Of a stretch of DNA of 31,117 bases, positions 1 through 31,117 are shown piece by piece; the stretch's first letter is position 1; each line of letters opens with the position of its first letter. The notes under the pieces were generated by a model, which was not told where the DNA came from, searched no databases, and saw only the letters and a program-made list of their open reading frames with translations. A program made the position numbers and the translations under genes. This DNA is from Armatimonadota bacterium. GTDB lineage: Bacteria > Armatimonadota > Armatimonadia > Armatimonadales > Armatimonadaceae. The stretch lies in the NCBI GenBank assembly GCA_043754515.1, contig JAYUUO010000197.1, forward strand, positions 1 to 31,117, read 5' to 3'.

Positions 1-324
1 GGCTTGCGCCCGGCAGACCCGCCCGATCGTGTCTTCCGAGAGCAGGTCGGGGAAGAAAGAGATTACGTTCCCACCCGCGACCGCGTCTTCCCTGGGCAAC
101 GGTTTGCTCTTGCGCTCCGCGTAGTATCTTCCGCCCCGGCGCAAGTCGGTGCCGGACCTGTTGGCGTTCGACGACGTGATGCCGGTCGGAGTGAACGCGA
201 ACCTGTTGCCGCTCCGGCCCACGATCTCGCACAGGTTCGTGCGCAGGAACCGCGCTTCGAACTCGACCAGGGAGATCACGAAACAGTCGGCGTCGCGGGA
301 AGGTGAATAGGGCTTCGCGGCCAT
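1..324 (-). CDS. Possible hypothetical protein, partial (runs off the left edge)
   Basis: Open frame from ATG at 324 (MAAKPYSPSRDADCFVISLVEFEARFLRTNLCEIVGRSG...) with GC-rich third positions, divergent from deoC. A second minus-strand frame is also open here, so the frame is uncertain. Confidence 0.35.
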   Translation of the reverse strand, partial: MAAKPYSPSRDADCFVISLVEFEARFLRTNLCEIVGRSGNRFAFTPTGITSSNANRSGTDLRRGGRYYAERKSKPLPREDAVAGGNVISFFPDLLSEDTIGRVCRAQA

Positions 325-518
325 CAGGGGCGGCGAGCAGTTCGTCGGCGGGACATAGGGGGTCGGGCGGGAGTTCGGGTACAATCGAGAGCGAAGGGCG
401 GGATACCGGAGTTATAGCACAAAGCGTGCCGACGCGTTGTGGCGCGGGTAAGGACTCCCATTTCCCATGTAGCGGTTCCGATTGTCGTGACGCTCTTTTC
501 GTGGCATAATGAGGAAAT

Positions 519-1217
519 ATGACCCCCGAAGAGTTCGCCCGAACGATTGATCACACCCTCCTGAAGCCCGATTCCACGCGGCGCGAGTGCCGACGCATTT
601 GCGAGGAGGCGAAAACGAACGGGTTCGCGTCCGCGTGTATCCTGCCCTCCTGGGTCGCGGACGCCGCCGAGATTCTAGATGACACGCCGGTCGCGGTTTG
701 TACCGTGATCGGGTTCCCGCACGGGATCGCGCCGACCGGGGCGAAGGTCGCCGAGGTACACACTGTGGTCGCGGACGGCGCAAACGAGGTGGACATGGTG
801 ATCAACATCTCCGCGCTTAAGTCCGGCTCCGACCTGCTGGTGTTTCAGGACATCGAGGCGGTGGTCGAGGCCGCCGAGCCGGGGAACGCGCTGGTGAAGG
901 TGATCATCGAGTGCGCACTGCTCACGAACGAGGAGAAGCAACGCGCCTGCCGCATGTGCGTGGAAGCAGGTGCCGACTTCGTGAAAACGTCCACCGGGTT
1001 CGCGGGTAGCGGTGCCACCGTCGCCGACGTCGCGCTGATGAGAATGGCCGTCGAGGGCGAGGCGCGGGTCAAAGCGGCGGGCGGGATTCGCACCGTGGAG
1101 GACGCGCTGGCACTACTAAACGCGGGCGCGGACCGGCTCGGTACCTCGGAGGGCGTGGCCTTGTTAGAAGCGTTTCGCGCAGGCAACTTCGCGCAGGCGT
1201 CGGGCGGGACGTACTAA
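519..1217 (+). CDS. deoC: Deoxyribose-phosphate aldolase
   Basis: Motifs IDHTLLKP, VCTVIGFPHG, EVDMVIN, VKVIIE, FVKTSTGF (Schiff-base Lys), VKAAGGIR and RLGTS. Confidence 0.97.
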   Translation: MTPEEFARTIDHTLLKPDSTRRECRRICEEAKTNGFASACILPSWVADAAEILDDTPVAVCTVIGFPHGIAPTGAKVAEVHTVVADGANEVDMVINISALKSGSDLLVFQDIEAVVEAAEPGNALVKVIIECALLTNEEKQRACRMCVEAGADFVKTSTGFAGSGATVADVALMRMAVEGEARVKAAGGIRTVEDALALLNAGADRLGTSEGVALLEAFRAGNFAQASGGTY

Positions 1218-1223
1218 ACAATC

Positions 1224-1607
1224 GTGACCCGCGAAGAATTACAGACCGCGCTCGCGTCGCTCCCCGGTGCGACGTCCGAGTATCCCTTCGACGAAACAAC
1301 GCGGGTGTACAAAGTCGGCGGCAAAATCTTCGCCATGGCCGATGACATCGCGGAACCTCTGTCGGTTACCCTGAAGTGTCACCCGGACCTCGCCGAGGAG
1401 TTGCGCGAACAGCACCCGAAGGCGGTGGCTCCCGGTTACTACATGAACAAGCGGCACTGGAACACGGTGACGCCCAATGATTCTGTCAGCGACGACGACC
1501 TGCGCGACTGGCTCGCGCACTCTTACGATCTGGTTTTCCGTTCTCTGCCTAAATCGGCGCGGGCGGAGATCCTGCCGCCTAACCGCGACGGTAGTCCGTC
1601 GCACTAA
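1224..1607 (+). CDS. MmcQ/YjbR family DNA-binding protein
   Basis: Motifs YPF...VYKVGGKIFA, VTLKC.P..AEELR, PGYYMNKRHWNTV and SYDLV..LPK. Starts 6 bp after deoC. Confidence 0.92.
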   Translation: MTREELQTALASLPGATSEYPFDETTRVYKVGGKIFAMADDIAEPLSVTLKCHPDLAEELREQHPKAVAPGYYMNKRHWNTVTPNDSVSDDDLRDWLAHSYDLVFRSLPKSARAEILPPNRDGSPSH

Positions 1608-1642
1608 ACATTCCACTGACATCTCAAGGAGTAAATCGGTTC

Positions 1643-4090
1643 GTGAAGATTACCCGCATCGCGGCAATCGCCGCCTCTATTTCCCTCGCCGCGCTCACGT
1701 CGGGCGCGGTCTACGCGCAGAAGCCCGGCCCCAAGCCGTCGCCCTCACCGTCCCCGTCCCCCACGCCGGGTGTCCCTCCGGCTCGCCCGACGGTGCCGCC
1801 TGTGGTACCCGGCAAGCCGAAGCCATACGCCGAAGTGATCACCAAGGAAGCGAAGACGGACGACGGGATCATCAAGACGCACCAGATTGACGACAAGGTG
1901 TACTTCGAGATACCGAAGGCGGTATATGGCAAGCCGTTCCTGTGGGTGACGACGTTCAGCCGCATCCAGACCGGCTACCTGCCGTTCGGCCTGGAGGTAC
2001 AGGACCGGACCGTGATTTGGGAGCGGCGCGGCGATAAGGTGCTACTCCGTTCGTCGGACTATTCCATGCGCTCCAAAGTGGACGACGGCACCCGGCAGTC
2101 GCTCGATCTCCTTAACCTGACGCCGATCCTGATGGTGTTCAACGTCGCCGCGAACGGGCCAAACGACTCGGCGGTGATTGACGCGATGCCGATCCTGACG
2201 AGCGATGTGCCGGAGTTCTCCCCGAAGCGACTGCTCGGCGCGGTGCGCCTGGATTCGTCGCGAACGTTCACCGAGAGCGTGAAATCGTTCCCGACAAACG
2301 TGGAGCTAAAGGTACTGGCCACCTATGCGGACGCCCAATCAAACTCGATATCGGTGGAACTGCATCACAGTCTTGTCGCGCTCCCCGAGAAGCCGATGAA
2401 GGCGCGCATCACTGACAGCCGCGTCGGCTTCTTTTCCACGGGCTACCAGGAGTTCGGCGCGGTCGAGAACGGCGTGAAGGACGTCCAGTACATCAACCGC
2501 TGGCGATTAGAAAAGAAGGATCCGACCGCCGCGCTCTCCGAGCCGGTGAAACCGATCACCTGGTATATCTCGCCCGAAGTCCCCCAGCGGTGGCGCCCGT
2601 TTGTCAAGGCGGGTGTCGAGTCGTGGAACCAGGCGTTCGAGACGGCGGGCTTCAAGAACGCCGTGGTCTGTCGCGACACGCCGACCAAGCAGGAAGACCC
2701 CCGGTTCGACGTAGATGATTCGCGCTACTCCGTGGTGCGCTGGTTGCCCTCCACGATCGAGAACGCGTACGGGCCGAGCATCGTTGACCCGCGCTCCGGC
2801 GAGATCCTGTCCGCTACGCCGAAGTTTTTCCACAATATTCTGAAACTGAGCGAACTGTGGTACTTCACCCAGGCGTCCCCGAACGACAAGCGGGCGCGGA
2901 AGTTGCCGCTGACGACCGAAGTGATGGGTCCGCTGTTGCAGTATGTCGTCGCGCACGAGATCGGGCACTGCCTGGGTTTCCAGCACAACAAAAAGGGTTC
3001 GTCCTCCATCCCGGTGCGACTGCTACGCGACCCGGCGTGGACCTCGAAATGGGGCACCGAGGCGTCCATTATGGACTACGGCCGGTTCAACTATGTCGCG
3101 CAGCCGGGCGACGGAGTAACGAACCTGATTCCGAAGATCGGGCCGTATGACCTTTTCGCGGTGGAGTGGGGCTACAAGCCGATGGAAGGCGACGACCCGG
3201 AGACAGAGAAAAAGGAACTCGATACCATCGCCGAGCGGCAGATCAAGGATCCGATGTTGCGCTTCGGGCACGGCGAGGAGAGCGCGGAGTCGCGGGAGGA
3301 TCCAGGGCAACGCTCCGAAGACTTAGGCTCCGACCCGCTCGAAGCCACGCCCCTAGGCTTGAAAAACATTGACCGGGTTCTTGGGTATATCGTTTCGGCG
3401 ACCACGAAACCGGGTGACGATTACAAGTACCTGAGTGAGATGTACGCGAACCTGATCAACCAGCGGCAAGGGGAGCTTACAAATGTCGTAGTGCTGATCG
3501 GCGGCTTCACGCAGACCGATTATCACTACGGCGAGGGCGGCTCCGAAGTGTACACGCCGATCCCCGCGAGCAAGCAGAAGCAAGCGATGGCGTTCCTGAT
3601 GGCGAACGCGTTCGTGACGCCGAAAAACATCGTGCGGCCCGACCTTCTGGCGCGGCTCCAGTCGAGCGGTTCGACGGATCTGGTGTTGCGCAGTCAGGTG
3701 AGTCTACTCAACACGCTGTTGTCCGAGTCGCGGGCGAAGCGGATGGTGGATCAGGAGCAGATCTACAAAGGGAAGCAATCGATCTATACGCTGACCGAGA
3801 TGATGAACGACACGCGCAAGGGGTTGTGGACGGAACTCGCCGCCCCCGAACAAGTCGCGATTGACGCCTACCGGCGCGGTCTGCAACGCCAGTTCGTACT
3901 CGGACTCGGGTCACGGATGAACAGCACCGCGAGCGAGGTTCGTCCCCTCGCCCGCCTGACGCTGATGGACACGCAGTCCGCGATCCGGACCGCGCTTCCT
4001 AAGGCGACGGATCGGGCGACGAAGGCGCACCTGATGGATTGCGACCAGCTCATCCAGCAGATCCTCTACCCGACCAACGCGAAGGGGTAG
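1643..4090 (+). CDS. Secreted zinc-dependent metalloprotease (metzincin; DUF5118/DUF5117/DUF4953-type architecture)
   Basis: Signal peptide, Pro-rich linker, DSRVGFF, YINRWRLE, HEIGHCLGFQH (HExxHxxGxxH) and SIMDY Met-turn. AAGGAG RBS precedes the GTG start. Confidence 0.9.
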   Translation: MKITRIAAIAASISLAALTSGAVYAQKPGPKPSPSPSPSPTPGVPPARPTVPPVVPGKPKPYAEVITKEAKTDDGIIKTHQIDDKVYFEIPKAVYGKPFLWVTTFSRIQTGYLPFGLEVQDRTVIWERRGDKVLLRSSDYSMRSKVDDGTRQSLDLLNLTPILMVFNVAANGPNDSAVIDAMPILTSDVPEFSPKRLLGAVRLDSSRTFTESVKSFPTNVELKVLATYADAQSNSISVELHHSLVALPEKPMKARITDSRVGFFSTGYQEFGAVENGVKDVQYINRWRLEKKDPTAALSEPVKPITWYISPEVPQRWRPFVKAGVESWNQAFETAGFKNAVVCRDTPTKQEDPRFDVDDSRYSVVRWLPSTIENAYGPSIVDPRSGEILSATPKFFHNILKLSELWYFTQASPNDKRARKLPLTTEVMGPLLQYVVAHEIGHCLGFQHNKKGSSSIPVRLLRDPAWTSKWGTEASIMDYGRFNYVAQPGDGVTNLIPKIGPYDLFAVEWGYKPMEGDDPETEKKELDTIAERQIKDPMLRFGHGEESAESREDPGQRSEDLGSDPLEATPLGLKNIDRVLGYIVSATTKPGDDYKYLSEMYANLINQRQGELTNVVVLIGGFTQTDYHYGEGGSEVYTPIPASKQKQAMAFLMANAFVTPKNIVRPDLLARLQSSGSTDLVLRSQVSLLNTLLSESRAKRMVDQEQIYKGKQSIYTLTEMMNDTRKGLWTELAAPEQVAIDAYRRGLQRQFVLGLGSRMNSTASEVRPLARLTLMDTQSAIRTALPKATDRATKAHLMDCDQLIQQILYPTNAKG

Positions 4091-4113
4091 CGGCGTCTGA
4101 CGTTGCAGTAGTG

Positions 4114-4147
4114 TGACCGACATCACGCGGGAGTGTGATGTCGGTCA
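4114..4147 (+). terminator. Hairpin after the metalloprotease gene
   Basis: Perfect 13-bp inverted repeat TGACCGACATCAC (4114-4126) / GTGATGTCGGTCA (4135-4147). No clear U-tract. Confidence 0.55.
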
Positions 4148-4243
4148 TGAACAATGGGCTACCTACCTGTTAATATGGGATTTGACATATCGCCCGCTCG
4201 AGTGGGGACGATTTTGATCTCCTATTCAGGGAGAAGACCTTCA

Positions 4244-5079
4244 ATGAATCGTAACACATAGATGACTCTCGTGACGCGTGGACCCGCACGCGTGGAAACA
4301 AGACATACGGCGAATGTCAACACGCTGACGGGGTTCGCCTCGCCGAAGCGCGCGGTATCTAACACGGCACGAACCGCGCCAAGACCAGGCGGCTTCACTA
4401 TGATCGAACTTTTGGTGGTAATAGCAATAATCGTAATACTCGCCGCGATCTTGTTTCCCGTGTTTTCTCAAGCCCGTGAGAAGGCCCGACAGACTTCGTG
4501 ACTCTCGAACATGAAGCAGATCGGTCTCGGAATGCTCCAGTACGTCCAAGATTCGGACGAGACATACCCACGTGCCCGGTACGTAGCCAACACCCCGTCC
4601 GATCCAGTCACCCAATACAAATGGATGGGTTATTCCCGTATGTCAAGAGCGAGGCCATCTTCACCTGTCTGGACGACACGGAAAACAAGCCGTATAAGTT
4701 TCGGAGCGGTAGCGAATACGGCTCGTACGCGATGAACGCGACGTATTGGGTCGCGGGTGACAACGCCACTCCGCCTTACGAGGAGCCACTAGCCTCGGTC
4801 GCTAAGCCAGCGGAGACGGTCTGGGTGATGGAGTTGGCGAGCACGGCGTTACTCAACAACTTCGAGATCGAGTGGGCGAACGTCGCGTCGCACCCGGCGA
4901 TCATAAAGGGCCCGAACGGGTACTGGGTGCTACGGAACATCGCGGAGCGTCATCAGGGGACGACGAATGTGCTCTGGTGCGACGGGCACGCGAAGGCAAC
5001 AAAACTCGAATACCTCACGCGGGCGAATTCGCTCGGGGTTTGGTACCGCTTCACCATTGAGGATGACGAGGACAAATAG
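4244..5079 (+). pseudogene. Prepilin-type N-terminal cleavage/methylation, DUF1559 / H-X9-DG domain protein, disrupted
   Basis: [36 protein letters not shown], then TGA (4499-4501) in place of the conserved Cys, then LSNMKQIGLGMLQYVQD. Frameshift near 4621-4630 into LFPYVKS...ERHQGTTNVLWCDGHAK. Possible extra TAG at 4259-4261 after the RBS-preceded ATG at 4244. Confidence 0.85.
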
Positions 5080-5115
5080 GACACGTGACGGGAACGGCGC
5101 GCCTTGACTCTAACG

Positions 5116-6807
5116 TCAGGGCGCGCCGACCTCCAGCGCATACAGGACGCCGTTGGTGGCGGACGCGAACAGGGCACCGTCCGCCAGCGCGAGCGGTGCC
5201 ACGATCTGCACGCCAGGCGTCCCCGGTTCGTACAGCGTTTCCGCCACGCCCCCGCCCCGCGCGCCGTAAATCGCGCCATCGGTCGCGCCCCAGAGCACGG
5301 TGCCGTTCGCGATCACTACCGGCGAGGCGCGGACGGGGCGACGCGCCCCGAACCGCCTCACGGATCGCCCGGTGCTCGCCGATACGACGTGCAGGCCGTC
5401 GTCGGCGGGGACATAAAGCAACTCGCCGTCACAGGCGGGCGTGCCCGACAGCGGCGCGTTCGTGACGGCGAGCCGCCAGACGAGTTCGCCTGTTCGCGCG
5501 TCGTGGCGCAACAACTCGCCGTTCGCGCACGCGCTGTAAACGCCGTCCCCGGCGATAACAGGCGCGGAGTCGAAGCCGTCATCGCAACCGACTTGCCAGC
5601 GTATCTCAGCGTTTCGGGGATCGAACGCGGTCAGGTAGTGCCCGTCGTCGTGCGCGAATGCGGTGCCGTCCGCGAACGCGGGCGGCGTGTCAGTGCCGCC
5701 CCGGAGTGATACCGTGTGCCGGATGCGCCCGGTCGCCGCGTCCAGAATGTAGACCGCGCCCTGTGTGCGTTCGGCACCGAGCGTCGCGGGTACCAGTATC
5801 AGGTCGGCGGGCACCGTCGCGTCGCCGTCGCCCCCACCGGCGAGCGTTACCGGAAGAACCGCCCCATACACCCGCGCCTCCGCCGGTAAACGAGTCTCCC
5901 AAACTCGCGTGCCCCGTAGCGCGTCTACGCAGACGCACGCGCCGGGCACGGTCGCGGCGAAAAGTCTGCCACCCGCGAGCGCGGGCGCACCGCGTTCGGG
6001 GTACACGGGGTCGTCCAGCGGGTATGCCTCCCACAGCGTCGCCCCGTTGCGCGTGTCCCATGCCATCAGGAATGCATCGCCGTCAAAGCTACTCGCTGCG
6101 ACCGCGACCATGCCGTAGGCGGCGACGGGCGCGGTAAAGGTCAGCGTGGCTTCGCGGCGTACTGGTGCCACGGTCGGGAATGACCAGCGGCGCCCGAGCG
6201 CGACACCGCCGATCTGTTCGGCGCGGGTGCCCTTATGCGCAGGGTCGCCGCCGGGCGCGCTCCCGAAGTCAGCCGCCCCGCGCACCACGTGCGACGAATC
6301 AACGACGCAAACGCGGTCCAGCCACGAATTCGGTGTCCCGCAGACGGGACAGACGCGCAACCGCTCGAAGCAGAAGGGACAGACCGGGGGCACCCCGCCA
6401 TGCGCTTCGTCGTCGGCGACGATCTTCGCGCAGTTCGGGCAAGTCGCCACGGGGAGCCGGACGATTAGCGTCCCGTCCGTCTTGACCGGGGCCGCGCCGT
6501 GCCTCAAAAAGGAGCAGGAGACGGGCACCGACAGCATCGCCGACGCGTCAGAGCCCCTGTTCTGCGAACGGCCCGCATGTACCGTCAGGATCGCGTTCTG
6601 TCTCTCGCCCGGAGCCAGAGCCGCCTCATTCGGGATCACCGACGCGGTTGCGTTTTGGGCGGGGAAGCGAATATGTAGCACCGCCCCGTTCGTGTCCCGG
6701 TTCTCGATCACGAACCGGAACTCGACGGTGCTCCCAGCGTCGTAGTCGGCGCGACGCAGGGCGAACCGGGACTGCGAGACCGGGAGAATCGGGGGGGATG
6801 AAGTCAC
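5116..6807 (-). CDS. Zinc-ribbon plus PQQ-like (BamB-type) beta-propeller repeat protein
   Basis: CPNC, CPFC and CPVC knuckles followed by repeated A.D..tG...W blades. Start uncertain (GTG 6807, or 6834). Confidence 0.8.
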   Translation of the reverse strand: MTSSPPILPVSQSRFALRRADYDAGSTVEFRFVIENRDTNGAVLHIRFPAQNATASVIPNEAALAPGERQNAILTVHAGRSQNRGSDASAMLSVPVSCSFLRHGAAPVKTDGTLIVRLPVATCPNCAKIVADDEAHGGVPPVCPFCFERLRVCPVCGTPNSWLDRVCVVDSSHVVRGAADFGSAPGGDPAHKGTRAEQIGGVALGRRWSFPTVAPVRREATLTFTAPVAAYGMVAVAASSFDGDAFLMAWDTRNGATLWEAYPLDDPVYPERGAPALAGGRLFAATVPGACVCVDALRGTRVWETRLPAEARVYGAVLPVTLAGGGDGDATVPADLILVPATLGAERTQGAVYILDAATGRIRHTVSLRGGTDTPPAFADGTAFAHDDGHYLTAFDPRNAEIRWQVGCDDGFDSAPVIAGDGVYSACANGELLRHDARTGELVWRLAVTNAPLSGTPACDGELLYVPADDGLHVVSASTGRSVRRFGARRPVRASPVVIANGTVLWGATDGAIYGARGGGVAETLYEPGTPGVQIVAPLALADGALFASATNGVLYALEVGAP

Positions 6808-6855
6808 GGTTCGTTGTAGCCCGCAACGCCCCACCTGTCAAGGCAGTCGCCGCGA

Positions 6856-7503
6856 TCAGGCGGCGGCGTACTCACGAAGCACGGCCTCCTGGCGCACCGG
6901 ACGGAGCGGCACGTTGTCCCAAGAGCGGCGAGATACCCGGCGGCGGACGCGCGGCGCGGGCACCGGTGCTTCCGTTACTACCTCCGCTCCGACACGATCC
7001 CCGGCGGAGAACCCGAACACGGGCGAATCAATCTCGCGTCCGATCCGCGCTAATTCCCGTAGCCGCGCTATCTCCACGGGCATCTTGAGTGTCTCCACGC
7101 GCTTATTATTGAGGGCGACGATCATCCGCTCCGCGAGTTTAATAGCTCCGATAACGAGTAACTCGTTGTCATAGTCAACGGTGACGACGTAGTAGCCGCG
7201 CGGGTTAACCAGCCAGTCCCACTCCGTCTCGCCGCGGAGCCACGCGATGGACTGCGCCTGTGCTTGTAGTTCGAGTACCAGATGCTCGAAAAGGTGCGGG
7301 ATTTCCGTACACTGGCACTCTTTACGAAACGATATCCCGTTGTCATTATGGCAAGTGTGCATCGCCATAGACGGCAGTACACGGAACAGGGCACGGGGTA
7401 AGTGCGGCACCTGCGAGGTCAGGAAGCAATCCGGGTCCGGCATCTCGACGGTCATCTTTATCCGTCGCTCGTCGCGCAATACAGTGATCTGATGGATTCT
7501 CAC
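6856..7503 (-). CDS. Stand-alone cyanophycin synthetase N-terminal-like domain protein
   Basis: LP.M..HTC...HLFEHLVLELQ...GET....PRGYYVVTVDY resembles the CphA N domain. No ATP-grasp or Mur-ligase domains. GTG start at 7503 is inferred. Confidence 0.7.
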   Translation of the reverse strand: MRIHQITVLRDERRIKMTVEMPDPDCFLTSQVPHLPRALFRVLPSMAMHTCHNDNGISFRKECQCTEIPHLFEHLVLELQAQAQSIAWLRGETEWDWLVNPRGYYVVTVDYDNELLVIGAIKLAERMIVALNNKRVETLKMPVEIARLRELARIGREIDSPVFGFSAGDRVGAEVVTEAPVPAPRVRRRVSRRSWDNVPLRPVRQEAVLREYAAA

Positions 7504-7679
7504 GAGGCAGTTGCCCTTCTTCGTTGTGACCGGCGGGATAAATGAGAATAAAAGCCACTTTGTTTCGCACGCCTTGTGACGCGCGGTAGGTGATGAGCAT
7601 TTTACCACAAGTGCCATGCCATCAAACATTTTTCTTCATATTTAACTCTCTAGACGGAACATAACCAATGAGACGGTCG

Positions 7680-8558
7680 TCAAAACGAGTTCGCGTCCGT
7701 AGGGAACCGCCCTTCGCGCACATCGGACACGTGCTCTCGGAGCGAGTCTCCTAAAATCTTGCTCCCTTCTACGTACCGGCGCGTGTGCCGGTAAACGGGC
7801 CCCCCGGTTAATCCGAGGATGTCATGCAACACCTGAACCTGCCCGTCACAGCCGCCACCCGCCCCAATCCCGATGGTGAGGACAGGGACGGCTTCCGTGA
7901 CCCGCTTCGCGAGCGCGGCGGGGATCATTTCTAACACGATTCCCCACGCGCCGACATCTACGAGCGATTGCGCGTCGGCGAGCAAAGCGTCTGCAGCAGC
8001 GTCGCCCTTGCCCTGCACCTTAAAGCCGCCGAACCGATGCACGCTCTGCGGCGTGAGACCTAGATGCCCCATGACCGGCACCCCGACATCCACGAGCCGC
8101 CGGATAGTCTCCCGAATACTCGCGCCAGCCCCTTCGATCTTCACCGACTGTGCCCCGCCTTCGGCGATCAGGCGCATCCCGGCGCGGACGCCGTCCGCCG
8201 GGTCTGCCCCATATGAGCCGAACGGCAGATCCGCGACGAGTAGCGCGGCACGCCCCCCCCGTTCCGTATCGAAGGGTTCGTCCCCTCTTCCACCCGAGGC
8301 CCGCGTCGCCTGCCCCCGCGCCACCGCCCGAGTATGACGTACCATGTCGTCCAGCGTAACCGGTAAAGTGCTGTCATACCCGAGCGTCGTCATCCCGACC
8401 GAGTCGCCGACCAGAATCGAGTCGGTGCCGGACGCGTCGGCGATCTGGCCCTGGAACGCGTCGTAGGCGGTCACCATGACCACGACGCGCTTGCCCTTCC
8501 GGGCGGCGAGCATCGGCACGGTCACCGAGCGGGGGAGCAGAATATTAGTCTTCGTCAT
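7680..8558 (-). CDS. panB: 3-methyl-2-oxobutanoate hydroxymethyltransferase
   Basis: Motifs MVTAYD, ILVGDSVGM..LGY, VADLPFGSY, VKIEG, VMGHLGLTPQS and IGIGAG..CDGQVQVLHD. ATG at 8558 preferred over 8651. Confidence 0.97.
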   Translation of the reverse strand: MTKTNILLPRSVTVPMLAARKGKRVVVMVTAYDAFQGQIADASGTDSILVGDSVGMTTLGYDSTLPVTLDDMVRHTRAVARGQATRASGGRGDEPFDTERGGRAALLVADLPFGSYGADPADGVRAGMRLIAEGGAQSVKIEGAGASIRETIRRLVDVGVPVMGHLGLTPQSVHRFGGFKVQGKGDAAADALLADAQSLVDVGAWGIVLEMIPAALAKRVTEAVPVLTIGIGAGGGCDGQVQVLHDILGLTGGPVYRHTRRYVEGSKILGDSLREHVSDVREGRFPTDANSF

Positions 8559-8652
8559 CGCCGCTATTATAGCGCGTCCCGCCCCCTCCGATAAAGCCGC
8601 CGTTTTAGCGGACGCCGCGCCGGCGGCGATAGGGCTTGCGGAGAACATCACG

Positions 8653-9474
8653 ATGCCCGTAACAAAGATTCCCGCCGACCCGCTCGGCGACCGTATGAAG
8701 CGTGACTACGAGAACCGGACCCGGTATTACCTGCCGCGCCGCTCGTACACGCTGCTACGCATTGACGGCAAATCGTTCCACAACTACACGCACGGTTGCG
8801 AACGCCCATTCGACCTCGCTCTGATGGAAGACATGGATGCCGCCGCGCTCGCCCTGTGCGAGACGTGCGACAACGCCCGGCTCGCATTCACGCAGAGCGA
8901 CGAGATCAGCGTGCTCCTCACCGACTTCGGCAGCCAGCACAGCGAGGCATGGTTTGACGGCAACCTCCAGAAGATCACATCGGTCGCGGCGTCGGTCGCC
9001 ACGGCGCATTTCAACGCGGCGCGGGCGCGGCGCGGGATACCCGGCGACAACCCGGCCTACTTCGACTGCCGCGTTTGGACGATGCCGACGCAGGCCGAGG
9101 TAACCAACTATTTCCTCTGGCGGCAGAACGACGCGACGCGCAACAGTATCTCGATGACCGCGCGGGCGTACTTCCCGCATGAACGGGTGCAGGATAAAGG
9201 TCCGTCTGAATTGCAGGAGATGTTGTGGCGGGAGCACGCGGTCAACTGGGACGATAGCCCGATCGGGTTCAAGCGCGGTCGCGTCGTGGAGCGGGTCGCG
9301 GTCACCGGCGACCCGACGTTCGTGGACGGACGCACCGGCGAGACCCGCGTCGCCCCCGATGTGATGCGTCATCGCTGGCGCGTGAACACGGAGCCTCCGG
9401 TTTTCGCGCGGGTAAAGGATTGGTTGTCATCTCGTGTTCCGGCGCGGCCCGACCCTGACGAAGGTGCCGGGTAG
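8653..9474 (+). CDS. Thg1-like protein (tRNA(His) guanylyltransferase family, 3'-5' polymerase)
   Basis: Motifs LGDRMK.YE, RIDGKSFH.YT, RPFD, QSDEISVL, WFDGNLQKI.S..AS, FDCRV and YFLWRQ.DA.RNSI. GGAG precedes ATG 8653. Confidence 0.93.
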   Translation: MPVTKIPADPLGDRMKRDYENRTRYYLPRRSYTLLRIDGKSFHNYTHGCERPFDLALMEDMDAAALALCETCDNARLAFTQSDEISVLLTDFGSQHSEAWFDGNLQKITSVAASVATAHFNAARARRGIPGDNPAYFDCRVWTMPTQAEVTNYFLWRQNDATRNSISMTARAYFPHERVQDKGPSELQEMLWREHAVNWDDSPIGFKRGRVVERVAVTGDPTFVDGRTGETRVAPDVMRHRWRVNTEPPVFARVKDWLSSRVPARPDPDEGAG

Positions 9475-9566
9475 TTTATTCTTGCCCTGCTCGGGGTATT
9501 GTTTTGTCGGTTCGTTATTCGCCGAACGCTCATAGGCGTGGGAATTACAAGGAGTGGGAAGAATAA

Positions 9567-10127
9567 ATGGTATCAATGCGTAAAAGTGACAACGGGCGAC
9601 AGTGGGTGTCGTTCGTACTGACGGCAATCATGCTCGTGCCGATGCTGGTCCTGACGATGCCGGGTGCGAAGGCGCAACTCCCCGGTGGCAACCCGCCCAA
9701 GAAGGGCTTGACCACCGGACAGAAGGTGCTATTAGTGGGTGGGGCGGCGTTGCTGTACTTTATGTACCGCAAGCACCAGGCGAATGTCGCCGCGAAGAAG
9801 GCGGCGGGCGCGGGCGTGGCGTCCGCAGGCAATGCCGCGATGCCGCAGTTGTACCGTTCCAAGAATGGCGGCGTTTATTACCGCGACGCCCAGCACAAGC
9901 CGGTCTGGCTTACCGTACCGTCGCAAGGTATGCAGGTTTCCCAGCAGGAACTTCAGCAGTACGCGCCGGACTACAACCGCTATCAGGGACCCGCACCTGC
10001 CGCGCCGCGTGGTTATCGGTTGCAACCGTTCAACGACTACGACCGGAGCGCGTACGGCAACGCACAGATCCCATCTGGTAACATGAATGGTGGCGGAGCG
10101 GATGTCCCCGGTCCGGGTCAGAACTAA
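9567..10127 (+). CDS. Hypothetical exported/membrane-anchored protein
   Basis: AAGGAG upstream, signal-like N-terminus (AKA|Q), hydrophobic LLVGGAALLYFMY segment and YRSKNGGVYYRD motif. Confidence 0.75.
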   Translation: MVSMRKSDNGRQWVSFVLTAIMLVPMLVLTMPGAKAQLPGGNPPKKGLTTGQKVLLVGGAALLYFMYRKHQANVAAKKAAGAGVASAGNAAMPQLYRSKNGGVYYRDAQHKPVWLTVPSQGMQVSQQELQQYAPDYNRYQGPAPAAPRGYRLQPFNDYDRSAYGNAQIPSGNMNGGGADVPGPGQN

Positions 10128-10145
10128 CAACTTAAGGAGTAAGTA

Positions 10146-10436
10146 ATGGATTTCGGAAGTCTTTTTCAGGCGGTAAGCGGTGTGCTCCACAAGGATACCC
10201 GCGATAACAATAGCGTGGATACGGACGGGCTGATCGGCAAGGTCGCTGGAATGTTCCGGCAACATGGCGCGAGTGACGAGCAAGTGCAGAACCCGTACCA
10301 GCAATCGGCGGGCGGCGGTATTCTGCCCGCGTCGCAGGACCCGTACGGCGATCCGGCGGACACGAACCAGGGTAGCAGCGCCATCCTCCCGGCGTCTCAG
10401 GACCCTTATGGCGACCCCGCCGACCAGCGACGGTAA
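10146..10436 (+). CDS. Small protein with two ILPASQDPYGDPAD repeats
   Basis: TAAGGAG RBS. The 14-aa repeat is identical in protein but differs at synonymous codon positions, which supports this frame being coding. Confidence 0.85.
   Translation: MDFGSLFQAVSGVLHKDTRDNNSVDTDGLIGKVAGMFRQHGASDEQVQNPYQQSAGGGILPASQDPYGDPADTNQGSSAILPASQDPYGDPADQRR
10320..10424 (+). repeat. Intragenic 42-bp coding repeat, two copies (10320-10361 and 10383-10424)
   Basis: Both copies encode ILPASQDPYGDPAD. Confidence 0.9.
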
Positions 10437-10452
10437 ACAGTATAGCAGAAAT

Positions 10453-10488
10453 GTAGCGGGACGGCATAAACCGTCCCGTTGCTTTTTT
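10453..10488 (+). terminator. Rho-independent terminator
   Basis: CGGGACGG / CCGTCCCG stem followed closely by TTTTTT. Confidence 0.85.
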
Positions 10489-10673
10489 ATCCGCTCCCAG
10501 GTAGAAACTCTCCGCATGTTATTGCACCATCCTGTACAATCGTGGGAATATGGGGCATAATGAAGCGGCGGTGCCCCAAGCGATTGGGGATCTGCCATAC
10601 ATCATCCTAATCAACTCGGGGGCGGGCGTTTCTACAACGGCTCGTGCCCCGCGCAGTGCGAAGGAGTGCTTAC

Positions 10674-11468
10674 ATGACATTTCGTTTTTCAGGCACGGCT
10701 CTGTTAGCCGCAACCACTCTCATCGGGCTTGGCGCAAGTAGCGCGCACGCCCAACTAACCACGATTACCAAGACTGGCTCGGTTACGGGGATCAACTCCA
10801 GCTTCGGCGGGGTAGTCGGTACCGGGTCGAACCTGACGTTAAACCAGGCAAGCACGGCGTCCAGCGTTGTGAACATCGCGTTTACGAAGGGCGCGGGTGC
10901 CATCAACGATATCGGGGTGATCTACATCGCGACTCAGAACACGCTCGCCACCGGTTTCAACTCGACCGCCACGCTTACCGACTCGACAGACGGCGGGCGG
11001 AGTGCGGTGTCCGGGTTCGATGGCACCAACCGGTCCGCTCTGACATTCGCCACGGGTTTCACCGCAGATTACGCACTGGCGTTCGGTAACAATTTTTCCG
11101 TGCTGTTCGGCTTGAACACCGGCACGCTGAACTTTATCGCGCCGACGGGAATCCCGACGAACACGGCGAACGGCTTTTCGTACGACCTCGATCTCACGAA
11201 GATTGGGCTAGTCCGGGGCCAGTCGTTCGACTTTGTGACGACGTATGTCAGCACCTCGGCGTTCCGCTCGAACGAGTTCATCGGCGTAGCATCGGGGAAC
11301 TTCGCGGCGGGCAATATCGGTCAGGCACCGGCGAACCTCCCCGCGAACAGTTTCGTCCGCTATGTCAGCGCGACCGCCACGGCAGTGCCGGAAGCAGGCG
11401 CGTTACCACTCGCGCTGTCCGCCCTGACGCTTCTCGGAGCGGTGGTAGTTCGCCGCAGAGCCAACTAG
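10674..11468 (+). CDS. PEP-CTERM-type sorting domain surface protein
   Basis: AAGGAG RBS, signal peptide (AHA|Q), Thr/Gly/Ser-rich body, C-terminal VPEAG + hydrophobic helix + RRR. Confidence 0.88.
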   Translation: MTFRFSGTALLAATTLIGLGASSAHAQLTTITKTGSVTGINSSFGGVVGTGSNLTLNQASTASSVVNIAFTKGAGAINDIGVIYIATQNTLATGFNSTATLTDSTDGGRSAVSGFDGTNRSALTFATGFTADYALAFGNNFSVLFGLNTGTLNFIAPTGIPTNTANGFSYDLDLTKIGLVRGQSFDFVTTYVSTSAFRSNEFIGVASGNFAAGNIGQAPANLPANSFVRYVSATATAVPEAGALPLALSALTLLGAVVVRRRAN

Positions 11469-11480
11469 CGGCTCATCAAC

Positions 11481-11527
11481 AGAACGGCGGGCGGGAAGCG
11501 GCGAATCCGCTCCCCGCCCGCCGTTCT
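11481..11527. terminator. Probable bidirectional terminator between convergent genes
   Basis: 15-bp inverted repeat AGAACGGCGGGCGGG / CCCGCCCGCCGTTCT with further inner pairing. Confidence 0.7.
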
Positions 11528-11618
11528 TGTGGCATGACATTATCATTACGCACAGTCGCGGGAGTGACAGCTCGTAGTTGCGCAACTCCTGGTAATTCGG
11601 GGTGCGGTGCCCCAATGC

Positions 11619-12233
11619 CTACCGCTTCGTGATACGCCACGCGAGCGGCAACACTGTCGCCGCCGCCCCTGCCTTGACCAGATCGCCGATGAGGAACGGC
11701 GCGAACCCGAGCGCGAACCCTGGAGCCGCGCCGCCGAGGAGAACCGATAGGCGTAGCGCGCCGAGGAACAGAATTATGAGCGAGCCGAGTAGCATCGCCA
11801 CCAGTGCCGTGCCGGGTTTGCGATCCATGCCGCGTTCCGCGAGAAGACCCGTCACATAGGCGGCTATGGGAAAAGCCAGCAGGTACCCCGCCGTCGGCCC
11901 TATGAATGGGAGCCAGCCGCCAATCCCCCCTGCGAACACGGGCAGACCACACGCGCCCTCGGCGAGGTAGGCCACGCACGCGAGCGAGCCGCGACGCGCC
12001 CCAAGCAAGATTCCGGTGAGCAGCACCGCGAACGTCTGCCCCGTTATCGGCACCGGGGTGCTGGGCAGAGGGATCACGACGCGGGCGCACATGGCGATCA
12101 CCAGAGACGCGGTAAGCACGGCGGCGGTGTCCCGCGTGAGGGTACGCGGGAGGCGTGTAAGCCAGGCATCGGCGAGCGTGAGCGGCGCGGGCATAGCTGC
12201 CAATCGGGGAGCGGTGTGGGTGAAGGTCGTCAA
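11619..12233 (-). CDS. bioY: Biotin transporter BioY
   Basis: Motifs PVPITGQTFAVLL.G.LLG, YL.EGA.GLPVFAGG, GPTAGYL..F and PFLIGDLVK. Start uncertain (TTG 12233 or ATG 12194). Confidence 0.93.
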   Translation of the reverse strand: MTTFTHTAPRLAAMPAPLTLADAWLTRLPRTLTRDTAAVLTASLVIAMCARVVIPLPSTPVPITGQTFAVLLTGILLGARRGSLACVAYLAEGACGLPVFAGGIGGWLPFIGPTAGYLLAFPIAAYVTGLLAERGMDRKPGTALVAMLLGSLIILFLGALRLSVLLGGAAPGFALGFAPFLIGDLVKAGAAATVLPLAWRITKR

Positions 12234-12318
12234 ATGGGTGATAACTCGCCTTTCGGGTATCGGAAATAACGCACGCACTATACCATGCTCCCGGCGTCGC
12301 TTGCGGTAAGATAGGTGT

Positions 12319-13359
12319 ATGCAACCCTTGACTTTACTCCGCTCATCCCGCATCGAGTCCGACCCCATTGACCTATCGCGGCGCGTGAATGCCATTGATC
12401 CCACCCTGGATCTGGAACAGGCGATCCGCCGGATGAAGGCGGAGAAGAACGCGGTGATCCTCGCCCACTACTACCAGGAAGGCGAAATCCAGGACCTCGC
12501 CGATCACGTCGGCGATTCGCTCGCGCTCGCGCAGGCCGCCGAGCGCACCGACGCCGATATTATTGTCTTCTGCGGCGTTCACTTCATGGCGGAAACGGCG
12601 AAGATCCTGAACCCGTCCCGCACGGTGTTACTCCCCGACCTCGACGCCGGATGTTCGCTCGCCGACCGGTGCCCGATTGACGTTTATTCCGAGTGGCTCA
12701 AGCAGTACCCCGGACACACGGTTATCAACTACATCAACTCGTCGGCGGCGGTGAAGGCCGTGTCCGACATCATCGTCACGTCCTCGAACGCGGTTGACAT
12801 CGTGAAGCAGCTACCGGAAGACACGCCGATCGTGTTCGGGCCGGACCGGCATTTGGGGCGTTGGGTCGAGCGGCAGACGGGGCGCGACATGGTGCTCTGG
12901 CCCGGATTCTGCATCGTACATGAGCAGTTCAACGCCCGGAAACTACAGAAACTCACCGACGCGTACCCAGGCGCGCAGGTGATCGCCCATCCCGAGTGTG
13001 AGGAGTCGGTGCTGGATCGCGCCGACTTCATCGGGTCCACGCTAGCACTGCTTAAGTACGTCACCGCGCACACGGAGCAGAAACAGTTCATCGTCGCTAC
13101 CGAGCACGGCATCTTCCACCAGATGGAGAAGGCGCGTCCGGACGCCCAGTTTATCTGCTCGCCGCCCAATAGCGGGTGCGACTGCGCCTCGTGCCCTTAC
13201 ATGCGCCTGAACACGCTGGAAAAGTTGTACCTGTGTCTGCGGGACGGCTACCCGGAGATCACGATGGGCGAGGAGCTACGACAGGCCGCGTACAAGTCGG
13301 TGGCGCGGATGCTGGAGATGTCGAAAAATCTGTCGCCAGTTCAGCAGAAGGGTGATTAA
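12319..13359 (+). CDS. nadA: Quinolinate synthase
   Basis: Motifs [52 protein letters not shown] and CPYM..NTL. Confidence 0.98.
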
Positions 13360-14324
13360 GCCACCTCGTTTTTCGCGGCACGAACGAGGGAGCGGAAGCG
13401 CGGGCTGAGCCACAGATGCGGGCGGAACCGCGCCGCGTAGTCGAGTTTAGCATGCGCCAGAGCATGACTGCCGTCGCCGAGGTCGCGCTCCGCTTGTTCC
13501 AGCATCATCGTGGGTGTCACACTCAGAAACGCCCCGTAGCGCCGGGCGATCAGAATCAGGCGACCCGGTACGCGGAGATTCCGGAGTAGATGCTTTTTGA
13601 GGAGGAGGAAATCGTTGCGGCGCATGGCGAGCGTGTCGCGCGAGGCGTTTCCGCGGTGGAGCCGGTAGAACAGCGCGACGCGCTTCTCGAAATGGAACTG
13701 CCACCGCTCCGCGATCCGCAGCCACAGATCCCAGTCGTCACAGCCGCGAATGGCCGGGTCGAACATCTCGCCGGCCAGCACGGCGCGGCGTATAAGTGCC
13801 TGCCCCGGCGACACCAGCCAGCACCGCCGCGTCATCGGCGTGTAGACGTCGCCGGTCGGCGCGTCGAAGGGCCAATCGGGGAGCCGGTTGTAGGCATCGC
13901 GGGGCGGGGTCGCATCGCCGTGCTCATCCACCGGTTGTGGGAAGCCGTAGACCACCCCGACTTCCGGGCGCGACCGAAGTATATCTACCTGCCACGCAAG
14001 TTTGTCCGGCGGGATTAGATCGTCGTCGTCCAGTATCTGAAGAAACTCGCCGCGCGACTCACCGATCCCCCGGTTTCGCGCCGCGCCCTGCCCCGCGTTG
14101 GGTTGCCGTATGTAGCGGGTTATCGTGCCGTCGCGCAGGAGCGGTTCCAGGACGGCTTCAGTGTCGTCAGGCGACCCGTCATTGACAACAATCAGTTCGT
14201 AGTCGGTGAACGTCTGCGCTCGCACCGATTGTAGCGTCCGAATCACATAATCGCGGTGCCGGTACGTCGGAACGATGATACTCACGAGCGGGGCGGCAAC
14301 GTTGCTGGGCGGTACGCGGCTCAC
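13356..14324 (-). CDS. Glycosyltransferase family 2
   Basis: Motifs [30 protein letters not shown] and [11 protein letters not shown] start overlaps the upstream TGA (GTGA). Confidence 0.92.
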
Positions 14325-15574
14325 GATGAGACTACCAATGACCGCGCCCCGCTGATCAGGCGGAAGCCGAGTGAGTAAAGACTCCATCGCGCGGAGAATT
14401 TCCGCGCCGGTGGCGGGCCGGGGACGAGGAATTCGAGCATGGCTTCGGTTGTCCGGGCGACCGCATCCGGGCTACAAATGCCGGAGAGCTGTTCCTGTCC
14501 GGCTAGCCCCAACGCCTCCGCCCGAGCGGGGTCGCTTAGCAACGCGATCACGGCGTCCGCGAACCCGGCGGCACCGTCCGCGACCACCATTCCCCCACCG
14601 TCCCGGACGCCGAAGCCCTGCGCCCCGATAGTTGTCGTCACGACGGGCACCCCGCGCGCCACCGCCTCGCTAACTTTGCCTTTCATCCCACCGCCCCATC
14701 GGAGCGGCGCGACCGAGACCGCGCACCGGTCGAGGTACGGGTTCGTATCGGGCACGTACCCGGTCACATGGACGCCGGGAACGGTCGCGGCGAGGCGGGT
14801 GATCTCCTCGGGCGGGTCGCTCCCGACCACGGTGAAAACAGCGTCCGGCAGGGCATCCCGCACGCGCCCCCAGACATTTTCCACGAACCACAGCACGCCG
14901 TCCACATTCGGGTAATGGCGGAAGCCACCCACGAACAGACATTCCCGACTCGGCGCACGGGCGACGCGCGGGTGGGCGGGCACGATACACGGTATCAGGA
15001 ACGTCGGCGGCATGTCGGGTAGCGCGCGCACCAGCGCGTCATCGTCGGAGGAAACCGTCACCACGGCGTCCGACGCACGGAACGCGCGCAGTTCTCGCTC
15101 CTTGACCCGCGCGGCCTCCTCCGCGCTCTCTTGCCCGAAGGCCACGCCACGCTCCGTGCGGGCGAAACACACATCCACGGAATCACAAACGACGGGCGTG
15201 CCCGGTTGACACTTGCGGAACACGGGCGCGTAACTCTCCGTGATCCAGTAGTACTCGAAGATGCCGATGTCGTAGCGGGTCCGCGCCAGTGCCGCCCCGA
15301 CGTGCTTCCACCCGAAGGGTGTCACTCGGACCCCGATGCCGGTCAGGTCGTTCCGGTAGCGGGGCAGTTCCGTCGCGAGGGCCTTCAAACGCGTCCGCTC
15401 CGCCGCGTCCCCGGTCTGCCAGGTCGGCATCGTCTCGAAACGCGACTCGTCACGCATGACGCACAGGTCCACGTCGTGCCGCGACGCGAGGATCTTCAGG
15501 AGCGCGAAAAGTCGACGGTCGCCGGCCCCGATGTCGGGTTTGGGCAGGAACTCGGCCAGCACGAAGACGCGCAC
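14321..15574 (-). CDS. Glycosyltransferase family 4
   Basis: Motifs FVGGFRHYPNVDGVLWF and VAPLRWGGGMKGKVSEA.A.GVPVVTT.IGAQG. Confidence 0.92.
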   Translation of the reverse strand: MRVFVLAEFLPKPDIGAGDRRLFALLKILASRHDVDLCVMRDESRFETMPTWQTGDAAERTRLKALATELPRYRNDLTGIGVRVTPFGWKHVGAALARTRYDIGIFEYYWITESYAPVFRKCQPGTPVVCDSVDVCFARTERGVAFGQESAEEAARVKERELRAFRASDAVVTVSSDDDALVRALPDMPPTFLIPCIVPAHPRVARAPSRECLFVGGFRHYPNVDGVLWFVENVWGRVRDALPDAVFTVVGSDPPEEITRLAATVPGVHVTGYVPDTNPYLDRCAVSVAPLRWGGGMKGKVSEAVARGVPVVTTTIGAQGFGVRDGGGMVVADGAAGFADAVIALLSDPARAEALGLAGQEQLSGICSPDAVARTTEAMLEFLVPGPPPARKFSARWSLYSLGFRLISGARSLVVSS

Positions 15575-15577
15575 GGG

Positions 15578-18295
15578 TTACCGGTTCCCGCCGAACGTTC
15601 TGGCGAGCAGAGACGGTAGCATATGCGAGTTTTCGCCGGGCACCCAGCGTCCCGACCGCACCCATGCCAGTGCCGCTTCGCGCCCCGCGTAGTCCGCCAG
15701 CAGACGGAGCCGGGTCATCGGATGCGCGTACACAGTCTGATAGAAATCGGCGAGCATTCGGGCGCATCGCGCCGGGTCGTGCTCGCGGCGGATGTACTCC
15801 CACGCGGCGTGCGCGAGCGACTCACAATACGCCGGGTCGCGGCGCAACTTCGCGAGTGCCCCCGCTATCGCCTCTTCTTCCTTCCCCGCGAGGAGCGGCA
15901 CCGGCGGGAGGAAGTGACAGACGGAATCGGGGTAGTCAGCGAACGCGCCGACGCGCGAGATCACGCACGCCTTGCCGCGCGACAGGATGCGCAAAAGGCC
16001 GCCGGACGTCTCGCCGTTAGACGGGTAGCGGAGCGCGACGCAGGCGTCGGCGGCGTCCACATAGTCGTACAGCATATCCATTGGGACGAAGCCGGTGACC
16101 TTTACGCGATTTTGCAAGCCACGGTTAGCGACCTGCGCGTCGAAATCCCCCGCGTGCTCGGACGAACCCACATAGTAAAGGTAGGCTTCGGGGCAGTCAT
16201 TCAGGAATAACCGGAAGGCATCAAGTAGCGGAACTGACCGCTTCGCCTGGTGGACATACCCGACCGTGACAACAACGAACGCGTCACGAGGAACGCCCAG
16301 TTTATCGCGCGCCGCTCCCTCCTCCACCTTCGTGACGGCACAAGGGCGGGACGGTGTTAGCTGGGGGACACGCCTGATTAGTTCGCAATCCCCGCCAAAC
16401 TCGTCCGCCGCCTTCTTGAGTGCCCACTCGCTGTGGACGACGACCCCCAGGGATCGCGTGAAAATTCGCCGGTTACTGAACTGTTCCCGCACCGCCAGTT
16501 CCTCGTAGCGGGCGGCGTCCCCACTCATGACCGCGTCGCGTACCACGCGCCGCTGTGCCTGGTCCGAATAATGATGCGACAGCTCCGCGTCGAGTGTCAC
16601 TCCCAGATCGGGGCGGTTGTTGTTGATGTAGCCCAACAAGCCGTTCAGATTGTAGTCATGTAGCACCGTGATGCCCGCGAACCGGCACAGGAGCGCGTAC
16701 ATCCCGGCGTGCCAGCTACTGTTCCCTATCTGGTAGATGATGCCGTCGCAGGCGAGCGGGTCGGGGGCGACGTCGCCCACGCTCTCCCGGTCGAGGAGCG
16801 TTCCCTCGAAAGCGGTCTGCGTGACGGGATTGATCACGTGCTCCCGCAGGGGGGAGTCCCGCGGGATCGGCGGCTGATCCGAGGAGGTTACAGGGAGAAC
16901 CGCGAAATGTGCGGCGAGGTCAGGGATCAACTCGGCCGAGTAGTCGGCGATTCCACTGGCCGCGGGAGGGAACGGAGACAAAAAGGCGATGCGCGGCTTG
17001 CCACCGGGTTCCGGCTTCGTCCGTAGCCGCCGCAGGGCGGTGTTCGCGGGCATGCCCTCGTTCCGGCCCGCTTCGAGATCGCCCAGCATTCCCTCAAGAC
17101 ACAAACCGGCGGCACGCGCCCAGGTGAACCGCGACGACTGCCGCGTACTCAGATCGCGCAACGAATCAAGCAGAGTGTCATTCCTCAGTACCTCGGCGAT
17201 CTTGCTCGCCATCGCGGGCACATCGCCGGAGGCGAATAAGGCTTCCGGGTCGCCGACCACCTCCGGTAGCGAGGAGTTATCCGCCGCGATAGTCGCCGCC
17301 CCACACGCCATCGCCTCGACGATAGGTAGCCCGAACCCTTCATGGAGGGACGGGTATACGAACAGCGTGCAGAGGTTATAGAGGGCGCGCAACTCCTCGT
17401 CGGACACATATCCGGCGAGGATCAGGGCGGAACGGGGTACGCCATGTCGCGACGCGATTTCATAGAGTTCAGCGATGTATGTCTCGGAGAACCGGCAGGT
17501 AAACACCAGTTGCAGACCGTCCCGGACGCCCGCCGCCAGTTGGCCGAACGCTTCGATCAGTCCCTCCTGGTTTTTGCGCCAGTTCTCCCCGCCGTTGTAT
17601 AAGAGGAACCGCTCGCCGATGGCGAACTTTTTACGTAGCCGTGCCCGCCACTCGGTTTTGCGTTCCCCGTCGAGCGGCACGAAGAACGGGGACACCCCCG
17701 CGTAGATGGTATGTACTTTCTCCTCCGGCATCCGTAGGAGGTTCACCGCGTCGCGCCGCGTCGCGTCGGAGATGGCGAAAACGCCGTCCGCGAAGCGCAG
17801 GTTGCGCAGACGTCGGTGGTAGCTCTCATGCGCGGCGGAGTCGTCCAGGCATTTGTCGGCGTAGATGAGCGGGATCAGGTCCAGGCAAACCGAATAAAGG
17901 CGCACTGGGAGAGCCGCGCAATCTGGCAGGACGCAGTCTTCGACCTCCATCGGGGATGGGAGGAAAACTGCGTCCACGCCGTCCGCGAGTAGTCGCGAGC
18001 GGTAAAGCACCTCCATCGGCAACGCGTCGGCGGCGGTAATTTTCTCGTCACCCCGCGATCGTAACCCGGAGAAGGGCAGTACCCGTAACGTGCTTTCGCC
18101 GACCTCGATTTCCGGCATCGGAAGCATGTCGCTCGCATAAAAGATCCACTCGATTGGCGCGGAACGGTCCTGCAACACGGCGGTCAGCAAGTCGTTCACA
18201 TAACGCCCGATACCGCGATGACGCGACGACGGGGTTTGCAACGCGTGGAGGTCAACGCCGACGCGGAAAGGGCGATTATTTTTTTCAAACAACAT
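15578..18295 (-). CDS. Bifunctional glycosyltransferase with two GT4 domains
   Basis: First domain: RGIGRYV, FVYPSLHEGFGLPIVEAMACG. Second domain: SPFPP..SGIADYS, YQIGNS.WH, LRYPSNGETSG.LLR. Confidence 0.92.
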   Translation of the reverse strand: MLFEKNNRPFRVGVDLHALQTPSSRHRGIGRYVNDLLTAVLQDRSAPIEWIFYASDMLPMPEIEVGESTLRVLPFSGLRSRGDEKITAADALPMEVLYRSRLLADGVDAVFLPSPMEVEDCVLPDCAALPVRLYSVCLDLIPLIYADKCLDDSAAHESYHRRLRNLRFADGVFAISDATRRDAVNLLRMPEEKVHTIYAGVSPFFVPLDGERKTEWRARLRKKFAIGERFLLYNGGENWRKNQEGLIEAFGQLAAGVRDGLQLVFTCRFSETYIAELYEIASRHGVPRSALILAGYVSDEELRALYNLCTLFVYPSLHEGFGLPIVEAMACGAATIAADNSSLPEVVGDPEALFASGDVPAMASKIAEVLRNDTLLDSLRDLSTRQSSRFTWARAAGLCLEGMLGDLEAGRNEGMPANTALRRLRTKPEPGGKPRIAFLSPFPPAASGIADYSAELIPDLAAHFAVLPVTSSDQPPIPRDSPLREHVINPVTQTAFEGTLLDRESVGDVAPDPLACDGIIYQIGNSSWHAGMYALLCRFAGITVLHDYNLNGLLGYINNNRPDLGVTLDAELSHHYSDQAQRRVVRDAVMSGDAARYEELAVREQFSNRRIFTRSLGVVVHSEWALKKAADEFGGDCELIRRVPQLTPSRPCAVTKVEEGAARDKLGVPRDAFVVVTVGYVHQAKRSVPLLDAFRLFLNDCPEAYLYYVGSSEHAGDFDAQVANRGLQNRVKVTGFVPMDMLYDYVDAADACVALRYPSNGETSGGLLRILSRGKACVISRVGAFADYPDSVCHFLPPVPLLAGKEEEAIAGALAKLRRDPAYCESLAHAAWEYIRREHDPARCARMLADFYQTVYAHPMTRLRLLADYAGREAALAWVRSGRWVPGENSHMLPSLLARTFGGNR

Positions 18296-18309
18296 AGATA
18301 ATGACTCGC

Positions 18310-18753
18310 CTAGCGCGATAGCCCCTTCCCCACCAGCGAGTCCACCTTGTTCTCAAGCACCGTCAATCGGCGGCGGGTTTGATCAAGGTCACGCCGCAGT
18401 TCCGCCCGCTCGCGCCACAGACGTACCACCGCCTCCCGGAGCGCATGGTTATACGCCACCTGTCGCTTGAACAGGGGCCAGAGGATGAGGCCGCGTATCG
18501 CCCTCAGAAAAATGTCGCCCGGCTTTTCTAATTTATAGTGGAAATACATGTCCGCCGCGAACAGCGAGACGCCCGGCGGCGAGTGTTGCCAGAGCACGGT
18601 TTCGGCGACCCCGACATCCTGAGAGTAGGCGGCACCGGCCGCGTCGAACACGGCGGCGATCCGCGCTTCCAGGAACGCCTGTATGTCGGCACCCTCCGCC
18701 GGGAGGAGTTCTTTTTGTTGATACATGATAAAGTTTCGCGCCGGATTTTCCAT
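18310..18753 (-). CDS. Hypothetical protein of the polysaccharide operon with C-terminal coiled coil
   Basis: Fills the gap between wzt and the GT4 gene. PLFKRQVAYN then a heptad-like helix. Start may be 18753, 18756 or 18762. Confidence 0.7.
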   Translation of the reverse strand: MENPARNFIMYQQKELLPAEGADIQAFLEARIAAVFDAAGAAYSQDVGVAETVLWQHSPPGVSLFAADMYFHYKLEKPGDIFLRAIRGLILWPLFKRQVAYNHALREAVVRLWRERAELRRDLDQTRRRLTVLENKVDSLVGKGLSR

Positions 18754-18778
18754 CACGCACATCCCCCGCCGCGACCCG

Positions 18779-20125
18779 TCAGGTCTGAACCTGCCACCGA
18801 GAAGCCATATACGCCACGCCGGGCGAGTGGATCGGCGCGACGACCGTGAACCGCGCCATATCTGCGATGGTGTCATCCGGATGATCCCACCAGTTCGGCA
18901 ATGTCGAGTCTGACGTGAGATTAATCTGGACGCGGTACTCCCCGCCCATCAGAGCAAGTGGGCCGAGCGTGAGCGTCACCGTCACCTCGCCCGCCACCGC
19001 CGGGAAATCCACGCCGTGGTCATAATTACTGACGGTGAAGGCGTGTTGCGGCAGACCATCCACGCGGAACAAATCCACGCCAACGACTGGCTTTACCGGT
19101 ACCTCCGCGTGCCGGTAGGTCACCTCGACGCGCAACGTGTCACCGATTTCGTACGTGGCACGCGCCCGGTTCTGATCGTCGCGGAGACGGGCACTGACGA
19201 TCCGCCCGCGCCGGGAGTCCGCCCCCAGAGCCTCGCGGGACGCGGCGGCTTCCGCCTCCCGTGCTTCGGCTTCCGCGCGTTCACTCTCCCGCTGTTCATG
19301 CTCGGCGCGGCGTTCCTGTTCGCGCACCTCCCACATCAGCGGGTCGTCGCGCTTCAGATCTTCCTCCTCGCGCTCCGACACCAGAGCCATATACTGCTTG
19401 ATGGCGTCCTTGGTCGGTCCGTCGTGGAGCAACCTACCGCGATCAAGCCACAAGCACCGTTCACAGAGCATGGCGACCTGCCCCATGGCGTGCGACACGA
19501 ACACCACCGTGCCGCCGTTTTTGGAGAACTCGCGCAACCGCTTGATGCACTTGTTCTGGAACTGCGTGTCGCCGACCGCCAGCACCTCGTCTATCAGCAG
19601 AATGTCCGGCTCGATGTTGGTCGCGATGGCGAACCCGAGCCGCATAAACATTCCGGACGAGTACCGCTTCACGGGCGTGTCAATGAACCGCTCCAGGCCC
19701 GCGAACGCCACAATCTCGTCGAAGCGCGCCGTTAGCTCGCGCCGGGTCAAGCCCATGATCGAGCCGTTGAGGTACACATTCTCACGCCCGGACAAGTCCG
19801 GGTGGAAGCCCGCGCCTACCTCGATCAGCGCGCCGATGCGCCCCCGCGTCCTTACGCACCCCGACGTCGGCTTGAGAATCCCGGTCAGCATCTTCAGCAG
19901 AGTTGACTTCCCCGAGCCGTTATGCCCGACGATGCCGACCGTCTCCCCACGCTCGATAGAGAAACTTATGTCGCTCAGAGCATGGAACAAGTCGCCCTTG
20001 CCCACGCCACCCGTCGGCTTCCGGAAAAGCCCCCCGGTAAGTTCACGCAGACTGTCGGCGCGGTTACGTTGCAGTACGAACTGCTTGGAAACATTCTCCG
20101 CGCTTACCGCTAGCACGTCACTCAT
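18779..20125 (-). CDS. wzt: Polysaccharide ABC transporter ATP-binding protein with Wzt-type C-terminal domain
   Basis: GHNGSGKSTLLK (Walker A), GAGFHPDLSGRENVYLNG, YSSGMFMRLGFA, LLIDEVLAVGD..FQ.KC, and a beta-rich C-terminal domain. Confidence 0.92.
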   Translation of the reverse strand: MSDVLAVSAENVSKQFVLQRNRADSLRELTGGLFRKPTGGVGKGDLFHALSDISFSIERGETVGIVGHNGSGKSTLLKMLTGILKPTSGCVRTRGRIGALIEVGAGFHPDLSGRENVYLNGSIMGLTRRELTARFDEIVAFAGLERFIDTPVKRYSSGMFMRLGFAIATNIEPDILLIDEVLAVGDTQFQNKCIKRLREFSKNGGTVVFVSHAMGQVAMLCERCLWLDRGRLLHDGPTKDAIKQYMALVSEREEEDLKRDDPLMWEVREQERRAEHEQRESERAEAEAREAEAAASREALGADSRRGRIVSARLRDDQNRARATYEIGDTLRVEVTYRHAEVPVKPVVGVDLFRVDGLPQHAFTVSNYDHGVDFPAVAGEVTVTLTLGPLALMGGEYRVQINLTSDSTLPNWWDHPDDTIADMARFTVVAPIHSPGVAYMASRWQVQT

Positions 20126-20129
20126 GGCA

Positions 20130-21422
20130 CTAAGGCAATCCCGGAACGAAGGACTTCATGATGTTATAAAGTCCGAATCCCGTCCATATGGTACTGATCG
20201 GGTCAACGCGCTTCACATTCGGCACGATCACCATGTCGTTGGGCAGTATCTCCGGGTTGTACTTCGCGTTCCCGGTGCGCAGGAACTTCCCGTAGTCGCA
20301 GGTGACTACCATCTGCTTACTCTGCTCCGTTCCGCGCAATATTTGAATGCTACCTATCTTCGCTTGTCCGGGCGTGGTGTTGCCGGAGTCGCTCATCACA
20401 TCCACGAGGAAGGTTTTCCGGTCCTCGGGCAGGTAGCGTTTGCGCGCCCCGCCCAGCTCGCCCCACACGTAGTAGAACCGGAGTGAGAGCGGGATTTCGA
20501 CCGTGTCGTTGTCCTTCAGGTCATGGTCCACCGCCGGGTTGGTCAGCACCTCGACCAGATCCACGCCCTCGGTCGCGGTCGGTGACGTCACGTCGCCGGG
20601 CACCACGTGCCGCGTCAGCGTCGCCTTGCGCAGTTCTCCGGTCGCGTTGTTGTGGGTGACTCCGAGCGACACGAGGGCTTGCTTCAGCGTGTACCGCTCG
20701 TCAATCTCCTGACGCCCGCGCGGTCCCTCGCCTTTCACGAATAGGTATTTGGCGCGCGGCCCATCCACCACCAGCGTGTCGCCCTCCCGGAGCGCGATGT
20801 TCGCCGGGCTACCCTGGCTACCGAGCGCAGCGGCGAGGTCAACCGATATGGGTGCCGGTCGCGCCGGGTTGGTGAGCAGGACGTGGACGCGGTCGGGTTG
20901 CGGCACGCCGCCCATCACCGCGATCAGCTCAGTCACCCGCCAGCCATTCTTGAGGTCGAAGTCCGCGCCATGAACCGCGTTCCCCCGCACGAACACGCGC
21001 CGGACCCGTTGCCCGACGAGCGTTACCGTCACCTGCCCCGGCTTCAGCACGAACGTGCGCGGGTTGTTCAGCGACCTGCTGATCGCATGGGTGAGTTCGG
21101 CGCAGGTCATACCGCGCGCGGCGATCTCTCTGTCCATGCGCGGCAACAACACGCTCGCGTCGGCGAGCAGAGGTACCGTGCGCGAAACGTCGGCGTGCCG
21201 GTCAATCACGACGGAGATGGTGTCCCCCGTGTCGAGGCGGTAGGTGGCGATGTCGGCGGTGACCGGCGTAGTCTGCACGGCGGTCGCGGACGGCACCACG
21301 GGCACCGGCGCGGCGACAGGTACCCCGTCCCCGCCGCCGAGTGGCGCGCTGACCTGCGCGAATACCGCGACCGGCGCGGACAACACCAGCGCGGCGCACC
21401 CGAGCATTTTCGTAAGTCTCAT
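20130..21422 (-). CDS. Polysaccharide biosynthesis/export protein (Wza-like Poly_export + SLBB domains)
   Basis: Signal peptide, YRLDTGDTISV, I.ARGMT..EL, and repeated L..GD.L.V / L.DND.V.IP / I.PND.V.VP motifs. GAGGGAG RBS before ATG 21422. Confidence 0.85.
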   Translation of the reverse strand: MRLTKMLGCAALVLSAPVAVFAQVSAPLGGGDGVPVAAPVPVVPSATAVQTTPVTADIATYRLDTGDTISVVIDRHADVSRTVPLLADASVLLPRMDREIAARGMTCAELTHAISRSLNNPRTFVLKPGQVTVTLVGQRVRRVFVRGNAVHGADFDLKNGWRVTELIAVMGGVPQPDRVHVLLTNPARPAPISVDLAAALGSQGSPANIALREGDTLVVDGPRAKYLFVKGEGPRGRQEIDERYTLKQALVSLGVTHNNATGELRKATLTRHVVPGDVTSPTATEGVDLVEVLTNPAVDHDLKDNDTVEIPLSLRFYYVWGELGGARKRYLPEDRKTFLVDVMSDSGNTTPGQAKIGSIQILRGTEQSKQMVVTCDYGKFLRTGNAKYNPEILPNDMVIVPNVKRVDPISTIWTGFGLYNIMKSFVPGLP

Positions 21423-21435
21423 GATGAATACTCCC

Positions 21436-23643
21436 TCACACAACCTCGCTTTTAGCGACTATCGCGGGGCGGTTGCCATCCGGCACCGCCTCCTCGCCAA
21501 CAATCACGCCGAGCAAACGTGGCTGGTACCCGTTCGTCAGAATGCGGCGCGCGCGCGCGACCGACTCGTCCGGCGCGACCTGCGCGTCAGAGGCGACCAG
21601 CACAACGCCGTCCGCCGCCCGTTCCATCGGCGCGATCAGCCGCGCGGACCAGACGGAAGGCCCGCTGATCAGCACTAAGTCCGTGTCCGCCGCCCGCCCC
21701 AACGCGTCGTACAGCCCGCGCAGGGTTTCCTCGGTGAGCGGCGTCGTGTCCGTCTTCGCGCCCGCCGCTAGAAAGCGCAGGTTCCCGCCCGCGCCGACAT
21801 GGAGAGCCTGGTCAGCGGTCAGACGCCCCGCCAGAATATCGGTAACACCGGGCGCGTCGGGCTTGCCGAAAACGTGATGAAGGCGTGGTTCAACCCGGTC
21901 GCCGTCCACGAGCGTGACCCGCACACCGTCACGCACCAGCGTCGCCGTTAAATACGCGGCGACGGACGCGGTCGTTTCATCCGTGCGCGTCCCGGCCATC
22001 AATACAACGGGCACTCGCGCCGGGTCCGACCCGGCGGAGTGTGACAGCAGGTACCCGATCTCGCGGAAGGCGTCCTCGGTCGAGGCACTCACCCCGACCG
22101 GCGGCAGATTCCCGTCGGCGGTCGCGGCGATCCGCCCCCCGGCGAGCGAAACGCGGGCGAGGAGCGGCACCCCGGCGACACTCGGCAGACTCGCCGAGAA
22201 AACGGGAGCGGCTGGCAACAAAGTCACCGACGCTGGATACCCGGCGGCGGGCGCGGGTGACGAGAAGTATTCCGCGGCGATGGCGGACATCACCGCCAGA
22301 AACAGGCCGGTGAACAACGCGAGCATGGTATTCAGGAGCGGTTTCGGGCTGATCGGCTCGCGCGGAACCTCCGCCGCCTCCAGAACCATGATATTCGGCA
22401 GGTTGGTTATGCGATTGATCGGGATCTGTAGAAGCGCGGTAGTCGCCTTGCTATACGCCATTGAGGTGACGTCCGCGCGTTGCTGCAATTCCTGATACTT
22501 CACGCGCTCGGGCACCAGTTTGAACTGCTGGGCTTGCAGACCGGCGAGCTGCTTGCGGTAGGCGGATGCGGTCGCTCGCGCTTGCGCCAGCTCACGCTTC
22601 GCGTTGATAAAGTTCGTGACGGCGGCGGCGTAGTCCGGGTTGCGGGTGATGCCGAAGGAACCAGGTCGGTACGCGTTCCCGGTCAGCGACCTGAGCGCGC
22701 TTTTGGCGGACGCAATGCGGCGATCTATCTCCTGGATTTCAGGGCTTTGGTCGCCGAAGTCGAGGATTTTAATTCGCCGCTCGTTCTCTAGATTGATGAT
22801 CTGATCCTCGAACGTGTCGAGTTGCCCGTTGCGGTTGGAGGAGGTGCCGCTGACCACGGTCGGCTTGAGGGTCGCGATCTGCCGCGCGAAAAGCCCGATG
22901 CTCTGCTCCTTGAGGGGCAGATCCCGCTCCGCGTCCTGTAGCGCGTTCCGCACGTTGAGAGCCTTGCCTTCCAGACTGCCTATATATGCGTTCATGTCGG
23001 AGATGCCGCGCTTCCGGAGGAACATCGCCAGGGCGGCGTTGGCAAGTGCGCGCTCCTTCTCCGCCTTCTCCGCCGACTTGCGCAGACGGGATGCGGAAAG
23101 CTCGATCTTCCAGTTCCCCTCTTTCTCGACGTATCTCTGGTAGACGGAGCAGACGGTGTTGGCGACCCTGGCCGTCATCACCGGGTCCTTCTTCATCGTC
23201 GCAGTGATCTCCATGATCTTATCATTGCCTGCCATCGCTACCGCGAGGCGGCCCTTCATGTCGTCCGGGTTAGTCACCGCGCCGATCCCCGCTTCTTTGA
23301 TCACATCGGCGAGGAATCCGCGCGATTTGATTTTGGCGACTTCCACTTCACCCGACGAACTAGTGTGGCCGTTCAGGATGTCCAGCACATTATTCGGCAC
23401 GGCCGCCGAGGGCACGTCGTCCAGGATCATTTTCGCGGTCGCCTCGTAGGTAGGCGTCATTCTCAGCGTCACGAGGAAGGCGGCGGCGACCGTGAGCGCG
23501 AACGTGGTCAGGGCGAGCGGGGCGCGGCGGCGCAGGATGCCGACGAGGTCGCGCACGGTCACATGCGTTGTGCCCGCTAGCACGATAGGGTCGTCGTATC
23601 GCGCGGCGGGTTCCGGCTGGTTATTGCTTTTGAACTGTTCCAA
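21436..23643 (-). CDS. Wzc/GumC-like polysaccharide co-polymerase with degenerate tyrosine-kinase domain
   Basis: N-terminal TM, P.YEATA, long coiled coil, A.VP..PISPK + TM, then EDAFREI, VTLVDGD...P.LH..FG and DLVLISGP. Confidence 0.88.
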   Translation of the reverse strand: MEQFKSNNQPEPAARYDDPIVLAGTTHVTVRDLVGILRRRAPLALTTFALTVAAAFLVTLRMTPTYEATAKMILDDVPSAAVPNNVLDILNGHTSSSGEVEVAKIKSRGFLADVIKEAGIGAVTNPDDMKGRLAVAMAGNDKIMEITATMKKDPVMTARVANTVCSVYQRYVEKEGNWKIELSASRLRKSAEKAEKERALANAALAMFLRKRGISDMNAYIGSLEGKALNVRNALQDAERDLPLKEQSIGLFARQIATLKPTVVSGTSSNRNGQLDTFEDQIINLENERRIKILDFGDQSPEIQEIDRRIASAKSALRSLTGNAYRPGSFGITRNPDYAAAVTNFINAKRELAQARATASAYRKQLAGLQAQQFKLVPERVKYQELQQRADVTSMAYSKATTALLQIPINRITNLPNIMVLEAAEVPREPISPKPLLNTMLALFTGLFLAVMSAIAAEYFSSPAPAAGYPASVTLLPAAPVFSASLPSVAGVPLLARVSLAGGRIAATADGNLPPVGVSASTEDAFREIGYLLSHSAGSDPARVPVVLMAGTRTDETTASVAAYLTATLVRDGVRVTLVDGDRVEPRLHHVFGKPDAPGVTDILAGRLTADQALHVGAGGNLRFLAAGAKTDTTPLTEETLRGLYDALGRAADTDLVLISGPSVWSARLIAPMERAADGVVLVASDAQVAPDESVARARRILTNGYQPRLLGVIVGEEAVPDGNRPAIVAKSEVV

Positions 23644-23745
23644 GTGTTGATACCGACGGCGCGTCCGGGACGGCCGTCGTCTGTTCCGACAACGCGGCGG
23701 GCGCGAAGTTTTGTCTAAAAGCGTTGCGTATGAATGCCCGCCGCG

Positions 23746-24099
23746 CTAGGCGTACCCGGTGAAGCGGTTCTCATCGTCCACGAGAGCTACCTTCGCGGGG
23801 ATCGGTTCCGCCTCGTCCGTCAGCAGAAAGGAGGCTATAACCACTCTATCACCGATGCGGCATCGCAATGCGGCGGGTCCGTTCATCTGGATGACGCGCG
23901 AACCGCGCGCGCCCGCTATCGTATAAGTTTCGAGCCGCTCGCCGTTCGTACCGTTCCACACGTGAACCAGTTCGCCGGGGATCATGCCTACCCTGTCCAT
24001 AAGATCTTGATCAATCGTTATGGAGCCGACATAGTTGACGTCGGCTTCGGTGACGGTGGCGCGGTGTATTTTCGCAGACAGGACTTGCCGCAGTCGCAT
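23746..24099 (-). CDS. panD: Aspartate 1-decarboxylase
   Basis: KIHRATVTEAD.NYVGSITID (G-S autocleavage site), NGERLETY, NGPAA and GD.VVI. Confidence 0.97.
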   Translation of the reverse strand: MRLRQVLSAKIHRATVTEADVNYVGSITIDQDLMDRVGMIPGELVHVWNGTNGERLETYTIAGARGSRVIQMNGPAALRCRIGDRVVIASFLLTDEAEPIPAKVALVDDENRFTGYA

Positions 24100-24304
24100 G
24101 GACGGTCTCCCCAAAAGCCCAGTATACCCACCGCGCGGGATGCCCGCAACCGGGGGGCGGGGAGATCCGCCGCTGAAGAACGTTTAGTTTCCCCTTGCCT
24201 TTCCCATCCGATATGCGATATGCTACAGCGCGTAGAAGGCTTTCGCCGACGCAGCACCACCTGAAACTTACCCCGTTCGTGGTAGCGGAAGCAAGAGGTA
24301 CACC

Positions 24305-25255
24305 GTGGGTTTAGCAAAAAAACTGCGCGAGGTCGTCGCGGCAAACTTTATCGAGATCGCCCGCGTGGAAGCCCCCCCTGTCAAACGGGAGGAGAGTGCC
24401 TTCACGAGCGACGCCCGGTCCGCCGGTTTTGGCACCCATGCCGAGGCCGAGTTGGACTCGTTCTTGAAAGACATCGGTGCCCCCACCATCGCGGAAACGC
24501 CGGTTCCGGTCCTCGAGCCGGTTGTGATCCCCGAGCCGGAGCCGCTTCAGCCCGCCCCGGTGCTGGTATCACTCGCCGACGCCGTGAGCGACGACGGCGA
24601 CGTTGACTTCGGGCGCATCTTCCAACAGTACGAACTACCGACCGCGTCTTTTTCTGCCGAACAGGCAATGAACATGTTGCAGGCACTCCCCCGCGACCTC
24701 GCCCTGCGCACCAAGCGCGCCACGGTCAACACCACCCTATCTGCCATCGGCAAAGTGATCGGTGCCACGCCGCAGGACATCGTGGTGGACGCCGCCCGCA
24801 AAAAAGAGACGCTGGAGCGGTACATCGAGTCGCTCGGGCACGAAGTCGAGGAGACGACCGCGACCGCCCAGTCCGAAGTCGAACGGCTACAGGCAGAAAT
24901 CACCGAGCACAAAGACAAATTGCGGCTACTGACCCGTAAGCGTTCGGCGGCGTCGGACGCCTGCCGCTCCCGCATGGAACTTTTTGATCAGGTGATCCAC
25001 TTTTTCGACTACGACGAGGCGGTCATCAACGCGCCCGTGCCGGTCGCGGAAGCATCCCCCGATGACGAAATGCCCGCCTTTATGCGCGAGGACGCCGTGC
25101 GACGTATGCTCGGCATCAACAACGATGAGTTCCTGAACGAGAAGGGCGAGTTCGACGCCACGAAGTTCGCGCTCATGCACGGCGACGGAGTGACGCCCCC
25201 GGCGACCGCTGAGGAATCGGATACCGAAGCACGGCGCGCCCGCCCGAAAAAGTAG
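24305..25255 (+). CDS. Hypothetical protein, acidic, with central coiled coil
   Basis: 316-aa ORF with GAGG RBS, GC3-biased codons and a downstream hairpin. No family recognised. Confidence 0.8.
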   Translation: MGLAKKLREVVAANFIEIARVEAPPVKREESAFTSDARSAGFGTHAEAELDSFLKDIGAPTIAETPVPVLEPVVIPEPEPLQPAPVLVSLADAVSDDGDVDFGRIFQQYELPTASFSAEQAMNMLQALPRDLALRTKRATVNTTLSAIGKVIGATPQDIVVDAARKKETLERYIESLGHEVEETTATAQSEVERLQAEITEHKDKLRLLTRKRSAASDACRSRMELFDQVIHFFDYDEAVINAPVPVAEASPDDEMPAFMREDAVRRMLGINNDEFLNEKGEFDATKFALMHGDGVTPPATAEESDTEARRARPKK

Positions 25256-25273
25256 GGTGTGCAAAACGGGTTG

Positions 25274-25310
25274 AAAGGCGGAAGCGCGGCGTCGCGCTTC
25301 CGCCTTTGTT
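25274..25310 (+). terminator. Rho-independent terminator
   Basis: Perfect 15-bp stem AAAGGCGGAAGCGCG / CGCGCTTCCGCCTTT followed by GTT. Confidence 0.8.
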
Positions 25311-25350
25311 CGTCACGCCCCCGCCTCCTGCCGCCCCGAGATAGTGCCAC

Positions 25351-25377
25351 GTAACTTTTTTTCGTTCCCCGCGTTCA
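25351..25377 (+). promoter_or_regulatory. Possible ECF-type promoter upstream of the sigma gene
   Basis: GTAAC-N16-CGTTCA fits the general ECF AAC/CGT consensus. Confidence 0.35.
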
Positions 25378-25437
25378 TTGCATGTAAGTTAATCACCGCC
25401 CCCAGCGTCTATACAGACAAGGGAACTCACGGCGACT

Positions 25438-26025
25438 ATGATGACCACGGTTTTTTGGCGAAAGGCGGGACAGACCAGCGTGCCACGGGCAATCACGGCG
25501 GAAGCCATCTCTTTCACTACGGATCGGGGCAAGGCGGTGGAGGTCGGCGAATGCGCCGTATCGGACGCCGAACTCGTCCGCGCGGCGCAGGGCGGCGACG
25601 CTTATGCCATGGAGACCCTTTTCCAGCGGCATGAGGTGTCGGTCTTCCGCCTCGCGCTCCGCATCCTGCGGAATCCCGACGACGCCGACGACGCGCGGCA
25701 GGAAACGTTCGCGCGGGTATTCGGCTCGCTTTCCCGGTTCCGGCGCGACGCGTCATTCAAGACCTACGCGCTCGCGATCTGCTCTAACCTGTGTCGCGAC
25801 CGCCTGCGCTCCGACAGACGGCGGCCCGAATCTCTTTACGGCCTCGCCCCGTCAGAAGCGACGTGCGGCGGGGGGGGCAACCCGGGTGAACTATTCGAGC
25901 GGGGCGCGGAGCAGGCGCGGGTGCGCCAGGTGATCGCGACCCTGGCACCGATGCACCGGGAAACGCTCCATTTGCGCTACGTCGAGGAGTTATCAGCGGA
26001 TGAGATTGCTATTGTGGTGGGCTGA
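25438..26025 (+). pseudogene. ECF RNA polymerase sigma factor, truncated in region 4.2
   Basis: SDAELV..AQ.GD..A...LF.RH, DADDARQETF, F...ASFK.Y...I..N.CRD..R, then LRYVEELSADEIAIVVG followed by a stop before the recognition helix. True start may be GTG near 25537. Confidence 0.75.
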
Positions 26026-26162
26026 TGGCGGAACCGCGCAGGGGGGTAGTTTATGAGTCTTTATTGCCCGACCCGTGGGCGTAGAAGCCGCGCGTGGCTC
26101 GGGATGTTTGCCGCGTGACACCTTGTGCCACGCGGTTTGAAGGCAAACCCGCGCGGCCGTCG

Positions 26163-26447
26163 TCAGGACCGGGTGATGCCGAAGTCGCCCGTTAGCGGGA
26201 GCAGATTGCGGCGCGTGGCCTCGCGGAACGCCTGCACACGGTTCTTGACGTGGAGTTTTTGGTAGATGTTCGCGAGGTGAAAGTCTACGGTTCGCTTGCT
26301 GATATAGATATGCTCGGCGGTTGCCTGGCTAGAATTCCCCTCGATTACGAGGGTGAGCACCTCGATCTCACGCTTGGTGAGATGAATATGATTGAGCGCG
26401 CCCTGCTCGCCGGGCGTATCGAATTGTCCTTCGGTGCTAGTTTCCAT
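26163..26447 (-). CDS. Stand-alone LuxR-family helix-turn-helix regulator
   Basis: LTKREIEVL.L...G.S....A..I.IS.RTV.FHL.NIY.KL.V.NR. AAGGAAG RBS before ATG 26447. Confidence 0.92.
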   Translation of the reverse strand: METSTEGQFDTPGEQGALNHIHLTKREIEVLTLVIEGNSSQATAEHIYISKRTVDFHLANIYQKLHVKNRVQAFREATRRNLLPLTGDFGITRS

Positions 26448-26753
26448 TATCGCTTCCTTGTTCAACGCGTCCACCCCCGAGACAATCCCTGCTCCCGGTC
26501 GCATCACCGCGTCCTGACCTTAATAATCGTCTGGCGCGGCTATTTTCGATATACTCTGTTTTACCAGGTTCGTGTCGCGCCTTCTACATGGCGACGCCCG
26601 GAGGCGGTAACAGCAACGCGGGGCGATTGACAAGAGGCTCAAACAGAATGTAGAATGAATGCAGCAAACCGACCTCCGCCCGCCGCTCGATGGGGCGTAT
26701 ATGTACCGCTTTCGCGTCAACCGGAAGCGGGACGAAAGGATATACTGAGAACC

Positions 26754-27152
26754 ATGCCTCGTATTTTAGCCGTGGATGATGAGCCGAATATTGTGCGCCT
26801 TATTCAGGTCAACCTGGAGCGCGACGGGTACACCGTGGAGACCGCGAACAACGGGGCGCAAGCCCTAGCCAAGATCCGCCAGAGCCGCCCGGATCTACTG
26901 GTTTCCGATGTGATGATGCCGGAGATGGACGGGTTTGAACTGCTCGCGCACATCCGTCGTGACCCGATGCTCGCCGACCTGCCGGTGATCATGCTGACCG
27001 CGAAGGCACAAGACCGCGACGTGATGGAAGGGTACACGCGGGGTGCGGACATGTACCTAACCAAACCCTTCAACCCGATGGAGCTTAAACAGTTCGTGAA
27101 GCGCATTCTTGCCTCTGCCACCGAAGATAGCGACGGCCGCTACAAACTGTAA
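26754..27152 (+). CDS. Single-domain response regulator (receiver only)
   Basis: Motifs ILAVDDE, PDLLVSDVMMPEMDG, VIMLTAK and GAD.YLTKPF. No output domain. Confidence 0.95.
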   Translation: MPRILAVDDEPNIVRLIQVNLERDGYTVETANNGAQALAKIRQSRPDLLVSDVMMPEMDGFELLAHIRRDPMLADLPVIMLTAKAQDRDVMEGYTRGADMYLTKPFNPMELKQFVKRILASATEDSDGRYKL

Positions 27153-27171
27153 GCGTTCGTGTTCCTAGCGG

Positions 27172-27202
27172 AAGCCGCCGTGGTCCGCCCCGGCGGCTTT
27201 TT
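27172..27202 (+). terminator. Rho-independent terminator
   Basis: GCCGCCG / CGGCGGC stem followed by TTTTT. Confidence 0.75.
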
Positions 27203-27530
27203 CTCGTCGGGGCACTCATCGGGGAGTGGCAACAGCGTGTCCGTTGCCGACAGTGTCTTCTGAGTCACGAACCGGGGCGGGATATATTCCGCGCGGTGAG
27301 AGTCGGCGGGACAGTAGGTCGCGACGCAACCGGCCCGTCGCACGCACCAGAACGGTTCACCGCGCCGCACGCCGCGCCCACCGGGCACGCCCACTGCCGC
27401 TTCATCCTGCCGAAACGCTCGCCGCCCGAACTTGAGAAACACAACTCAAGAAAGCAACGAAGCTATAATGCAATCGCTCCGGTCAGAGTCGGTAGGGCAG
27501 AAACTTCGACGCGGCGCGGTACAATCGGAC

Positions 27531-28100
27531 ATGACTATCCGGTATCGAAACGACGCCGAGGACTACGGGCGGTTCGCCGAGTGGTACCTCGCACACCACC
27601 GCGAGGGTAGAATGTACGTCCGAAGCGCGGTGCTACGCGCCTGTCTTCTGGGCGGCGTACTATTCACGGTTCTGTTCACTCTTGCCGCCCTTGCCTACCC
27701 GCCTGTCCGCGGTATCGTACTGCTCGAACTGCTCGTAGGACTCGCTATTTTCCCGGTTGTTATCCCGCGCCGCATCCGGGCTTCGCATCGCGGCCAGTGG
27801 ATCGCGAAGATGCGCCACCCGGACAACGCGGGCTTCCTCGGGGAGAAGACGCTGGAGGCGACGCCGACCGATCTTTTCAGTATCTCGGAGAACGGCTCCT
27901 CGATCATCAAGTGGAGCGCGATCAAGGAGATCATCAGCACGGACACGGAGGCGTTCTTCCTGCTCGGGAATCTTCAGGCGATCAATGTCCCGCGCGCAAA
28001 AGTGGCGGGCGGCAACTTCGACGCATTCGTGGAGGAAGCCAGACGTCTACACGCCGCGGCGACGGCGGCGAAGGGGCCCATCCCCCTTCCGGCGCGGTGA
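27531..28100 (+). CDS. YcxB-like membrane protein
   Basis: Two TM helices followed by IKWSAIKEIIST..AFFLL.....INVPR. ATG 27531 preferred over 27432. Confidence 0.75.
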   Translation: MTIRYRNDAEDYGRFAEWYLAHHREGRMYVRSAVLRACLLGGVLFTVLFTLAALAYPPVRGIVLLELLVGLAIFPVVIPRRIRASHRGQWIAKMRHPDNAGFLGEKTLEATPTDLFSISENGSSIIKWSAIKEIISTDTEAFFLLGNLQAINVPRAKVAGGNFDAFVEEARRLHAAATAAKGPIPLPAR

Positions 28101-28106
28101 CGGGGC

Positions 28107-28820
28107 TTAAGACAGCGCGGTGCTACAGAGTGCCCGCAGTTTCGGCAGGTTGGTGACGATTACCGCGCGGCCGTCGCGGGCGATCAGGCGCATCGTCTTG
28201 AGGCGGGCGAGGCGGCGGTTGACCGACTCGCGCGACGTGTTGATGCGGGTCGCGATCTGCTCGTCGGTAAGGCGGGGCAACGCATAGGCTTTCGCCGCGT
28301 CGGGAGCCACCCCCGCGCACTGGTCGCACAGAAACGCCGCGAGACGCCCCAGCACGTCCAGCGCATTGGAGCGAACCGTCTGCTCCGAGTTCTCGCGTAG
28401 CCGCGCCGACAGGGCGCGGATGATGTTCCACGCCACCGCGGGATGCGCCTCCAAGAACTGCATCAGTTCGCGCCGCTCCAGGAGAAGTAGCTCGCACGCC
28501 GAGCCGGTCTCCGCGTCGGCGGAGCGCGGCAGATCGTCGAACAGGGCGAGTTCGCCGAAATGCTCCCCCGGACCGCGTTGCGCGATATGCACCGTTTCCA
28601 TCTCTTTGGTGACGCGCTGAATGAGCACCGTGCCGGACAGAACGATATACAGCGTCTGTCCGGGATCGCCCTCATGGAACAACGCCTCGCCCGCCCCGAA
28701 CTTGCGGCGGCGGCAACGCCCGGCGAGAAGTTTGAGGGATTCGGCGTCTAACCCGGAGAAGAGTTGTATGGCGCGCAGTTGTTCTTCCGGCGCGATGCGT
28801 ATCGGGGGTGTTTGTGTCAT
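28107..28820 (-). CDS. Crp/Fnr family transcriptional regulator
   Basis: cNMP-binding domain (LF.EGDPG..LYIVLSG.V, GPG.HFGELAL, PRSA.A) and HTH (T.EQIA..I.TSRESVNR.L). Confidence 0.95.
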   Translation of the reverse strand: MTQTPPIRIAPEEQLRAIQLFSGLDAESLKLLAGRCRRRKFGAGEALFHEGDPGQTLYIVLSGTVLIQRVTKEMETVHIAQRGPGEHFGELALFDDLPRSADAETGSACELLLLERRELMQFLEAHPAVAWNIIRALSARLRENSEQTVRSNALDVLGRLAAFLCDQCAGVAPDAAKAYALPRLTDEQIATRINTSRESVNRRLARLKTMRLIARDGRAVIVTNLPKLRALCSTALS

Positions 28821-28916
28821 TCGTTCGGTACCTTCCCCGCGATTGTATGTGCGGCAAGATTAGAATCCAGTATACCGGATTACCCGGCCTGAATTTGACG
28901 CCCTCTGTGCCGGGGT

Positions 28917-29032
28917 CAGGGCGATTGCATCACAGTTAGGTTGTTAACTCGACGGATGTTTGCGGGCATGGACGGTGAACCGTTCCCGCCCACATCGCTC
29001 TCAGGCCACCCGACCAGGATGCAATCGCCCTA
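28917..29032. mobile_element. MITE-like or internally deleted IS remnant with ISAs1-like terminal inverted repeats
   Basis: Perfect 14-bp inverted repeat AGGGCGATTGCATC (28918-28931) / GATGCAATCGCCCT (29018-29031) around 86 bp. No transposase and no clear target-site duplication. Confidence 0.55.
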
Positions 29033-29099
29033 CTGCGCGGCACGGGTACGAGTGCCCGATGGCGGATACCGGTGAGAAACGCATCGAGCCGACTATCCT

Positions 29100-29242
29100 G
29101 AGTGGCGGCGGTCTTCGCAACAGGCTACCAAACGCCGCCACCCGGTTCTGTATTCGGCTACGGTTCCCCGACAGCCTGGGAACGAACTCCCGTGGACTCC
29201 CCGTTCGCGCTCCGTCATGCCGTGACAGGACCGATTCCGGCG
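29100..29242 (-). ncRNA. Structured DGR spacer RNA 3' of the TR
   Basis: Consecutive hairpins on the minus strand: GGGAG-UUCG-UUCCC, GGCUG(U)CGG-GGAA-CCGUAGCC, and an 11-bp stem 29133-29143 / 29100-29110. Confidence 0.6.
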
Positions 29243-29390
29243 CGGGGGTGCTGGGAGAACGGCGCGGAACCCGTTGTTGTCGTTCCGGTTCGTGGGCGCG
29301 TTCCTGTTACGATTTGCGCAACGGAAGTTGTCCGCGTCGTTGTTGTTCCAGGAGCCGCCGCGCAACACGCGGCGATTCAGCCCGTTCCCG
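29243..29390 (-). repeat. DGR template repeat (TR) with IMH*
   Basis: Translates as [49 protein letters not shown], with 11 AAY codons between GGSW and GFR. 29243-29273 matches 31087-31117 at 29/31 nt. The 5' boundary is uncertain. Confidence 0.93.
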
Positions 29391-30473
29391 CGATAGTCTA
29401 TCATTCCCGCCGCCGGGGCGGGCGAATGGCGCGTCCCGAAAAAGCCGGAGCCGCAACCCGTAGGTGTCCGCATGTCGCGCGTGTCCCAGCCACGCGGCGA
29501 CACGCCGCCTGACTACCGACAGGGCGAGCCTCCCTTCGGCGAACCCCTTCGCCATCCCGCGCAGACGGCGGGCGAACCGGTGGCCGGAAGCGGGACGCAA
29601 CCGGCGATGCGTCGGGAACACGAAGTAGCCGAGGAAGTCGACGCCCAGCGTCACCGGGGCGACGAACTGCTTGCGCGGGTGGAGGCGCAGACGGAGCGTG
29701 GTTCCCAGAAACTCGCCGACGGCGCGGCGGATCTCGTGGAGCGTGGCTTTGTCGTCGCCGAGCACGATGAAATCGTCCACGTAGCGGATATAGCGCGGGC
29801 AACCGAGCGTTTCTTTCACGAAGTGGTCGAGGGCATCCAGGTAGACGTTGGCGAAAAATTGGCTGGTCTGATTGCCGAGGGGCAGGCCGCGACGCCGTTC
29901 GAGCGGCGTGAAGAGATTGTCGCCGGGAAACCAGTCGGCTACTTCCTGTTGCGGGTTTGAGCCGTCAATGATCGCGTCCATCAGCCATAGCGTGGGTGCG
30001 CACCCGATCTTCCGGCGTAACAACCCCTTGAGGATGGCGTGATCTATGCTGGCGAAGTAGAGGCGCACGTCGCCCTTGAAGAAGTAGTCCGCCCCGCGCA
30101 TGAACGCCGTCAGGCGATCCACCGCGGCGTGCGTGCCCTTCCCCGCGCGGCAGGCGTAGGAATCGAAGATGAAGCTGCGTTCGTAGGGCGGCTCGACTAC
30201 GTTGCAAAGGGCGTGATGGACGACGCGGTCACGGAACGGGGCGGCACTGATCAGGCGCGGCTTAGTGTCGCGGATCATGAAGCCGTGGTACGGGCCGGGC
30301 GCGTACGTCCGTTCGAGGAGTTCGCGCCGGAGGCAGAGCAGTTCGTCTTCCAGCCGGTGAAAGAAGCGGAGCGGGGCGGGGTCGAAGCGTTTGCCGCGCC
30401 GCGCCTTGTTCGCGGCGAGTAGCAGGTTCTCGAAAGAGCAGACGGATTCGTAGAGGTTTTTGAATCGCTTCAC
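29307..30473 (-). CDS. DGR reverse transcriptase
   Basis: Motifs K.RLISAAPFRDRVVHHAL, DSYACR.GKGTH.A, KGDV..YF.SIDH, GLPLGNQTSQFFANVYL (DGR-type SQ), Y.RYVDDF and GVDFLGY. No maturase or endonuclease domain. Confidence 0.96.
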   Translation of the reverse strand: MKRFKNLYESVCSFENLLLAANKARRGKRFDPAPLRFFHRLEDELLCLRRELLERTYAPGPYHGFMIRDTKPRLISAAPFRDRVVHHALCNVVEPPYERSFIFDSYACRAGKGTHAAVDRLTAFMRGADYFFKGDVRLYFASIDHAILKGLLRRKIGCAPTLWLMDAIIDGSNPQQEVADWFPGDNLFTPLERRRGLPLGNQTSQFFANVYLDALDHFVKETLGCPRYIRYVDDFIVLGDDKATLHEIRRAVGEFLGTTLRLRLHPRKQFVAPVTLGVDFLGYFVFPTHRRLRPASGHRFARRLRGMAKGFAEGRLALSVVRRRVAAWLGHARHADTYGLRLRLFRDAPFARPGGGNDRLSRERAESPRVARRLLEQQRRGQLPLRKS

Positions 30474-30928
30474 GCGGGGGCCGCCATTCCGGGGGGCGGG
30501 TCGGCGAGAGCGGCGGGTTCATGCGGGATGGCCCGCGCCCAGCCGCCGATCTGCGCGCCGACGTTCTGGAGGGACTCGGCGGCGAACGCGTACTGCGGGA
30601 CGGACAGGCAACGCAGGTCCTTCGACAGGCGGATCAGGTAGCGGAGCCGCTCCAGGCGGCGATTGGCGCGGCGGAGCAGTTCGCGCTTGTCGCGCGCATA
30701 GGACGCCTCGATCAGGAGTTCCAGGATTTCGAGCGCGTTCTCCTCGACACGCTGTCCGAGCGAGTAGCGGTGCGCCCTGGAAAAGTCGGCGGTACGCCCG
30801 AAGAGCCACACGATGAAGTCATACAGGTGCGTGACCACGGCAACTTCGCCCTGTCCGCGCACGGGCGGATGGGCGTGTACTGGCGGCACGTGGCTGTCAG
30901 ATGATGTCAAAAGAGTGCCTTCCTCCAT
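30470..30928 (-). CDS. avd: DGR accessory variability determinant (Avd, four-helix bundle)
   Basis: YD...WL......F.R.HRYSLGQR.....LEILE.LIEA...L..LRYLIRLSKDL..LS..QY.......VG.QIGGW. Its TGA overlaps the RT GTG start. Confidence 0.93.
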   Translation of the reverse strand: MEEGTLLTSSDSHVPPVHAHPPVRGQGEVAVVTHLYDFIVWLFGRTADFSRAHRYSLGQRVEENALEILELLIEASYARDKRELLRRANRRLERLRYLIRLSKDLRCLSVPQYAFAAESLQNVGAQIGGWARAIPHEPAALADPPPGMAAPA

Positions 30929-31034
30929 CTCGGATCATTCGTGATAATATATTCCATTTTCTAGTCTTTTTCTCGTTTTTACTGGCGAATCGCGACCGGA
31001 TCGGGTATAATAGACATAGTGCGAATAATTTTCG

Positions 31035-31049
31035 ACGCGCCAAGCGCGT
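31035..31049. other. Candidate DGR target-recognition hairpin downstream of the IMH
   Basis: ACGCGC-CAA-GCGCGT (6-bp stem, 3-nt loop), 34 nt past the target stop codon. Confidence 0.55.
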
Positions 31050-31083
31050 AGACAAAAGGATAAGAGGACAAAAGGGAATAGCG

Positions 31084-31117
31084 TTACGGGAGTCCTGGGA
31101 GAACGGCGCGGAACCCG
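31084..31117 (-). CDS. 3' end of the DGR target gene (end of VR + IMH), predicted CLec / FGE-sulfatase-type domain; partial
   Basis: Reads GFRAVLPGLP-TAA. 31095-31117 is identical to TR 29251-29273 (23 nt). Confidence 0.85.
   Translation of the reverse strand, partial: GFRAVLPGLP

What the first reader, a model, noticed from the sequence alone, without database searches (positions are those of the whole stretch)
29100..31117. Diversity-generating retroelement: target - avd - RT - TR
Seen: Avd translationally coupled to an SQ/YVDD reverse transcriptase, an AAY-rich TR, and a matching gene end with an IMH/IMH* pair (CCAGGACTCCCG vs CCAGCACCCCCG). The TR has 28 adenines between GGSW and GFR, giving a theoretical 4^28 (about 7e16) DNA variants. 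Known: DGRs mutate TR adenines during retrohoming, and RGGSW...R.A.R...GFR is the CLec/FGE-sulfatase C-terminus. Inference: an intact cellular (non-phage) DGR among housekeeping genes in a little-studied lineage, diversifying a ligand-binding protein, possibly with remote targets.
Basis: partly seen in the sequence, partly recalled or inferred. Interest (0 to 1): 0.9.

Follow-up and report, generated by a model that had tools for sequence, protein, structure and literature searches.

The report
Genuine DGR with cut-off target gene
This is a real diversity-generating retroelement (a reverse-transcriptase device that rewrites the tip of one protein) in an uncultured bacterium, and sample data show it has been active, but it is an ordinary member of a well-known kind.

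Summary
On the minus strand lie the last 31 nt of a variable repeat (the contig ends inside it), avd, a DGR-type reverse transcriptase and a 128-nt template repeat with 30 adenines. I add a 146-nt structured RNA just after the TR.

Contigs from the probable source samples carry at least four versions of the missing VR. They differ from the TR at 19 adenine places and 4 others, while the TR itself is invariant. So the element has been active.

The RT is 38% identical to the Bordetella phage BPP-1 enzyme. It falls in a well-supported clade with relatives from the same bacterial family and an Armatimonadota genome. Of 160 related loci, 94 show adenine-biased TR/VR pairs.

Not supported:
- Remote targets were not found in this assembly.
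- The body of the target gene is not in the assembly.
- "Non-phage" is shown only for the left 29 kb.

DGRs in Armatimonadetes are already listed by Roux et al. 2021.

In passing, VRs of this RT family are followed by tandem ~8-nt units and then a hairpin. This scan has already noted such repeats on other DNA.

Verdict: a new member of a known kind, of modest interest.

The parts
31087..31117 (-). 3' end of the variable repeat (VR) of the target gene, including the IMH-like boundary CCAGGACTCCCG (31087-31098). The rest of the VR and the gene lie beyond the contig end.
   Evidence: 29 of 31 bases match the TR. The frame reads GFRAVLPGLP. Sample unitigs overlap this end and continue through the VR.
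31084..31086 (-). Stop codon (TAA) of the target gene.
   Evidence: Read from the sequence.
31053..31078 (-). Three tandem pyrimidine-rich units of about 8 nt, just after the target stop codon.
   Evidence: Self-match peaks at lag 8 (0.57). The same kind of repeat follows 65 of 101 distinct VR flanks of relatives, against 1 of 100 TR flanks.
31035..31049 (-). GC-rich hairpin (6-bp stem, 3-nt loop) downstream of the VR. It is a candidate for the target-marking hairpin or cruciform.
   Evidence: Folding alone is not significant (z -1.39). The position matches hairpins found after 77 VRs of relatives.
30470..30928 (-). avd (accessory variability determinant). The start is uncertain, because the family match begins at residue 30.
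   Evidence: Pfam bAvd 5.3e-16. NCBIfam NF033474 scores 91.4 bits against a cut-off of 80.
29307..30473 (-). DGR reverse transcriptase. The GTG start overlaps the avd stop. The last ~45 codons of the open frame run through the TR in another frame and lie past the conserved domain.
   Evidence: RVT_1. PDB 8ub7_A at 6.2e-60. 38% identity to BPP-1 Brt, E 1e-68. Tree placement.
29244..29371 (-). Template repeat (TR): 128 nt, 30 adenines, with the IMH*-like end CCAGCACCCCCG (29244-29255).
   Evidence: It is invariant in the main sample contigs, while VR unitigs laid on it differ at adenines.
29098..29243 (-). Structured RNA directly 3' of the TR (three stem-loops). It is the counterpart of the BPP-1 Spacer, which supplies the priming site.
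   Evidence: Model R1 scores 128 bits here. This row was used to build R1, so it matches by construction. The same element lies right after the TR in 24 of 80 and 41 of 80 related loci. 32 of 34 pairs show compensatory changes. No Rfam family matches.

Best explanation
This is a diversity-generating retroelement with the layout target(VR) - avd - RT - TR - spacer RNA.

Proposed mechanism:
1. The avd-RT-TR-spacer region is transcribed.
2. The RT, with Avd, copies the TR RNA into cDNA, primed from the structured spacer RNA just 3' of the TR. It misincorporates opposite adenines.
3. The cDNA replaces the VR at the 3' end of the target gene.
4. This recodes up to 16 codons of an FGE-sulfatase-type C-type-lectin fold, a ligand-binding surface. 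That gives about 6.6e15 possible proteins.

Shown here: all the parts, their family membership, an invariant TR, and several adenine-only VR versions in the samples.

Inferred from the BPP-1 model system: priming from the spacer RNA, the role of Avd, and the homing step.

Not known: what the target protein is beyond its C-terminal domain. Relatives fuse that domain to TIR, esterase or Ig-like parts.
For: Parts and family scores:
- establish the parts and their scores.
- The PDB chain 8ub7_A aligns letter for letter like BPP-1 Brt.

Sample contigs:
- The main contigs cover 28800-30248 and 30219-31114 with 0 differences.
- Short unitigs of 152, 131 and 132 nt lie on TR 29244-29371 with 12-17 differences.
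- T>N on the plus strand (adenine in the TR sense) makes up 22 of 30 change classes in X1 and 21 of 22 in X3.
- There are 23 listed variable places: 19 at adenines and 4 elsewhere. Three of those four come from one 989-nt contig or one gapped unitig.
- In X3 and X4 the unitigs begin exactly 30 nt (k-1) before the window's end. That is what a bubble in the assembly graph at the VR would give.

Relatives:
- Adenine-biased TR/VR pairs occur in 38 of 80 metagenome loci and 56 of 80 genome loci, and in 74 of 80 viral loci.
- The nearest relatives L017, L097, L057 and L061 have the same gene order, including avd.
- The spacer RNA is conserved and covaries.
Against: - Only 31 nt of the VR are in the assembly, and the target ORF is missing.
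- The four runs are two near-identical pairs from one study. They may be the source of this very assembly, so they are not independent of it.
- They are contigs, not reads, so variant frequencies and rare variants are unknown.
- A related strain is present in the samples: a 732-nt contig with 8 differences in 72 nt of the RT gene. The VR versions may therefore belong to different strains, not one population.
- One non-adenine VR/TR difference (29321) is fixed in the main VR version.
- The hairpin after the VR has a 3-nt loop and is not significant on folding alone.
- No RNA data were examined.
Confidence: 0.93

Rival explanations
1. The DGR is carried by a prophage or other mobile element that begins to the right of the contig end, not by the core chromosome.
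For: - The right flank is unknown, because the contig ends at 31117.
- The DGR is absent at the syntenic site upstream of the conserved crp-like gene in same-genus genome G002. No RT or spacer RNA was found in G001-G003.
- The closest metagenome relative, L017, has a large serine recombinase next to its target gene.
- RT relatives are patchy: 3 of 41 related genomes, counting this one.
Against: - The 29 kb on the left hold biosynthetic, cell-envelope, transport and regulatory genes and no phage genes.
- Base composition is even across the window.
- Viral relatives of the RT reach at most 48% identity and phage records at most 45%. Cellular MAGs and metagenome contigs reach 50-67%.
- The RT tree largely follows phylum.
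- G001-G003 are only 82-88% complete.
Confidence: 0.12
2. The element is a fossil. The VR versions seen in the samples are old alleles of diverged strains, and the DGR no longer works.
For: - Contigs cannot date the variation.
- A related strain is in the samples.
- The genome holds an orphan VR-like gene end (C271) whose differences from this TR are mostly not at adenines. So such ends do decay in this lineage.
Against: - avd and RT are open and full length with intact motifs.
- TR, spacer RNA and IMH pair are all present.
- The DNA flanking the VR has 0 differences in the main contigs, while the VR has 12-17 differences per version, almost all at adenines. Ordinary divergence would not be confined to adenines or to 100 nt.
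Confidence: 0.05
3. It is not a DGR. On this reading it is a group II intron, retron or defence reverse transcriptase that happens to lie beside a repeat.
For: NCBIfam gives weak partial matches to the group II intron RT/maturase (106 bits, cut-off 300) and to Drt and retron models, all far below their cut-offs.
Against: - The best solved relative is the BPP-1 DGR RT at 6e-60, against 3e-15 for group II RTs.
- Avd passes its equivalog cut-off.
- Adenine-specific variation is present.
- 94 of 160 related loci carry adenine-biased TR/VR pairs.
Confidence: 0.01

Closest known systems
Bordetella phage BPP-1 DGR (mtd - avd - TR - brt), the archetype
   Same: - The RT is 38% identical over 341 residues.
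- Avd is present.
- The VR sits at the 3' end of the target gene.
- The TR and VR ends differ, as IMH and IMH* do.
- A GC-rich hairpin lies after the VR.
- A structured RNA lies directly 3' of the TR, where BPP-1 has its 140-nt Spacer with the priming adenosine (passages of bioRxiv 10.1101/2023.10.23.563531).
   Different: - The gene order here is target - avd - RT - TR - spacer, so the TR comes after the RT and the RT open frame reads through it.
- The context is cellular, not a phage tail-fibre gene.
- The target domain is of the FGE-sulfatase subtype.
- In BPP-1 the hairpin follows the stop codon directly. Here three ~8-nt units lie between them, and the loop is 3 nt, not GRNA (Guo et al. 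2011, PMC3240598, passage seen).
Cellular DGRs with FGE-type C-type-lectin targets (Roux et al. 2021 clade 5; Doré et al. 2024, PMC10907252)
   Same: - Roux et al. [quoted passage not shown] The relatives here are likewise cellular, and the holding runs are sediment metagenomes. I did not place this RT in their tree.
- The target carries an FGE/CLec C-terminus.
- Same-family relatives here fuse that domain to TIR. Doré et al. 2024 describe TIR and caspase-like domains in or beside DGR targets of conflict systems (passages).
- Armatimonadetes DGRs with a cellular label are listed in the Roux supplement.
   Different: - The target architecture of this particular element is unknown.
- No STAND NTPase or conflict-system neighbours are seen in the 29 kb available.
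Closest sequence relatives: metagenome contig L017, Armatimonadota MAG contig L097, and same-family genome G012
   Same: - RT identity is 63-67%, in one well-supported clade.
- The spacer RNA is the same.
- L017 and L097 have the same order, target - avd - RT - TR.
- Their TR/VR pairs have 24 of 24 and 15 of 19 mismatches at adenines.
   Different: - G012 places avd after the TR in one locus, and no Avd hit was found in the other.
- G012 C119 has two targets. Here only one target end is visible.

Membership tests
Diversity-generating retroelement (DGR) | Reverse transcriptase of the DGR clade, not of the group II intron, retron or defence RT clades. | tested here: met
   PDB 8ub7_A (same aligned letters as BPP-1 Brt) at 6.2e-60, against 3e-15 for the best group II RT. 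Starred clade with relatives that carry TR/VR pairs.
Diversity-generating retroelement (DGR) | RT motifs: SQ in the nucleotide-binding motif, and YxDD in the catalytic site. The motif definitions are recalled, not taken from a call. | tested here: met
   LGNQTSQ aligns with IGSLTSQ of the BPP-1 enzyme, and YVDD with YMDD.
Diversity-generating retroelement (DGR) | Near-repeat pair (TR/VR) whose differences fall at TR adenines. | tested here: met
   In the assembly only 31 nt of VR exist, 29 of them identical to the TR. In sample contigs, 19 adenine places and 4 others vary (p 7e-9).
Diversity-generating retroelement (DGR) | The TR itself is invariant. | tested here: met
   The main contigs of all four runs cover the TR with 0 differences. 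Contigs can hide rare variants.
Diversity-generating retroelement (DGR) | Accessory protein Avd (present in most but not all DGRs). | tested here: met
   NF033474 scores 91.4 bits against a cut-off of 80. Pfam bAvd. No PDB sequence hit at E 0.1.
Diversity-generating retroelement (DGR) | The VR lies in an open reading frame, usually at the C-terminus of a C-type-lectin or Ig fold. | tested here: inconclusive
   Ten in-frame codons and a stop are in the window. Eight more codons come from a loose end of sample contigs (read by eye). The TR translation matches the FGE-sulfatase C-terminus. The gene body is not in the assembly.
Diversity-generating retroelement (DGR) | IMH at the VR end and a non-identical IMH* at the TR end. 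| tested here: met
   The 12-mers at 31087-31098 and 29244-29255 differ at 2 places, and homology ends after them. The same VR-GGAC / TR-other asymmetry occurs in 26 of 106 relatives' pairs.
Diversity-generating retroelement (DGR) | GC-rich inverted repeat downstream of the VR (found in a minority of DGRs: 127 of 372 in Wu et al. 2018, passage seen). | tested here: inconclusive
   There is a perfect 6-bp stem with a 3-nt loop at 31035-31049. The fold z-score is -1.39. The loop is not the 4-nt GRNA of Guo et al. 2011.
Diversity-generating retroelement (DGR) | Structured RNA 3' of the TR that primes cDNA synthesis (Spacer). | tested here: met
   The element sits at 29098-29243. Its homologues lie directly after the TR in 65 of 160 related loci. 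90.4% of cells are paired, and 32 of 34 pairs have compensatory changes. Priming itself was not tested.
Diversity-generating retroelement (DGR) | Mutagenic retrohoming demonstrated experimentally. | not testable with these tools
   There is only indirect population evidence.

The most novel reading that the evidence does not exclude
Together with about 200 relatives examined here, this element suggests that DGR recipient sites carry a three-part mark, of which only the hairpin is described in the papers I could search.

1. A GGAC boundary in the VR. It is complementary to a GUCC(A) segment of the spacer RNA. The TR copy often spoils it (GCAC here).
2. Two to five tandem ~8-nt units right after the stop codon.
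3. A GC hairpin.

On this reading, the RNA part of the spacer-cDNA molecule pairs with the VR boundary better than with the TR. The repeats would bind a protein or stall replication. Together these would give retrohoming its direction.

This scan has already noted the repeats on other DNA. The pairing idea is mine and untested.
Probability: 0.25. Interest if true: 0.6.

Novelty: new member of a known kind. Interest (0 to 1): 0.3.

Why it matters
It adds one more working DGR, in a phylum (probably Armatimonadota) with very few studied genomes. It is also a clear case of an assembly breaking inside a hypervariable repeat: the target gene, the biologically interesting part, was lost from the genome bin for exactly that reason.

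Relatives in the same family diversify TIR-linked sensor-like proteins. The missing target may therefore belong to the putative antigen-sensor class.

The comparative by-products concern how DGRs choose their targets, which is still unsolved. They are the covarying spacer RNA, which has no Rfam family, the 8-nt repeats after VRs, and the GGAC asymmetry. They are not specific to this window.

Tried and rejected
**Looking for the rest of the target gene in the assembly**
- k-mers of the window's end found nothing.
- The 24-nt loose end from the sample contigs found nothing beyond one chance 14-mer.
- tblastn with the TR peptide and with the C-terminal 300 residues of the L017 target found six hits in five contigs. 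None lies near a contig end (nearest 4,609 nt).

**Remote targets**
- BLASTN of the TR against the genome found C271, C274 and C279 at 70-89% identity.
- Their mismatches are not adenine-biased. For C271, 16 fall at A and 24 at other bases.
- They lack the post-VR repeats. A genome-wide scan for that repeat pattern gave 10 loose matches, and only the window's follows a VR-like end.
- I reject them as cognate VRs. C271 (caspase-FGE) may be an orphan of another or a lost DGR.

**Other dead ends**
- Rfam search of 28700-31117 found no family.
- The PDB sequence search with Avd gave no hit.
- The PDB code 8UB7 was not found in any paper. I identified the chain by its identical alignment to BPP-1 Brt.
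- The joints 29362>29851 and 29365>29745 in the sample contigs have short sides (23 and 39 nt). I take them as other organisms or relatives and did not interpret them.
- An ungapped, anchored comparison of spacer-RNA complementarity to TR and VR ends was too noisy to use.
- A cruder energy comparison did not support the idea that VR ends generally pair better than TR ends. The TR was better in 24 of 34 pairs and the VR in 9.
Full report
**What is there**

The window is a whole contig (C197, 31,117 b) of a 313-contig, 5.13-Mb genome that is 92.7% complete. All parts of the element read on the minus strand, in this order:

| Part | Coordinates |
|---|---|
| Last 31 nt of a gene | 31087-31117 |
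| Stop codon | 31084-31086 |
| AT-rich spacer | 30929-31083 |
| avd | 30470-30928 |
| Reverse transcriptase | 29307-30473 |
| Template repeat (TR) | 29244-29371 |
| Conserved structured RNA | 29098-29243 |

- avd matches Pfam bAvd (5.3e-16). It passes the NCBIfam equivalog DivGenRetAVD (91.4 bits, cut-off 80).
- The RT matches RVT_1. Its GTG start overlaps the avd stop as GTGA. It carries LGNQTSQ and YVDD.
- The RT open frame runs on through the TR in another frame. Its last ~45 codons lie beyond the conserved domain, which ends near residue 340.

**The repeat**

- The TR has 30 adenines, with 11 AAC codons and 1 AAT codon.
- 16 codons can change, giving about 6.6e15 possible proteins.
- Translated, the TR matches the C-terminal end of the FGE-sulfatase domain (8.7e-6).
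- The gene end at 31087-31117 matches the TR at 29 of 31 bases. The two mismatches are in the last 12 nt, after which homology stops.
- The contig ends inside the VR. No other contig continues it.

**Evidence of activity**

- Four public runs hold the stretch as contigs. They form two near-identical pairs from one study, and they may be the source of this assembly.
- Laid on 28800-31117, the long contigs cover the TR, RT and avd with 0 differences.
- Short unitigs of 152, 131 and 132 nt lie on the TR with 12-17 differences each.
- In X3 and X4 these unitigs begin exactly 30 nt before the equivalent of the window's last base. They run 24 nt past the TR homology into sequence that, read by eye, continues the frame without a stop. 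This is what a bubble at a hypervariable VR looks like in an assembly graph, and it explains the contig break.
- Adenine changes in the TR sense make up 22 of 30 change classes in X1 and 21 of 22 in X3.
- There are 23 listed variable places in the TR. Nineteen are adenines (19 of the 24 adenines in the listable span) and 4 are other bases (of 44). Fisher p is 7e-9.
- Three of the four non-adenine places come only from a 989-nt contig of another organism or locus, or from one gapped unitig. The fourth is a fixed synonymous difference in the main VR version (it also differs, by another letter, in the 989-nt contig).
- At least four VR versions are seen. One is shared by both sample pairs, at about the genome's depth.
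- Caveats: these are contigs, they are not independent of the assembly, and a related strain is present. I cannot say the versions coexist in one clonal population.

**Family placement**

- The best solved relative is chain 8ub7_A (6.2e-60). Its alignment is letter for letter that of BPP-1 Brt. The window RT is 38% identical to Brt (E 1e-68).
- Group II intron RTs follow at 3e-15.
- Among related loci, 38 of 80 metagenome and 56 of 80 genome loci show a TR/VR pair with at least 70% of mismatches at adenines on the RT strand. Many of the rest are short contigs. Among viral loci, 74 of 80 show such a pair.
- A FastTree tree of 106 RTs was built from 107 loci picked plus the window; two loci with matches under 250 residues were dropped. 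It puts the window in a starred set of seven rows. That set includes both RTs of the same-family genome G012, metagenome contig L017 and an Armatimonadota MAG (L097).
- Phylum labels cluster on that tree.
- Viral relatives reach 48% identity at most and phage records 45%. Cellular contigs reach 50-67%.

**Context**

- The 29 kb to the left hold DeoC, a Met-zincin, PanB, NadA, glycosyltransferases, an ABC/Wzt exporter, a sigma factor, response regulators and a Crp-family regulator. There are no phage genes, and composition is even.
- The right side is unknown.
- The Crp-like neighbour and the genes beyond it are conserved in three same-genus genomes. None of the three shows the RT or the spacer RNA.
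- In G002 other genes occupy the site. The element is therefore accessory within the genus. Those genomes are only 82-88% complete.
The nearest named RT relative agrees. I did not test the taxonomy independently.

**The RNA after the TR**

- Six relatives align over about 150 nt directly 3' of the TR, with three stem-loops and an invariant unpaired AAUACA.
- A covariance model built from them finds the element right after the TR in 24 of 80 and 41 of 80 related loci, whether the TR lies before or after the RT gene.
- On the 41-row alignment, 90.4% of cells pair and 32 of 34 pairs show changes on both sides. The covariation score is 0.83, against at most 0.18 when partners are slid. That alignment is fitted to the model.
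- No Rfam family matches.
- By position this is the counterpart of the BPP-1 Spacer, which supplies the priming adenosine. Stem-loops just downstream of the TR were reported for 207 of 278 Avd-bearing DGRs (bioRxiv 10.1101/2023.10.23.563531, passages and section 10).
- The TR 3' ends pair with their own spacer linker better than with others' (-16.7 against -14.4 kcal/mol; 0 of 5000 permutations). That test does not control for base composition.

**Targets**

- The target of this element is unknown beyond its C-terminus.
- Relatives' targets are TIR-FGE (two in G012), an esterase-FGE protein, which I read by eye as a lipoprotein (L017), and a 1,429-residue Ig-like-FGE protein.
- Such effector-sensor fusions have been discussed as putative antigen sensors (PMC10907252, passages).
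- The genome's own FGE-domain paralogues are not cognate VRs. They include a caspase-FGE protein on C271.

**What is known**

- DGRs are catalogued in the tens of thousands.
- Armatimonadetes entries with a cellular label and the same target cluster appear in the supplement of Roux et al. 2021. Files 9 and 12 were not searched.
- My searches for DGRs with Armatimonadetes or Armatimonadota in full text gave one irrelevant paper and none.

**Seen in passing**

- In 65 of 101 distinct VR 3' flanks of relatives, the stop codon is followed by three or more CTTT- or TCTG-type units, spaced 7-8 nt apart. The controls give 1 of 100 TR flanks and 0 of 91 gene-internal stretches.
- Self-match peaks at lag 7-8 in cellular flanks and at lag 8 in viral flanks.
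- A GC hairpin usually follows. The window has three such units and then a hairpin.
- In 26 of 106 TR/VR pairs the VR reads GGAC at the boundary where the TR reads something else. The reverse holds in 3 pairs. The window follows this pattern.
- I did not find the repeats in Guo et al. 2011, Wu et al. 2018 or Vallota-Eastman et al. 2020 (term searches and passages only). Three full-text searches also found nothing.
- This scan has noted similar repeats before on other genomes.

**Verdict**

This is a working DGR of a known cellular clade, with its target gene lost to an assembly break. It is a new member of a known kind, of modest interest.

Noticed in passing
window 31035-31078 (-); relatives L017-L262: Right after the VR stop codon come tandem ~8-nt units (CCCTTTTR-type or TTCTG-type), then a GC hairpin. 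This holds for 65 of 101 distinct VR flanks, against 1 of 100 TR flanks and 0 of 91 internal controls. Self-match peaks at lag 7-8 in cellular flanks and at lag 8 in viral flanks. Second VRs that are not followed by avd have the units too (by eye), so the units mark the target, not the avd promoter.
   Followed up: partly
window 31087-31098 vs 29244-29255 (-); 106 TR/VR pairs of relatives: At the 3' boundary the VR reads GGAC where the TR reads GTAC, GCGC, GCAC or GGTC in 26 of 106 pairs. The reverse holds in 3. The spacer RNA linker carries GUCC(A), the complement of GGAC. In the window, the VR end is a better complement of that linker than the TR end is. That is not generally so.
   Followed up: partly
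G000:C271:5722-7734 (-) (L263:2723-4735): A 670-residue protein has a caspase (Peptidase_C14) domain, an FGE-sulfatase domain, and a C-terminus that looks diversified (Y, I, S, L and similar where the TR has Asn). It is 71% identical to this TR, with most mismatches not at adenines, and it lacks the post-VR repeats. It may be an orphan target of a lost or unassembled DGR.
   Followed up: partly
window 29265-29365 (sample contigs only): A 989-nt contig of depth about 7 in runs X1 and X2 matches the TR with 14 differences, several at non-adenines. It then jumps to 29745. It is probably the TR-RT region of a related element or strain in the same samples.
   Followed up: no
G012:C119 (L015) and G012:C142 (L016): A same-family genome has two DGRs with 63-67% identical RTs. 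One has two convergent targets (TIR-FGE and a 1,429-residue Ig-like-FGE protein) and avd placed after the TR. The other has a TIR-FGE target and no Avd hit in the 16 kb fetched.
   Followed up: partly
window 8476-9474 (+): An ORF matches the Thg1 family (tRNA-His guanylyltransferase, 1.6e-25), among the housekeeping genes left of the DGR.
   Followed up: no
L017:13-1749: The closest metagenome relative has a large serine recombinase directly upstream of its DGR target gene. This hints that some members of this DGR subclade travel on mobile elements.
   Followed up: no
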